NCBI GenBank assembly: GCA_963714015.1
Contig: OY970223.1
Span: 1,824,001 to 1,888,000 of the forward strand
Reading direction: 5' to 3'
From: Vulcanimicrobiota bacterium
GTDB lineage: Bacteria; Vulcanimicrobiota; Vulcanimicrobiia; Vulcanimicrobiales; Vulcanimicrobiaceae
Length of the DNA: 64,000 nt
This document shows, one piece after another, positions 1 through 64,000 of the stretch (position 1 is the first letter of the stretch; each line of letters begins with the position of its first letter). The translations under genes and the position numbers were made by a program. The notes below the pieces were generated by a model that searched no databases, was not told the DNA's origin, and saw only the letters and a program-made list of their open reading frames with translations.

Positions 1-19
1 GCATCGTCGAGGTTGCGGC

Positions 20-688
20 ATGCTGAGCCGCCGGATTGCCGGGCTTTTCGTCGGGTTGACGCTCCTCGCCGGCGGAGCCGCTGCCGCAAGTATGTCGCCG
101 CCTCCGGTGCCGATGAACGCGGATGCCATCATGAATCGCATGGAAGCGCGAAACCCGTCGCTCCAGTCGTTCCAGGCGCGCGTGCACGTGAACACGCACA
201 TGCAAACGTTTCCGTGGCTCTCTCCGGCGCTCGATGGTACCGCGTACTTCAAGCGGCCGGACAATTACGAAGTCGTCTTCGATCGCGTGCCCTCTTATGC
301 GCACGGCATCAACAAACTCTTCGGAGACATCGGCGATCCCGTCGCGTGGAAGCGCGACTCCGACGTTTCGTACGAAGGCGTTACGAACCTCGGCGGGCGG
401 CCGGAATTGACGCTGCGGCTCATAAAGAAAATTCATAGCGATCAGGTCCTCGACACGGTAGCATACGTCGACCCGGGGACGTATCAGGTTGCGCGCATGG
501 ATTTCCATTACACCAACGGGGGCGTCATCTCAATGACGCAAACGTACAAGGACGAGGGGCCGTACAGCGTAATCGCTTCGCAGCATGCCGACATTCAGAT
601 TCCGCACGTCCATGCGCTCGCCGATGCCACTTTCGGAACGTATCAAACCAACGTTGCGGTCAGCGACGCGGTGTTCAGCAGCAAATGA
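20..688 (+). CDS. Secreted LolA/RseB(MucB)-like beta-fold protein
   Basis: Signal peptide (LLAGGAAAAS); 'VAYVDPGTYQVARMDFHY' pattern of the LolA-like fold; stop overlaps the TetR start (ATGA). Confidence 0.6.
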   Translation: MLSRRIAGLFVGLTLLAGGAAAASMSPPPVPMNADAIMNRMEARNPSLQSFQARVHVNTHMQTFPWLSPALDGTAYFKRPDNYEVVFDRVPSYAHGINKLFGDIGDPVAWKRDSDVSYEGVTNLGGRPELTLRLIKKIHSDQVLDTVAYVDPGTYQVARMDFHYTNGGVISMTQTYKDEGPYSVIASQHADIQIPHVHALADATFGTYQTNVAVSDAVFSSK

Positions 689-1296
689 TGCTTCCCGAAA
701 CGCACCCGCCGCGAACTCCCGAAGAGACCCGCAATCGCATCCTCGCCGCAACCCGGCAGCTCTTTGCGAAGAAGGGCCGGCGTGGGACCACCACGCGTGA
801 GATCGCCGAAGTCGCAGGCGTCAACGAAGCCACGCTTTTTCGTCATTTCGGCAACAAGGACGCGCTGATCGAGGCGTGCGCCGAACATTACTGTGCTGCA
901 GTCCAGCTTCAGGAGACCCTCGGGAGCCTTGACGGCGATTTGGAGCAAGACTTGCACATCATCGCCGTCGTTTTGGCGGAGCGGATGGAACAGGTTCGCG
1001 ATTTGATCGTCATGTCGCTCTCCGACGAGGAAACCGAGAGCGCAATCGGTTCGGCAGCTTGGCGCGGCCCTGCAGCGATCCGGCAGCTGCTCACGGAGTA
1101 CATGGCAAAACGCGTTGCGAGCGGCGAGCTTGCGGGCGATCCGCTGCTGCTGGCCCGATTTTTTATGGGGATGATCTTCGCACACGTCATCGGACGAAAG
1201 AAAATGCCGGAACTCTCGTACACAATAGACCAAATTATAGATTTTCAAGTAAGCGTTTTTTTGAACGGCGTTAGAAAGCAGAAAGAAGCACGATGA
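685..1296 (+). CDS. TetR/AcrR family transcriptional regulator
   Basis: N-terminal HTH 'RILAATRQLFAKKG..GTTTREIAEVAGVNEATLFRHFGNK'. Confidence 0.95.
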   Translation: MMLPETHPPRTPEETRNRILAATRQLFAKKGRRGTTTREIAEVAGVNEATLFRHFGNKDALIEACAEHYCAAVQLQETLGSLDGDLEQDLHIIAVVLAERMEQVRDLIVMSLSDEETESAIGSAAWRGPAAIRQLLTEYMAKRVASGELAGDPLLLARFFMGMIFAHVIGRKKMPELSYTIDQIIDFQVSVFLNGVRKQKEAR

Positions 1297-2558
1297 ACAC
1301 GCGCGAGCGCGAACAAGAGCAGGCCAACGGCGCGGCAACGCCCGCTAAGAACGTGAACGTGGAGACGATGGAAACGCAGACCAGTTCCAAACGCAACCTT
1401 CGTCCGGTCTTTCTGGTGGTCGGGGTAATCGTCGCGATCCTCATCGTTATCTGGGCTGTGCGCTACTTCATGTACGCAAGCGTGCATCAAACGACCGATG
1501 ACGCCCGAGTGGACGCGAATACGGTCGCGGTCACGAGCAAGATTCAGGAACGCGTCGATCGGATTCTGGTCGACACAGATCAGCCCGTACGCAAAGGCCA
1601 GTTGCTGATCGTGCTGGACAATGCCGACGAACGCACGAAGCTCGCGCAGGCCCAAGCGAATTTGCAACTCGCGCAGCAGAATCAGCAGGCCGGCGTGACG
1701 CAAGGTTCCGGCGGCGTCTCTCAAGCCCAAGCCGACGTGCAAAATGCGCAGGCCAACGTTCCGGTTGCGCAAGCCGGCGTGGCGGAAGCGCAGGCGCAAG
1801 TTCAGGCGGCGATGGCCGCGCTTCCCGGAGCGCGCCAGTCGATGGCGGAGGCTGCGGCAAATCTTCAGCGCACGCAGTCGCTCGTCAAATCGGGGGACTT
1901 GGCAAAGGAACAGCTTGACGCAGCGCAAGCACAGTACGCGCAAGCGCAGTCGCAATACCGGGCAGCGCAGGACAACGTCAACGTCGCCCAGGCTAACCTG
2001 AGTGCGGCGCAGCAGAAAGTCGGCGCAGCGCAGGCGGGTGTCGGTGCGGCGCAAGGCGGCGCCCAGGCCGCGCAAGGCAAACTGAGTCAGGCCCAGGCTC
2101 CCGCCCAGATCTCGACGCAAGTCGAGGCCGTTGCCCTGGCCAAGCAAAACTTGGGCTACACGAAAATTTATTCGCCCATCGACGGATTCGTGGGCGAGAA
2201 GAGCGTCGAAATCGGTCAGGTCGTCAGCGCCGGCATGACGCTGCTCACACTGGTTCCGAACAACGTCTTCATCACTGCGAACTTCAAGGAAACGCAGGTC
2301 GGAAACATGCATCCCGGCCAGCCCGTCGACATCCACGTCGACGCCTATAAAGGGACGACGTTTCAAGGTAAGGTCGATTCAATCAATCCGGCCTCGCAGA
2401 ACACCTATGCACTCGTTCCGTCGCAAAACTCGACCGGAAACTTCGTGAAAGTCACGCAGCGGATTCCGGTGAAGATCGTCTTCGACTCCGGAACGGACTT
2501 GAATCGGTACCCGATGCGCCCCGGCATGTCGGTCGAGACTTCGGTTCTCGTGAAGTAA
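1293..2558 (+). CDS. emrA: HlyD/EmrA-type membrane fusion protein
   Basis: Single TM, 'TDDARV', long Ala/Gln coiled coil, 'ANFKETQ', 'NSTGNFVKVTQRIPVKI', 'PGMSV'. Confidence 0.93.
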   Translation: MNTREREQEQANGAATPAKNVNVETMETQTSSKRNLRPVFLVVGVIVAILIVIWAVRYFMYASVHQTTDDARVDANTVAVTSKIQERVDRILVDTDQPVRKGQLLIVLDNADERTKLAQAQANLQLAQQNQQAGVTQGSGGVSQAQADVQNAQANVPVAQAGVAEAQAQVQAAMAALPGARQSMAEAAANLQRTQSLVKSGDLAKEQLDAAQAQYAQAQSQYRAAQDNVNVAQANLSAAQQKVGAAQAGVGAAQGGAQAAQGKLSQAQAPAQISTQVEAVALAKQNLGYTKIYSPIDGFVGEKSVEIGQVVSAGMTLLTLVPNNVFITANFKETQVGNMHPGQPVDIHVDAYKGTTFQGKVDSINPASQNTYALVPSQNSTGNFVKVTQRIPVKIVFDSGTDLNRYPMRPGMSVETSVLVK

Positions 2559-2560
2559 AC

Positions 2561-4171
2561 ATGGAAGCGGTTCACAAAGCGCGGCAGGTGGCTAAGCACA
2601 GCCACCTAGCGGCGCAGCGCCCAAAAAGCGCCGTTCCCGCCTACGAGCCGGTCATCGAATACGGCTGGCGCCGGGCAATAGTAACGCTCGCGGTGATCAC
2701 CGCAACCATGCTCGAGATTATCGACACCACTATAGTCAACGTCGCGCTGCCGAACATCCAAGGAAACTTCGGCGTTGCAGTGGACCAAGGCGCGTGGGTC
2801 GTTACCGGTTACATCATCGCGAACGTCATCGTGATTCCGATCACGCCATGGCTGCAGGCGCGATTCGGCCGCCGCCGATACTATATGGCATCCATTCTGA
2901 TCTTCACGTTTTCGTCGATCATGTGCGGATTGGCCGGAAGTTTCAATCAGCTCGTGTTTTGGCGGCTCGTACAAGGATTGGGCGGCGGCGGTCTGATCTC
3001 GACGTCGCAGGCAATATTGCGCGAGACCTACCCGCAGCGCGAACAAGGTAAGGCTCAGGGAATCTTCTCTATGGGCGTTATCGTCGGGCCCGCGCTCGGT
3101 CCTTTGCTCGGCGGCATCATCACCGACAATCTGACGTGGCGCTGGGCGTTCTTCATCAACATCCCGATCGGTTTGCTGGCGGCTGCGGCCGTATTCTTCG
3201 TGCTGCGCAATCCAGCGCCGCCGCAGCATGGCAAGCGGTTGGATTGGACGGCCTTGGGGCTGCTCGCGATGGGTCTTGGTTCATTGCAATACGTACTCGA
3301 TCAAGGTCAGCAGTACGACTGGTTCGCCGACCCAAACATTCGGATTTTCAGCGTGGCGGCGGCTGTTTGTCTCGTCGGGTTCGTGATCTGGACGCTTCGC
3401 TCGCGCATTCCCATCGTCGATTTGCACGTGCTGCGCTATCGCGAAGTCGCGGCCGGAAGCCTTTTGGGCGCGGTGCTGGGCATCAGCATTTACGGCTCGG
3501 TGCTGATTCTGCCGCAATACGTGCAGAATTCGCTCGGATTTACTGCAACGCTGTCGGGCGAGACGATTTTGATCCGCGCTCTGGCCATTGCGGCTCTTAC
3601 GCCGGTTGCCGCGATTCTGGCAAGCGGCGGGCGGGTCGATTCGCGCTGGATGATCTTCAGCGGCTTCGTCCTATTGGGGATTTCGAATTGGATGCTGGCG
3701 AGCGTGACGACGCCGCAGTCGTCGTTTTGGACGTTCGGTGCATCACTCATAGTCAGCGGTCTCGGCCTCTCGCAAATCTTCGTACCGCTCTCTATCGCGG
3801 TGCTGGGTGCCGTGCCGCCCAAGGATGTTCCATCGGCGTCCGCATTCTTCAATCTCGCTCGACAAGTCGGAGGCAGCATAGCGACCGCGGTGCTCGTTAC
3901 GGTCCTCGTTCGTGGAGTAACGGACCATCAAGCTGCGCTTAGCGCCGGCGTCACGCTTCATGCGGGCGCCGTGCAGCAGTATCTGCAGTCAAACGGCGGC
4001 GATCGCTCCGTTTCGGCATTACAGGGTCTGGCGAATCTGGTCACGCAGCAGGCGTATGTCTTGTCGTACGCCGACACCTCGCGATTGACCGCACTCATTA
4101 CGCTCGTGCTCGCGCCCTTGGTCGTGCTGATGCGCCGGCCGCGCCCGCACGTCGCGGCTACAGTTGAATAG
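2561..4171 (+). CDS. emrB: DHA2 family MFS efflux permease (EmrB/QacA)
   Basis: 'LEIIDTTIVNVALP', 'GPALGPLLGG.ITDN.TWRWAFFINIPIG', multi-TM hydrophobic pattern. Confidence 0.93.
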   Translation: MEAVHKARQVAKHSHLAAQRPKSAVPAYEPVIEYGWRRAIVTLAVITATMLEIIDTTIVNVALPNIQGNFGVAVDQGAWVVTGYIIANVIVIPITPWLQARFGRRRYYMASILIFTFSSIMCGLAGSFNQLVFWRLVQGLGGGGLISTSQAILRETYPQREQGKAQGIFSMGVIVGPALGPLLGGIITDNLTWRWAFFINIPIGLLAAAAVFFVLRNPAPPQHGKRLDWTALGLLAMGLGSLQYVLDQGQQYDWFADPNIRIFSVAAAVCLVGFVIWTLRSRIPIVDLHVLRYREVAAGSLLGAVLGISIYGSVLILPQYVQNSLGFTATLSGETILIRALAIAALTPVAAILASGGRVDSRWMIFSGFVLLGISNWMLASVTTPQSSFWTFGASLIVSGLGLSQIFVPLSIAVLGAVPPKDVPSASAFFNLARQVGGSIATAVLVTVLVRGVTDHQAALSAGVTLHAGAVQQYLQSNGGDRSVSALQGLANLVTQQAYVLSYADTSRLTALITLVLAPLVVLMRRPRPHVAATVE

Positions 4172-4180
4172 GAGTTTTTC

Positions 4181-5944
4181 GTGAATTTGATCGCAACGGT
4201 CGTGCTCTTGGCGCAGGCGGCGGTTCCTTCGCCGGCGCCCTCGCCGCAGCTTCCCGCTGTGCCGAACGTCGCGCCGGGCTATGCAGCCCCGGGCGTTACG
4301 CCGCCGCGGCCGGGAATCGTCGGCGTAACGCAAGCACCGTTCGTCGGCATCACACTGCAAAACGCGGTGGCCATGGCGCTCTCCAAAAATCCGGATCTTG
4401 CGGTGGCTCAAGCGAACCGGCGAATCGCGCAATACCAGATTGCGGCCGCGAAGGGCGCGTACGACATCCGTTTCTCCGTACAGCCGCAATATCAAGACAT
4501 CACGCAGCCTCCCGAGAACGAGTTTTTCGCGGGGCCGAACTTTACGCCGATTTCGCAGCAGGTTACGAGCCTTGGCGCGTCGGCCTCGGGCATGTTGCCG
4601 GGCGGTCAGCAATACTCGTTCAGCGCTTCCGCCAAGCAGTACTGGGACAACACGCAGATTAATACGTTCGATCCGTATTATCCGAGCGTTTTTTCGGTAA
4701 CCTTCTCACAGCCGCTCGGGAAGAACGGCCGAATCAATGACGTGACGCATCAAATTCAACTGGCCGCGATCAACGGTCAGGCGTCGAATGCGCAAACGAT
4801 GGTGACGGTGTCGTCGACGATATCGCAGGTCGAGGACACTTATTGGGACCTGGTGGCGGCCTGGCGCAATGTGGCCATCCAAGAGGAAGCGCTCAAGGAC
4901 ACGATCACCCAGCAGCACAGCAACGTGCGGCTCGCGCGCCAAGGCGCCAGCGCACCGATCGACGTGGTGCAGGCGGATACGCAGGTTGCGGTGTTTGAGG
5001 AGAACGTCTTTTCCGCATTGCAGAGCGTCGCTATGCTTCAGAATCAGCTCAAGTCCGAGCTGCTCAGTAATCCTAACGACGCGATTTGGAGCGCAAACCT
5101 TGTTCCGACTTCGCCGGCGCTGCAACTGCCCGCGCAGCCGTCGCTGACCGACCTGGTGACGCAGGCGCTGCGCAATCGTCCGGAGATCGCCCAGATTCGC
5201 GCGCTGCGCGCAACGGCCGACCAGAATCTGGCGTACGCGGAGAACCAGACCAAGCCTCAGTTCGATTTTCAGCTCGGGTACTCGAGCAACGGCTTCTCGG
5301 GAACGCCCGTCAACCCCGCGACGAGTCCTTTTCTGGCGAGCAGCGCGGATCAACTCATTGCGATCAATCAGTTGATCGCGGCGGTAAACAAAACATTGCC
5401 GCCGGCGCAGCAGATTCCGGCCGTTCCGAATTCCAACGTTCCGGTTCCCGCGTACCTGCAGGGCGGCCTGAGCCAGTCCATCAAGAATCTGCTTTCGAAT
5501 AAATTCCCCGTGTATTCGGCCGGTTTTCTAGTAACGTTTCCAGTCGGAAATACGACCGCTCGCGCCAACGTGGGCATCGCGGAGGAGCAAGAGCGCAGCG
5601 CCCTGATACAGCAGGCTTCGACGATTCAGCGCGTGACGATGGACGTTCGCAATGCCCTGCAATCCTATCAAAGCGCCCAGGCCCGGCTTATTGCGGCGCG
5701 GACGGCGCGTGAGGCTTCGGAACAAGTTCTGTCGAGTGAGGAGCGGCGTTTTCGCGCGGGGGCGTCGACGACGTTCTTGGTGCTGCAGCGCGAGATCGAG
5801 CTCGCGGACAATCGCGGCCTGGAACTGCAAGCGCAAACCGATCTGAACAAAGCTGTGGTAGAATTACAGCGGGCCAGCGGAACTATCGCGAGCGGGAATG
5901 ACGTTGATATTACGAATGTGGGAGAAGGAGCGCTGAAACCATGA
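4181..5944 (+). CDS. TolC family outer membrane efflux protein
   Basis: 'ITLQNAVAMALSKNPDL', 'YWDLVAA', 'ALRNRPEI', 'EERRFRAGASTTFLVLQRE' OEP repeats. Confidence 0.9.
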   Translation: MNLIATVVLLAQAAVPSPAPSPQLPAVPNVAPGYAAPGVTPPRPGIVGVTQAPFVGITLQNAVAMALSKNPDLAVAQANRRIAQYQIAAAKGAYDIRFSVQPQYQDITQPPENEFFAGPNFTPISQQVTSLGASASGMLPGGQQYSFSASAKQYWDNTQINTFDPYYPSVFSVTFSQPLGKNGRINDVTHQIQLAAINGQASNAQTMVTVSSTISQVEDTYWDLVAAWRNVAIQEEALKDTITQQHSNVRLARQGASAPIDVVQADTQVAVFEENVFSALQSVAMLQNQLKSELLSNPNDAIWSANLVPTSPALQLPAQPSLTDLVTQALRNRPEIAQIRALRATADQNLAYAENQTKPQFDFQLGYSSNGFSGTPVNPATSPFLASSADQLIAINQLIAAVNKTLPPAQQIPAVPNSNVPVPAYLQGGLSQSIKNLLSNKFPVYSAGFLVTFPVGNTTARANVGIAEEQERSALIQQASTIQRVTMDVRNALQSYQSAQARLIAARTAREASEQVLSSEERRFRAGASTTFLVLQREIELADNRGLELQAQTDLNKAVVELQRASGTIASGNDVDITNVGEGALKP

Positions 5945-6069
5945 AAAACAAAGCCGCCTCGGCGCGAATGCGCGTGACCAAACGCATGGAGCGTAAACTG
6001 CAAGAGCGCAGCGCCGTCCTGTACACCCGCGAGCTGGAGCGTTGGAACACCCGGCCGCTTGGCCGGTAA
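5941..6069 (+). CDS. Putative 42-aa basic small protein (MKNKAASARMRVTKRMERKLQERSAVLYTRELERWNTRPLGR)
   Basis: ATG 5941 overlaps the TolC stop (ATGA); open to TAA 6067-6069; below the ORF-track length cutoff. Confidence 0.4.
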   Translation: MKNKAASARMRVTKRMERKLQERSAVLYTRELERWNTRPLGR

Positions 6070-6097
6070 CGCGGTCGCTCAGGGGTATAGAGTTCCC

Positions 6098-6313
6098 ATG
6101 AGTGACGAGCTGAACAAAATCGTAAAGAATGCCGGCGACGCCATAAAAGAGGGCGTCCACCGCGGCGAAGCCGCCTCCGAGCGTGAGACGCGTGCCGAGT
6201 TCGGCGACGTGATGACTCCCGGAGAGAAGGGGGAATCGGTCGTCCGCGAAGTGTCGGGCGATCTGAAAGCGGAAGGCGATCGCCTCAAACGCGACGTGCG
6301 CAACGCAACGTAG
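6098..6313 (+). CDS. Small hydrophilic hypothetical protein (71 aa; CsbD/stress-protein-like)
   Basis: ATG 6098; amphipathic charged helices MSDELNKIVKNAGDAIKEG... Confidence 0.7.
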   Translation: MSDELNKIVKNAGDAIKEGVHRGEAASERETRAEFGDVMTPGEKGESVVREVSGDLKAEGDRLKRDVRNAT

Positions 6314-6345
6314 GCGGTGAACGAAGGCCGGCCGCAAGCCGTTTC

Positions 6346-7143
6346 TCACTCGAGGTCCAGCAGCATCTCGTATTGGCGCAGCGGTTCCGACCAGCCGCCG
6401 GCGCGAGCGAGGGGCGTGATCGTGCTCTCGGCCGGTTCGTTCAAAATGAGCACGTTGCGCGATCGCGATCCGGAAACGGCATCCGCGAGCAGCGTCAGTT
6501 CGGTGAAGTTGTTCGCCCGCACTTTGAGCACTTGCGCCAGCTCCGCATTGTAGCGGAAGAGCGCGTAATTTCCGCGCATATCGCTCACGGCAGATGATAC
6601 GGCGCCGTTGCGCAGCGTTCCGCGTTCGCGCTGCCAGCAGGGCCGCACCGGATCCGGTTCGTCGATCAGTTCGTCCGGCTTCGAGGTCGTAAAGCCGAGC
6701 GGCGTGGCGCGTGCTTCGCCGGTACGCCGGAACGAGTAGAGCTCGCGGACCGTCTCAAATCCAGCGCTTCGGTATGTGGCGATTGCGGGCGCATTGTCGG
6801 TCAGGACTTCGAGCGCCAGACTCTTCATATCGCGCTCCCGCGCTGCTTCAACGAGCGATCGCAGCAATTGGGACGCGTAACCTTGGCCGCGGTACTCCGG
6901 CGCCACACCGAAACCGCCGATCCAGCCGCGTTTCCCGCGAATCGCGAGCAACGCGGCAGCCAGCACTTTTCCGGCCTCGTCGTACCAGAGCGGCGATGCC
7001 GCCGCGACCACGTCGTTGTACGACATGTGCAGGTGCAGCTGCTCGGAGCTGAACGTCACGGGCACCAAATACTCCTGAAAAACCCGGTTCAGCGCATTAG
7101 CGCCGTCTCCCACGGCTGCCTGCGCGAACGTCGAGCACCGCAT
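6346..7143 (-). CDS. GNAT family N-acetyltransferase
   Basis: 'GVAPEYRGQGYA' motif A, 'LEVLTDNAPAIATYRSAGF'. Confidence 0.9.
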   Translation of the reverse strand: MRCSTFAQAAVGDGANALNRVFQEYLVPVTFSSEQLHLHMSYNDVVAAASPLWYDEAGKVLAAALLAIRGKRGWIGGFGVAPEYRGQGYASQLLRSLVEAARERDMKSLALEVLTDNAPAIATYRSAGFETVRELYSFRRTGEARATPLGFTTSKPDELIDEPDPVRPCWQRERGTLRNGAVSSAVSDMRGNYALFRYNAELAQVLKVRANNFTELTLLADAVSGSRSRNVLILNEPAESTITPLARAGGWSEPLRQYEMLLDLE

Positions 7144-7193
7144 GAGGTACTTAGTTCGGTGTTACTTTTTGGACTCCGGGCATCGGCTCGGCG

Positions 7194-7936
7194 TCATCGC
7201 GCAGTCAGTTCGGCGGCCGCAGCCTCGTCGACGTACCACATCAGGCGTCCGTCGCGCGGCGCCACGATCTGAACCGGGTGAATTTGCGGATCGTACGGAC
7301 CTTCGCGAACGGCATAGAGCACCGGAGCCTTCGGAAGTCCTTCGACGGCAATGAGCACGCTGCGCGCGTTGTTGATGACGCGAGGAGTAAGCGTAATGCG
7401 ATGGACGCTCAGCTTCTGGACGAACACGGCCCGAACCAGACGATCGTCGTCGGTTAGCGGATCGCTTCCGGGAAACAGCGAGGCGGTATGGCCGTCGGGA
7501 CCCATACCGAGCATGATCAGATCGAAGCGCGGCTCGTCCCCCATCGTTTCTATCAGGAGGCCGGCGTAGTCTCGGGCTGCCTGAGCCGGATCGTCTTCCC
7601 CGGTCATGCGATGCACGTTTTTGGACGGAATCCCCACCGCGTCCAGGAACGCATCCTTGGCCATACGATAGTTGGAATCCGCATGATCCGGCGGCACGCA
7701 GCGCTCGTCACCGAAGTAGACAAAGACGTGATTCCAATCGACCGCGCTGCGGCTGGGCTCTTGCGCCAGAGCTGATACGCCGCTTTGGGCGTCGTGCCGC
7801 CGGCAAGCCCGACGAAAAATGCGCCCCGTTCGCGAATCGCTTCGGCCGCTTGCTCAACGAACGCGTCCGCAACGCCCTGCGCGAGCCGATCCGGAGTATC
7901 GAAGATGCGCAGCTCGCCTTGCTCGCGGCGAATCAT
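7194..7936 (-). CDS. pgl: 6-phosphogluconolactonase (frameshift near 7770, probably a sequence error)
   Basis: 'GLAGGTTP' in one frame; 'YFGDERCVPPDHADSNY' and 'LGMGPDGHTASLFPG' in another; span 743 nt = 1 base missing. Confidence 0.92.
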
Positions 7937-8904
7937 CGCGCGTGCTCCAGCAAGCGTTCGACCATGACGAGCGTTTGCGAGTAGATCTCGCGTTTGGGCG
8001 GCTCGAATATGGCCCGCTCTACGAGCGAGAGCATGTCGACGTCGTGCAGCGGACGGCAGCGTCGCGGCCGCGCGTTGCGTCCTTCCACGGTGAGGCAAAC
8101 AATGTCGTCGCCCGTTCTGTCGATCGCCGCCGTAAAGACGTTGTGTTTGCTCTTCAAGCAGGCGCTTTGGATACGCCGCGGGGGCCCGGCTTGCGTGAGC
8201 TCGACGCGGATCTTTCCACCCTCCGAATTACAGAATTCGTTCTCTCCGCACACTTCCCAGTGCAGCCGGCTCGCGAGCCAGCCCGCTAAATAGTATGCCT
8301 CAGGGAGCGATCCGGCCGTAACGCGCACGGCCGTGAGGGAAGGGAGTTCGGCGGCAAGTTCGGGATCGTCGAAAAATTGTGCGATCAGATCCTGCCATGC
8401 GTACAAACGCAGGTACGAGAGATCGCGCAGTTTAGGCGCGGCGCGGTGATCGCTTTGCTCCAAACCAATCAACTCGCGCAAGGCCTCCAATCCGGCTTGA
8501 CGGGCGGAGCTGACGATTACGATCGGATCCGCTAGTTCCGAAAGACCGGTGAAACGCTCGTCCGTCAGGTGCACCCCGCCCCACAACAGCACGGTGCGAA
8601 CGCCCGGCACGAGCAAATCGTGAGTAACGGATCGCAGTTCCGCAGCGCTCAGATCTCGCGCGCCGAGCTCGATCTGATCCCCTTTGATGCTGTGGTCTGC
8701 GGGATCGCGGGACGCCGAGAGAACGACCGATCGGCACGCATACTTTCCGCCCAGCTCCTCGATACGCTGTTGCAGGCGAACGAGCAGCACCTCGTCTTCC
8801 TCGACGAATCCGACGATGTTGAGGGAGGTCGTCGCGACGTCGGCGCCGCTCGATCGGGATTGCGCGAGTGCGCCGAGCAGCTCGTCGACGTTTACCGCAT
8901 GCAT
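7933..8904 (-). CDS. opcA: Glucose-6-phosphate dehydrogenase assembly protein OpcA
   Basis: Directly downstream of zwf; 'LRDLSYLRLYAWQDLIAQFFD', 'YYLAGWLASRLHW'. Confidence 0.85.
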   Translation of the reverse strand: MHAVNVDELLGALAQSRSSGADVATTSLNIVGFVEEDEVLLVRLQQRIEELGGKYACRSVVLSASRDPADHSIKGDQIELGARDLSAAELRSVTHDLLVPGVRTVLLWGGVHLTDERFTGLSELADPIVIVSSARQAGLEALRELIGLEQSDHRAAPKLRDLSYLRLYAWQDLIAQFFDDPELAAELPSLTAVRVTAGSLPEAYYLAGWLASRLHWEVCGENEFCNSEGGKIRVELTQAGPPRRIQSACLKSKHNVFTAAIDRTGDDIVCLTVEGRNARPRRCRPLHDVDMLSLVERAIFEPPKREIYSQTLVMVERLLEHAR

Positions 8905-8908
8905 GGCG

Positions 8909-10471
8909 CTACAGCGGCCGCCATGACGGGTTGATCGCTTTGGCGGCATCCGGTCCGTCGCTGCCGGCGGGATAGTTCGGGAACGACCGATCGCGAATCG
9001 ACTGCCATACCTCCAGGATCGGCATGACGATTTCCCAGGCGCGCTCGACTGCGTCCCACCGCGTGAACAGCGTTGCGTCGCCGCGCATTGCATCGGCAAT
9101 GAGCCGTTCGTACGCCGGAGCGGATTGCACGCCGAACCCGGTGCCGTAGTTGAAGTCCATGGTCACACTGCGAATGTGATTTTTCTGGCCGGGAACCTTG
9201 GCGTTGAAGCGCATCGAGATGCCTTCGTCGGGCTGAATCTTTATAACGAGGACGTTCTGTTCGATCGTATCGCTCTTCTCGCCGAACAAGCGGTGCGGAA
9301 TCGGATTGAACTGTATCGCAATCTCCGAAACCTTTCGCGCTAGCCGCTTACCGCTGCGAAGATAAAATGGAACCCCTGCCCAGCGCCAGTTATTGATCTC
9401 CAGGCGCAACGCCGCGTACGTTTCGGTGTTGGAGTCCGGGCGAACGTCGGGTTCCTTTCGGTAAGCGGGAACCTCTTGTCCGCCGGCGACGCCGCGGTCG
9501 TATTGACCTCGAACGCTCATGTGAAAAACTTCTTCGGGATTCGGGGGCGCTATCGCGGAGAACACTTTGTACTTTTCGTTGCGGATGGCGTCCGCATCGG
9601 CACTCGCGGGCGGCTCCATCGCGACGAGTGCCAGCAGATTCAGCACGTGGTTCTGAATCATGTCGCGCAGGGCCCCCGCGTTGTCGTAGTATCCGCCGCG
9701 CTGTTCGACGCCGAGCGTCTCCCCCGCCGTAATCTGCACGGATTGGATGTAATTCCGCGTCCAGATCGGCTCGAAAATCGTGTTGGCGAACCGCAGCGCC
9801 ATGATGTCCTGAACGGTCTCTTTGCCCAAGTAATGATCGATACGGTAGACCTGCGCCTCGTTGAAGACCTTCTCGACCTCGGTTTGCAGAGCTCGTGCGG
9901 AATCGAGATCGGTTCCGAACGGCTTCTCCACGATGATCCGGCTCCATCCCTTGGAATTGCTGCCGGGATCCAATCCCGCGTTCTTCAATTGATCGATGAT
10001 CTTGGGAAAGACCGAGGGCGGCGTCGCGAGGTAGAAGAGACGGTTGTCGCCGGCTCCGAAACGCTCTTCGTAGTCTTCGAGTTTTTTCTTCAGATCCCCG
10101 AAGTGCGCGGTGTTGTCGAAGTCGGCGGAGATATAGCCGATGTGCTCGGCGAGGTCGTTCCAAAGCGAGTCCTTGACCGAGCCGGAACGTGAAAACTCGT
10201 TGACGCACTGCTTGCAGTAGTCGCGAAATTGTTCGTCCGTGTACTCCGTGCGCGCAAATCCGATCAGGCCGAAGTTTGCGGGCAGAATATCGTCGAGCCG
10301 AAGATTGTAGATCGCCGGCATCAACATGCGCTTGAACAAGTCGCCGCTCGCCCCGAAGAAGACGATCGTGCACGGCTCGCTGATGCGGGTGCTCTCGATG
10401 CCTGCACGCAGCGGGTTCACCGAGACCTGCGCCATGCCGTTGCCGGTCGATGGGGGGGTGGTAGTACTCAT
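8909..10471 (-). CDS. zwf: Glucose-6-phosphate 1-dehydrogenase
   Basis: 'GASGDL', 'EKPFG', 'RIDHYLGKETV', 'WAGVPFYLRSGKRL'. Confidence 0.98.
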   Translation of the reverse strand: MSTTTPPSTGNGMAQVSVNPLRAGIESTRISEPCTIVFFGASGDLFKRMLMPAIYNLRLDDILPANFGLIGFARTEYTDEQFRDYCKQCVNEFSRSGSVKDSLWNDLAEHIGYISADFDNTAHFGDLKKKLEDYEERFGAGDNRLFYLATPPSVFPKIIDQLKNAGLDPGSNSKGWSRIIVEKPFGTDLDSARALQTEVEKVFNEAQVYRIDHYLGKETVQDIMALRFANTIFEPIWTRNYIQSVQITAGETLGVEQRGGYYDNAGALRDMIQNHVLNLLALVAMEPPASADADAIRNEKYKVFSAIAPPNPEEVFHMSVRGQYDRGVAGGQEVPAYRKEPDVRPDSNTETYAALRLEINNWRWAGVPFYLRSGKRLARKVSEIAIQFNPIPHRLFGEKSDTIEQNVLVIKIQPDEGISMRFNAKVPGQKNHIRSVTMDFNYGTGFGVQSAPAYERLIADAMRGDATLFTRWDAVERAWEIVMPILEVWQSIRDRSFPNYPAGSDGPDAAKAINPSWRPL

Positions 10472-11379
10472 TACGGTGAGTGCTCTGCTTTCACGGCGTG
10501 ACCGCCGAATTGATTGCGCAGCGCGGAAACGACTTTAGCGCTGTACGACTCGTCCTGCCGTGAGACGAATCGCGAGAGAAGCGCGAGCGTGATCGCCGGC
10601 GCCGGGACGCTTTCGTCGATAGCGGCTTGCACGGTCCAGCGCCCCTCGCCGGTGTCGTCGACCCAGCCGCGAATGCCTTCGAGATCGGGATCCTGCTCGA
10701 ACGCGCGAACCGCTAAATCGAGCAGCCACGATCGTATCACGCTGCCGTAGCGCCAAATCGACGCGACTTGCTGCAGATCGTATTTGAATTGTGAAGCGCG
10801 CAGTATCTCGAACCCCTCTCCGTACGCCTGCATCAACCCGTACTCGATCCCGTTGTGCACCATCTTGGAGAAGTGCCCGGCGCCCGGCGGTCCGACATGC
10901 GCGTATCCGCCTTTCGGCGCCAGCGTCAAAAAGATCGGCTCACACGCTCTGACGGCGTCGGCTTCGCCACCCACCATCAAGCAGTAGCCTTCGGTCAAAC
11001 CCCAAACGCCGCCGCTCGTTCCGGCATCGACGAGAGAAACGCCCTTGGCTTTGCACCGTTCGTAAGCCGCTAGGCCTTCCTTCCAATTCGTGTTGCCGCC
11101 GTCGATAATTACGTCGCCCGCGCCGAGCAGCGCCGCAAGCGCATCGATCGTCTCGTCCGTGGGCTTTCCCGACGGTACCATAATCCACACGACTTTCGGC
11201 TTGCCCGTCAACTTCGAGACGAGTTCTTGCAGCGACCCCGCGCCGGTCGCGCCCTCGCCCGCAGACTTTGCCACCGCCGACGCGTCGCGATCGTACACCA
11301 CCAGGCCGTGTTTATCGCGCAGCAGCCGCGTCGTCATGTTGGCTCCCATCTTACCTAAGCCAACCATCCCTAATTGCAT
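10471..11379 (-). CDS. gnd: 6-phosphogluconate dehydrogenase (short, NAD-type)
   Basis: 'GLGKMG', 'IDGGN', 'KMVHNGIEYGLMQAY', 'ALRNQFGGH'. Confidence 0.96.
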   Translation of the reverse strand: MQLGMVGLGKMGANMTTRLLRDKHGLVVYDRDASAVAKSAGEGATGAGSLQELVSKLTGKPKVVWIMVPSGKPTDETIDALAALLGAGDVIIDGGNTNWKEGLAAYERCKAKGVSLVDAGTSGGVWGLTEGYCLMVGGEADAVRACEPIFLTLAPKGGYAHVGPPGAGHFSKMVHNGIEYGLMQAYGEGFEILRASQFKYDLQQVASIWRYGSVIRSWLLDLAVRAFEQDPDLEGIRGWVDDTGEGRWTVQAAIDESVPAPAITLALLSRFVSRQDESYSAKVVSALRNQFGGHAVKAEHSP

Positions 11380-11466
11380 CGCCGTCTCTCTTCCGGAATA
11401 AATCCTTATCACGTTTGCATTGATGCTTGGCCGCAGCGCCGCTGCAGCTTAACGCCCAAGCATCGA

Positions 11467-14306
11467 TCACGTCTTTGCCATTAAAGCCTCATCGATCAGC
11501 CCGGACAGCGTCTCCAAGCCGCGGTCGAGATCGCCTTTAATATGGACCCGCACGCCGCGGCGGTTGCGTTTGTCGAGTGATTGCAGATCGCCGAGTGCTT
11601 GCGCCGCAATGAGCGTCCGGAAACCGACCCCCATGCCCGGGATTGCGAGATCGAACGGTGCGTCGGCGACTATTTGGATGAAGATGCCGGTGTCCGGGCC
11701 TCCTTTGTGTTCTTGACCGGTCGAGTGCAGGAACCGCGGGCCGAAGCCCAGCGTCGTCGCCGATTTGCGCGCATCGCGAACTCTCGTGCGCATCTCGCTG
11801 AGCGTTTGCGTGTGGGCGCGGTTGCGCGCGATGTAAGCGCAAAACGCCACATAGTCGCCGGGGTTGACTTCATTGAAGATCTGCGCGAGCGCTTGTGCGG
11901 GCTCCGACGCCGAGATTGACGAGCTGCCGGAGAGGAAGGAGAGCTCGAGAGCCTCACCGGTAACGGCGGGGGACGGTTCGTCGAAGGCGCCTTTCTGTGC
12001 GAACTCCTTGAGCAGCGCTTTCGTGTTGTCTTTGGACTCCTGAACGTTTGGTTGATCGAACGCGTCGATCTCCAGCAGAGATCCGGCTGCAGCTGTGGCA
12101 ATTTCCCACAGATAGAATTGCTCGCCCACGTCGTAAGGGTCGTTCATCGCAAGACGAATGACGGGATGCCCCGCGGACTGAAGCGCTCGAAGTTGTTCTT
12201 CGGTTTTTGCGTCGGCGTTCGGTAAGTTGCCGCCGACGTAAACGAAGACGCGATCGCTGCCGTAGACGCCGGGCGCGCCGAGCGGCTCGCCCTCGACCGG
12301 GAGTATGCCTTTGCCGTTTTTGCCGGTCGATTCCGCTATCAGTTGTTCCGCCCACGCGCCGAAGGCTGCGACCGATGGGTGGGTTACGATCGTGAGCTTG
12401 TCACGTCCCGCTTGCGCGAGTCCGCCGATCGCCGCCCCGAACTTGACGCCGGGCGCGGAATCCGGAGCCACGGTCTTGTCGTTTGCCGCCATCGCGCCCA
12501 GGCCCCGATCGAGCAGGCAGCTGATGTCGTATCCGGCGAGCGCCGCGGGAACGATGCCGAAGAAGGAGAGCGCCGAATAGCGGCCGCCGATGTTGGGATC
12601 GTTGACGAAGCATGCGCGGAAGCCTTGAGCCTTCGCTTCGTTTTCGAGCTCCGTGCCGGGATCGGTGATCGCGATGAAATGCCGTCCGCACTTGCTGGCG
12701 CCCACAATTTTCGAGACGCGATCGCAGAAATACCGGTAGAACGCGTCCGGCTCGGTCGTAGTGCCGCTCTTGCTGGCGACGATGAACAGCGAGCGCTCCA
12801 CGTCGATCGCTTCTTCGAGTTCCCGAATCTGCGGCGGATCGGTCGAGTCCAGTACGTGCAGGCGCGGAAAACCTTCGACTCGTCCGAACGTCTCGCGCAT
12901 GATATCCGGCGCCAGCGAACTTCCGCCCATTCCGAGCACGACGACGTGTTCGAATTCCGCGGCAACTTCTTGGGCGAACGTACGAAGATTCGCGACCGAG
13001 TCGAGCATGCGCTGCGGGATGTCCAGCCACCCGAGCGCGCGTTTGATAATCTCGGCGTGCGCCGGGTCGTTCGACCAGAGTTCGGCGTCCTTGCTCCACA
13101 GCCGCTTCAAAAAGTCGCGCTCGGTCAGGGCACCCAGTGCCGATTGGTAGTTCGGATTGTAGGAGCCGAGCTCCAATCTGACTCTTTCGCTTCCGGAGCT
13201 GAGTTGTTTCTGTTTGTAGACGATTGCCCCGAGCAGCGCGCCCCAGGAGTCACTGAAGAGCTTGACGCCTTCCACCTGAAGCTGATGCGTCACATCGTAA
13301 AGCGATATTTGACTATCGCCGAGCTGCTTCATGACGGCGCGGGCATCGTCGACGTCCTGGAGCACTGTGTCGGACTCGACCGTGCCGTGATCGAGCAGTG
13401 CGTCCAGTGTCTGCGGAGGCATGGTGTTGACCGTTTCCTTGCCGACGACGGGCTCGACGTACATCAGATCGTAGTATTGCGGGTTTTTCGTCGACGTGGA
13501 AGCCCACAGCGGTCGCTGACGATGCCCGCCTTTCTCGCGCAGCGCAAGCCACTGGGGCGAGGTGAAGATCTCCAGAAACTTTTGATAGGTCAATTTGAGG
13601 TTCGCAACGCCGGCTTTGCCTAAGAGCTGCTGGAGCTGCTTCTCGCCTTTGTCGATCCGCGCTTGGAGCAGCTTGTCGATCGCCGTGTCGATGCGGCTGA
13701 CGAAGACGCTGTTGACCGACCGGATGCGATCGATCGGCAACCCCTGTGCCGCGCGGCGTTCGAGTCCCCGGATGTACGCCATCGCGGTCTTCTCGTAATA
13801 TTCGACGGCAAACACGAGCGTCACGTTGATGTTGATCCCTTCGGCGATGCACTCCTCGATTGCGGGAATGCCCGCGTTCGTGCCCGGGATCTTGACCATG
13901 AGGTTGGGCCGGGCGACGCGCTGCCAAAGTTCTTTAGCCATCTGAATCGTGCCGGCGCTGTCGTTTGCCAGAAGCGGTGAGACTTCCAGCTGACGAATCC
14001 GTCGCCGCCTTGCGAACTATCGTATACGTCCCGGAAGAGGTCGCACGCGCTTTGAATGTCCTTGACTGCGATGTCCCAGAAAAGGCTGCTAGCGTCGGTT
14101 TCGCGGCCGACGAGCGAGCGCAGCTGTTCGTCGTAATCGTTTCCGGCGCCGATCGCCTTCTCGAAGATCGTCGGGTTGGAAGTCATTCCCCGAAGGCCTT
14201 TGTCGATCAGCGCCTGCAGTTCGCCGGAGCCAAACATTCCGCGCCGCAGGTTGTCGAGCCAGACGCTCTGCCCGGCTTGCAGCAATTGTTCGAGTTGGTT
14301 GCTCAT
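11467..14306 (-). CDS. tal-pgi: Bifunctional transaldolase/phosphoglucose isomerase (frameshift near 13989, probably a sequence error)
   Basis: 'GQSVWLD', 'GMTSNPTIF', 'VKIPGT', 'RPLWASTSTK' (Tal); 'GMGGSSL', 'SKSGTT', 'GGRYS', 'QLIAESTGK', 'DQPNVQESK' (Pgi); AGC-TG-GAA lacks one C. Confidence 0.95.
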
Positions 14307-14330
14307 GCTTTCTCCTGTAACGCGACGTAA

Positions 14331-16328
14331 CTAGCGGCTAACTGTAGCAAATCGTTCCAGCGCAACTTGCGCGATGTGTTCGGGCGTAAAACCGTATTCT
14401 TGCGCGATGGCCGCTGCAGGCGCGGACGTACCGAAATGATCGATTCCGTACGCATATCCTTGCAAGCCGATCCAGCGTTCCCACCCGAAGGTTGCGGCGG
14501 CTTCGATCGACATGCGCGCGGTAACCTGCGGCGGGAGCACTTCGTCCCGATACTCTTGCGGCTGAGCGGCAAAGAGCTCCCAGCAAGGCATCGAAACGAC
14601 GCGAGCCTGCGTACCTCGCTGCGAAAGCAGCGATGCGGCTTGCGCGGCCAGCGAAACTTCGGAACCGGTTGCAATCAGAATCACATCCGGCGTTCCGGAG
14701 ACGTCTACCAGCGTATACGCTCCCCGGCTGACCGCGGCCTTACGTTGCCCCAAGAACGGCAGTTTCTGACGGGAGAGCACTAGCGCCCATGGCCCTTCCG
14801 TCGCCTGAAGCATCACCTTCCAGGCTTCAAGCGTTTCCAATGCGTCGGCCGGCCGCACGACCATCAGATTCGGCGTCGCGCGCATGTGCGCCAGGTGCTC
14901 TATCGGCTGATGCGTCGGCCCGTCTTCGCCCAGGAACACGGAATCGTGCGTGAAGACGTAATATTCGCGGACCTTATTGATCGCAGCTAAGCGTACCGCG
15001 CCTTTCATGTAGTCCAGAAAGTTCAGGAACGTCGCGCTGAACGGCAGCAGCGCGCCGTGCAACGCAATGCCGTTGCTGATGCCTCCCATTGCGTGCTCGC
15101 GCACGCCGTAATGAATGTTGCGGCCCGCGAAGTTTCCAGGCTGGAAATCGCCGGCGTCCTTCAAATACGTCTTCGTGGACGGATCCAGGTCCGCCGACCC
15201 GCCGACCAGCTCGGGCACCTCAGCGGCGATCGCATTCATGACCGTTCCGCCGGCCTCACGCGTCGCAATCTCGCCGTTCTCTTTGGTAAATGCCGGCCAC
15301 GGAAGATTCTCCGGAAGCTTCTTTGCAAGCGCGCGTTCCAGATTCGCCGCCAGCTCGCCGTTCGCGTTCTTCCAGGCCTCGAATTCGCGCTGCCAAGTTT
15401 GCTGCAGCTGCGCGCCGCGCATACCAAGCTCGCGGTACCAGGCCAGCACGCCGTCCGGAACGTAGAAGTCCGGCTCGAGCGGCCAACCCAATTTTTCTTT
15501 CGTCAGTTTGACGTCTTCTGGTCCGAGCGGCTCTCCGTGTGCCTTGAACGAATCTTGCTTCGGCGAGCCGTATCCGATGTGCGTGCGCACCAGAATCAGC
15601 GAAGGTCTATCGGTTTCATTCTTTGCCTGGCTTATGGCGCGATCGATCGTCTCGACGTCGTTGCCGTCTTCGATACGGATCATCTGAGTATGCCAGCCGT
15701 ACGCGGCGAATCGCGCCGTCACGTCTTCGGTGAACGTTACGTCGGTCTTGGCGGCAAGCGAGACTTTGTTGTCGTCGTAGATCGCAACGAGCTTGCCCAA
15801 GCGCAAATGTCCGGCCATCGAGGCTGCCTCGGAACTGATGCCTTCCATGAGATCGCCGTCGCTGCACATGACGTACGTGAAATGATCGACGACGCGCCGT
15901 TCGCGATTGTATACGGCGGCCAGATGCGCTTCCGCTATAGCAAAGCCGACGGCATTGGAGAACCCCTGTCCAAGGGGCCCCGTCGTCACCTCGACGCCCG
16001 GCGTATGATGCGCCTCGGGATGACCCGGCGTTTTGCTGCCGAGCTGGCGGAATGATTTGAGGTCGTCGAGCGTGAGGTCGTAGCCGGTCAAATACAGCAG
16101 CGAATAAAGCAGCATCGAAGCATGACCGGCGCTCAAAATGAAGCGGTCGCGGTTGAACCAGCCCGGATCCTTCGCGTTGAAGCGCAGATGCTTGCTCCAC
16201 AGCGTGTAAGCGGTCGCGGCGGCGCCCAGCGGCATCCCGGGATGACCCGATTTCGCTTTTTGCACGGCGTCGACCGAAAGAAAACGAATCGCGTTGATAC
16301 GCTGTTCGTCGTCGCGCGTATTCGGCAC
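14331..16328 (-). CDS. tkt: Transketolase
   Basis: 'SGHPGMPLG', 'NRDRFILSAGHASMLLYS', 'GDLMEG', 'GEDGPTHQP'. Confidence 0.98.
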   Translation of the reverse strand: MPNTRDDEQRINAIRFLSVDAVQKAKSGHPGMPLGAAATAYTLWSKHLRFNAKDPGWFNRDRFILSAGHASMLLYSLLYLTGYDLTLDDLKSFRQLGSKTPGHPEAHHTPGVEVTTGPLGQGFSNAVGFAIAEAHLAAVYNRERRVVDHFTYVMCSDGDLMEGISSEAASMAGHLRLGKLVAIYDDNKVSLAAKTDVTFTEDVTARFAAYGWHTQMIRIEDGNDVETIDRAISQAKNETDRPSLILVRTHIGYGSPKQDSFKAHGEPLGPEDVKLTKEKLGWPLEPDFYVPDGVLAWYRELGMRGAQLQQTWQREFEAWKNANGELAANLERALAKKLPENLPWPAFTKENGEIATREAGGTVMNAIAAEVPELVGGSADLDPSTKTYLKDAGDFQPGNFAGRNIHYGVREHAMGGISNGIALHGALLPFSATFLNFLDYMKGAVRLAAINKVREYYVFTHDSVFLGEDGPTHQPIEHLAHMRATPNLMVVRPADALETLEAWKVMLQATEGPWALVLSRQKLPFLGQRKAAVSRGAYTLVDVSGTPDVILIATGSEVSLAAQAASLLSQRGTQARVVSMPCWELFAAQPQEYRDEVLPPQVTARMSIEAAATFGWERWIGLQGYAYGIDHFGTSAPAAAIAQEYGFTPEHIAQVALERFATVSR

Positions 16329-16521
16329 AGGTTCTCCTTCATTAGCGCCCGGCCGCGAATGGTGAACGAACCGGGCTTCAAGAGCTTTGTACCCACGTCG
16401 GAAGAGGTGGGTTGCCTGCTCCGCAAGGGGTTCCCGCCGGCGGCCTTCAGGCCTACAATGCTACGTGAGCGGGCATACTGCCCCTACAGCATCTTCCTCC
16501 AGGTTAACCTTAAGGAGATCT

Positions 16522-17031
16522 ATGCGATTGAAATCGCTCTCATTGATCCTTGCCGCCGCGGCGGCTTTTTCTCTGGTCGCTTGTTCGGGCGGAAGCAAGA
16601 GTTCCAGCACGACGAGCACCACGACCAGCCAGGGATCGCCGGCGGCAGGCGCGTCTCCGGCAGCATCTCCGGCAGCAGGCGCTACCGCGGTATCGTCTCC
16701 GGCAGCCGCCGGCGCTTCGCCCGCGGCATCTCCGGCCGCAACGACCGCTGCAATGGCCGGACACCGGCCCGCGCTCAACGGCAAGCCGGCCCCGATCCCG
16801 GCAACCCTGCACTGCGAAGGCGGTCAATCGCCGGTCTGGACCAATCCGAAACGGCACGTGTATCACGTGGCTTCCGATCCGGTCTATGGACGCACAAAGC
16901 AGGGGCAGTACATGTGCCTGCGCGATGCGGTTAACGCCGGTTATCATGCCGCCGGTGCGCGCCACCACGCAGCGGGTGCGGGTTCCATGGGCGGCGCGGC
17001 AACTGCCCCGCCGTCGCCGGCCGCGACGTAG
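16522..17031 (+). CDS. Lipoprotein with Ser/Thr/Ala/Pro-rich linker and small Cys-containing C-terminal domain
   Basis: RBS AAGGAG before ATG 16522; lipobox LVAC; SPAA repeats; 'C..VWTN..HVYH..YGRTKQGQYMC..DA..AGYHA'. Confidence 0.8.
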   Translation: MRLKSLSLILAAAAAFSLVACSGGSKSSSTTSTTTSQGSPAAGASPAASPAAGATAVSSPAAAGASPAASPAATTAAMAGHRPALNGKPAPIPATLHCEGGQSPVWTNPKRHVYHVASDPVYGRTKQGQYMCLRDAVNAGYHAAGARHHAAGAGSMGGAATAPPSPAAT

Positions 17032-17085
17032 CCTGATTTCGCTTTCCGCGGGAAGCGAGCCGTCGCGCGCCGTACCGTCCGCGCG

Positions 17086-17871
17086 ATGAACGACGAGCTC
17101 GAACGCAGGGTTAGCGAACGCGAGGAATCGGCCGTCGACGAGGTGATCGCTCGCCTTGACGACGGCCGTTTACGCGTCTGCGAATGCGTGGACGGCGAAT
17201 GGGTGACGCACTCCTGGATCAAACAAGCGATACTGCTCTACTTTGCCCAGCAGAAAATTCGGCCGATGGGTGGTCCGGACGTCACCTATTACGACAAGAT
17301 TCCGCTCAAGTCAAATTATGCGCAGCTCGGTGCGCGCTGCGTTCCGCCGGGCGTTGCCCGGTACGGAAGTTATCTGGGACGCGGCAGTATCCTCATGCCG
17401 GGCTATGTGAACGTCGGCGCATACGTCGGCGACGGATCGATGGTCGACACGTGGGCCACCGTCGGATCGTGCGCGCAAATCGGCAAGAACGTGCACCTCT
17501 CGGGGGGAGTCGGGATCGGCGGCGTTTTGGAGCCGCCGCAGGCAACTCCCGTGATCGTCGAGGACGGCGCATTTCTCGGTTCGCGCTGCATCGTCGTCGA
17601 GGGCGTGCGCGTGGGGCGCGAAGCGGTGCTGGGGGCGGGGGTCGTGCTTACCGCAAGCACCCCGATCGTCGACGTGCGTTCGAGTGAAGCCGTCACGACG
17701 AAAGGGCGGATCCCCGACCGCGCGGTGGTCATCCCCGGAACCACGCCGAAAGTGTTTCCCGCCGGTACCTACGGCGTTCCGTGCGCCCTGATCGTCGGTG
17801 CGCGTTCGGAGTCCACCGACCGCAAGACTTCGCTCAACGCCGCCTTGCGCGATTACGACGTCGCGGTTTAA
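17086..17871 (+). CDS. dapD: 2,3,4,5-tetrahydropyridine-2,6-dicarboxylate N-succinyltransferase
   Basis: 'YYDKIPLK', 'MVDTWATVGSCAQIGKNVHLSGGVGIGGVLEP'. Confidence 0.96.
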   Translation: MNDELERRVSEREESAVDEVIARLDDGRLRVCECVDGEWVTHSWIKQAILLYFAQQKIRPMGGPDVTYYDKIPLKSNYAQLGARCVPPGVARYGSYLGRGSILMPGYVNVGAYVGDGSMVDTWATVGSCAQIGKNVHLSGGVGIGGVLEPPQATPVIVEDGAFLGSRCIVVEGVRVGREAVLGAGVVLTASTPIVDVRSSEAVTTKGRIPDRAVVIPGTTPKVFPAGTYGVPCALIVGARSESTDRKTSLNAALRDYDVAV

Positions 17872-19017
17872 GTGATGAATCCGAGCGTCGCGCGAATTTC
17901 GGGATCGCTGATCCGCGAGATTGCCGCCAAACGCAAGCCAACCTCGGCCGATCTGGGGCTTGGCGAACCCGCGCTTATGCCGAATGCGGTACATCTCGAG
18001 GCGGGCATGTCATACGCGCGCGCGCACGGTCTTCGCTACTCGCCCAATGCGGGAGATGCGCAGCTGCGTGCAGCGATCGCGCACCATTACGGCTATCCGC
18101 ACCTGCGCGATGCCGAAAACGTTTGCATCACCACGGGTTCACAAGAAGCCACGTACGCGGTCATCAAGACTGTGCTGGATCCGGCAAAGGACGAGTTGCT
18201 GGTTGTGGAGCCGGCCTTTCCCTCCTATGCGAAGATGGCGACGCTGGAGGGCGTTTCCGCGCGAAGCGTAGCGATGAGCGAAGCGGATGATTTTGCATTC
18301 GATCCGGAGCGCATTATCGCCGCCGTGACAGCGCAAACGCGCATGATCGTGATCTGCTCGCCGTGCAATCCGACCGCGCGGGTTATGGATCGCACGGCGG
18401 TCGAGACGCTGAGTGAAGCATTGCTGCGCCGGGGCGGCGAGCCGGTGTACGTTCTGCACGATGAAATCTATCGGGAGCAGACGTTCATTGCGGACGCGGG
18501 TTATTTTGCAGCGCGTTATCCCCACGCGATCGTGACGAACAGCCTGAGCAAGAGCAACGCGCTTACCGGCCTGCGCCTGGGGTGGGCGCTCACGCCTTCC
18601 GAACTTTCCTCGGGCCTCGTAAAAGTGCACGCGTGGCTGACCTCGTGCGCGGACACCTTCGCGCAGGCGGTTGCCGCAAGCATCTTTTCAACGCCGGGTG
18701 CCATCGCGGAGCATGCAGCTTGGTACCGGGAGCAGCATCGCGGCGTTCTGGAGATTTTACGCGCGAGCGGACTGCGTTACATCGCGCCGGAAGGAAGTTT
18801 CTACGCCTGCATACGACTGCCGGAGGGCCGAAGTTCGCTCGAGGCCGCGCATGCGTTGGCGGACGAGCACGACGTCATCGCGATTCCCGGAAGCGCGTTC
18901 GGCGCTTCTTTCCGGAACTGGCTGCGATTGAGCTGGGTCGCGCCGCTCGAGAACGTCCGCACGGGCGTCGACCGGATCGCCCAATACTGTCGACGTTTTG
19001 CCGCAGAACCTGACTAA
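17872..19017 (+). CDS. PLP-dependent class I/II aminotransferase (candidate succinyl-DAP aminotransferase)
   Basis: 'SPCNPT', 'DEIY', 'SLSKSNALTGLRLGW'; abuts dapD. Confidence 0.88.
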   Translation: MMNPSVARISGSLIREIAAKRKPTSADLGLGEPALMPNAVHLEAGMSYARAHGLRYSPNAGDAQLRAAIAHHYGYPHLRDAENVCITTGSQEATYAVIKTVLDPAKDELLVVEPAFPSYAKMATLEGVSARSVAMSEADDFAFDPERIIAAVTAQTRMIVICSPCNPTARVMDRTAVETLSEALLRRGGEPVYVLHDEIYREQTFIADAGYFAARYPHAIVTNSLSKSNALTGLRLGWALTPSELSSGLVKVHAWLTSCADTFAQAVAASIFSTPGAIAEHAAWYREQHRGVLEILRASGLRYIAPEGSFYACIRLPEGRSSLEAAHALADEHDVIAIPGSAFGASFRNWLRLSWVAPLENVRTGVDRIAQYCRRFAAEPD

Positions 19018-19469
19018 CCAGCCGCGGAGCGCTGCGCTCTCCGCGAAGCCTTTACTCCGGCAGCATCGGGTGCTTTGCCGCACCTCTCACAGGTGACGGC
19101 GACGCCGATATTTCCGCCGCATCCCTCGTGCACGATCTCGCTGCGATCGGCGCCTTTCGTCCAACGCCGGCCCCACGAACGCAGCGCCAGCACGACGGGT
19201 GCGAGCGCGCGTCCTTTCTCAGTCAAAACGTACTCATAACGATCCGGCGAGCTTTGATAAAGGGTTCGCTTGAGAATGCCTTCGCCGGTCAATCGCTTCA
19301 ATCGAGTCGCGAGAATGTTTTCGGATATTCCGGAACGCTTGAATTCGTCGAACCGGCGCGCTCCCAGCAGTGCGTCCCGGACGATAATAAGGGACCACCA
19401 CTCCCCCACGATGTCGAGCGAACGCGCGATGGGACAGGGCACGGCCGCGGCCAGGCTCGCATGTCGCAT
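19014..19469 (-). CDS. HxlR family winged-helix regulator with C-terminal Cys motif
   Basis: 'CPIARSLDIVGEWWSLIIVRDA..GARRFDEF', 'YEYVLTEKGRAL', 'HEGCG..VTCERCG'. Confidence 0.92.
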   Translation of the reverse strand: MRHASLAAAVPCPIARSLDIVGEWWSLIIVRDALLGARRFDEFKRSGISENILATRLKRLTGEGILKRTLYQSSPDRYEYVLTEKGRALAPVVLALRSWGRRWTKGADRSEIVHEGCGGNIGVAVTCERCGKAPDAAGVKASRRAQRSAAG

Positions 19470-19481
19470 ATCCCCAGCATA

Positions 19482-19536
19482 GTTACTTGCATCATGGAAG
19501 TCAATGGCGTATACTCACTTCTATAATGCAAGTAAC
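19482..19536. promoter_or_regulatory. Pair of imperfect palindromic operators in the divergent HxlR intergenic region
   Basis: GTTACTTGCAT (19482-92) and ATGCAAGTAAC (19526-36) are a perfect inverted repeat; each lies in an ACTT-N..-AAGT box; TATAAT at 19522-27. Confidence 0.65.
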
Positions 19537-19548
19537 AGGAGGAATATC

Positions 19549-20283
19549 GTGCTCCAATCGCTCGGCTTCATCCTCATCTTCGGGACGGTCGCTGCCGTCG
19601 TCGTAACGATCTCCATAACGCTCTTCTTGCGCCGCAGCAGGCAGGTTGCGGCGGCTTTAGCTTTGGGCGCGTGGATCGGGCTTCTCGTCGATGCGACGCT
19701 CAGCCACGCCATCGAGCAGCTCGCCGTCCTTTTCACCCTGTTCGTCGCGCCGCTTCTCGTGACGGCGATCGGAGCGGTAACGATTTCGGAATTTCGAGAG
19801 CGCCTCTTGAACGTTCCGAGCCGGCTGATCGCGGGCCTCAACGTTTTACGATCGATTGGCTTCCTTTTTGTCTGGTTGGGCTTTGCCGGTGCGCTTGGCG
19901 GACCGTTTCCGTTCTTGGCCGGATATGGAGACGTTGCAACCGGTTTGCTGGCTATTCCGCTGGCCCTTCGGCCGCCGGGTCCGGGCAAAGGCGATCGGCG
20001 ACTGTTGCTTTGGAACACATTTGGCGCGCTGGACCTGATCGTAGCGGTCGCGCTCGGCGTCCTCTCCAGCAATGGATCTCCGATTCAACTGATCCATGCC
20101 GGCGCAGGGTCGGCTGCAATCACGCAATTGCCGTGGGCGCTGATTCCGATCTTCCTGGTTCCGTGTTTCCTGATCGGTCACGGGGTTATTTACGCGCAAT
20201 TACTCGCCCGCCGCCATCTGCCGGCTATACAGGTGCCGCCCGAGGTCGCTGCGGCGCATCTTTCGAGAACCTGGAGCGGTTGA
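19549..20283 (+). CDS. Multi-pass membrane protein of unknown function
   Basis: RBS AGGAGG + GTG 19549; about 7 TM segments; 'AGYGDVATG', 'WNTFGALDL'. Confidence 0.8.
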   Translation: MLQSLGFILIFGTVAAVVVTISITLFLRRSRQVAAALALGAWIGLLVDATLSHAIEQLAVLFTLFVAPLLVTAIGAVTISEFRERLLNVPSRLIAGLNVLRSIGFLFVWLGFAGALGGPFPFLAGYGDVATGLLAIPLALRPPGPGKGDRRLLLWNTFGALDLIVAVALGVLSSNGSPIQLIHAGAGSAAITQLPWALIPIFLVPCFLIGHGVIYAQLLARRHLPAIQVPPEVAAAHLSRTWSG

Positions 20284-20307
20284 GCGGGTGGTGGGAGGAA
20301 ACATGAC

Positions 20308-20949
20308 GTGAAGGTCGGCGTTCTGGGCAGTGGCGAGGTCGGAAAGCGCCTTGCCGGTGGTTTTGCTTCGCGCGGTCACGAGGTAACGATCGGATCGCGA
20401 AATCCCGAAAAACTCCAAACGTTCGTCGACGAAAGCGGCGGCCGGATACGAGCCGGAACGTTTGAAGAGGCGGCGCGGTTTGGGGAACTTATCGCGATCG
20501 CGACGTTGTTCGCGGGCACCCGAGAGGCGCTGGAACTCGCCGGGCCGCAGAATTTTTCAAGCAAGATCGCCATCGACGCTACCAATCCGCTCAAGTTTGA
20601 AGAGGGCAAGCTGCCGGAGCTTTCCGTCGGCTTGGACGACTCCGCCGGGGAGCAGATTCAACGGCAGCTGCCGGACGCGAAGGTCGTCAAGGCGTTCAAC
20701 ATCATCGGGAACGCCCACATGATCGATCCGCATTTCGCCGGCGGTCTGCCGACGATGTTCATCGCGGGAAATGACGAGAGCGCCAAGAAAACCGTCGCGG
20801 GCATCGTGGAGTCATTCGGCTGGAAAAACGAAGTGATCGACATGGGCGGAATCGAAGAATCGCGCGGGTTGGAGGCGATGGCCGTCGTCTGGATACATTA
20901 CGGTATCCGGTCGGGTTCCTGGAACCACGCTTTTAAATTACTTCGATAG
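20308..20949 (+). CDS. NAD(P)-binding oxidoreductase, F420-dependent NADP oxidoreductase family
   Basis: 'GVLGSGEVG', 'IDATNP', 'VVKAFN', 'AGND..AK'. Confidence 0.9.
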   Translation: MKVGVLGSGEVGKRLAGGFASRGHEVTIGSRNPEKLQTFVDESGGRIRAGTFEEAARFGELIAIATLFAGTREALELAGPQNFSSKIAIDATNPLKFEEGKLPELSVGLDDSAGEQIQRQLPDAKVVKAFNIIGNAHMIDPHFAGGLPTMFIAGNDESAKKTVAGIVESFGWKNEVIDMGGIEESRGLEAMAVVWIHYGIRSGSWNHAFKLLR

Positions 20950-20969
20950 CGCTGAGGGGTGCATCCGAA

Positions 20970-21440
20970 TTGAAGACGCAAGGAATCGCTTTAGCGCTGC
21001 TCCTGGCCGGCACGATCGGTGCCGGCGCCAAGCCGGTCGATCCGCTTGGGTCGTTCGCTTTCATGATCGGATCGTGGAACTGCAGCTACACGCTCGGAGC
21101 GCAAACCGCGTCGTACAACGCGACGATGAGCTGGGCGATCGGCGGCAAATGGATTCGCGAGCGCGACTCTTGGGCCGGCGGCGCCGGCGACGAGGGGCTC
21201 TTTACGTACGATCGCACCAAGCGGCAATGGACCGAGGTCGTAATCGAGAGCCAGGGGCCTCCGACCTTGTTCGTGGCCGGCAACAGCGGCAGCGGGCGTA
21301 TCGCTTACCGCAGCGTGTATCCGGACGCCTCGATGACCGACACGATCGACCGCATCTCGCCCGTCAAATACACGATCCATTTTACGCAAACCGCCGCCGG
21401 CAAAACGACGCACTCGGTCGACGTCTGCACCAAACGGTAA
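20970..21440 (+). CDS. Secreted beta-barrel protein (DUF1579-like)
   Basis: Signal peptide; 'FMIGSWNC', 'FTYD...QW', terminal 'CTK'. Confidence 0.65.
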   Translation: MKTQGIALALLLAGTIGAGAKPVDPLGSFAFMIGSWNCSYTLGAQTASYNATMSWAIGGKWIRERDSWAGGAGDEGLFTYDRTKRQWTEVVIESQGPPTLFVAGNSGSGRIAYRSVYPDASMTDTIDRISPVKYTIHFTQTAAGKTTHSVDVCTKR

Positions 21441-21472
21441 CCCTGCCTGCGACGCTGCTCTATCACGCAGAT

Positions 21473-22246
21473 TTACGAATCGTTGGCGACTATCACCAGG
21501 GTACGAGGCGTCTGGTCGGACGAAGCAAAGTCCGAATCGGGGACGCTGGCCGGGAATTTGTAGTCCCACATCATCGCGACGTCAGGCGTGCACGCCGGGA
21601 CGGCAAGCGCGGTGTAGGTAATCGGTACCGCATCGCAGGTCTGGCGAAGGTACCACATGTCCGCGACTGGGCCAAAGCCGTAGACGAGCACGCGATTCGG
21701 GTTCTGCGGTTCGGCGTAGATCATTTTCCAGACGCGATACGTCGTTGCGTCGACGACGAGTTCGCGCATGCGGAAGCGCAGCGGGTCCATCTTCGGTTCG
21801 AGCTTCAGGTCGTAGACCGGCGTGCCGTCGAAATCCATATACTGCACGCCCGCTACGTTATAAGGTAGCCAGAAGCTGTGGACCGAGGCAATCGTCCGCA
21901 GGCCGCTCGGGCCGGCGCCGCCTCCGAACGGGTCGGCACCAAGCACTCCGGTGCAGTGCAAATCGCTCACGCAAAATCCCAGCTGCGAATGGCCCGGGCC
22001 TTCGAGCGTCACACCGGGGTACTGAATCGGTTTTGCATTGTGCGAGGCGGGGATCGTTTCGACGTAGGCTTTTCCGTCGCTCGTGCGGATGATCACGCGC
22101 ACGGGATCGTTGGAGACCTGCTCGCTGAACGTCGTGAATTCAATGTACGGGGGAAGGCTTTGAATGTGCCAGGCACTCGCAGCGCGCTGAAGTATCGTCG
22201 TTCCCGTCGGCATTCCGGGCGGCGGCGTAGCAGGGACAAAAGGCAA
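21473..22246 (-). CDS. Hypothetical protein, tandem paralog A
   Basis: RBS GGAGG + TTG 22246; colinear with 22300-23076. Confidence 0.75.
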   Translation of the reverse strand: MPFVPATPPPGMPTGTTILQRAASAWHIQSLPPYIEFTTFSEQVSNDPVRVIIRTSDGKAYVETIPASHNAKPIQYPGVTLEGPGHSQLGFCVSDLHCTGVLGADPFGGGAGPSGLRTIASVHSFWLPYNVAGVQYMDFDGTPVYDLKLEPKMDPLRFRMRELVVDATTYRVWKMIYAEPQNPNRVLVYGFGPVADMWYLRQTCDAVPITYTALAVPACTPDVAMMWDYKFPASVPDSDFASSDQTPRTLVIVANDS

Positions 22247-22299
22247 TGCGGTCCTCCCGATAAATCCGAGCGGCTGGGAGGCCGTTTTTCGCCGCGAGG

Positions 22300-23076
22300 T
22301 TAGTGCGGCGCCTGCATTTGCATTGCGTGCTGCAGATACTGGTCCTTGTCGAAGTAGAAGTTCGGAAGCTGCTGGGGGAAGTCGTAATCCCAAATCATCT
22401 CACTATCAGGCATGCAGGCAGGAACCGCCAATCCCGATAGCCGCGTGGGGACCGAATAGCACGTTTGCCGCAGATACCAGATGTTCATCACCGGTCCGAA
22501 GCCGTAGGTGAGCAAGCGGTTCGGAAGCTGCGGCTGTGCGTACATCATCTTCCAGACGTGATAATTTCCGGCATCTACGATGATCTCTCGCATGCGGTAA
22601 CGGTCGGGGTCGGCCGACGCTTCCAGCTTCAGATCGTATACCGGCGTACCGTCGAAGTCCATGTACTGCACGCTGACGACGTCGTACGGGTTCTCGAACA
22701 CGTGCTCGCGGGCGATCGTCGGCAGCGGCGCTTGGCCCGCAGGCATCTGCTCGCCGAACGGATCTTGGCCGACCACGCCGATGCAGTGGCCCATGCTCAC
22801 GCATATTCCGAGCGGCGAATAGTCCGGCCCGAGCAGGCGAACGCCGGGATAGGCTATCGGCAGCTCGCCGGGGGAGGCAGGCATGGTTTGAACGTACGCG
22901 TGTCCGTCGGAAGTCCTGACCGCAACGCGAACCGGCTGGTCCGATATTTGCGCGATAAAGGTCGTGAACTCGATATAGGGCGGAAGGCTTTGTGAGTGCC
23001 ACACTGACTCGGCGCGCTCGAAGATGAGGTTTCCGGGCGGCATGTTCGTTGGTGGCGGCGCAGGCAAGAACGGCAT
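22300..23076 (-). CDS. Hypothetical protein, tandem paralog B
   Basis: Shares 'QSLPPYIEFTTF', 'QYMDFDGTPVYDLKLE', 'YGFGPV..WYLRQTC' with paralog A. Confidence 0.78.
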   Translation of the reverse strand: MPFLPAPPPTNMPPGNLIFERAESVWHSQSLPPYIEFTTFIAQISDQPVRVAVRTSDGHAYVQTMPASPGELPIAYPGVRLLGPDYSPLGICVSMGHCIGVVGQDPFGEQMPAGQAPLPTIAREHVFENPYDVVSVQYMDFDGTPVYDLKLEASADPDRYRMREIIVDAGNYHVWKMMYAQPQLPNRLLTYGFGPVMNIWYLRQTCYSVPTRLSGLAVPACMPDSEMIWDYDFPQQLPNFYFDKDQYLQHAMQMQAPH

Positions 23077-23080
23077 AGCG

Positions 23081-24517
23081 TCACTCCGCTGGGCTTGCCG
23101 TTTTACTTTCGGCGTTCTCGGGGCCGATCCATACCGTCTGAACGTTCACGAATTCATGAATTCCGAAGGAAGAGAGTTCCCGTCCGTAACCGCTGCGCTT
23201 GACCCCGCCGAACGGCAAGCGCGGATCGCTCGCGACCATACCGTTTATGAAGACCAACCCGGACTCGATCTGCGCCGCCATTCGCGCAGCGTGGCCGGTG
23301 TCGCGGGTCCAAATGTTCGCACCCAATCCAAACGTGGAGTCGTTCGCCAGCGTGACGGCATGATCGTCGTTTTCGGCGCGGATGAGGGCGGCGGCCGGTC
23401 CGAAGGTCTCCTGCGCGTACATCGGCGACCCCGGAGCAACGTCGGCCACGACGGTTGGTTCAAAGAAGAAGCCCTCCCCGTCCATCGGCCGTCCGCCGGC
23501 AACGATGCGGCCGCCATCCACGACGGTCGCGGTAACTTGTTGGTACAGCGCATCGCGCAAGTCGCCGCGCGCGCAAGGGCCGATCTGCGTTTGTTCGTTC
23601 GCGGGGTCGCCCACGCGCTGTGCGCGAACCGCCTCGGCGAAGTGCGATACGAAGCGATCGTATGCGCGATCCTCGACGATAAACCGCTTGGCCGCGATGC
23701 AGCTCTGCCCGTTGTTCTGAAAACGCGACTTTACGGCGAACTCGACCGCCAGATCGAGGTCCGCGTCGGCGAGCACGATGAACGGGTCCGAACCGCCGAG
23801 TTCGAGCACGCACTTTTTGATCGCAGCGCCGGCGGCGGAACCGACCGCGACGCCCGCCCGTTCGCTTCCGGTCAAGGTGACTGCCGCAATGCGCGGATCG
23901 GCAATGCGCGCGTCCGCGTCGCCGTGATCGATCAGCAGCGTGCGAAAAAGTCCGTCGGGGGCGCCGGCTTGCGCGAATATTCGTTCGATCTCGAGCGCGC
24001 AGCGAGTCGTGCTGTCGGCGTGCTTGAGCACAATGGTATTGCCTGCCATGATGGCCGGAGCGGCGGCGCGGAAGACTTGCCAGTACGGAAAGTTCCACGG
24101 CATGATCGCAAAAAGCACGCCCAACGGACGAAACGCGACGAAGCTCTTCGTTCCGTTAGACTCCACGTCGCGATCGCTCAGCATCCGGGCGCCCTGTTCG
24201 GCGAAGAAGTCGCAGCACCAGGCGCATTTCTCGATCTCGGCGCGCGCCTGAACGATTGGCTTGCCCATCTCGCGCACGGCCGTCTGCGCGAGGTTCTCCA
24301 GATCCTCACGCAGTGCGGAAGCAACCGCGTGGAGCTGTGCGGTGCGCGTTTCGAACGGCTCGCGGCGCCAGTGGAAGAATGTTTCTCGCGCCGCGTCGAG
24401 ATGAGCGTCGATCTCTTCGGGAGTCATGTAGGAGAAGCGCTCGATGTCCCCACCCGTGGCGGGGTTCACCGTCGTAAAATCCGGCGTTTGTTCTCTGTTT
24501 CCGGCAAGCACTTTCAT
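23081..24517 (-). CDS. NAD-dependent succinate-semialdehyde dehydrogenase (ALDH family)
   Basis: 'IMPWNFP', 'LTGSERAG', 'LELGGSDP', '[11 protein letters not shown]', '[13 protein letters not shown]'. Confidence 0.93.
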
Positions 24518-27207
24518 AATGCGTGGATAGACCAGGGACCTGACGGTCCCGAAAAAACCTCGATGAGGCGGTCCGGCTCCAAGTACTCCTTTGCGACGCG
24601 CTGGATGTCCGCGGGTGTAATGTCCGCGTAACGCTTGGCCAGCGTTTGATAGTAGTTCGTACCCAGGTCGTCCTGGGCAATCTCCAGTACCTCGTCGAGT
24701 TGGCCTTCCGCCGACCCCTCGTCGAGCAACGCTTGGGAGACGAGACGAACCTTGGCTTGCGCGAGCTCCTCCCCAGAGACCGGATGCGTGCGCAAGCGTT
24801 CGAGTGAGTCTCGCACCAAGTCGATGGCTGCCGGAACGTTTGACGGAGCTGCGCTCAGCTGAATTTCAAAGTCGCCGCGATCGGCGTCGCTGTGCACGCG
24901 AGTGCCGACGCTGTAAACGAGTCCGCGCTTTTGACGCAACTCTTGGAAGAGTCGCGATTGGAAGTAGCCGGGACCACCGAGCAACTCCGCCAGCAGATTG
25001 AACGTGTCGTAGTCTCGGCTCTTACGGGAAACGGCCGGTTGACCGAGTTGAATATACACTTGATTTGCGGCGGTGCCGATGTAGGCGTGGGCGGTATGCG
25101 CAGCGGGAAGCGCAAGCTCGTTGCCGCTGGGGGTCGGCCCCGGCGACTTCCACGATCCGAACGCGGCCTCGACTGCGCTGCGCGCCTGCTCGGGCGTTAC
25201 GTCACCGACAATCGCAATCGACGTAAGGTCGGGGCGCCAGTAATGCTGCGTGTAGGAAACCAAATCGTCGCGCGTGATCGAGCTGATGGAATCCTGCGAT
25301 GCGTAGCGCAGTTCCGGATCGTCCGGAGCGAGCAGCCGCTCCAAGTACGCGCGATCGATCATCACGCCGGAGATCGTTTGTTCGCTGTTGACCGAGTTTG
25401 CCAGCTGCGAACGCTGCAAGTCCAACCAGCGTTCCGGGAAGTCGGGATGTTCTTCGCCGTCGCTCAGAATCGCGAGCAGGGTTCCGAAGTCGCGCGCAAG
25501 TCCGTGCGCCGAGAACGTTTGGCCGAGATTCACGTCGGCGCCGATATCATCGGTGACTTTGCGCAGCTGATTGAAATCGTAGTGCTCGCTGCCGAAGTTT
25601 GCCATCGCCGACGCAAGACGCACGATGCCTTCTTTTCCGGAAGGTATGAAAGCGGCGGACGAGTCAATCGATCCTTCGACGTACACGGTTGGCCGATCGG
25701 GTTTCGTTTGAACCACGAGGTGCAGGCCGTTGGGGAGCGTGAACTCGGTGGGAGACAGTTTGCTGCGCGCCGTGGTCGGCTTGCGCAACGCTGCGCGGAT
25801 CGATGCCGGTTCCACTATCGGTCCGTTGGGAACGCGGCTGCTGAAGTTGTCCGACGCGCCCGCATCGCTCTTCTGCGATTGGCTGTTTTCCGGGCGATCG
25901 TTCGGCGTGAGGTGGCCGACGACGTTCGGCTTCGAGAGATATTTGCGCGCCGCGTCAAGCAGTGTCTGCGGCGTGAGCGCCGCAAGGCGGGAGTCTTCGC
26001 CGGCGTTGCGCTCTTCGACGATTCCGTACGTATAGCCGACGAGGTCGCCGTATCCGCCGATGGAGTCCGCGCTGTAGATGCGATCTGCAAGCGTCGACCG
26101 TTTTGCCGCTTCGACCAAGCTCGGATCGAAGCCGGTCTCGAGCACCTGATTCATCGTGGATTGAAAGATCTGTTGTGCTTCTGCGCCCGTGTGTCCGGGG
26201 TTGAGCACGATGAAGACGTGCATCAGACCGCCGCGCAGCTGCGTATCGGCATTGGCTTCGAGCGTAAGCGCAACGTTGGATTCCACGAGCGCTTGGAAGA
26301 AGGGTCCGCGCTGATTCGGAATAAGCGATGCGAGCGTGCTGATTGCCGGCTCGCCCGGTTCGGTATCGCCGGGGACCGCGTACGCGAGATCCAGCACCTC
26401 GAACGAAAACGGAAATTCGGCTTCGACAACCTTACCGGTGGCGGCTTTGGGATGCAGCGGCTTGAAAGCGGGCAGCTTCTTGGCCGGAATCGATCCGAAG
26501 TCCCGCGCGGCCAGCGCGAAGACGGCGGTGTGGTCGACGTCGCCCGCCACGACCAGCGCGGCATTGTTGGGCGCGTACCATTCATTGTAATACTTGCGCA
26601 GATCTTGAACCGTTGCGGAAGCAACGTCCGAACGCACTCCCGTAGGCGTGCGGCCTGCCGGAAGGCCCGGATAGGCTGCGGCCCGCACGCGCGAAAGTAA
26701 ATTGAAGAACGGCGAACTGTCGTCGCCGTCGATTTCGCTCAGTACCGCGCGACGTTCGATATTCCATTCGGCAGCCGTGAGCGAGATGTGGCGCATGCGG
26801 TCCGCTTCGATTTGCAGCGCGATCGCAACGCGGTCCGCCGGCATGTCGAACAAGAAGTTGGTGTAATCGTAGTCCGTCGTGCCGTTCATCTGCGCACCGA
26901 GACGAGCGACGATATCGTCGAGTCCGCCGGCCGAAATGTCGGGTGTGCCCCGGAACATCATGTGTTCGAGCGCGTGTGCCAGGCCGGTTTTTCCGGGCGC
27001 TTCGTACAGCGAACCGAACTTGTACCAGACGGCGGTGTGCACGACCGGCGCAGCGCGATCTTCGACGACGATCACCTTGAGGCCATTGCCGAGTGTGGTC
27101 GAGTACACACCTCGATCGCCGACCCCGGCGTCCTGCTGCGCTCGAACGGAACCCGGGAGCAGCGCAGTAAGGAGCGCTAAAAATAGAGCCGGCACCAACA
27201 ATTTCAT
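24514..27207 (-). CDS. M16 (pitrilysin/insulinase) family zinc peptidase, secreted
   Basis: Signal peptide; inverted zinc motif 'HALEH'; 'SRLFQELRQKRGLVYSV'. Confidence 0.93.
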   Translation of the reverse strand: MKLLVPALFLALLTALLPGSVRAQQDAGVGDRGVYSTTLGNGLKVIVVEDRAAPVVHTAVWYKFGSLYEAPGKTGLAHALEHMMFRGTPDISAGGLDDIVARLGAQMNGTTDYDYTNFLFDMPADRVAIALQIEADRMRHISLTAAEWNIERRAVLSEIDGDDSSPFFNLLSRVRAAAYPGLPAGRTPTGVRSDVASATVQDLRKYYNEWYAPNNAALVVAGDVDHTAVFALAARDFGSIPAKKLPAFKPLHPKAATGKVVEAEFPFSFEVLDLAYAVPGDTEPGEPAISTLASLIPNQRGPFFQALVESNVALTLEANADTQLRGGLMHVFIVLNPGHTGAEAQQIFQSTMNQVLETGFDPSLVEAAKRSTLADRIYSADSIGGYGDLVGYTYGIVEERNAGEDSRLAALTPQTLLDAARKYLSKPNVVGHLTPNDRPENSQSQKSDAGASDNFSSRVPNGPIVEPASIRAALRKPTTARSKLSPTEFTLPNGLHLVVQTKPDRPTVYVEGSIDSSAAFIPSGKEGIVRLASAMANFGSEHYDFNQLRKVTDDIGADVNLGQTFSAHGLARDFGTLLAILSDGEEHPDFPERWLDLQRSQLANSVNSEQTISGVMIDRAYLERLLAPDDPELRYASQDSISSITRDDLVSYTQHYWRPDLTSIAIVGDVTPEQARSAVEAAFGSWKSPGPTPSGNELALPAAHTAHAYIGTAANQVYIQLGQPAVSRKSRDYDTFNLLAELLGGPGYFQSRLFQELRQKRGLVYSVGTRVHSDADRGDFEIQLSAAPSNVPAAIDLVRDSLERLRTHPVSGEELAQAKVRLVSQALLDEGSAEGQLDEVLEIAQDDLGTNYYQTLAKRYADITPADIQRVAKEYLEPDRLIEVFSGPSGPWSIHAL

Positions 27208-27338
27208 CAGGCGATAAGGATACCAACTCGCCTGGTGTTTAGCCTGGCCGCCTCGTGCGGCGAACTTTGCAGCCCGATCCCCCTAGAGCGACCGCTCGCT
27301 TATGTTGCCTGGGGCGCATGTATGACGATCGCACTCGG

Positions 27339-28199
27339 TCAAATTACGGGCCTATTCCGTGAGAGGCCCAAGTAATATTCGGCGCAGTCGAGTACGGCGG
27401 CGTAAGGGATGCAGCCGATAAGCTCCGATCGCACGACCGGAACTCCGGCGTCGCGAGCCATGTCGCGAACGATTTCGACGATGCGATATAACGGCACGGC
27501 GCGATAGTCCGTAACGTTCAGCGAAACCTGGACTAAACTCTCGGAGAGCCGCAAGCCGAGCGCTTTTAGGGTACGCAAGCCTCCGTCACGTTCGCGAAGC
27601 GCGCGCGCAATACGCTTTGCAAAGGCGAGATCGCCGGTACCGAGTTCGATGTTGAATGCGATGAGAACGTCGCGAGCGCCGACGGCAACGGCGCCGGCGC
27701 TGGCATGTTTGGATACGTCGCCGAAGTCGGGGCGCCAATCGGAAAGTTCGAAGCGGGCGTCCAAGCCTTCGAATTGCCCCTGCCGGACGGATGCCAGATT
27801 GCGGCGCAGCACCGTAGTCGCAGCCTGGCCATATAAGAAGGAAGGTACGTGCAAGTCTTGCCAGATCGCCGCCGCCGTCTCTCTGGCCAATTCGACGGCG
27901 TCGCTCATCTTGGCGCCGTTGAGCGGAATGAAGGGGAGCACGTCCAGAGCACCAATGCGCGGATGAACGCCGGCATGTTTGCGCAAATCGATGCATTCTA
28001 CGCTTATCGCGGCGATGGCGAGCGCTGCTTTTCGCAGCGATTCGTAGTTGCCGACCATCGTCAGCACGCTGCGATTATGAACCGGATCGCTGGTGCGGTG
28101 CAGCACGCGCGCACCCTGCAGTTCGCAAGATTCTACGCAGCGATCGATGACGTCCAGATTTCGACCTTCGCTGATGTTGGGAACCGACTCGAAGAGCAT
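27339..28199 (-). CDS. ftcD: Glutamate formimidoyltransferase
   Basis: 'ESVPNISEGR', 'HNRSVLT', 'HPRIGALDVLPF', 'VQVSLN', 'SELIG'. Confidence 0.93.
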   Translation of the reverse strand: MLFESVPNISEGRNLDVIDRCVESCELQGARVLHRTSDPVHNRSVLTMVGNYESLRKAALAIAAISVECIDLRKHAGVHPRIGALDVLPFIPLNGAKMSDAVELARETAAAIWQDLHVPSFLYGQAATTVLRRNLASVRQGQFEGLDARFELSDWRPDFGDVSKHASAGAVAVGARDVLIAFNIELGTGDLAFAKRIARALRERDGGLRTLKALGLRLSESLVQVSLNVTDYRAVPLYRIVEIVRDMARDAGVPVVRSELIGCIPYAAVLDCAEYYLGLSRNRPVI

Positions 28200-29518
28200 T
28201 ACGCGAGTGCGGCTTCGATAGCTTGCGCGACGTCGCTTAAATTGTGCGGGCCGTAGACTGTTGCATATCCCAGTTTGTTGGCTTCGGCAATGCGCCGCGC
28301 GGCAGCATTGACGGCGCGGATTTCGCCGGAGAGGCCAAGTTCGCCGAATGCGACCGCATCGGCCGGGAGCGGGCGGTTGCGGAACGACGATGCAATTGCG
28401 AGCGCGATGCCGAGATCCGCAGCGGGTTCGTTTACGCGCAAGCCGCCCGCGACGGACGCATAGATGTCATGAGCACCGAGTTGCATGCCGGCGCGGCGCT
28501 CCAGGACGGCAATGATCATCGCCAGGCGCGCTTGGTCGACGTTGTTGGCAAGACGCCGCGGCGTACCGTAACTGGTCTCGCCGACCAACGCCTGTACTTC
28601 GAGCAGAACCGGACGCGAACCGACGATTCCGGCGACGACGCACGAACCGCTTGGGCGGCCGGTGCGCCCGGACAGAAAGACTTCGGACGGATTGGAAACT
28701 TCGTGCAGGCCATCGGAATGCATCGAAAAGACGCAGATCTCATCGATGCTGCCGAAGCGGTTTTTATACGCTCGCACGATACGATATTCGCCGCTGGCTT
28801 CGCCTTCGAAGTACAATACCGTGTCGACCAGATGCTCGAGCAGCCGGGGACCGGCGATCGTACCTTCTTTCGTGACGTGACCGACGATGAACGTCGGCGA
28901 TTCAGTGCGTTTTGCAAACTCCATGAGGGCTTGCGTACAGTCGCGCACCTGGGTGACGCTGCCCGCATAGGACTCGGATTCGGGCAGCCACACAGTTTGT
29001 ATCGAGTCGACGATCAGCGCAGCCGGCTGCAGTTTTTCGATTTGATCGAGAACGTTGCGCAGGTTCGTCTCGGGAAAGACGAGGAGATGTTCGCTGTTCA
29101 CGAGTCCTAGGCGGTGCGCGCGCAATTTGACTTGCGCGGCGGATTCTTCGCCGCAAACGTAGATGACGGGACCGCTCTCGAGCATTGCGGCGATCTGCAG
29201 AAGCAGCGTCGATTTGCCCGCACCGGGCGGCCCGCCAATCAGTGTAAGGCTGCCGGGAACGATGCCGCCGCCGAGCACCCCATCGAACTCGTGCAGCCCG
29301 GTGCGCATGCGTTCCAAACGCGCATCGTCCACGTCGTTCAGTGAGATGGGGCCGGCGGCCGTGCGAAGCGGCGCAACCGCAGCGGACCTGGCTGCGACCA
29401 CGCGTATCGGACGTTCGTCGAAGGAATTCCACGCCCGGCATTGCGGGCAACGGCCCAGCCAACGCGGCGATTCAAAGCCGCACCCGGAGCAGAAATAGAC
29501 CGAACGCGCCTTGGCCAT
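28199..29518 (-). CDS. radA: DNA repair protein RadA/Sms
   Basis: C4 zinc finger, 'GPPGAGKST', 'KNRFG'. Confidence 0.97.
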   Translation of the reverse strand: MAKARSVYFCSGCGFESPRWLGRCPQCRAWNSFDERPIRVVAARSAAVAPLRTAAGPISLNDVDDARLERMRTGLHEFDGVLGGGIVPGSLTLIGGPPGAGKSTLLLQIAAMLESGPVIYVCGEESAAQVKLRAHRLGLVNSEHLLVFPETNLRNVLDQIEKLQPAALIVDSIQTVWLPESESYAGSVTQVRDCTQALMEFAKRTESPTFIVGHVTKEGTIAGPRLLEHLVDTVLYFEGEASGEYRIVRAYKNRFGSIDEICVFSMHSDGLHEVSNPSEVFLSGRTGRPSGSCVVAGIVGSRPVLLEVQALVGETSYGTPRRLANNVDQARLAMIIAVLERRAGMQLGAHDIYASVAGGLRVNEPAADLGIALAIASSFRNRPLPADAVAFGELGLSGEIRAVNAAARRIAEANKLGYATVYGPHNLSDVAQAIEAALA

Positions 29519-29654
29519 AGCCCTGAATTTAGCGAACGCTCGTGAAGAGTCTTTTACCGTGAGCTTGCCGCCCGCGGTTCGACGTTGGCCGCTATGGCGG
29601 TGCGGCCGGCGTTGCCCCGCAGGAAGAGTCGTCTCCCGGAAAAAGGTTCGTGCG

Positions 29655-30338
29655 GTGCAACGCTCGCTGCAGATCGCCATCGACGGCCCGGCTGCTTCAG
29701 GCAAGACGACCGTCGCGCGAGCGCTCGCCGATCGCCTAGGCGTTCTTTATCTGGACACCGGCGCGATGTACCGGGCGTTAGCGTACACAGCGCTGGGCAC
29801 GCAAACGGATTTGGATAACGAAAACGCGCTCGTTCGTTTGTTCGAACAACATCGCATCCGGGTGGAGCTCGATCGCAGTTCACCGTTGGGATTCAGAATT
29901 TTTGCGGCAAGCCGGGAGCTGACGGCGCAGGATTTGGAGTCGCCGCAAGTTACGGCCGTCGTTTCCACGATCGCTTCACATCCGCGCGTCCGTGAAGCGA
30001 TGGTTCGGGAACAGCGCCGTATTGCGCAAGCGGGTCCCGTAGTGATGGCGGGCCGCGACATCGGCACGGTCGTTCTGCCCGATGCGCCCTTCAAGATTTT
30101 CCTTACTGCATCGGTCGAGGCGCGAGTCGCCCGCCGGCGGCAGCAACTGGAGCGCGCGGGCGTCGACGTCGGTGTGCACGAACTGACGAAAGACATCGAA
30201 GAGCGCGATCGGCTGGACGAAAGCCGGAAGACTTCGCCCTTGCGGCAAGCTTCGGACGCGCACCGCATCGATTCCAGCAATTTGAGCGTTCAGGGGGTCG
30301 TCGACCGCATTTGCCGCATCGTCGAAGCTCGTGTGTAA
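29655..30338 (+). CDS. cmk: Cytidylate kinase
   Basis: 'IAIDGPAASGKTT', 'LDTGAMYRA', 'GRDIGTVVLPDA'. Confidence 0.96.
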   Translation: MQRSLQIAIDGPAASGKTTVARALADRLGVLYLDTGAMYRALAYTALGTQTDLDNENALVRLFEQHRIRVELDRSSPLGFRIFAASRELTAQDLESPQVTAVVSTIASHPRVREAMVREQRRIAQAGPVVMAGRDIGTVVLPDAPFKIFLTASVEARVARRRQQLERAGVDVGVHELTKDIEERDRLDESRKTSPLRQASDAHRIDSSNLSVQGVVDRICRIVEARV

Positions 30339-30374
30339 AGCCCTCATGACCCGGCTGAACGCGACGTTTCCAAC

Positions 30375-30974
30375 GTGAACGAACCGCTCTACGATCTTGC
30401 GAAGTATTCGTTTTGGGCGCTCTTCGGATCGATTTGGCGCATGCGCGTGTTCGGCAGCGAAAACGTTCCCAAGGCGGGTCCGCTTATCGTCGCATGCAAT
30501 CACGTCTCGTATTTGGATCCGCCGGTCTTGGGCACGGCGTGTCCGCGTCGGATCGAATACATGGCCAAGCGCCAGCTCTTTGAAATTCCGATCCTGGGGC
30601 CGCTGATCTCGGCGGTCGGTGCGTATCCGGTCGATCGCGAGGGCTCGGCTTCTGCGGCGATAAAGCGCTCGGTCGAAGTGCTGCGGCGCGGCGGCGCAAT
30701 CGGCATTTTTCCGGAAGGCACGCGCAACGCCGCGGGGACCGTTCAGGCCCGTACGGGTGCGGCGCTGCTGGCATCGTTGGCTGGAGCGCCGGTGACTCCC
30801 GCGCGCGTGGTCGGCACGAGCGAAGCCAAACGGCTTTCGGCGATTCGTGTCTACTTCGGGCCCCCGCTCGCGCTTCCGGAGGGGCGGAAAGCGAGCCGCG
30901 AGGAGATGGCGAACTTCACGGACGAGGTGATGCGGGCAATTCGCGCGCTGCCGGAACGCTTTGATCGAACGTAA
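30375..30974 (+). CDS. plsC: 1-acyl-sn-glycerol-3-phosphate acyltransferase
   Basis: 'NHVSYLD' (HX4D), 'FPEGTR'. Confidence 0.92.
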   Translation: MNEPLYDLAKYSFWALFGSIWRMRVFGSENVPKAGPLIVACNHVSYLDPPVLGTACPRRIEYMAKRQLFEIPILGPLISAVGAYPVDREGSASAAIKRSVEVLRRGGAIGIFPEGTRNAAGTVQARTGAALLASLAGAPVTPARVVGTSEAKRLSAIRVYFGPPLALPEGRKASREEMANFTDEVMRAIRALPERFDRT

Positions 30975-31938
30975 CGAGATCTTCGAAGAGCACCTGTACG
31001 GGCTGATCCGGGATTACCGCGGTTCGCGGCAAGTTTCGGACATGCTCTTTTACCATTTCGGCTATGGGCAGTACGGACCGGCGCGCAGCGGAAAGCGTTT
31101 GCGGCCACGGCTGCTGCTCAAAGTCGCCGAAGCGGAAGGGGCTCGCGTCGAAGATGCGCTGGATGCTGCCGCGGCGGTCGAGATTCTGCACAATTACTCC
31201 CTCGTTCATGACGACATCGAGGACGGCGACGAACTGCGTCACGGACGCAAAACGCTGTGGCACGTGTACGGCATTCCGCAAGCTCTGAACGCGGGCGACG
31301 CGCTTTGTGCAGTGAGTTTCCTCGTTTTAATGAAGGCCACCGCAAGACATTCGGACGAGCGCGTCCTGCGCATGGTGCGAGCGTTGCATGAAGCGCACGA
31401 AACCATGTGCGACGGTCAGTCGCTCGATCTCGCCTTCGAACGAGCGCAACGCGTGGATCTCCAAGAGTACCATCGCATGATCGGCGCTAAAACGGCGGCG
31501 CTCTTCGGCGCGTCGTCCGAACTCGGCGCCCTCTGCGCGCCGTGTGAGAGCGCAGACGTGCAGCGGTATCGCGATCTCGGCCGCGCGTACGGGCTTGCGT
31601 TCCAAATTCGCGACGACGTCCTGGGCGTGTGGGGCAGTTTGGAAGCGACCGGTAAAGTGCGCTGCAGCGACATCGCCCGGCGAAAATGGACGTTTCCGGT
31701 GGTATGGGCCCTCAGCGGGCAGGCCTCGCCCGCCCGCAGCCGGATCGAACAAGCGTATGCCGAGTCCAACCTGCTTGACGAAGCAGCCGTCTCTTCCGTA
31801 AAGGCTGCGCTGGATGAGGTGGGGGCCAAAGAGGCCGCAAACGCGGCAATTGCCGAACACCTCTCGGTCGTCGAGCGCCACCCGGTGGGCAGCGTTCGCG
31901 ACTTTTTGTTGAGTTCGCTGGAACTGGCGTCCTCGTAA
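30961..31938 (+). CDS. Polyprenyl (FPP/GGPP-type) diphosphate synthase
   Basis: 'GKRLRP', first Asp-rich motif 'NYSLVHDDIED' with Tyr at -5 (short-chain type), 'FQIRDD'. Confidence 0.92.
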   Translation: MIERNEIFEEHLYGLIRDYRGSRQVSDMLFYHFGYGQYGPARSGKRLRPRLLLKVAEAEGARVEDALDAAAAVEILHNYSLVHDDIEDGDELRHGRKTLWHVYGIPQALNAGDALCAVSFLVLMKATARHSDERVLRMVRALHEAHETMCDGQSLDLAFERAQRVDLQEYHRMIGAKTAALFGASSELGALCAPCESADVQRYRDLGRAYGLAFQIRDDVLGVWGSLEATGKVRCSDIARRKWTFPVVWALSGQASPARSRIEQAYAESNLLDEAAVSSVKAALDEVGAKEAANAAIAEHLSVVERHPVGSVRDFLLSSLELASS

Positions 31939-31961
31939 GGAGGACGGTCGGGAGAGACAAG

Positions 31962-34900
31962 TTGAGCACGACCAAAGCGGAACTGCAAAGCCCGATTCGC
32001 GCGCAAGCCCATACCGCTTCGACCACAACCTGGCTATGGCTGTTGATCGGGGCCGGCTTCGTCTTGCGCTTGATCTTCATGGGCAACGAGGGCTTCAAGG
32101 CCGACGTCGGTACGTTCGAAGCATGGTCGCTCACCCTCGCGAGCCACTCGTTCGCGCAGTTCTACGGATCGGCCGGCTTTGCGGATTATCCGCCCGGTTA
32201 TTTCTATGTCTTATGGGTCGTCGGGCACGTGTTCGCGGCGCTGCCGGCACACGGCGATTACACGTTGCTCAAGTATTTGGTGAAGTTGCCCGCGGTGCTC
32301 ATGGACCTCGCGGACGGTGCAATTCTCTACGCGATCGCGCGACGGTTTGCCTCAGATCGTTTCGCGCTGGGCGTTGCCGCACTGTTTCTTTTGAATCCGG
32401 CGATCATTTTCATCTCGGCGGCGTGGGGACAGGTCGATTCGATCTCGGCCGGACTCTCGCTCCTCGCGGTGTTTCTGATGCTTCGCTCGGACGAACGCGG
32501 CGGTACGGATATCGTGCTGGCGTGGCTCGCCCTCGCGTATTCGCTGCTGATCAAACCGCAGGCGGCGGTGCTCATTCCGCTTTTCATAGCATTTGCCTTA
32601 GTTCCGAATGCGAGAAGATCGATGCGGATGACGTATACCGGCGCAGGCGTCATTGCAGCGGTCGTTCTGGCTTTCGTGCTGACCGTGCCCTTTCATCCGT
32701 CAATCAATCCGGCGGACGTGTTCGGCTGGCTCTATCAGAAGTATGAATTCGGAAAGAACGTCTATGCTTACAACTCGGTAAACGCATTCAATCTGTGGAC
32801 AGCGATGCCGGGCAAGCGATTCTGGCAGCCCGATTCGCAATACATTGCGATGTTTCCGCAGTACGTCTGGGGCATGCTGCTCGTCGCCGCCGCGACCGTG
32901 ATCGTAATCGTGCGGTACGTCGCCGATCGCTCGGCGCAGGCGTTCGTAGAAGCGGCGGCGCTGTTGACGCTCTCGTTCTTCATGCTCGCGACGCGCATGC
33001 ACGAACGGTATATTTACGACGGCTTGCTTTTCACGATGGCCGCTGTTCCGGTCGCCCGGCGCTATTTTTGGGCGGCGATTGCATTTTCGTTCACCCTATT
33101 CATCAATCTGTTTTACTCGTTGAATTACGTAACGGTGGTTTCGGGAGGGGCTCCGGGCGTCGATCCGACCGATATCTGGCCGGCGGTGACGCATCCGCTC
33201 TCGATTTTGAACGTGGCCGTGTTCTTTTATCTCGGCTACGTGTTTTTGGGTCCTGCGGCTTCCGTCGAAGGGCGATCTTCAGCGGATGGCGTTGCCGCTG
33301 CGCCGGAGTCACCGCTGGCTTGGTTGAACCTGCGGCCGGCGCGGACGTGGTTCAACCCGCGCGAGGGCCTGGCGTCGATGGTTTGGCCGCTGGACTACCT
33401 GCTCGCCGGATCGTTCGGCGTCCTTTCCTTCCTCGTCTCGTTCGTCAATTATTGGCTCCCGAATAAAACGGACCAGTGCTGGTCGGTCGTTGCCGGCATT
33501 ACGCGTTGCGGCATCTTCGACGAGATTTACTTTGCGCGCGCGGCTGAAGAATACCTGACGGGCAAATACATCTACGAGAACACGCATCCGCCTCTCACGA
33601 AACTGATCATCACGCTCTCGACGATGATGTTCGGCGGAATGGCGCATGGCGACAGTACGTACGGATGGCGCTTTTTGGACGTCCTGTTCGGCGCAATTGC
33701 GATCGTCATACTGTATGCATTCGCAAGACGCTTGACGCGGTCGACGCTGTTTGCGTCGCTTGCCGCGATCCTGTTCATTGCGGACGGCATGCACTTCGTG
33801 CAGTCCCGCATCGCCACGCCCGAAGGGATCGTGGTAGTGTTTTCGCTCGGAACGCTCTATGCGTTTTACCGCTTCTGGATCGCCTCGCAGTCGACGACTC
33901 GCCGATACGAACCGCAAACGCTCATCCGTGCCGGCATCTGCGCCGGCGGCGGACTCCTCCTAGGATTTGTAAGCGGCGCGCTGGCCGCAACGCTGGCGGC
34001 GCCTCCGCATTCCACTGCGTCGTACATCGTTTCGGGTGTGTATTTCACTTTCGGCTGGTACTTGGTGCTGCGCTTGTGGGTGGTGCCTCGGCTGCTGCCG
34101 GCCGATGGCGAGTTCGTCGCGTATCCTGAGGGCAGCATCGCGATACGCAGCGCGAACGGCGCTATCTTGCACACGCCCGACGGCGGAGAAGCCTCGCCCG
34201 AGCGAAAGGCGCCGCGCGCGGGACGCGTCAGCCGGGTGAACAAAGGCGAACTGGTTTTCAAAGAAGAGCAAGCGACGATAACGTACGGACGGGATCTATC
34301 CGTGGCCTATGCCACCCCTGAAGGAAGCGCAACGTATACGCCCGGCGTGGTGATCGACGATATGGGCGAGAAGCAAGAGGGGCGCCATGCAACTGCGTGG
34401 CTGATTGCCTTTACCTTGCTGCTGGGCGCGCTCGTTGCGAGCAAATGGTATGGCGTAATGGCGTACGGCGTTTCCTTCGTCGTGATTGCTTACGTTTGGC
34501 TGCAGCGTTATCTTCAGGAAGGCAGGACCAAACACTGGGGCAGCCCCTTCGGCTTCCGCCTGGACGTTGCAGCCGCCGCGATTGTGTTCTTGAGCATGAG
34601 CGTGTACATCTGCGTGTGGATCCCGGATTTCTTCCGGCACATCGAGATCAAGAACGTCACCGATCTGGTGTACCGGCAGTACACGATGTTCGAGTATCAT
34701 GACACGCTCAAAGCAACGCATCCGTACCAGTCGGCCTGGTGGCAGTGGCCGCTGGATCTGCGCCCTATCGCTTATTACTGGAAAGACTTGCGCGGAGCAG
34801 TACAGGCCAGCAACCCGAACGCATGCTGCGTGGCCGAGGTGATTTCGTTACCCAATCCGCTGATTCTGTGGTTCGGCCTGCTTTGCGTGCCCCTCGTCGG

Positions 34901-35240
34901 ATACTTGGCATGGCGGGAGAAGAACAAAGGCTATGCGCTTCTCGTGGTAGCGTACATTTTGCAGTGGGTGCCGTGGGCGCGTTCCCCCCGCATCACGTTC
35001 GCCTATCATTTTTACGTAGACATTCCGATCATCGTGCTCTGCAACGTCATCATCCTCCAGCGCATCTGGAACGGGCATTTTCGCGAGGAGCGCCAGCAAC
35101 TTCTCGCGCGCATTGCTGTGGGCGCATACGGTGCCGCAGTCGTTTTGGCATTCATCTGGTTTTATCCCATCTTGGCCGGCGTTCCGCTCATTTGGAGCCA
35201 TTGGAACGCCCGCATGTGGCTAGGAAGTCGCTGGGTGTAG
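31962..35240 (+). CDS. Double GT-C glycosyltransferase fusion (GT87/PIG-M-like + PMT/GT39-like)
   Basis: N half 'DYPPGY', 'WGQVDS', 'KPQ', 'MHERY'; C half 'FDEIYF', 'HPPLTK', 'SKW', 'HPYQSAWWQWPL'. Confidence 0.88.
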   Translation: MSTTKAELQSPIRAQAHTASTTTWLWLLIGAGFVLRLIFMGNEGFKADVGTFEAWSLTLASHSFAQFYGSAGFADYPPGYFYVLWVVGHVFAALPAHGDYTLLKYLVKLPAVLMDLADGAILYAIARRFASDRFALGVAALFLLNPAIIFISAAWGQVDSISAGLSLLAVFLMLRSDERGGTDIVLAWLALAYSLLIKPQAAVLIPLFIAFALVPNARRSMRMTYTGAGVIAAVVLAFVLTVPFHPSINPADVFGWLYQKYEFGKNVYAYNSVNAFNLWTAMPGKRFWQPDSQYIAMFPQYVWGMLLVAAATVIVIVRYVADRSAQAFVEAAALLTLSFFMLATRMHERYIYDGLLFTMAAVPVARRYFWAAIAFSFTLFINLFYSLNYVTVVSGGAPGVDPTDIWPAVTHPLSILNVAVFFYLGYVFLGPAASVEGRSSADGVAAAPESPLAWLNLRPARTWFNPREGLASMVWPLDYLLAGSFGVLSFLVSFVNYWLPNKTDQCWSVVAGITRCGIFDEIYFARAAEEYLTGKYIYENTHPPLTKLIITLSTMMFGGMAHGDSTYGWRFLDVLFGAIAIVILYAFARRLTRSTLFASLAAILFIADGMHFVQSRIATPEGIVVVFSLGTLYAFYRFWIASQSTTRRYEPQTLIRAGICAGGGLLLGFVSGALAATLAAPPHSTASYIVSGVYFTFGWYLVLRLWVVPRLLPADGEFVAYPEGSIAIRSANGAILHTPDGGEASPERKAPRAGRVSRVNKGELVFKEEQATITYGRDLSVAYATPEGSATYTPGVVIDDMGEKQEGRHATAWLIAFTLLLGALVASKWYGVMAYGVSFVVIAYVWLQRYLQEGRTKHWGSPFGFRLDVAAAAIVFLSMSVYICVWIPDFFRHIEIKNVTDLVYRQYTMFEYHDTLKATHPYQSAWWQWPLDLRPIAYYWKDLRGAVQASNPNACCVAEVISLPNPLILWFGLLCVPLVGYLAWREKNKGYALLVVAYILQWVPWARSPRITFAYHFYVDIPIIVLCNVIILQRIWNGHFREERQQLLARIAVGAYGAAVVLAFIWFYPILAGVPLIWSHWNARMWLGSRWV

Positions 35241-35258
35241 GAGAAAGCGGAGCACCAA

Positions 35259-36002
35259 ATGTCCGGTCATTCGAAGTGGCACAATATCCGCCTGAAGAAG
35301 GGCAAAGTCGATGCGCAGCGCGGCGCCCTCTTCACCAAACTGAGCAAAGAGATCATCATCGCGGCCAAATCGGGTTCGTCGGACCCGGAGGCAAACTATC
35401 GCTTGAAAATGGCGGTAGAAAAGGCGCGCGAAAACAACATGCCGCAGGACAATATCAAACGCGCGATCGCGCGGGGTGCCGGCGGAGCGGGTGAAAAAGA
35501 GATCGAGGAAATCCGCTACGAGGGGTACGGACCGCATGGTGTCGCCGTAGTGGTTGACGCTGCGACGGATAATCGCAATCGCACCGCCGGAGAACTGCGG
35601 TTCATGTTCAGTAAGTACGGGGGCACGATGGGCGAGACCGGAAGCGTCGGGTGGATGTTCGATCCGGTCGGAATCATCGTGGTCGACCCGCAGGGGCGTT
35701 CGGAAGACGCGGTCACCGAAGCGGCGCTCGTGAACGGCGTCCTCGATTTGGAGTACGGGGAGCCGACGGAGATTTATACGGAACCCACACTTCTGGCCGA
35801 AGCGCGCGATGCTTTGCGCGCGGGCGGCCTGAAGATTTCGGATGCATATTTGGGCGTTCGCGCGAAACAAAAAGTTGCGCCGCAAGGCGAGCAGCTGACC
35901 GAAGCGTTGAACTTTTTGGAAGCGCTCGACGAACACGAAGACGTACAGCGAGTTTTTTCCAACCTGGACGTGTCCGAGGCGGCGCTCGAGGCACTGGCTT
36001 AG
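35259..36002 (+). CDS. yebC: YebC/PmpR family protein
   Basis: 'MSGHSKWHNI', 'YEGYGP.GVA', 'TDNRNRT'. Confidence 0.97.
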   Translation: MSGHSKWHNIRLKKGKVDAQRGALFTKLSKEIIIAAKSGSSDPEANYRLKMAVEKARENNMPQDNIKRAIARGAGGAGEKEIEEIRYEGYGPHGVAVVVDAATDNRNRTAGELRFMFSKYGGTMGETGSVGWMFDPVGIIVVDPQGRSEDAVTEAALVNGVLDLEYGEPTEIYTEPTLLAEARDALRAGGLKISDAYLGVRAKQKVAPQGEQLTEALNFLEALDEHEDVQRVFSNLDVSEAALEALA

Positions 36003-37078
36003 TGGCTGACCTCGCGCGCCGTAAAATGAACGCAATCGAGCGCTACATTCCAAAGGACTGGGTCTTTCCGATCGTCTTTGCAGCGTTCGTGGGCGTGCTG
36101 GTTTGGTTCGGACATTCGATTCAGCAGTTCTTGCTGCCGGGACCGAATACCGTAACCGTTCCGTCATTCGTCGGGATGGCGCAGCCCGACGCGCAGAACG
36201 AGATCGCGCGCATGAACTTGAAGTCGACGATCGCGGGTCACGCCAGCAGCGCGCAATACCCGAAGGGCGTCGTGATGAATCAGGAACCGCAGTCGGGAAT
36301 GCGGGTTCGCGCCGGACGGGAGATTTCGCTCGTCATCAGCGACGGGACGCAGACGATCCTGATGCCGGACGTGCGCTATCAATCGGTGCGGGACGCGAAG
36401 CTGGACCTTTCACATTCACGGCTGCTCGTGACGAAAACGCAGTACGTGCGCAACGACGACATTCCGCCGGATCACGTGATTTCGCAGAACCCCGACCCGG
36501 GGGTAAGCGTGACCGAAGGGACCAACGTCTCGCTGCTGGTCAGCAAGGGCGGGATCACCTCGATCAAGGTTCCAAACTTTGCCGGAATGACGATCGACGA
36601 AGCGCGCGGGCTCGCGAGCGACCTGCACGTCAAACTCGGCCAAGTCGTCTGGACGCCGCTGGGGAAGAACGGTCCGCCGCACGGACAAGTGGTGCGTCAA
36701 AAACCGGACGCGGGAGAGACGATCGGTCCATACGACGTCGTCTCACTCGACGTTAGCGCGGGTCCGAACGAATCGGGCTACATCATTCACCAAACTCACG
36801 TGCTGGCGGCGGTGCCGCCGGCGGAGAATGGACAGAACAATGCGCTGCACGTGCGGTTTTCGGTCAGCGATGCAACCGGAAAATACGACCTGTACGATGG
36901 ATACGCGCAGCCCGGTCAAAAATTCGACTTCAACGTGACGACGATCGGCACGTCGGCGATTTATTTCTTCGTCAACGACACGCTGCTCGGTGAAACCAAA
37001 GTTGGCCAGGAACCGCCGAATGCTTACGGCGGCACCGGCTCGAGCAAAGGCGGTCCATCCGTCGAGGCGACGCCTTGA
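36002..37078 (+). CDS. Single-TM, three-PASTA-domain protein without a kinase domain
   Basis: One TM, then 'VPSFVG..Q.P..G', 'MPDVRY..SQNPDPG', 'VPNFAG..RQKPDAG'; start either GTG 36002 or ATG 36026. Confidence 0.88.
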   Translation: MADLARRKMNAIERYIPKDWVFPIVFAAFVGVLVWFGHSIQQFLLPGPNTVTVPSFVGMAQPDAQNEIARMNLKSTIAGHASSAQYPKGVVMNQEPQSGMRVRAGREISLVISDGTQTILMPDVRYQSVRDAKLDLSHSRLLVTKTQYVRNDDIPPDHVISQNPDPGVSVTEGTNVSLLVSKGGITSIKVPNFAGMTIDEARGLASDLHVKLGQVVWTPLGKNGPPHGQVVRQKPDAGETIGPYDVVSLDVSAGPNESGYIIHQTHVLAAVPPAENGQNNALHVRFSVSDATGKYDLYDGYAQPGQKFDFNVTTIGTSAIYFFVNDTLLGETKVGQEPPNAYGGTGSSKGGPSVEATP

Positions 37079-37746
37079 GCGCGCGTATAGCGCCCTCGGT
37101 GCTTTCGGCGGATTTTTCGAAGATCGTCGAGGAGATCGCTGCGGTCGAGCGCGGCGGTGCGGATCGCGTGCACTTAGACGTCATGGACGGGCGCTTCGTT
37201 CCGAACATCACCTGGGGACCGAAGGTTATCGCCGATCTACGCGCCCATACGCGTCTTCCGTTCGACTGCCATCTGATGATCGTGGAACCTGAACGTTATG
37301 TCGAAGCTTTTCGCGATGCGGGGGCGGATTGTATCACGTTTCATCTCGAAGCGACGAACCACGCGCAGCGGCTGCTGGCTCATATACGCGGAATTGGTGC
37401 AAAGGCTGGGATCTCGATTTGCCCGCAAACGCCGGTTTCGATGCTTGCCGATCTGATCGAAGACGTCGATTTGATTTTGGTCATGAGCGTGAATCCCGGA
37501 TTCGGCGGCCAGCGGTTCATCGTACATGCGCTCGAGAAGATTCGTCAGGCGCGCGATCTGGTTGCGGGCGCCGGTGTCCCATGCGAGATTGAAGTGGATG
37601 GCGGCGTGACGCTGGAGAACGCCGGGCAGATTGCCTCAGCCGGAGCCGACGTTTTGGTGGCCGGTTCGGCGATATTCGAGACCCGGGACCCCGCAGAGAC
37701 GACGCGCGCGTTTTGCCGGGCCGTCGACGGAGTGCCCGCTCGCTGA
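37075..37746 (+). CDS. rpe: Ribulose-phosphate 3-epimerase
   Basis: 'IAPSVLSADF', 'HLDVMDGRFVPN', 'MSVNPGFGGQ', 'VDGG'. Confidence 0.98.
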   Translation: MSARIAPSVLSADFSKIVEEIAAVERGGADRVHLDVMDGRFVPNITWGPKVIADLRAHTRLPFDCHLMIVEPERYVEAFRDAGADCITFHLEATNHAQRLLAHIRGIGAKAGISICPQTPVSMLADLIEDVDLILVMSVNPGFGGQRFIVHALEKIRQARDLVAGAGVPCEIEVDGGVTLENAGQIASAGADVLVAGSAIFETRDPAETTRAFCRAVDGVPAR

Positions 37747-38756
37747 GTCGATCGCAATCGGAGGACGTTCTGGTCGCGCGTCTGCGCGAATTGATTGAAG
37801 CGCATCCCGGCAACGCGCGACTGCTCAATCGAATCGGCGACGACGCTGCGCTTTGGCAGCCGTCGCGCTCGCATCGCAGCGTCATCACGAGCGACGTGCT
37901 GGTGGAGGAACGCCACTTCCGCCGCGACACGATGCGATTGCGCGACGTCGGCATACGCGCAATGGCGGCGAACTTGAGCGATCTGGCAGCGATGGGCGCG
38001 CGTCCCGTGCTGGCGACTGTGGCGCTAGGCGTACCCACGGACGTTTCGTTCGAGGACGTCCTCGAACTCTACGGCGGGATACTCGAACTCTGCGAGCGGC
38101 ATCGCTGCGCACTGGCCGGTGGCGATTTGAGCGGGTCGGAGCGTCTTTTCATTGCGATAACCGCGGTCGGTGAAGTTCGGCCTTCGAACGTGAAGGGCCG
38201 TAGCGGAGCTCGGCCGAGCGACGTGGCGGCCGTGACCGGTCCGCTGGGTGCGAGCCGGGCGGGGCTAATGCTTTCCCGGAATGCCGGGATGCTGGCCGGC
38301 GAGTTGCAAGAAGAAGCCGTTGCCGCACATTGCCGGCCACGACCGCGGATCGCGGAGGGGCGTTGGCTTGCGGCGAGCGGAAATGTGCATGCCATGATGG
38401 ATATCTCCGACGGGCTGTCGACGGATTTGGCGCGCATGTCGTCGGCATCGCAGTGCGGAGCCGTCATTACCGGCATTCCCCTCGCAGCGAGCGCCGTGGC
38501 GGCCGCGCGCGCGATCGGCGAAGAATCCGAGCAGTTCGCACTGGCCGGCGGTGAGGATTTCGAATTGCTGGCTGCGATCGACGCGCGCGCATTCCGGTAT
38601 CTTGCCGGACGTTTTCAGAAGCGCTTCGGGCGCCCGCTTTTTCAAGTCGGCGTTTTTGACCGCAACGCCGGCGTACGTCTCTGCCGGAACGGGCAAGAAG
38701 AGTTGCTCAAAGGATCCGGCTGGGATCACTTCTCGGATCGACCGGCGGCGCGATGA
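37743..38756 (+). CDS. thiL: Thiamine-monophosphate kinase (start approximate)
   Basis: 'IGDDAA', 'NLSDLAAMGA.P', 'GGD', 'DISDGL', 'GGEDFEL'. Confidence 0.94.
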   Translation: MSRSQSEDVLVARLRELIEAHPGNARLLNRIGDDAALWQPSRSHRSVITSDVLVEERHFRRDTMRLRDVGIRAMAANLSDLAAMGARPVLATVALGVPTDVSFEDVLELYGGILELCERHRCALAGGDLSGSERLFIAITAVGEVRPSNVKGRSGARPSDVAAVTGPLGASRAGLMLSRNAGMLAGELQEEAVAAHCRPRPRIAEGRWLAASGNVHAMMDISDGLSTDLARMSSASQCGAVITGIPLAASAVAAARAIGEESEQFALAGGEDFELLAAIDARAFRYLAGRFQKRFGRPLFQVGVFDRNAGVRLCRNGQEELLKGSGWDHFSDRPAAR

Positions 38757-39709
38757 CGAGCCCCGACCTTCCCAGACTTCCGCTGATCGGTTCCATTCAA
38801 AACACGGTCGGCATGGGATTCATCGGCAATCAAGCCGTATTTGCCGTAGCGAATGCGCTGGGCGCGCGCGTTGCCGCGGTCCCTACGTCGTACGCGAGTG
38901 CGCACGCGGGATTCCCCGGACGGGCGACGGCGAGCGTCGATCCGCAGCAGTTCGGCAAAGACGTCGCGTTTTTGGTCAGCCAACAGCCCGCCGTGCTCAT
39001 CGTCGGCTATGTCCCGCGTCCGAACCTGGCGGACATCATCGCAAACCAGCTCACGGATTACAAAGGCGTCGTTCTGCTGGATCCGGTGATCGGCCATTAC
39101 CAAAAAGGCCTGTACGTCACCGCCGAAACCGCGCGCGCCATCCGCGATTATTTGGTGCCGGCCGCGCAGATCGTCACGCCGAATCGCTTTGAAGCGGAAG
39201 TGCTGTTGGGAATGTCCGCCGGAGATTCGGTCACGGAGTACGCATTTCTGAACGGCATCTTCGATTTGGGACCCCAGGCGGTTATCGTGACGTCGTTCGA
39301 ACGCGAACCCGAGAAGCGCCGCATGAAGATGCTCTTCACCAACGGTTACACGTATTGCCGGATCGCGACGCCGTTCTATTCGACCTTTCCCGCGCACGGT
39401 GCCGGGGATGTGTTTGCCGCCGGCGTAGGTGCGCTTGTGGCGATGGGCGGCTCGCCGTTTGCCGGCGCACTTTTGAGCGCGGCGCTCTGCGCCCGCGCGG
39501 TTGCGAATACGACGCACTACGGGGGCGATTGCGTCGATCCGGTGGCCGCGCTGGAGAAATGGAAGCCGGCCGGGTATCAATTTGAAGACGAACGCGCGAT
39601 GCAGTTCGTTCGCGCCACGAACGTGGAAGCGGAACTGATCAAGCCGAGCCAAGACGACGGCGCGCGCCTGAAGTTTGCTCCGCCGAAGAACAAGATTATC
39701 TACGGCTAA
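38753..39709 (+). CDS. Pyridoxal/HMP kinase-like ribokinase-family protein
   Basis: 'LDPVIG', 'TPNRFEAE', 'HGAGDVF'; divergent N-terminus and C-terminal extension. Confidence 0.8.
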   Translation: MTSPDLPRLPLIGSIQNTVGMGFIGNQAVFAVANALGARVAAVPTSYASAHAGFPGRATASVDPQQFGKDVAFLVSQQPAVLIVGYVPRPNLADIIANQLTDYKGVVLLDPVIGHYQKGLYVTAETARAIRDYLVPAAQIVTPNRFEAEVLLGMSAGDSVTEYAFLNGIFDLGPQAVIVTSFEREPEKRRMKMLFTNGYTYCRIATPFYSTFPAHGAGDVFAAGVGALVAMGGSPFAGALLSAALCARAVANTTHYGGDCVDPVAALEKWKPAGYQFEDERAMQFVRATNVEAELIKPSQDDGARLKFAPPKNKIIYG

Positions 39710-40140
39710 TGTTCAGTCCGCTGCAGATTGAGATCGGAGCGACGGAGCGGCCACCGCGGCTGATGCTCGAGGTGCTGGATTACGAGCATCCCGAGCGCGC
39801 GGAGCCCGCGAATTTGGATTTGCTGCAGTGCCGCATTACCGCGCACGCATTGCCGGTGGAAGCGACGTTCGAGTTGTCCATCGGGGTTTGGGAGCTGCTC
39901 GAGGTACGCGACTATTTGCAGAAGATCGTCAGCGGAAACGGACCCTCGCACAGCTTCAATTTGGCCGGAGGACTGCTTTCGCTATCCTTTGCGCCGTCGC
40001 GCCGCGGTCCCGTGCTCTGTGCCGTGCTGCTTAAGACGATCGACGCATCGCACGTGCGCCTCGAGTTTCTGATTACCCTTGAACCCCAGGACATCTCCCG
40101 CACGGTTTTTGACATGGCTCGCCTGGAGGCGGTTACTTAG
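39709..40140 (+). CDS. Hypothetical protein, WapI-like
   Basis: TAATG coupling to the upstream kinase; 'LEVLDYE.P', 'RLEFLITL' resemble WapI-type proteins. Confidence 0.55.
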   Translation: MFSPLQIEIGATERPPRLMLEVLDYEHPERAEPANLDLLQCRITAHALPVEATFELSIGVWELLEVRDYLQKIVSGNGPSHSFNLAGGLLSLSFAPSRRGPVLCAVLLKTIDASHVRLEFLITLEPQDISRTVFDMARLEAVT

Positions 40141-40177
40141 CCGGAACTCGCTCGTACGCTGCTGGACGGAATATCGG

Positions 40178-40978
40178 CTACTCGTCGATTTGTACGCCGA
40201 TGCCCGCGCCGACGTAGTTGAACGTCTGCGCAGGATTCCCGGTCAGAGCATGGCCGAGCTCGGCGTCAACCTCGAGGTGAGATCCGATCAGATGTTGGAT
40301 GCCGTAATCCACAAACGCCCGCCCTCCGGCATTCGGCGCGATTTTGCTTTGATAGACGTACTCGAAATACAATTGGTAATCGCGCGGGAACTGCCGTGTC
40401 GCTACGATTGAAGGCGTCCAGAGCGCATAACGCGCGAACGTCCCGGCTTCCGGCGAGCCGCTGGCCGATTCGAATGCTTGGGTTGTTCCGATACTGAATG
40501 AATTGGTCAGCGAACACGCTATATCGGCATTGGCGGTTGCGGTATATCCGCCCGCGGTGAATGCTTCGGAGCCGTTGGGCGTAGTGTACAGGCCGTCGAA
40601 TCCAAAGACGCAGCCGCTTTCGGGAGCGAGCTCGTATTTCAATCCAATTCCATTGTCTTGTAGGCCGGCCGCACCGTTTGCATTCGTTGTAGTCCGGTTT
40701 TGTGCAGGCCCGATAACGTCGAGTTCCAGGCGGGGCGCTACGCCGATGCGCGTAAAACTCTGAGGATACTGTTCAAGCGTTTCTCCCGAACCTTCCGCCT
40801 CTCGCTGATATCCCTCTTCGAACACGACTGTATGCGCCGCCACGGCACATGCGCTAAAGCCGACCGTCGGTCTGTTCAGCGTGGCCAGCAACCGCGCTTC
40901 TCCGCCGCACGGATCGGGCGTGGGAGCCGGCGATGGTGAGGACGCGGTCAGCAAAGCCGTCGCGATCAAGGCGAGCAT
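40178..40978 (-). CDS. Putative outer-membrane beta-barrel 'transporter' (Phenol_MetA_deg-like)
   Basis: Signal peptide, 'NRPT', alternating beta strands, C-terminal 'YVGAGIGVQI'. Confidence 0.7.
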   Translation of the reverse strand: MLALIATALLTASSPSPAPTPDPCGGEARLLATLNRPTVGFSACAVAAHTVVFEEGYQREAEGSGETLEQYPQSFTRIGVAPRLELDVIGPAQNRTTTNANGAAGLQDNGIGLKYELAPESGCVFGFDGLYTTPNGSEAFTAGGYTATANADIACSLTNSFSIGTTQAFESASGSPEAGTFARYALWTPSIVATRQFPRDYQLYFEYVYQSKIAPNAGGRAFVDYGIQHLIGSHLEVDAELGHALTGNPAQTFNYVGAGIGVQIDE

Positions 40979-41034
40979 GCGTACCTAATGCAATTTTCAG
41001 CCGCCGACCCCTACGTGCCGAATTCGAGGAGCGA

Positions 41035-41077
41035 AACTAAAAACATAGTTGACCGCCGGCATCCTGCGTGGTATGGT
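41035..41077 (+). promoter_or_regulatory. Sigma70-type promoter overlapped by a palindromic operator
   Basis: AACTAA-AAAC-ATAGTT (41035-50); TTGACC (41049-54), 17-nt spacer, TG-n-TATGGT (41072-77). Confidence 0.65.
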
Positions 41078-41112
41078 CCAAGCGTTCTCGGCAGCGTCAT
41101 CCCGGAGGTCTC

Positions 41113-43290
41113 GTGTTCCGTCCCAGCCGCGTCGCAGCATCGGTTGCATTTCACGTTTTTATCGCGCTGCCGTTGTGCTTGAGCACGGCTGGTCCGGCTA
41201 GCGCGGAAGCGGCACCTCCGAGTATTGCGGCGGCTCCAATGACATCTGCGCAGTTGAGCGCAGGCGACGGATCCGGCTGGAAGAATGCCCCGGAAATTGC
41301 GCTTGGCTATGATTTTACGTATCGCCGGCCCGAGAGCAACCCTTCAACGGCCCGCATCGCAGAAGACGGCAGTGCGCTTTATGTTGCATTCGAGGTTCGT
41401 CAGCCCGGCGGAATAACGGCGAATCAGCATACCAACGGCAGTTCCGTCTTGAATGACGATTACGTCGCCGTGCTATTGAACCCGCAGGGACAGCAAGGCT
41501 TTTCGTACGCGTTCTACGCCAATCCGATTGGAACGCGCTATCAAACTTCGAGCGAGAACAGCGCGTATGCGCCGGAATGGTCTGCAATCGGCAAGCGAAC
41601 CGCCGGCGGCTATGAAGTCACAATGCGCATTCCGCTGAACATCATTCGTTCCGGTGGTTCGAGCAGCTGGCGCGTTCAATTCGAAAGCTATTCCGTCGCG
41701 ACGAACTCCGTCGACATTTGGGCGTATTCGCCAATCGCCACGTCGCCGAACGATCCGACCTTCGAAGGGACGGTCACGGGCATCGGCATTGCGCCTGCGG
41801 GCTCGAAAGCGTCCGGGTTTTCGCGCAATCCCGCGCGCATGCAGCTCTACGCCTTGGGTGAATCCACGACGCCGGCAAACGGCGGAAGCACCTCGCGCCT
41901 CGGCGCGGATTTCTCGCTGCCGGTAACTCCAACCGCGTCATTCGTCGGCACGCTGCATCCGGATTATTCAAACGTCGAGACCGATCAACAGACGATTGCG
42001 CCCACCGCCTTCGAACGTCAGTATGCGGAAGTCCGTCCGTTCTTCACCCAGATGGCCCAGTTCTTCAACGGCCACTTCAGCTGCAGCAACTGTCCTCAAA
42101 CGCTGTACACGCCGGCAATTCCAGCCTTCGCGCAAGGATACGGCATCGAAGGCACGCAGGGACGATTCACGTTTGCGGGCTTCGATGCGCTCGGGTACCA
42201 GAGGACGGATCAAGCGCAAACGCTTAACTATTCATACGAAGATCCCAGGCAATCCGAAAATTGGGGCTTGCAGCGCGTTGCCGTAGACGCGTACGGCTTG
42301 AACGACGACACGACGACGCTTGACGGGGGATACCTGGACCAGCGCAATCATTTCGGCATTTACACCAACAACGGGTACGAATCGGGCAGTCTCGTCACCG
42401 ACACGGCCCTCGCCCAATATCACGATCTTGGGCTCATCTATCTGACGCAAACGACCATCGTGCAGGCCGGCATTCAGCGTATCGGCGCGCAGTTCTCGCC
42501 CTTGGACGGCTACGTTTCGCAGACCGATATTCTCGGCAATCAGGTCTACGCGCAGCACACGTTCACGTTCACGCCGAAATACTGGCTGCACGACCTTCAG
42601 ATTTCCGACTACTACGGCGATTATAGCAATCATCTAGGGCAAGTCGCGCAGGTCGACCAAGATCCGAATATCAATTTGGATTTTCGTAATCTTGTAAGTT
42701 TGCATCTTTTCACCAGCAGCAACGTCGATCGGACGCAAAACGGTGAGTTTTTGCCGTTCGACGGAAACGGCTTCCTATTGGGATATCGCGCCAATACCAA
42801 TACACCAAGTATAATCACCTACAACGGCGGGGAATACTATCACGGGCACATCAATGCATGGACCTACATGACGACGGTGCCAGTCACCCCGCGAGTGCAC
42901 CTCTCGCTCGAGGCGGATCGAGACGCGTATCTGAGCGTATGGCCGGGCGAATCGTCAAGCACGCAGTGGCTCGAACGCACCTCGCTGGATTGGCAGCCGA
43001 ATAGATTCACGCAGCTCGATTTGGGCCTGCGGCGCATCCTCGGGCCGAATATGCCCAACGCGTTTGAGCCGCTGACGTACGGCTCCATGTCGAATCCGAA
43101 CTCGCCCTGCTTCGCCGATCCGTACGCTGCGGGATGCTTCGTCAATGCGGGCAACGTGTCGATGGCGCTGCACTTCCTCGCGGCGCGCAACGAGTTTTAC
43201 CTCGTCTACGGAAACGCAAACAATCTCTCGACTGAGCCGGCGCTCTTTATAAAGTGGATTCGTTACTTGGGCGCCGAGAAGGGCACTTAA
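41113..43290 (+). CDS. Secreted CBM9/DOMON-like + DUF5916-like envelope protein (paralog 1)
   Basis: RBS GGAGG + GTG 41113; signal peptide; 'DDYVAV..P', 'GYEVTMRIPL'; 'LHPDYSNVE.DQQ..EVRPFFTQ'; beta-rich C-terminus. Confidence 0.75.
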   Translation: MFRPSRVAASVAFHVFIALPLCLSTAGPASAEAAPPSIAAAPMTSAQLSAGDGSGWKNAPEIALGYDFTYRRPESNPSTARIAEDGSALYVAFEVRQPGGITANQHTNGSSVLNDDYVAVLLNPQGQQGFSYAFYANPIGTRYQTSSENSAYAPEWSAIGKRTAGGYEVTMRIPLNIIRSGGSSSWRVQFESYSVATNSVDIWAYSPIATSPNDPTFEGTVTGIGIAPAGSKASGFSRNPARMQLYALGESTTPANGGSTSRLGADFSLPVTPTASFVGTLHPDYSNVETDQQTIAPTAFERQYAEVRPFFTQMAQFFNGHFSCSNCPQTLYTPAIPAFAQGYGIEGTQGRFTFAGFDALGYQRTDQAQTLNYSYEDPRQSENWGLQRVAVDAYGLNDDTTTLDGGYLDQRNHFGIYTNNGYESGSLVTDTALAQYHDLGLIYLTQTTIVQAGIQRIGAQFSPLDGYVSQTDILGNQVYAQHTFTFTPKYWLHDLQISDYYGDYSNHLGQVAQVDQDPNINLDFRNLVSLHLFTSSNVDRTQNGEFLPFDGNGFLLGYRANTNTPSIITYNGGEYYHGHINAWTYMTTVPVTPRVHLSLEADRDAYLSVWPGESSSTQWLERTSLDWQPNRFTQLDLGLRRILGPNMPNAFEPLTYGSMSNPNSPCFADPYAAGCFVNAGNVSMALHFLAARNEFYLVYGNANNLSTEPALFIKWIRYLGAEKGT

Positions 43291-43323
43291 GCGCGCCCTT
43301 TCATTGACTGTGGGTCGAAGGCA

Positions 43324-43638
43324 TCATCGATCGTGCTCTACGGCGGCGCGTAGGCGGCTTAACGCACCGTCCCACTGCTGCGAAATTTGTGCTAAGTAGC
43401 GGCGCGCTTCTTCGATGCGCTTGCGCTCGAGTTTCCAAATGTGTTCGCGCCCGCGGCGCTCGCTGCGCACGATGCCGGCATGTTTCAGGGCGTAAAGGTG
43501 TTTGGTAACGCCTTGCCTTGAAATGTCCGCGCCTTGCACAAGCTGCGTTATCGAAAGCGGTCCGTTTTTGCAGAGCTTCGTGACGATGTGTAGCCGCGTT
43601 TCGTCGCCCAGCGCGGCCATGACGGGCGCCAGGCTCAT
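43324..43638 (-). CDS. ArsR/SmtB family regulator
   Basis: 'ALGDETRL.I', 'ISRQGVTKHL..L..AGIV...RGRE'; ATGA overlap with the SRPBCC gene. Confidence 0.92.
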   Translation of the reverse strand: MSLAPVMAALGDETRLHIVTKLCKNGPLSITQLVQGADISRQGVTKHLYALKHAGIVRSERRGREHIWKLERKRIEEARRYLAQISQQWDGALSRLRAAVEHDR

Positions 43639-44135
43639 CTTTGGAACTGCACCAGGTATTTCTCGAGCACCTGCATCTGCATCGACCACCCTTCGCCGTT
43701 GGCTTCGAACGCGTTCGCTCGCCGTTCGATCGGGATGGCGTCGAATCCGGATTCAACGACAGTGAGCATCGTGCCCCCCTCGACGGCTTCCAGCGTGAAG
43801 GTCACGAGCGTCATCGGCTCGCGCGAATAGTCGACCGACGGATCGATGGCGAACGGATGCCATCGATAAGAGAATTTGCTCATCGGTACGATCTCTTCCA
43901 CAAAAAAGGAGAGCGCCATACCATTGAGTGACTCTTGCATTTTTGCAACGTCTTCGTCGACGAGCGTTGGTTTGATCCGCCCGCGTATTTCCGCTCCGGG
44001 CCTGAATTCTCCATGCAGTTCCATGCCGAACCAGTCGCCGAATTCCGAGGCGCCGGCGAGGGCGCGCCAGACGCGATCCTGCGGCGCGCGCAGCAGTATG
44101 CGCTTCTCGATTCGGTCGGTCGTCGCCGTCATCAT
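43635..44135 (-). CDS. SRPBCC/AHSA1 family protein
   Basis: 'IEKRILLRAP.DRVWRAL', 'TLVTFTL..GTMLTVVESGF', 'EGW'; RBS AGGAGG. Confidence 0.92.
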   Translation of the reverse strand: MMTATTDRIEKRILLRAPQDRVWRALAGASEFGDWFGMELHGEFRPGAEIRGRIKPTLVDEDVAKMQESLNGMALSFFVEEIVPMSKFSYRWHPFAIDPSVDYSREPMTLVTFTLEAVEGGTMLTVVESGFDAIPIERRANAFEANGEGWSMQMQVLEKYLVQFQR

Positions 44136-44137
44136 AC

Positions 44138-44199
44138 GCAACCTCCTAGTTGCCTGTTAGCGTAACACTCTTCGGTTCTAAATGCAACCAGGGAGTTGC
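44138..44199. promoter_or_regulatory. Two GCAAC-N6-GTTGC operators upstream of SRPBCC-ArsR
   Basis: GCAACCTCCTAGTTGC (44138-53, overlapping the RBS) and GCAACCAGGGAGTTGC (44184-99). Confidence 0.75.
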
Positions 44200-44241
44200 G
44201 CTATTGCGGTGCGCTGCGCGCCGTGCCCTGGTTGGGCGAGC

Positions 44242-46069
44242 CTAAGGTGAAGACGACTGGCGCAGTAATAGTTCGCTGGGACTGCTCGTGCGGCCGTTTG
44301 GAAGCACGGTTACAGCGGTTACATCGATTGGCGAGGCGGATGGAAGATTGAATTCAAGCGGACCGGTATAAATGCGGGACTTCGCAGTGGGCGTGCTGCC
44401 GTCAGTCGTGTAGTGAATAGCGGCGCCGTCGATTGCGGCGCGCATCGTGATGCTCGCCGAGGAACCGTCGCTGTACGCGTCTACGGTTCGCACGCTTTGT
44501 GAGACGTTCGCGAAGTGCAGATGTGATGCTTCTATCGCAAACTCCGGATTCGGAATCCGGAAGTTGTAACCGTCACGCTGCAGCCACCCGTACTGCGCTG
44601 CGCTTCGAATTTCAAAAAGACTCCAGTTCAAGAGCGAGTGCGGCAGCCACGCGATTTCGCTGAGCGCCAGTTCGCGCGGCAGCAGCATGTAGAAGAGGTA
44701 GCTCGGCGTATCGATATACTCCGTCCAGAGGTTGCCTTGCACGCCGATGATGTGTTTGGCCTGCGCGGGGGTTAGAACCGGCGGAGTCGGATTATAGCCG
44801 TAGACCATTTCGGGCGTTGAAAGATTGCCGATCGCTTCCGGTTCGTCGTTCGGATCGCCTTGATACGCGTCGAAGTATAGCGGACCGTCGGGCGACATGA
44901 TCGCGTCGTTGCCGCGGCGCGCCGCGCGAATTCCGCCTGTCGTGCCGCGCCAGGACATCACGGTGGCTGTTTTCGTGACGCCGCCATCCAGGATTTCGTC
45001 CCAACCCACCATGCGCCGGCCTTTGCTTTGCAAGAAGCGCTCGATGCGCCGATCGAAATAGCCCTGGACCTGATCGTAGGTTTTCAGATGTTCGCGCCGC
45101 ATGACTGCGTGCACGATCGCACTGTTGTGCCACTCGTCCTTCGGTGTTTCATCGCCCCCTATATGGATGTACTTGCCGGGGAAAAGATCGATTACTTCCG
45201 AGAGCACGTTTTCAAGAAAATTGAACGTGTAGGCGGAGGGGCAATAGATGTCGGTGCTCACGCCCCATGTCTCACGAACCTCAAAGGGTCCGGGCGTGCA
45301 GGCGAGCTTCGGATATGCCGCCACCGCGGCGGAGGAATGGCCCGGCATCTCGATCTCCGGGACCACTGTGACGTACCGCTTAGCGGCGTATGCGACGACG
45401 TCGCGGATTTGCTGCTGCGTGTAATAGCCGCAATAGCGCTTGTCGTCAATCGTCGTAGCGTCGCCGTTCATCTCCGTTCCGGCGCGGCACGATCCGACTT
45501 CGGTAAGGCGCGGATAACGGTTTATTTGAATGCGCCAGCCTTGGTCGTCGGTCAGGTGCCAGTGAAACGTATTGAGTCTTGTAGTGCGCGGCGACATCGA
45601 TGTACTTTTCGACGATCGGAACGGTGTAAAAGTGACGGCTCACGTCGAGCATGACGCCGCGCCAGCGCAACGCCGGTCTGTCGATAATGTCGACGCCTGC
45701 GATCGATGAACTGCCGGACATCAACTGCTCCAGCGTTTGCACGCCGTAGAAGAGGCCGGCGCCGCCGTTCGCGCGGATCGTTACGCCGCCGAAGCCTGCG
45801 TGCAGCGTGTAACCTTCGGTTCCCAGCTCCGGCAACGGCGTAGCGGCGACCAGCGCGATGCCGTTTGCCGGCATTTGCGCAACGATTTGCGCCTGCACGC
45901 CGCGTTGCTGTAGGAAAGCTTGCAAAAAGGCGGCGGCGTTGCGCTCGGCCGGAGTCTGCGCGCCGATCGCCACGCTTTGCGGAAGGCCGTAGCGTTGTCC
46001 GTTCAGCCGGATGGAGCGCGGAAACGGAACGATTGCGGGTATGGACGCGAGCGCAATGGCGGTCAGCAT
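44242..46069 (-). CDS. GH20 beta-N-acetylhexosaminidase with C-terminal chitobiase/FN3-like domain (frameshift at ~45577)
   Basis: 'WRGVMLDVSRHF', 'FHWHLTDDQGWR', 'PEIEMPGH', catalytic 'HIGGDE', 'IHYTTDGSTPT'; one extra base joins the two ORFs. Confidence 0.93.
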
Positions 46070-46130
46070 GGCGACTTGTTGTAAGGCTCCGTTTGCCTCG
46101 CCTGCAGGGTGACAACGGTTCGGCATTCTA

Positions 46131-46190
46131 AACTAAAGAATTAATTGACAGGCAGGCTCCCATGCGCTAATATGAACTAAACAATTAGTT
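46131..46190 (+). promoter_or_regulatory. Sigma70 promoter flanked by two palindromic operators
   Basis: AACTAA-AGAA-TTAATT (46131-46); TTGACA (46145-50), 17 nt, TAATAT (46168-73); AACTAA-ACAA-TTAGTT (46175-90). Confidence 0.8.
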
Positions 46191-46231
46191 AATTACCGCC
46201 ACGGCCTCAATAGGCCTGAAGGCTTAAATTT

Positions 46232-48295
46232 ATGTTGTCAGTTTTGGTTCTTGCCGCGGTAACTGCCGGCGGCGCCCTCGCGGTCCCGGCGGGCGGCCCT
46301 CCACTCGCACCGTCGGACGCCGCTCCGTGGGCGTCGTCGGCAAATGCCGCGCTCACTTGGGACGTCGTGCACCGGGAAGCGGCTTCGGAAACTACCGTCG
46401 CGCACGTGGAAACCGACGGGAAATTTCTGTACGTGCGCTTCGATGCGCGGCAGCGCGAAGCCATTGCCGCCGCTCAACACAGCAACGACGTCGGACAAGG
46501 GAATGACGACGCGGTGTGGATCGACCTGTGGCCGAACGGAACGCACGGATATTTTTATCAGTTCGAGGCTACGCCGAACGGTACGCATTACGAAGCGTCA
46601 TCGGAGAACACGTCGTACTCGCCGAATTGGCAATCTTACGGATCGCCTACGACCGGCGGATACGCCGTCACGATGAAGATTCCGCTCGAGGCGATCCGGG
46701 GCGTGCATGCAGGCAAATGGACGGCGCAATTCGTTCGCTACGTGCATGCGACGGGCGCCGAATACGTCTGGACCTACGATCCGGCACAGAATTCACCTGA
46801 CGACGTTGCGCGCGCCGGCTCGATCGCGATGCCGGCGCTCGTTCAAGCAACCGCAGACCGCCCGAAACCGCGTGTCGCACTGTACGCCCTCGGCGATGCA
46901 GTGCCGCAGGCTTACGGCGGCAATACGTCGCGCGTGGGCGCGGATATTTCGATACCGGTGACGGCGACGTCGTCCTTTTACTCGACGCTGCATCCCGATT
47001 ATTCGAACGTCGAACTCGACCAGCAGTCGATCTCGCCGACGGTGTATTCGCGCTATTACAGCGAAGTGCGGCCGTTCTTTACGCAGGCGGCGAACTTCTA
47101 CAACAATTTCAATTGCGATGCTTGCCCGAACATTCAGGGCCTGTACACGCCGGCGATTCCGACACCGCGAGAGGGCTATGCATTCGAAGGTAAGCAGGGA
47201 CTTTATTCGTTTGCGGCATTTGATGCCATCGGCGATCGACGGACGGACATAGCAAGCGCGCTGGACTACAGCTCGCCCGACACGCGCTGGCAGGCATCCG
47301 CAATGCGCGTCAACGTGAACATGCCCGGTTTCATCGACACGACGACCGAGACGGGAGTCGCATACAACGACCTCAAGCACTTCTCGCTGTACGCGAACAC
47401 GGGCCACGACTCCGGTACCAACGTGTCGGACGGATCGCAAAGTCAGTGGTACGACGCGGGCGGCGGCTGGCTGGGCAAGACGTTCGGCCTGTTCGGATCG
47501 GTTCGCAAAATCGGCCAATACTACGATCCGGAAGACGGCTTCATCTCCCATCCGGGTATCGCCGGTTATGCGCTCTACTCTGCCAAAATTTTTGACTTCT
47601 CGCCGAATTCGGAGATGGAATCGGCGGGTATTGCGGGATTCGTCGATCGATACCAGGGACCAGCGCTCGGCAGCGCTCAAAGCGACAACTCGCTCACGGC
47701 CGACTTTTTGACCAAGAGCGGATTGGATCTGCAACTGGACAGTGGTTCGGATTACTGGCGGTTCGGCAATTTACTCGAGCCGATCTCGCAGAACGCGGGC
47801 TTTCAGTTCACCTATCACAGCGGCTTGCAGACGAACAATCCCGGGAACTTCCCCAATCACGGATCGTCGGCGACGCCGACGCAGATTGCGTATTTTACAG
47901 GGCGTTACGGTGACGGACGGCTGGACACGTGGACGCGCAACTCGACCGTGCGCGCAGGAACGCGCGGTTTGTTGACGCTTACCGTCGACGACACCGCTCA
48001 GTGGATGCCTTCGGCGCCGAGCAACGTGCAATGGTTCGACAGCCTCAGTTACGCCTATCAAGTGGGTTCGAATTCATCGATCGCGCTGGGCGTGCGTAAA
48101 GTCGTAGGCTTGCCGCCCCTGCCCAACGGCGGCGGAGACTGCATCGGAACGTGCACGAATCTCTCGCTCGCGTATCATCTGCGGCTGAGCAAGAGCGAAC
48201 TGTACTTTGCCTACGGCGATCCCAACACCCTCACGACTGTGCCGCAGGTCATCATGAAAATGATCTTTTACGAGGGGGCGCAGAAAGGCACTTAG
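46232..48295 (+). CDS. Secreted CBM9/DOMON-like + DUF5916-like envelope protein (paralog 2)
   Basis: Colinear with 41113-43290: 'SSEN..Y.P.W', 'LHPDYSNVELDQQ', 'EVRPFFTQ', CxxCP, 'GA.KGT' end. Confidence 0.78.
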   Translation: MLSVLVLAAVTAGGALAVPAGGPPLAPSDAAPWASSANAALTWDVVHREAASETTVAHVETDGKFLYVRFDARQREAIAAAQHSNDVGQGNDDAVWIDLWPNGTHGYFYQFEATPNGTHYEASSENTSYSPNWQSYGSPTTGGYAVTMKIPLEAIRGVHAGKWTAQFVRYVHATGAEYVWTYDPAQNSPDDVARAGSIAMPALVQATADRPKPRVALYALGDAVPQAYGGNTSRVGADISIPVTATSSFYSTLHPDYSNVELDQQSISPTVYSRYYSEVRPFFTQAANFYNNFNCDACPNIQGLYTPAIPTPREGYAFEGKQGLYSFAAFDAIGDRRTDIASALDYSSPDTRWQASAMRVNVNMPGFIDTTTETGVAYNDLKHFSLYANTGHDSGTNVSDGSQSQWYDAGGGWLGKTFGLFGSVRKIGQYYDPEDGFISHPGIAGYALYSAKIFDFSPNSEMESAGIAGFVDRYQGPALGSAQSDNSLTADFLTKSGLDLQLDSGSDYWRFGNLLEPISQNAGFQFTYHSGLQTNNPGNFPNHGSSATPTQIAYFTGRYGDGRLDTWTRNSTVRAGTRGLLTLTVDDTAQWMPSAPSNVQWFDSLSYAYQVGSNSSIALGVRKVVGLPPLPNGGGDCIGTCTNLSLAYHLRLSKSELYFAYGDPNTLTTVPQVIMKMIFYEGAQKGT

Positions 48296-48411
48296 GCGGC
48301 GACGTCCGGCAGCAGATCGCGCATGCCTGCATCACGGTGAAACAGCGGCCATCCATGCGAGGTAATATGGGGCGTCCGATAGTACTCGGAGCAAGAGAGA
48401 AGGAGCATCGC

Positions 48412-48903
48412 ATGAATCTCATCAGTCCCCTCAAACGGACCGCTCTGGCATGCGCTTTGGCGGTTACGGTCGCTATGAGCGCGTTCGCGCCGGCCAATGC
48501 GTTCTTGGACAAGACCCGGTTTGTTGCGCATTTAGGCGTGGCGTATTTCTGCTTCCATCATTGGGTATGGAAGCCGTATCAGGCGGGCGACTTTGCCGAA
48601 GGTGCGCCTCACCGCACGGCGACGATTGTCAAAGGCGGCGCGGCGCTATTGTTCGCGGTTCATGAAGTGCGGGTTGCTCAGCGCATTGCACAAAAGAGTA
48701 AGGATCCGCTGCTGCAGAAGCTCGACGGCGGCGTCAGTAATCTCATCGCCTCCTTCGGAACGATCGGCTCGAAATTGAAATCCGGTCAGTTCGATCCGAA
48801 AGACGTGCAAAACCTCAACGGGCTAACGACGACCTTCGGATCGCAGGCGGCCGCCGAGGGAGCGACGATCAAGGACGTGCCGGCGACCGTTCCCGGACAG
48901 TAA
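48412..48903 (+). CDS. Secreted hypothetical protein
   Basis: RBS AAGGAG; signal peptide ending APANA; 'KTRFV.H.G..HHWVWKPY'. Confidence 0.8.
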   Translation: MNLISPLKRTALACALAVTVAMSAFAPANAFLDKTRFVAHLGVAYFCFHHWVWKPYQAGDFAEGAPHRTATIVKGGAALLFAVHEVRVAQRIAQKSKDPLLQKLDGGVSNLIASFGTIGSKLKSGQFDPKDVQNLNGLTTTFGSQAAAEGATIKDVPATVPGQ

Positions 48904-48910
48904 CGCCGCA

Positions 48911-49375
48911 TTATTTCAACGTTAGAACGTACTGCGCAACGTCGTGCAGATCGCGTTTCGACATCTTCCAGCGCGGCATCACCGGATTGAGCGGCTGACC
49001 GGTGTTGTCGATTCCGGTAGAGACGGCGCGCTCGAGCAGCGCAATGGTATAGGGCGGTTTCTGATCGGTGACGAGCGCCTTGCGGCGCAGGTCCGCGCTC
49101 ACGGCGTTACCGGTAATGTGTAAACCGCCCGCGCCGTTTGCTCCATGGCATGCGGCGCACGACGGCCGCAGCGGAGGATGCGCTGCCGTCATTTGACGCC
49201 CCTCGCTATCGCGGCCGGTTTGAAAAATGAGACGTCCGTTAGCCGTCGGCGAGTAACCCGCGGTTGTCGCGGGCGCCGCGGCCGCCGAAGACTTTGACGA
49301 AGCATTGGAGTCGTTGTGGGAGCCGCATCCGGCAAAGACGCAGCATACGGCGATTGCCAAGATGGTGGTCTTCAT
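48911..49375 (-). CDS. Monoheme cytochrome c lipoprotein
   Basis: Lipobox FAGC; CxxCH 'CAACH'; candidate distal Met in 'VMPRW'. Confidence 0.88.
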   Translation of the reverse strand: MKTTILAIAVCCVFAGCGSHNDSNASSKSSAAAAPATTAGYSPTANGRLIFQTGRDSEGRQMTAAHPPLRPSCAACHGANGAGGLHITGNAVSADLRRKALVTDQKPPYTIALLERAVSTGIDNTGQPLNPVMPRWKMSKRDLHDVAQYVLTLK

Positions 49376-49437
49376 GTATCGCAGTGTACCCTAATCGCCC
49401 GGTGGCGCAAATCACCGAAAAACGGTATGCTTGAACC

Positions 49438-49635
49438 ATGCAGAAGGGCGAACGAATCGAGCTGCAATTCGACGAGGAAAGCAAACCGATTCCGGTGCGG
49501 TTCGTCGTTGAAGACGCGGACGGCTGGGTCGGCGTGACGACCGAACTGGAATACGAATCGGCGTGCCTGCGAGGCGCCGAGCCGGAGGCGCTATTGCGAG
49601 TTCCCGTCAGCCAAATCGTCGGCGGTATGCATTGA
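49438..49635 (+). CDS. Small acidic hypothetical protein
   Basis: 65-aa ORF with protein-like composition, divergent from the cytochrome gene. Confidence 0.6.
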   Translation: MQKGERIELQFDEESKPIPVRFVVEDADGWVGVTTELEYESACLRGAEPEALLRVPVSQIVGGMH

Positions 49636-49760
49636 GCGCATCGTGGCGGCGTAAGGATTTTGGAAAAGCAAGCGGCGTGGGGTAGCCGGAAGGCTCGCGC
49701 AGTCCGATGGTTCTTATAGTCCTTACGGAGGCTCGACACTTTCCGGATGGAACGAGATAG

Positions 49761-49788
49761 GGAATGCGCTGCGGCGCGTTCCTTTTTT
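49761..49788 (+). terminator. Rho-independent terminator
   Basis: GGAATGCGC-TGCG-GCGCGTTCC stem followed by TTTTTT. Confidence 0.75.
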
Positions 49789-49803
49789 CTTTGGCTGTTC
49801 GGA
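49781..49803 (+). repeat. Direct repeat, left copy (candidate attL)
   Basis: CCTTTTTTCTTTGGCTGTTCGGA, 22/23 identical to 53704-53726. Confidence 0.75.
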
Positions 49804-49948
49804 GTTTATGGTAGTTCATGCCGAGTTGGGAAACGATTTCCTGCCGTCGCAGGCTTGTTGGAAGTCAACCGCTTGCGTGCGAAGGGCCTTATCAAGCTGA
49901 CGATTGCATTCACGGCAAGACATTTCAGCGCAATGAGGCCGTCGGTCT

Positions 49949-50902
49949 CTACGGAACGAGCTGCGGATACGCGGCAACCCACCACGCTCCTGCCAGGTCC
50001 ATCGACTTTAACGGCGCGCCGCCCGATGGATAGTTGTACTGCGCAATCGCATCGGCGAGGTTCGAGGCCCACAGTGTCTTGCCATCGCTCGAAATCGATA
50101 GTGCATACATCCCTTTTCCATTGATAGCCTTCAGGTACGTCTTCGCAACTGGTCTGCCTAGTACGCGACCGTAGGGATGCGGGTAGGTAATTGTCGGGCC
50201 GGCCGTGTAACCCTGGGTCAACGTACCGATGAGCAGTTGATCCTCTATGTTGAAATGCAGCTCGCTCATGTTCAAAACGGGCCTATATGTTTGGTAGGTC
50301 TTGGCGCTGCACTCGCCGGCGACCGAAATAAGGGTATCGTCGCCGCTGTTGCCGACGATGAAGTCAAACAACGTCCCCTCGCCATCGAATACATCAGCGC
50401 CGTCAAGATCGCCCAACTTCGGGTAAAGCACTTTGCACGGTTTGACCTCCCCGTGACGAAAGAACATGATTTTGTTTATCCCGTTTGGCGATGAGGGTGA
50501 GGAGGTCACGCCAAAAACGCCCGTCTTCCAGTCGACGGCAACAACGCCGCCATTCCCTGGAAGGCCAATTGTGGTCGGAGAATGCGTATAGGGTGGCGCA
50601 TAAATCAAAAGCGTTGGTTGGTTCAACTCAGATAAGTATATCTCTCCTTGAGGGCCAAACGACACGAAGCCAAATGTTGGAGTTTTTAATTCACCGGTTT
50701 TCTTGCCCATGGAATTGAAGAGCTCAATTGACGAATATTTTTCGTTGGACACGGCCAACGCTGGAACGCTATTTGCGAAAGGCGCCTGCGCGGAACCATG
50801 CTTCGGTAGAACTTGAGGCGCTATTGCGCTAGTTTGCGAAGAACAGCCGTAGAGTAACGCCGCGATCACGAAAAATGAGCACAATATATTCGAACACATC
50901 AC
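49949..50902 (-). CDS. Lipoprotein with NHL/beta-propeller-like repeats
   Basis: Lipobox LYGC; 'IYAPPY', 'VAVD..G', 'D.EG.LF', 'YNYPSGG' repeats; lower GC. Confidence 0.7.
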   Translation of the reverse strand: MMCSNILCSFFVIAALLYGCSSQTSAIAPQVLPKHGSAQAPFANSVPALAVSNEKYSSIELFNSMGKKTGELKTPTFGFVSFGPQGEIYLSELNQPTLLIYAPPYTHSPTTIGLPGNGGVVAVDWKTGVFGVTSSPSSPNGINKIMFFRHGEVKPCKVLYPKLGDLDGADVFDGEGTLFDFIVGNSGDDTLISVAGECSAKTYQTYRPVLNMSELHFNIEDQLLIGTLTQGYTAGPTITYPHPYGRVLGRPVAKTYLKAINGKGMYALSISSDGKTLWASNLADAIAQYNYPSGGAPLKSMDLAGAWWVAAYPQLVP

Positions 50903-50913
50903 AGATCCCAGTC

Positions 50914-52144
50914 TTACGGTGTAGGCGCCATGGGGGTAAAGTTGCCGTCACCGCTGATAGTGATGAACGCTCCCTGTCCGCTGGCATCGAAGTACCATTT
51001 GCAAAGCTCGCCAAGACTGGGGATGCGGTATTCACTGCTGGTCGAGTCGAAGTACGCGTAGGCACGTACCTGCGAATAAAAACTATTCTCGTCTTCCATC
51101 TGATTATCCATCCATCGCTCGGCATTTCCCAGATACGTCGCCTGGTCGTCGGGTGCTGGATATTGTTGACAATCGGCATTTTCGCCGATCATGATGGGCT
51201 TACCATACGTCGATGACGAATAGGTCGCGACGAAATCGTGAAATATTCCGTCGAAATTGATCGGGATGTCGTTCGCATCTTCCTTGCTGTACCCGTCAAT
51301 GCCGATCCAATCGACCTCTGTGTTGCCCGGATAAAAGGGACCGGGGCTCGGAGGATGGTCGTCCGGAGACAAGTCGTCAACAGCCGGGTTCCACAGGAAT
51401 GTTACGTTCGGGTCACCGCCGGTGCCGTTGGGTGCGAGGATGCTTTTGATGTGCTCCCACCCGTTGATGAATTGCGTGGCAAAGTTCGGCACTTTATTAG
51501 CGTTGTTAGGCTCTTCATAGCAATTATTCCCGTTTGGATTTCCACTAGGCATTGGCCAATGGGCATTGACGTTGAATTCCCAGAACCAGCGCAGCATTAC
51601 AGGGTACGGTTGGCCGTCTTTCGTTAAACCCTGGAGATCAGTCTTTAGCGCCTGGATGTCCTTGTCGGCACTGCCGTTTGCAATCTGGACGATATCATAA
51701 GGGCCGCCGTTGGTTGTAATATCGTCTCCGCAGTGCAGCGAGATGACCGGAATACGGCCGCGTGCTATATCGCCTTGAATCATTGCGTCATTTGCCAGAT
51801 TCCCCAACTCAGTCCAGCTGCGGTATTCCAGATGCATAGCGAGATAACGATGCTCGTTGGGTCCAGGCATCAGTGCCTCCAGCGACTCAGTATCGCTTTC
51901 TTGCTGCTGGAACGACGGTGCGTAGTCATCTTGCTCACAACACGTAGTATTGACCGCGGCTGCAAGGTAGATTCCCGTCGGTGCAGGTTGTACGAGAGAC
52001 ATTCGCTGACGGTCGTTCGGCTGAAGCGACGGCGCCGAGCCACTGCCGGCGCATCCGGCCGCTAGCGCTCCGAGCGCGAAGAGCGCAAAGCACAACGTAG
52101 CGCAATTCGGTCGCGCGATTAAGATGCTGTCGAAGCCAAAGCAT
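50914..52144 (-). CDS. GH26-like glycoside hydrolase lipoprotein (probable +1 frameshift at 52087-52089)
   Basis: 'LRWFWEFN', 'WNP', 'YPG..VDWIGIDGY', 'KPIMIGE'; RBS GGAG + ATG 52144; removing one T gives ...RYVVLALFALGALAAGC (lipobox). Confidence 0.75.
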
Positions 52145-52554
52145 AACGAATTCTCCAAAAAGCGGCTCAGAGGGGGCCGTCACCCGTTGGGGGGTAGCGT
52201 AATGTGAGACTACCCCACGTTTGGTATTGGCGCAATAGGCCACTCTCCAAGCGTTGGGGCCAATCCTTTAGCGGCCGCCGCATAAATGCTATCCCATTCG
52301 GGAGCACAAGACTTGAGCTGATCAGGGTGTTGCAGCAGCTATATTTGGATCGACATCGATTAACGGCCGGCAACTATCGATAACTCGGATCAGCACGTTT
52401 TCGATACGCCGCAAGGGCGCCGCCATATCAATGCAAAGGTTGATACGGTTTCCGGTTCGCCGTCGATTCGGTACTTAAGCTCCTTGACAATCATAGCACT
52501 CAACAACAAAAAACGGTTTGCCAGGAGTGTGAGGGAAGTGACCGTAACGGAATC

Positions 52555-53669
52555 TGTCAACACGTTTGGTAGCGGTAACTCATTTGTTGTTGTAAGCGCT
52601 AGGGCCGACCCCATCGTGAACCGGTGGATTTATCCACACGGCGGCCGGCAGAGCCGCGCGTTTCGGAGCGCCGCGAACGAAGCGCTCCGCGGTTTGCCCG
52701 ATACGCTTTGAGCATGACCTCGTTACGCGCAGTAAGAACCTGATCGGCTCGCGCCTCATGCTCCACTGCCGGCGTTAGCATCGCGATACCCGAAATGGCG
52801 ATGCTCGTAGTTGTACCACCGGATGAGCCCGTCCACGGATTGATGCGCGTGCTCGAACGAGCCGAAGCGATCAGGAAATTGGTGGTGGTACTTCAGGGTG
52901 CGAAACTGCGATTCGGAGTATGGATTGTCGTCGCTCAAGTGAAGACGGCTATGCGATTGCGCAACGCCGAGTTTATCCAACAGGGCGCACACCGCTTGCG
53001 CGGTAATCTTTGCCCCGCGATCGGCGTGTGCAACGGCTTGGCCAGGCTGAACGGCTTCACGCTCCAGCGTTTGCGCGATGAAGTGTTCAGCAAGGTCGGC
53101 GTTCGCGCGTCGTAGGAGCATCCAGCCAACGACGAACCGGCTGAAGATGTCGAGCATCAGGAGCAGCGCGTACCATTCGCCTTTGCGCCGTCCGCGCAGC
53201 TTCGTTATATCCCAGCCTTAAAAATTGTCGCGGACTAGTGGCCAGCAGCTCGGGTTTTTGGAATTCGGGATGCCGCGCAATGCGTAGGCGCTCGCGCACT
53301 TCGTTATTGGAGCGTAGCAAACGATACATCGTGCTGACCGAGTACAGGTAGACGCCTCGTCGAGCAGCACCGCGTGAATCGCGCGGGCGCTCGATTGGCA
53401 AACCGTTCGCTATCAAGGACCGAGAGCACATGCACGCGTTCCTCTTGGTTTAGCGACCGTTTCGGAACAGGTCGCGTGCTCTTCGTCCGTTCTGGTACGC
53501 CGTGCCGGCGACGTCGCAGCGTCGAACGACTCAGACCAGAGGCCGCGCAAACCGTACGCCGCAATAACCGAGTTTTCCGTAGTATCCCCGTTATCCACAG
53601 CGGTACTGCTGCTGCGACAAAAGCTCTACAAAGAAATCCCTAGGTTACCGGTACCACATCATGTTGACA
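52555..53669 (-). mobile_element. Decayed IS3-family element (orfB in at least four frames; orfA not recognisable)
   Basis: 'WDITKL', 'LDIFSRFVVGW', 'HADRG', 'DNPYSESQFRTLKY', 'YN.EHRH', 'VWINP'; terminal IRs TGTCAACAcGtTTGGTA and TGTCAACAtGaTgTGGTA. Confidence 0.88.
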
Positions 53670-53703
53670 CGGGAGGCAAAGCCCGATTGAGAACGGTAAT
53701 GCC

Positions 53704-53726
53704 CCTTCTTTCTTTGGCTGTTCGGA
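53704..53726 (+). repeat. Direct repeat, right copy (candidate attR)
   Basis: CCTTCTTTCTTTGGCTGTTCGGA; last 18 nt identical to 49786-49803. Confidence 0.75.
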
Positions 53727-53765
53727 TAGAGCGCGTGGAGAGTAAAAAGGCTCTTGAGGACTCCG

Positions 53766-54104
53766 GTGGCCATAACGTATTCGCTTTTGGCCGTTGCACT
53801 TGCCGCGTGCGATCAGTCGCCGCCGCCTTGGTACAGCCAACTGAAACGGTTCCGACTTCTCCCCGTGCTTCGCCCGCCGCAATCTTTGCGGCAGGCGGTT
53901 TCGTTTGGGGATAGTCACCGAGAGCTGCGGCGCAAATGTCGGCGACGCGTACCGTCTGACGAATCGATCAGTCGGGCAACACCACCTAAGCTCGGGCAAC
54001 GAAGCGTTCTTGAGCAGCGACTCGGGCATGGTTCCCGGCCTTCGTTACACGCCGTCGCTATAGAGCGGCTTAACGTTCGGGGTGGACGCCGCAAAAATCC
54101 ATGA
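53766..54104 (+). pseudogene. Lipoprotein gene remnant
   Basis: RBS GAGGA + GTG; signal 'AITYSLLAVALAAC'; then an Arg-rich sequence that looks out of frame. Confidence 0.4.
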
Positions 54105-54188
54105 ATAGAAATAGTAGGGACTAAGGTCATGCCCGCCCGGACCGGCTGCACCTCACCGCAATGCAGGCGGCTGACCTACCATGGTGAC

Positions 54189-55085
54189 ATGCGCCGGAAT
54201 ATTGCATTAGGCTTCGTGCCTGCTTTGCTTTTGACTCTCGCCGCGTGCGGCGGCGGTTCTTCCAACACCGCGGTTCCGCTTGACAAAGGAGCGTTGCAAT
54301 CCGCACATGGGGGCTCGGTCCCGCAAGCGACGCCGACGCCGAACTCAAAGAAGACCGTCAATGTCGGGAAAGGCCAGATCAACGGCCTGGATAACCAGTT
54401 CTTGGGTGGACAGGGCGCCGAGGCGGGGGACGGCGATTATTCCGACGGCGGACAGGGGCCGGTGAACACATATTTCACGGGTCCGACGGGCGATCAGATT
54501 CCGTGTTTGCCGCACATGTACGGCGGTCCGTACCAATATCACATCCACGCTTTCTTGGGCATCTACTACAACGGAAAGCAGATTGCGGTTCCGGACGGTC
54601 TCGGCATGGCCGACCCGAATGGTGACGGAACGTGGAACGGTCCCGGCGGGCCGATCTACAACTTCACGAACTATTCGTACGATCCGAACGATCCTAGCAA
54701 GCCGGGCTGCTTCTACGAAATCCATTCGCACGATGCCAGCGGCGCCATTCATATCGAAATGTACAACCCGAACGGCATAAAGCGCACAGCGTCGATCTTT
54801 ACGATGGGCGACTTGCTCGCGCTTTGGGGCGTTCCGTACAACATAAGCGCCGGACAGTTTGGACCGTACTCGGGGCCCATTAAGATTTATTGGTCGGGAG
54901 CTCGTCCGTTCGGAGGGCCGAGCGGCTCGCATACGACGACATCTAATTACTACACGTTGTACACTGGAAACATCCAAGACATTCCGCTCTATTCACACCA
55001 AGTGACTTGGATACTGATCGGATCCGGAAATCCGACCGGATCGTGGCTGCCGAACGTACACTTCTGGCAAGGCGAAATGTGGTAA
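54189..55085 (+). CDS. Lipoprotein of unknown function with His motifs
   Basis: Lipobox LAAC; 'YHIHAFLGIYYNG', 'CFYEIHSHDASGAIHIE'. Confidence 0.82.
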   Translation: MRRNIALGFVPALLLTLAACGGGSSNTAVPLDKGALQSAHGGSVPQATPTPNSKKTVNVGKGQINGLDNQFLGGQGAEAGDGDYSDGGQGPVNTYFTGPTGDQIPCLPHMYGGPYQYHIHAFLGIYYNGKQIAVPDGLGMADPNGDGTWNGPGGPIYNFTNYSYDPNDPSKPGCFYEIHSHDASGAIHIEMYNPNGIKRTASIFTMGDLLALWGVPYNISAGQFGPYSGPIKIYWSGARPFGGPSGSHTTTSNYYTLYTGNIQDIPLYSHQVTWILIGSGNPTGSWLPNVHFWQGEMW

Positions 55086-55102
55086 CCTAAAGGGTCGGAA
55101 AG

Positions 55103-55133
55103 AAAAAGCGGCGTCGAAAGACGCCGCTTTTTT
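55103..55133. terminator. Bidirectional Rho-independent terminator
   Basis: AAAAA-GCGGCGTC-GAAA-GACGCCGC-TTTTTT between convergent genes. Confidence 0.9.
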
Positions 55134-55152
55134 GCTGGTAGCGTAAACGAAA

Positions 55153-55344
55153 CTAAACGGCGCGCGTAACTTTCTTCGCGCGCAGACACGCCGTGCAGAC
55201 GCGTGCGGTGCGGGCAGTGCCGCGATCGTTGATGCGGACCGCCTGGAGATTGGGCAGCCACCGGCGCTTCGTCTTATTCATCGCGTGGCTGACGTTGTTG
55301 CCCGCCATAGGGCCCTTGCCGCAGACTTCGCAGCGCTTCGCCAT
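55153..55344 (-). CDS. rpmB: 50S ribosomal protein L28 (Cys-containing type)
   Basis: '[30 protein letters not shown]', 'VCTACL'. Confidence 0.98.
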
Positions 55345-55526
55345 TTCCTAAAAACCTTTCCCTAGAACCAAATGCCCCGAGCGTCAAGCGCTCCGGAACA
55401 ACTTGAGAAGAATACCACGCGCCTGAAGGGGACGCAAGCGCGAAGGACGGCCTTCGAGGTGGGTCGCCGCCCATGGCGGCGGGCCCCGGAGGATGACCGG
55501 GGGGAGCCGGAAGTGAAAGCGCCCGG

Positions 55527-57128
55527 GTGGACGTCACTGCCCTCGACGGGCGAGCATATGCCAGGTTCGTAATCGCGGGCTCGTACTTCCTAAGGAAATA
55601 CCGTGGAGTTCTGAACGACCTCAACGTGTTTCCGGTGCCGGACGGGGACACCGGCACGAACATGTACTTGACGGTGCGGCAGGCGGCCTTGGTGGCCGGG
55701 CAAGTTCGTAGTAACTCGCTGGCGGACGTGGCCGCGGCGGCGGCCGAGGGGTCGCTGATGGGTGCCCGGGGGAATTCCGGCGTGATCATCTCGCAGATGC
55801 TGCGGGGATTCGCGCACCACGTGCGGCACCGCGCGGTAATCGATACGTTCATGCTGGCAACCGGGATGCGCGAGGCCGTTGTCGCCGCAAAGGCAGCGCT
55901 GGTCAAGCCGGTGGAAGGCACGATCATTTCCGTAGCAGAGGCGGCGGCAGAGGCTGCATACCGTTTAGCCTTGCACGAGCCGGATTTCTACCGGCTGGCG
56001 GGCGCCGTGCTGCGCGCGGCCAATGAAGCGTTGGACCGTACGCCGGATCAGCTGCCCGTTCTGAAAGAAGCGGGAGTCGTGGACGCGGGCGGCGCGGGTT
56101 TTGTGTACTTCATGGAGGGAGCGCTGCGCTTTCTCCCCGACACGAGGGTCCGCACGACGGCCTTCCCGCGACGACCGCTTCGTCCGCGCGTTTTCACGCC
56201 GCAGCAACGCGTCGGCGAGAACAAATATTGCACCGAGTTCGTGCTGCAGAACGCGGGGTGCTCGGTGAATGAAATGCGGGAGCATTTGCGAACGCGGGGA
56301 GACTCGCTGATCGTGGGAGGAGCGCAGCCGACGATCAAAGTTCATATTCATACGGACGATCCCCAAGCCGTGCAAGCGCTGGCTGAAAAGTGCGGCGAGG
56401 TTACGCGCTGGAAAGTCGACAACATGGAGCAGCAGCACAATGTGCTGGTGGTCGACAAACCTGCAGCCGAGCGGTCCATCGTAGCGATCGTTCCGGGCCC
56501 GGGCTTCGAGCGTATCGCCAAAGAAATCGGCGCAGAAGTCACCTTGGCAGCCGCGGTAAATCCGAGCGTGCGCGACATCGTGCTGGCGATCAACAAATCG
56601 CTTGCGGACCGCGTTTTTTTATTCGCTAACGACAAGAACGTGGTGCCTGCGGCGCTCGAGGCGGCGAATTTGAGCGGGCGAAAGGTTTACGTTCTTCCGA
56701 CCCGCGACATCGTCGCGGGCATTGCCGGGTTGTTTGCTTTCTCCGCAGGTGCTCAGCCTGAGGCAGACGACGAGACGGTGCTGCGCGCGGTCTTGGACGC
56801 GGCGGAACGCCCGAGAAGCGCGCAAGTGTTCTTTGCGGGGAAGGATGCAAGTGTGGGTGGAACGAGCGTCGCACGCGGGAAACCGGCGGCTTTGAGCGCG
56901 GCAACGCTCTACGCCGGCTCGACGCTCGCCGGGGCCGCGCAGGAAGCGCTCGCGGCGATGGGGGCCCGCAATGGAGGCTTGATCACCGTGTACTACGGCG
57001 GTTCACAACGCGAACGCGACGCCCACCGGCTGGCTGACGAGCTGCAGGCGGCATTCCCCCGCGCCGAGGCGGAGTACTACTTCGGCGGGCAAACGAATCC
57101 CGAATATTGGATCTCGCTCGATGAGTAA
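55527..57128 (+). CDS. fakA: DAK2-domain fatty acid kinase subunit A
   Basis: 'LNVFPVPDGDTGTNM', 'GARGNSGVI.SQ', 'VVDAGG', 'YCTEF', 'KVHIHT'. Confidence 0.93.
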   Translation: MDVTALDGRAYARFVIAGSYFLRKYRGVLNDLNVFPVPDGDTGTNMYLTVRQAALVAGQVRSNSLADVAAAAAEGSLMGARGNSGVIISQMLRGFAHHVRHRAVIDTFMLATGMREAVVAAKAALVKPVEGTIISVAEAAAEAAYRLALHEPDFYRLAGAVLRAANEALDRTPDQLPVLKEAGVVDAGGAGFVYFMEGALRFLPDTRVRTTAFPRRPLRPRVFTPQQRVGENKYCTEFVLQNAGCSVNEMREHLRTRGDSLIVGGAQPTIKVHIHTDDPQAVQALAEKCGEVTRWKVDNMEQQHNVLVVDKPAAERSIVAIVPGPGFERIAKEIGAEVTLAAAVNPSVRDIVLAINKSLADRVFLFANDKNVVPAALEAANLSGRKVYVLPTRDIVAGIAGLFAFSAGAQPEADDETVLRAVLDAAERPRSAQVFFAGKDASVGGTSVARGKPAALSAATLYAGSTLAGAAQEALAAMGARNGGLITVYYGGSQRERDAHRLADELQAAFPRAEAEYYFGGQTNPEYWISLDE

Positions 57129-58134
57129 GACGCGTATCGCGATCGATGCAATGGGCGGCGACCATGCCCCCGCCGAGATTGTCGCGGGCACGCTGCTGGC
57201 TGCCCGGGAAAGCTTTGGCGAGCTCGCACTCGTCGGAGATGAAGCGCGCATTCGCCCGCTCTTGACCGGGCCGGGAGCCGATCAAATCAAGGTCGTGCAC
57301 GCGCCCGAAAACGTGCCGATGGATATGCACGCGTCGGCTGCGCTTCGGATCGCGGACAAGACGTCGCTGGGCGTCGCAGTCAACATGATCAAGGAAGGCA
57401 CCGCGGACGCGGTCGTGTCCGCCGGCAACAGCGGCGCGTTTTTGGCGATAGCGCTTATCAAATTGCGCGCCATTCCGGGCATTGCGCGGCCGGCAATCGC
57501 CACCGTTTGGCCGGCGATGAACGGCCCGATGGTGCTGCTCGATTCCGGCGCCAACGTCGATTGCCGGCCGGAATGGCTCGAGCAGTTCGGCATCATGGGA
57601 TCCGCCTACGCGAAGTCTGTGCTCAACATGGAGCGTCCGCGCGTAGCGATACTCTCGGTCGGCGAAGAGGACACTAAGGGCAACGCCCAGGTGTTCGACG
57701 CCGCTAAATTGCTGCGCGACGCGCCGATCAACTTCATCGGCAACGTCGAGGGCAAAGATCTGTTTCACAATGCCGCCGACGTCGTCGTAGTGGACGGATT
57801 CGTCGGAAACGTCGTCCTCAAACTGGGCGAGGGTCTGATCTCCGATCTCCAAAGGGTCATCAGAGACTCGATTCTGGGAGGAAGCCCGATCACCAAGTTC
57901 GGCGCATTGCTGATGTTGCCGGCGCTGCGCAAACTGCGCACGCGTTTCAACTACGAAACTTATGGCGGCGCGCCGCTGCTGGGTTTGCGCGGGCATTGCA
58001 TCGTGACGCACGGCCGCGCGACGCGCAATGCGATCAAACACGCGATTCGGGCCGCCGCCGTCGAGGCGGAGCATGACGTCGTCGGAAAAATTACGGAGAT
58101 GGTGAAACCGCACCTTACCGTGCAAGAAGCCTGA
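57121..58134 (+). CDS. plsX: Phosphate acyltransferase
   Basis: 'IAIDAMGGDHAP', 'SAGNSGA', 'LDSGAN', 'DGFVGN', 'YGGAPLLG'. Confidence 0.97.
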   Translation: MSKTRIAIDAMGGDHAPAEIVAGTLLAARESFGELALVGDEARIRPLLTGPGADQIKVVHAPENVPMDMHASAALRIADKTSLGVAVNMIKEGTADAVVSAGNSGAFLAIALIKLRAIPGIARPAIATVWPAMNGPMVLLDSGANVDCRPEWLEQFGIMGSAYAKSVLNMERPRVAILSVGEEDTKGNAQVFDAAKLLRDAPINFIGNVEGKDLFHNAADVVVVDGFVGNVVLKLGEGLISDLQRVIRDSILGGSPITKFGALLMLPALRKLRTRFNYETYGGAPLLGLRGHCIVTHGRATRNAIKHAIRAAAVEAEHDVVGKITEMVKPHLTVQEA

Positions 58135-58136
58135 AG

Positions 58137-58988
58137 TTGGCAATTGCCGTCGTAACCGACAGCACGTCGGACCTCGAGCCCGAGAACGCCCGGGAGCTCG
58201 GCATCGACGTGGTGCCGTTGTTCGTCATCTGGGGCGATCGAAGCTACCGCGACAACGTCGATCTGACGCGGCGCGAATTTTACGAAAAGCTCGCCGGCGA
58301 ACCGACGCTGCCGGCGACCTCGCAGCCGACGGCGCAGATGTTTGAAGAGGCCTTCCGTCCGCACGTGGAGCGAGGGGACGACATCGTTTGCATCGTCATC
58401 AGCTCGCATCTGTCCGGGACAATCAACGCTGCGCGAGCCGCCGCCAGATCCTTTCCCAGCGCGACGATTGCAATCGTGGATTCCGAAAGCGCCGCCGGCG
58501 GACTTGGATTGATGGCAATGCACGCCGCCGAGAGCGCTCGCGCCGGACGGTCGATGCAATCGATTCTCGACGACGTTCAAACCGAGCGATTGACGCAGCG
58601 CCTGTACGCGTGCGTTCCGGATCTTTCGCACATCGTGCGTACCGGACGCATTGGCCGGGCGCGCGCAGTGATCGGCACGCTGATGAAGATCGTTCCCGTC
58701 ATCTCCCTTCGCGAAGGAGAGGTCGTAGCGCAAGCGCAGGTCCGCACGATGCCGCGCGCGCAGGAAACGATGATCGATCTTTCGCTCAAGAGCGTAACGG
58801 ACGTAGAGCGCGCGCGTTTTCTGGTGATGCACACGAATGCGCCGGAACTTGCGCAGAATATTCAAGATCGTCTCAAGGCCAGGCTCGGGAGCGTTCAGCC
58901 GCGCCTGCTGGAGATTCTGGAAGCGGGGCCCGTCATCGCGACGCACGCCGGCCCGGGCGCGGTCGGCATATTTTCGAGTCAGGTGTGA
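58137..58988 (+). CDS. DegV family fatty-acid-binding protein (FakB)
   Basis: 'VTDSTSDL', 'TSQP', 'SSHLSGT', 'HAGPGAVG'. Confidence 0.95.
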   Translation: MAIAVVTDSTSDLEPENARELGIDVVPLFVIWGDRSYRDNVDLTRREFYEKLAGEPTLPATSQPTAQMFEEAFRPHVERGDDIVCIVISSHLSGTINAARAAARSFPSATIAIVDSESAAGGLGLMAMHAAESARAGRSMQSILDDVQTERLTQRLYACVPDLSHIVRTGRIGRARAVIGTLMKIVPVISLREGEVVAQAQVRTMPRAQETMIDLSLKSVTDVERARFLVMHTNAPELAQNIQDRLKARLGSVQPRLLEILEAGPVIATHAGPGAVGIFSSQV

Positions 58989-58994
58989 ATTTGC

Positions 58995-59336
58995 ATGCGC
59001 GATAGATGGCTAAAATTCGATACCGTCGTCGCCATTTGCGCGTTGCTGATGAGTACGCTCACGGCGGGCGCGATGGTGTATCAGACGCGCGTCATCGCCG
59101 ATCAGTTTTCCGCCAGCACGTGGCCGTACTTGAGCGTAGACACCACTTACAATCCGAACAACGTCGAGATCAGCCTGGTCAATGACGGGGCGGGCCCGCT
59201 GGACCTTTGCTACTGCTCGATCGGCGAGCGCTGCTGGACGCTGCACACCACCATCGGTTCCGCAGCGCTGTCGATTCCGCAGGCGGCCGCATCCTGCGGG
59301 GCCGGAGCTGCGATCGGCACGCCGGCGGCCGTTTAA
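58995..59336 (+). CDS. Single-TM hypothetical protein, apparently internally shortened
   Basis: TM, 'WPYL', 'NDG.GP', then 'CYCS..CW' immediately after. Confidence 0.6.
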   Translation: MRDRWLKFDTVVAICALLMSTLTAGAMVYQTRVIADQFSASTWPYLSVDTTYNPNNVEISLVNDGAGPLDLCYCSIGERCWTLHTTIGSAALSIPQAAASCGAGAAIGTPAAV

Positions 59337-59337
59337 A

Positions 59338-60474
59338 ATGGCCGGAATCTACGTCCACCTGCCGTTCTGTCCGTACATTTGCCCTTACTGCGATTTTGCA
59401 AAATGGCCGCACCGGAGCGGCGCCGCGCAACGCTATCTGCAAGCGCTTCTGACAGAGATTCGTTCGCAGCCGCAGGCGAATGGCGGCGAGCAATTTGAAA
59501 CGGTGTTTTTGGGCGGCGGAACGCCCAATACGTACTCGGCGCAAGATATTGCAATTATTTTGGATGAATTGCGATCGCGTTTTCCCGGACCGGCGGGTCG
59601 CGAGACCACCATCGAATTGAATCCGGAACTGGTGCGTGCCGAAGATGTGGACCTCTACCGCGAGGCGGGAATAACGCGTGTTTCCGTCGGCGTGCAGTCG
59701 TTCGCGCCGAACGAGATTCGCACGCTGGGGCGCCGGCATACCGTTCAAGACGTTCGCAGGGTCGTCGAGGCGGCGCGTGCTGCGCGAATCGCCGGCGTGA
59801 GTCTGGATTTGATCTTCGGCGTGCCGGGACAAACGGCGCAGAGTTGGCGGGAGTCGCTCAAAACGGCAGTCGCTTTGGGGGCGGATCATATCTCGACGTA
59901 TGGTCTAACGGTTGAGCCCGGAACGCCGTACGAGCGCTGGAAAGAACGCGACCCTTCGGCCTTTCCGGCGAACGATGACGAGGCGGAGCTTTACGAGATT
60001 GCGATGCTCGAGCTGGAGTCCCACGGATTCGAACACTACGAAATCAGCAATTTCGCAAAGCCGGGGCATCGCAGCGCGCACAACGCCAATTATTGGGCAA
60101 ACGGAGATTACGCCGGACTGGGCGTGGGCGCGGCATCGTACCGCCGCGGGGTACGATGGACGCATACGCGCGACTTGGAGGAGTACATTAACGCGGTATT
60201 AGAAGGTCAACCGATTCCGGCGCAATCAGAAGCGTTGATCGGCGCGCAAAAAGCGGGAGAGGCCGTAATGCTTGCGCTGCGCACGGCGCAAGGGGTATCG
60301 CTGGAGACGTTCAAAGAGCGGTACGGTTTGGACTTTTTGGAATTCTACGCCCCGGTCGTGCAGGAATACAGCGAAATCGGTTTGTTGGAAGTGAGCTCGA
60401 CGCATGCACGGCTGACGCGCCGCGGGCGGTTCTTGGCCAATGACGTATGCGCCGCTTTCGTGACGTTCGCGTAG
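59338..60474 (+). CDS. hemW: Radical SAM heme chaperone
   Basis: '[16 protein letters not shown]', 'GGGTP', 'YEISNFAK', 'HNANYW'. Confidence 0.93.
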
Positions 60475-60491
60475 GCCCCAGCGTTGCAGGC

Positions 60492-61547
60492 GTGCTGCTG
60501 CGGTTCCTTTTCGCAGTCGTCTTCGGCATAACCGGATTTCTCCTCGGACGCGAAGCGTATATTCACGTTTTCTCCCTGCATTTTTCCAGCGAGGCGCTGC
60601 AAACTGCGCTCACCATCGTACTGCCGATTGCCGGCGCCCTCCTCGGCATCGTGCTGGCGCCGCTCGCGCAATCGCTTTTTGAAGAAGAGCTGAATTTGGT
60701 CGAGCGTGCCATCGAACGGCTGGCGCCGGCCGAACTGGCGGGCGGCGCCGTCGGATTGATCCTGGGTTTACTGATCGCGTTCCTGATCCGCAGCATTTTG
60801 TTCGAATTCATCTCGACCACCGGGCGGGCGGGCAGTTACGTCGCGATTCTGCTGTACCTCATCATCAGCATATTTGCCGCGTATTTGGGCGCGCGCGTGG
60901 GCTCGAGAATGCACATTCTGCCGCTCGCAAGCGTCGGAAGCTTAGCCGGAGCGCCGCCGAAGATCGTCGACACGTCCATACTGATCGACGGCCGAATCGT
61001 CGAGATCTTCGAATCGGGTTTTCTCGACGGGCCGTTGATTCTTCCGCGCTTCGTTCTGCGCGAACTTCAGGCGGTGGCCGATTCGAGCGACGGCATGAAG
61101 CGCACGCGAGGACGACGCGGCTTGGAAGTGCTCAAACGGCTTCAGGAACTGGGTATTTTGGAAGTGAGCGAACGCGACTACGACGATTTGCGCGGCGCGG
61201 ATGCCAAACTGGTGCGCCTCGCCAAAGATTTGGACGGCAAGCTTCTGACCAACGATTATAATCTGAATAGAGTGGCGCACGTGGAAGGCGTGGCCGTCCT
61301 GAACGTCAACGAACTTGCGAACGCAATAAAGCCGGTCGTTTTGCCGGGCGAGGAGATGCACGTGCATATTATTCGCGACGGGAAGGAGCCGCATCAGGGC
61401 GTCGCCTACTTGGACGACGGTACGATGATTGTGGTCGAGAACGGACGGCGTTTAGTGGGCGAGGCGGCCGACGTAGTCGTGACGAGCGTGTTGCAAACTG
61501 CGGCGGGCCGCATGATTTTCGCCAAACCGAAACGGGAGTTTCGTTGA
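60492..61547 (+). CDS. yacL: Membrane PIN/TRAM domain protein (YacL-like)
   Basis: Four TM, '[10 protein letters not shown]', 'RGRRGL', 'TNDYNLN', '[11 protein letters not shown]', 'TSVLQT.AGRMIFA'. Confidence 0.93.
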
Positions 61548-62266
61548 TGGAGCCTTCCTCGTACGGATGGGCCGCAATTGTTGTAGCGGCAGGCCGCGGG
61601 CGGCGATTCGGCGGCCCTAAGCAGTTGGTGGAGATAGCCGCGCAGCCGATGCTCGCGTGGTCGCTCCGCACGTTTGCCGCGATGGAGGAAGTTGCGCAGT
61701 TGATCGTCGTGACGGAAGCCGAATGGGTGACCGACGTCTCGGCGGTCGTCGAGCGCGTCGCCGGCGTGAAGCGGTGGAGCGTCGTCTGCGGCGGACCTAC
61801 ACGGCAAGCGAGCACGTTTGAGGGCATTCGCGCCGTTCAGCCGCAATGTACGGCGGTGTTCGTTCACGACGGTGCTCGTCCGCTGATTCGCGAGAGCGAC
61901 GTGCGCGCGGGAATGGAAGCCGTGCAGCCGGGGCATGGTTCGCTGCTTGCGATTCCCGTGGTCGATACGATCAAACGCGTCGCGTCTCACAGTCACGTCG
62001 TTGCCGAGACATTGGATCGCGATCTGCTGTGGGCGGCGCAGACGCCGCAGTTTGCGATGGTTGCGGACCTTCGCGCAGCGCATGAAGCGGGGCGCCGCAC
62101 CCAAGTCGAAGCGACGGACGATGCGATGCTTCTGGAACAGGCCGGCGTTCGCGTGCACGTGGTTTCGGGATCGCCGGAGAATTTCAAAGTCACCGTTCCG
62201 GAAGATCGCGAGCGCGCGGAACAGATACTTCGTTTGCGGTTCGCCGCGCAGCAGGGACGCCCGTGA
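61544..62266 (+). CDS. ispD: 2-C-methyl-D-erythritol 4-phosphate cytidylyltransferase
   Basis: '[11 protein letters not shown]', 'VHDGARP', 'QTPQ', 'TDD', 'NFKVT.PED'. Confidence 0.96.
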
Positions 62267-62736
62267 CGCGGGTAGGACATGGGTTCGACGCGCACCGTCT
62301 AGCGGAAGGGCGTAAACTGATTTTGGCCGGAGTGGAGATTCCGCATGAAACGGGCGCACTCGGGCATTCGGATGCGGATGTCGTGGCACACGCGATTAGC
62401 GATGCCTTGCTCGGCGCGGCCGCTTTGGGCGATCTGGGCGGCCGTTTTCCCGATACGGACGAGCGGTGGAAGGGCGCGAATTCAATGAAGCTGCTCGCGC
62501 AGTGCGTCGAAGAAGTGCGCGCCGCTGGATATGCGATTGCCAACGTCGACGCGACGATCGTGCTGCAGCGGCCGAAGCTCGCGCCGTATATCGCGAAAAT
62601 GCGCGAGAACGCGGCGCGATGCCTTGATATAGAGCCGTCGCACGTGAGCGTGAAAGCCAAGACCAGCGAGGGCATGGGCTATACGGGCGACGGTTCGGGG
62701 ATTGCGGCTTACGCAGTAGTGTTAATCGAGAAATGA
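62263..62736 (+). CDS. ispF: 2-C-methyl-D-erythritol 2,4-cyclodiphosphate synthase
   Basis: 'GHGFDAH', 'GHSDADV..HA..DALLGA', 'VKAKTSE'. Confidence 0.97.
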   Translation: MTRVGHGFDAHRLAEGRKLILAGVEIPHETGALGHSDADVVAHAISDALLGAAALGDLGGRFPDTDERWKGANSMKLLAQCVEEVRAAGYAIANVDATIVLQRPKLAPYIAKMRENAARCLDIEPSHVSVKAKTSEGMGYTGDGSGIAAYAVVLIEK

Positions 62737-63287
62737 TTGCGCGCGGTGAGCTTGCAGCGGAGATGCAGCGTTGGGGTTTTTTGGAAGATCCGGCGCCTGA
62801 GGCGGCGTTGCGCTGGATCGACACGTTTTTGGAAGCCTACGGCGATCGCTTGCAGTCGGTGAATGACGCCCGGCCCTACGTTGCCGAACTGCGCATGGAG
62901 GCGTGCGTTATTCCGGCGCTGGAACTGGAGCGTCTGCGAACACGCGAAGTACTATTCTTTTTGGACACCGTCGGACAGTACGTGGATAGCCAGGCGGAGT
63001 TGCGAGGCTTACCGCTGGAACACGACTTGGTCGAAATGGCGAAAGAATTCGGCATTTCGCCCAGCGACGCGCGCTACGCCGCGCGCATGGCTCTTACCGG
63101 GAAAACGGAAGGGCCGCCGCTGGAATTGTTGTTCCCGCTGCTCGGCCACGATAGGATCTTGATCCGGATCGGCGCAGTGAATTCCCGACTGTTGCACGGT
63201 CGCGGTCTCGAACCGATCAAATACGGCCCCGGCGGAGTTCCATTCGAACCGATCCACGGTACTCGTCCGGATGAAGACGACGTTTGA
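62733..63287 (+). CDS. Stand-alone glutamyl-tRNA synthetase anticodon-binding-domain protein
   Basis: 'RMALTGKTEGPPLELLFPLLGHDRILIRI' fits the GluRS C-terminal consensus; no HIGH/KMSKS domain; ATGA overlap with ispF. Confidence 0.75.
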   Translation: MIARGELAAEMQRWGFLEDPAPEAALRWIDTFLEAYGDRLQSVNDARPYVAELRMEACVIPALELERLRTREVLFFLDTVGQYVDSQAELRGLPLEHDLVEMAKEFGISPSDARYAARMALTGKTEGPPLELLFPLLGHDRILIRIGAVNSRLLHGRGLEPIKYGPGGVPFEPIHGTRPDEDDV

Positions 63288-63314
63288 CGGCCTGCATTCC
63301 CCAGGGTCTTCCAA

Positions 63315-63590
63315 TTAAACGGTCTGACGGCTGCGAACCCAGCCGAGCACTTTCGCGGCTACGTCTTGAGGCTGCACGTTCGTCCAGGTCCGAAAAGTCG
63401 TACCTGCGGTAAATCCGGGATGCTGTCCTTGCATTTGAACCATTACTTCGATGGCTTCGTTCCGGTTTTTGAGCGAGACGTTGAAAGCGTCGTACCAGTA
63501 CACCGGGCCGCGCGGATCCGTCCCCGGACTAACGGGGCCGAGCGCGCTTAGAAAATCCGCGCGCCATTCTTCGAACGTCGAAAATCGCAT
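63315..63590 (-). CDS. Hypothetical protein
   Basis: RBS GGAGG + ATG; 91 aa with protein-like composition. Confidence 0.65.
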   Translation of the reverse strand: MRFSTFEEWRADFLSALGPVSPGTDPRGPVYWYDAFNVSLKNRNEAIEVMVQMQGQHPGFTAGTTFRTWTNVQPQDVAAKVLGWVRSRQTV

Positions 63591-63642
63591 ACACCCTCCG
63601 TCCAGGGCGAAAGGTTCCGCCGCCGCTGCGGAGTTCCTCGGT

Positions 63643-63671
63643 AATAGAAGAGCCGCCCTCGTGGACGGCTC
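63643..63671 (-). terminator. Probable terminator
   Basis: Minus strand GAGCCGTCC-ACGA-GGGCGGCTC then TTCTATT. Confidence 0.45.
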
Positions 63672-63699
63672 CCGCGGCGATCGACGTCGAAGCCCTCGC

Positions 63700-64000
63700 C
63701 TACATGGGCGGCTTGATGTCGGCGACGCTATTGTACTGCGAAAACGTCCAGGTCTCGTCCTTGCCGAGGTATTGAACCGGAAGACCGTTCGCGCCGATCA
63801 GGAGGTCGAACGTGTCACCGTTTTGCCTGTTGACCACGTGATACTTGTGTGCGGCGGCAGTCGTCATACCCTTATCCGTAACGTTGTATTTTTTTCTAAT
63901 GTCGGAACTTTCCAGATTGAGCGTACGCAGATGTTCCATCAACGTGACCGCCATTGCAGGCTGCCCCGGCCGGGCCATCCATCTGCCGTCCATGCCTTCC
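63700..64000 (-). CDS. 3' part of a hypothetical protein (LppX/LolA-like C-terminus); runs off the window
   Basis: 'LLIG.NGLP', 'TFSQYN..DIKPP' ending. Confidence 0.6.
   Translation of the reverse strand, partial: EGMDGRWMARPGQPAMAVTLMEHLRTLNLESSDIRKKYNVTDKGMTTAAAHKYHVVNRQNGDTFDLLIGANGLPVQYLGKDETWTFSQYNSVADIKPPM

Follow-up and report, generated by a model that had tools for sequence, protein, structure and literature searches.

What is kept, and for what, when the gltX position of a genome no longer encodes a glutamyl-tRNA synthetase (GluRS)? The question is raised by a short ORF downstream of ispF in the window, the 64,000-nucleotide stretch of Vulcanimicrobiota DNA analyzed here. This ORF carries a GluRS-type anticodon-binding domain (ABD) as a free-standing gene and is referred to as the ABD ORF. 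The features concerned, with the evidence for each, are as follows.

60447..61547, + strand: PIN/TRAM membrane protein (YacL-like), first gene of the yacL-ispD-ispF-gltX block (PF01850, PF01938)
61544..62266, + strand: ispD (PF01128, 195 bits)
62263..62736, + strand: ispF, MEcPP synthase (PF02542, 226 bits)
62733..63287, + strand: ABD ORF, free-standing GluRS-type anticodon-binding-domain gene (ORF list, PF19269, fold)
62733..63197, + strand: ABD ORF residues 1-155, GluRS domains IV and V, eight helices (AlphaFold2 model, VIA alignment)
62847-62849, + strand: variable R39 of the ABD ORF (column counts)
63084-63086, + strand: invariant R118 (column counts)
63111-63113, + strand: invariant G127 (column counts)
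63120-63122, + strand: invariant L130 (column counts)
63198..63284, + strand: ABD ORF residues 156-184, Gly/Pro tail with a variable acidic end (model, invariant columns)

The ABD ORF is intact in the ORF list, with 184 residues plus a stop. Its start codon ATG (62733-62735) and the ispF stop codon TGA (62734-62736) overlap as ATGA. The initial annotation had described just such an intact ORF coupled to ispF, and the Pfam matches to the preceding genes confirm the gene order on which it had argued, PIN/TRAM(yacL-like)-ispD-ispF-ORF. A scan of positions 60300-64000 returned 0 promoter-like sites and three terminator-like sites, below the shuffle mean of 5.0 and none of them after the ABD ORF.

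The ABD ORF matches the Pfam family Anticodon_2 (PF19269) with an E-value of 5.5e-08 and 33.7 bits (gathering score 23.6), its residues 7-147 aligning with positions 2-138 of the 141 in the profile; in a scan of the genome that contains the window (G000) with the same profile, it scores 34 bits. The Pfam search found no match to the catalytic domain PF00749 in the ORF, and the NCBIfam model gltX_bact (TIGR00464) is matched by its C-terminal part only (profile positions 347-464 of 470), where the score of 18.7 bits stays far below the cut-off (289.95). Judged by its sequence, the ORF lacks the Rossmann domain with HIGH and KMSKS motifs by which a functional GluRS enzyme is recognized. In the AlphaFold2 model (38-row alignment, pLDDT 92.9), residues 4-155 form eight helices. 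VIA-align placed 25 GluRS entries at Z 8.7-15.6 over model residues 1-160; the best match was 2cfo_B (Z 15.6, rmsd 2.8, 158 aligned residues) and the next unrelated entry had a Z of 3.6. Among the Foldseek rows listed to rank 41, all were bacterial GluRS. The GatB/YqeY tail domain PF02637 was absent among the Pfam matches of the ORF at E up to 1. Apart from its tail, the ABD ORF thus consists solely of complete GluRS domains IV-V. The helical signature of the GluRS C-terminus and the absence of a Rossmann/HIGH/KMSKS domain, both noted initially from the letters, are thus supported by the above-threshold profile match, the fold and the lack of a PF00749 match, and the profile and structure comparison proposed at that time does find similarity to GluRS anticodon-binding domains.

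One explanation put forward initially was that GluRS is split into two polypeptides, the ABD ORF supplying one subunit and a catalytic-only gene at another place in the genome the other. The intact ORF and its translationally coupled start would suit such a subunit, and there is an engineered precedent: Dubois, Blais, Huot and Lapointe (2009) are reported to have shown that the free distal domain of E. coli GluRS can be stable and can act in trans on a C-truncated GluRS. G000, however, has a single PF00749 locus (C1:484243-485669), and an ABD is present within that very gene (69.7 bits). A GluQ-like or C-truncated, catalytic-only gene is present in none of the 25 genomes examined from the family of G000 and was seen only in the sister family f2; more than one catalytic match in a family genome came from a frame or contig split, from a pair of two full GluRS paralogs (types A and B below), or from a degenerate type A gene. 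Since G000 has no catalytic-only partner, the split-GluRS reading fails; it is contradicted by these data and we consider it very improbable.

The assembly of G000 consists of a single contig of 3.56 Mb. The genome has no GlnRS, has GatB, and has genes for tRNAGln(UUG, CUG) and tRNAGlu(UUC, CUC). The housekeeping gltX spans two frames, with the break at a C5 run, and gatB likewise spans two frames; both are taken as assembly indels. The idea that the ABD protein substitutes for a missing YqeY tail of GatB was rejected because PF02637 is present in gatB, the sole site of a match to it in G000. That GatCAB needs an anticodon reader for lack of tRNA identity elements is likewise unsupported, as tRNAGln and tRNAAsn both have U1-A72, the ordinary GatCAB identity pair. 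With that pair on tRNAGln and the YqeY tail domain on GatB, the indirect pathway shows no evident need of an accessory protein, which counts against a helper role of the ABD protein in it.

The origin of the ABD ORF was traced in a set of 41 genomes, namely 25 of the family of G000 (G000 included) and 16 outgroup genomes from families f2 and f3. The proteins of relatives of G000 are named Candidatus Baltobacteraceae at NCBI, which is probably the family of G000, and carry the label Vulcanimicrobiota in the Atlas. Three GluRS types occur among these genomes, for which the labels A, B and C were coined in this analysis. The label type A denotes the gene linked to ispF (order ispD-ispF-gltX-cysE-cysS), and type B denotes the other canonical GluRS. 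Type C starts RTRIAPSPTGDPHVGTAY, and the closest structure sequence to the type C protein of G001 is the Pseudomonas aeruginosa GluRS 5tgt (614 bits), followed by Moraxella and Chlamydia GluRS. According to passages of PMC12088422, noncanonical dimeric GluRS bear a signature of Asp15, Trp341, Gln399, Trp403, Arg432, Phe/Tyr439, Arg464 and Arg468 together with a C-terminal LGG...K-rich extension. In the alignment of the G001 type C protein with 5tgt, D14, W341, Q399, W403, R432, Y439, R464 and R468 all align, the residue at 439 being Tyr as in Chlamydiia; in the C-terminal extension LGG is present and the Lys-rich motif is only partial. By these residues, type C fits the noncanonical PaGluRS-like subfamily, and a dimeric state is predicted from the likeness.

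Types A and B occur together in all 16 outgroup genomes, f2 having a GluQ-like gene in addition, and type C was found in none of the 16. Within the family of G000, type C (at least 58% identity to that of G001) is present in 23 of the 25 genomes, G000 among them (20/22 when public genomes are counted); the two without it, G014 and G015, both keep full-length type A plus type B.

The locus itself forms a graded series among these relatives, with the synteny ispD-ispF-(gltX or ABD)-cysE-cysS common to full-length and short forms. Intact type A genes that already include a tail, in G014, G083, G074 and G122, keep HVGG, the Zn-type insertion, KLSKRH and EDTD, and type C is absent from all genomes with a motif-intact type A (5/5). 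In a degenerate group that is still full-length (G054, G159, G139, G108, P0123), an insertion of ∼41 residues is gone and the PSPTG/HIGH/EDTD/KMSKS motifs are altered; in G132 and P0122 hardly any recognizable N-terminal motifs are left, and P0122 scores only 43 bits with PF00749. Type C is present in the genomes with degenerate full-length type A (5/5), at 66-70% identity. The type C carriers checked have either a degenerate full-length type A (five genomes) or the ABD plus tail only. When N-domain and ABD were compared, the N-domain was the less conserved part in 21/21 pairs of degenerate full-length proteins (36-73% vs 64-89%) and at least as conserved as the ABD in 6/6 intact pairs.

In the basal short forms (G012, G016, G024, G019 and P0121), the ancestral N-terminal ∼15 residues run on in frame into the first residues of domain IV, a scar of the deletion. 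In a maximum-likelihood tree of the public rows, 21 short forms make up one clade (UFBoot 99 / SH-aLRT 95) and seven degenerate forms a separate clade (84/97), both arising among intact type A forms. As the short forms are one clade with public rows only, one origin is claimed for them. Two or more independent truncations had been hinted at by an earlier tree and were discarded, the hint resting on the unpublished genome G023 only. That genome has a dead full-length form and, on another contig, a short form. Synteny, series and tree together show the descent of the ABD ORF from the ispF-linked GluRS paralog type A.

A homology search with the ABD gave a match at an E-value of 1e-10 or better in 131/151 genomes of the family, representing 66/78 genera (121/141 genomes without 10 unpublished ones, all of which match). 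In the 41-genome set, the short form was found in 22 family genomes including G000; 23 of the 24 family genomes other than G000 have a match, the sole miss being G010, an unpublished genome that is 75% complete. The short form lies directly downstream of ispF in 21 of 22 loci, and the exception, in G004, keeps cysS and a SpoU methylase gene downstream. In a set of 5.8 billion proteins, 1078 proteins of 101-322 residues match the ABD at an E-value of 0.001 or better. A phmmer scan of 1.84 billion representatives gave 49 clusters, all of them fragments or close relatives, and the Atlas matches were PF19269-only clusters in 30/30 cases, with Vulcanimicrobiota as the commonest phylum label. Some sources label such ORFs 'glutamyl/glutaminyl-tRNA synthetase'.

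This distribution bears on the view that the ABD ORF is a relic without function, left behind by a recent deletion or produced by a misassembly, and about to disappear. The gene has indeed been lost in some lineages: the genera g50 (0/4 genomes) and g81 (0/3) lack it, g44 and g56 are counted as further loss lineages, and four genomes that are 91-98% complete (G058, G089, G052, G064) have type C and GatB, only one PF19269 match, and no GlnRS. The ABD gene is dispensable in some lineages. Acquisition of GlnRS by the ABD-less lineages was considered and dismissed, PF03950 being found in 0/5 and GatB kept in 5/5. The indel errors of the G000 assembly would also suit this view. Against this stands, besides the presence in most genomes and genera of the family, the manner in which the sequence is conserved. 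In the 15 loci of highest similarity (L006-L020), the ABD is more identical than both ispF and ispD, as in G001, where the ABD has 85% identity and ispF and ispD have 77% and 63%; in four loci at a greater distance (L024, L025, L028 and another) its identity roughly equals that of one neighbor or falls slightly short of it. It is likewise more conserved than the ABD of the housekeeping type C GluRS itself in 10/10 pairs from five public genomes (63-77% vs 47-72%). Amino-acid identity is 58-85% while synonymous sites are saturated, and among 20 sequences 56 of the 183 columns show no variation. Among 22 sequences, two of them from unpublished genomes, the Nei-Gojobori (NG86) omega had a median of 0.19 and a maximum of 0.41 over the 211 of 231 pairs that were computable, the other 20 being saturated; dS exceeds 1 even in the closest pairs and these omega values are rough. 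The ABD and its tail are under strong purifying selection, with a pairwise omega of ∼0.2. The relic reading is contradicted and is the least credible of those considered. The near-constancy of the ABD over most of the family makes a separate function for it probable.

Two expectations of the initial annotation can be settled at this point. Its opinion that the ORF is not a product of simple decay agrees with the family-wide presence and the low omega, which also answer the conservation and dN/dS comparison that it had suggested. Its reservation that the ORF might be a strain-specific deletion from a full-length gene was right in one respect, in that a full-length gltX does occupy this place in relatives, and wrong in the other, as the short ORF is family-wide.

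Two elements set the ABD ORF apart from class-level type A GluRS, in which neither is conserved. The tail has the consensus HGRGLEPIxYGPxGxPFEPIxG followed by a variable acidic end, and H155, G156, R157, G158, L159, G165, P166, G168 and F171 (G001 numbering minus 1) are invariant in 20 sequences. The AlphaFold2 model gives the tail a pLDDT of about 78-81 and a beta-bridge between residues 164 and 170, a predicted small β-hairpin. No significant second copy of the tail motif was found in the six-frame translation of G000 (best other E 0.025), and no similar sequence in the PDB (best E 0.94). The second element is the most conserved stretch of the ABD, PALELERLRxRxVLFFLDxVxQYVDxQxELRGLPL at residues ∼61-96; like the tail, it is lineage-specific. 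The Gly/Pro tail reported initially is therefore real and conserved, but it was not added after the truncation, being carried already by the intact full-length proteins of G014, G083, G074 and G122.

Canonical anticodon-contact residues of the domain are retained. R118, G127 and L130 are invariant in 38/38 sequences and align with R435, T444 and L447 of the T. thermophilus GluRS, as mapped by the numbering of a 1j09 alignment and MAFFT. Passages of PMC12088422 describe stacking of the conserved Arg on U35 and its bonding to C34, and name L447 as a residue lining the U34 site. Further arginines are R71 (35/38), R141 (37/38) and R145 (38/38). The column of Thr444 has Gly in 22/22 short forms and 13/13 type A proteins and Ser in types B and C. 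The column of Arg358 has Arg in type B (12/12) and type C (6/6), E, G or H in type A (13/13), and variable residues in the short forms, with Arg in 7/22, including R39 of the ABD ORF itself. The initial annotation had taken the Arg of its 'YGDRL' motif, which is R39, for a possible anticodon-discriminating residue; R39 does fall in the Arg358 column by a two-step alignment, but the column is unconserved. As it is variable in the short forms and never Arg in type A, R39 is unlikely to be a conserved discriminator.

Positions 334 and 417 of H. pylori GluRS2 are, we take it, the equivalents of 358 and 444 in T. thermophilus and of columns 39 and 127 in the ABD, an assignment consistent with the spacing. 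Exchange of these two residues in H. pylori GluRS2 (Glu334Arg/Gly417Thr) switches its preference from tRNAGln to tRNAGlu, according to passages of PMC2978374 and PMC2777447. Because type A has E/G/H plus Gly at the two switch columns, it looks GluRS2-like, resembling in this Glu/Gly signature the tRNAGln-preferring GluRS2; the free ABD keeps the Gly.

The free-standing ABD proteins are strongly acidic, with a median net charge of -9.5 and a pI of 4.9, and the median net charges of the ABDs within types A, B and C are -4, -1.5 and 0, respectively. Acidity of this order is unfavorable for stand-alone RNA binding. The main rival to a tRNA-binding role, which we regard as a lesser but serious possibility, is that the ABD was exapted as a purely protein-binding or regulatory module that binds no tRNA, the conserved patch and the hairpin tail gripping a partner protein. 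Besides the charge, the lineage-specific nature of both elements and the absence of constraint on the column of the base-36 discriminator would fit such a module. So would the age of patch and tail, which predate the truncation in the full-length proteins of the four genomes named above, as expected of a moonlighting interaction. The (near-)invariance of R118, G127, L130, R71, R141 and R145 speaks against it, as a pure adaptor has no need of these residues; moreover, no partner was identified and the tail has no likeness elsewhere in G000 or in the PDB.

Type C offers another place for the domain to act. At the Arg435-type position it has Tyr in 6/6 sequences, and the ABD ORF might be a specificity subunit in trans that supplies type C with the missing anticodon reader and so allows tRNAGln to be charged. 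The lack of GlnRS in G000 would be in keeping with this, as would the stimulation of a C-truncated E. coli GluRS by its free distal domain, reported for the engineered split enzyme. Type C moreover shares the signature of dimeric PaGluRS, whose ABD works across subunits according to passages of PMC12088422. Type C has, however, a complete ABD of its own, and the four near-complete genomes described above run type C and GatB with neither a free ABD nor GlnRS. The same passages (PMC12088422) also have Chlamydiia using such a GluRS without GlnRS. A specificity subunit is thus a doubtful proposition. A broader version, in which recognition is uncoupled from catalysis, is unlikely too, if somewhat less so: the ABD would be a tRNAGln anticodon reader in trans beside a type C enzyme that lacks the canonical Arg, for example marking or shielding (Glu-)tRNAGln, or passing it on, as it moves between GluRS, GatCAB and the ribosome.

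The locus encodes a conserved non-catalytic ABD that comes from an ispF-linked, GluRS2-like paralog and was retained after a noncanonical GluRS took over. We favor, with a probability of roughly 0.55, the reading that this remnant of type A, kept after the type C takeover, is now an accessory binder of the tRNA(Gln/Glu) anticodon loop. Type C, a Pseudomonas/Chlamydia-like GluRS acquired horizontally, took over aminoacylation in the family. The type B paralog then vanished and the catalytic core of type A was freed from selection, decaying in one lineage and being removed by an in-frame internal deletion in another, with the ABD and tail under strong purifying selection throughout. The ABD protein would bind the anticodon loop of tRNAGln, perhaps also of tRNAGlu, through its retained canonical contact residues and would act in trans on the indirect Gln-tRNAGln route or on tRNA(Glx) handling, for which the conserved patch (residues ∼53-98) and the tail may form a docking surface. 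We infer that such binding in trans would be the work of a non-essential accessory factor. Repurposing as a tRNA-Glu/Gln-binding factor, the second of the two explanations offered initially, fits all the data and appears to be the best reading.

Compared with canonical GluRS, the ABD ORF shares PF19269 and the fold of domains IV-V (Thermosynechococcus ND-GluRS 2cfo, T. thermophilus 1gln/1j09), with Z 12-15.6 over about 145-158 residues, and retains the anticodon-site motif R...TG...G-P-x-L. It differs in being a separate polypeptide without the catalytic, connective-peptide and stem-contact domains, in being more acidic than canonical domains IV-V, and in having the extra conserved patch and a 29-residue hairpin tail. 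The parent type A resembles H. pylori GluRS2 in coexisting with a second GluRS in genomes without GlnRS and in having Glu/Gly (or H/G, G/G) at the two switch positions, taking the positional equivalence as given; the ABD ORF has no catalytic domain, unlike GluRS2, and the tRNAGln preference of type A is a prediction. Free-standing catalytic halves of GluRS are well known in the form of Glu-Q-RS (YadB), which glutamylates the queuosine of tRNAAsp. YadB is also a natural free-standing GluRS half with a separate gene and its own function, but is the mirror image of the present case: it is the catalytic half and an enzyme, whereas the ABD ORF is the anticodon-binding half and cannot be one. The engineered split E. 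coli GluRS differs in being a laboratory construct, and G000 has no C-truncated partner. The same logic, a synthetase module kept for non-catalytic tRNA binding or regulation, is found in OB-fold proteins of the Trbp111/Arc1p type, in HisZ and in the HisRS-like domain of Gcn2. These have unrelated folds and belong to unrelated families, and none is known to derive from a GluRS anticodon-binding domain. The degenerate full-length type A forms resemble pseudo-synthetases. Full-text literature searches turned up no account of a GluRS anticodon-binding half that occurs naturally as a conserved, free-standing protein, and the nearest precedents are Glu-Q-RS, the opposite half, and the engineered split E. 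coli GluRS.

For inventories of aminoacyl-tRNA synthetases in this uncultured phylum, annotation of such ORFs as synthetases would be misleading. For experimenters, the ABD protein is a small, well-folded candidate binder of tRNA(Gln/Glu). It is also relevant to models in which the N- and C-domains of GluRS were lost, regained and shuffled independently, as outlined in passages of PMC3927822. If recognition were indeed uncoupled from catalysis here, the ABD would be to anticodon binding what Glu-Q-RS is to catalysis, and would give domain-shuffling ('chimera') models of GluRS2 evolution an extant case of the free GluRS(C) module that they need. The family provides a full natural series, from intact enzyme through a pseudo-enzyme with a decaying core to a gene for the ABD alone. 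Linked as it is to the arrival of a foreign GluRS, this series reveals which part of a synthetase is kept once catalysis has become redundant.

The only catalytic GluRS gene of the window's genome (G000) lies outside the window, at C1:484243-485669 (L001), and is spread over two frames. The frame breaks at a GCCCCCAG run near C1:485000, and comparison with the same-genus ortholog shows that 8 residues are missing from the conserved DEGPDxGGPHGPY stretch of the product. The gatB gene (C1:2002706-2004137) is likewise split over two frames. Both splits are probably indel errors in this single-contig assembly, whose estimated completeness is 89.6%. The tRNAGln(CUG) gene adjoins a tRNAGlu(CUC) gene with a gap of 5 bases, and in the ARAGORN folds of both tRNAGlu genes the acceptor stem begins with a G1-U72 wobble:

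C1:440799-440873, tRNAGlu gene
C1:3088102-3088174, tRNAGlu gene

Two small ORFs, neither of which has a Pfam family, follow the anticodon-binding-domain (ABD) gene on its 3' side, on the opposite strand:

window 63315..63590, minus strand, small ORF
window 63700..>64000, minus strand, small ORF

They occupy the place of the cysE-cysS pair found downstream in relatives (L017, L021, L027); thus, the conserved block is broken in G000.

The ispF-linked (type A) GluRS takes further forms in relatives. In genus g14 (L032 in G015, L083 in G135, and L084 in G103) it is a 438-residue protein missing both the ∼41-residue Zn-type insertion and the Gly/Pro tail, with HIGH, EDTD, and KMSKS kept and the second canonical (type B) GluRS also present. 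This shows that a missing insertion by itself need not equal inactivation. A single bin, the unpublished genome G023, contains on separate contigs a full-length type A gene with a degenerate catalytic core and a short ABD-only gene (L025 and L040), each adjoining ispF. The bin may mix two populations, or truncation may have happened a second time, independently. A GluQ-like catalytic-only paralog of ∼317–335 residues occurs in the sister family f2 beside two full GluRS (G025:C81; G027:C55:26856-27665; G028:C191; G029:C504), whereas no gene of this kind turned up in the family to which the window belongs.

By its sequence signature, the housekeeping GluRS in most family members belongs to the noncanonical, dimeric P. 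aeruginosa/Chlamydia-type subfamily (type C); the assignment was made on L041 (G001) in the A3 alignment and includes the G000 gene. Several type C gltX matches in different genomes carry one or two in-frame TGA codons (G022:C43, G012:C28, G159:C10, G089:C70, G058:C21). Some of these may be the natural stop, with the alignment running past it; this reading does not extend to others, such as the two in G022. The window's phylum is not among the taxa listed with this subfamily in section 8 of PMC12088422. Type C GluRS was missing from all 16 outgroup genomes searched, which suggests that the family acquired its type C enzyme horizontally.
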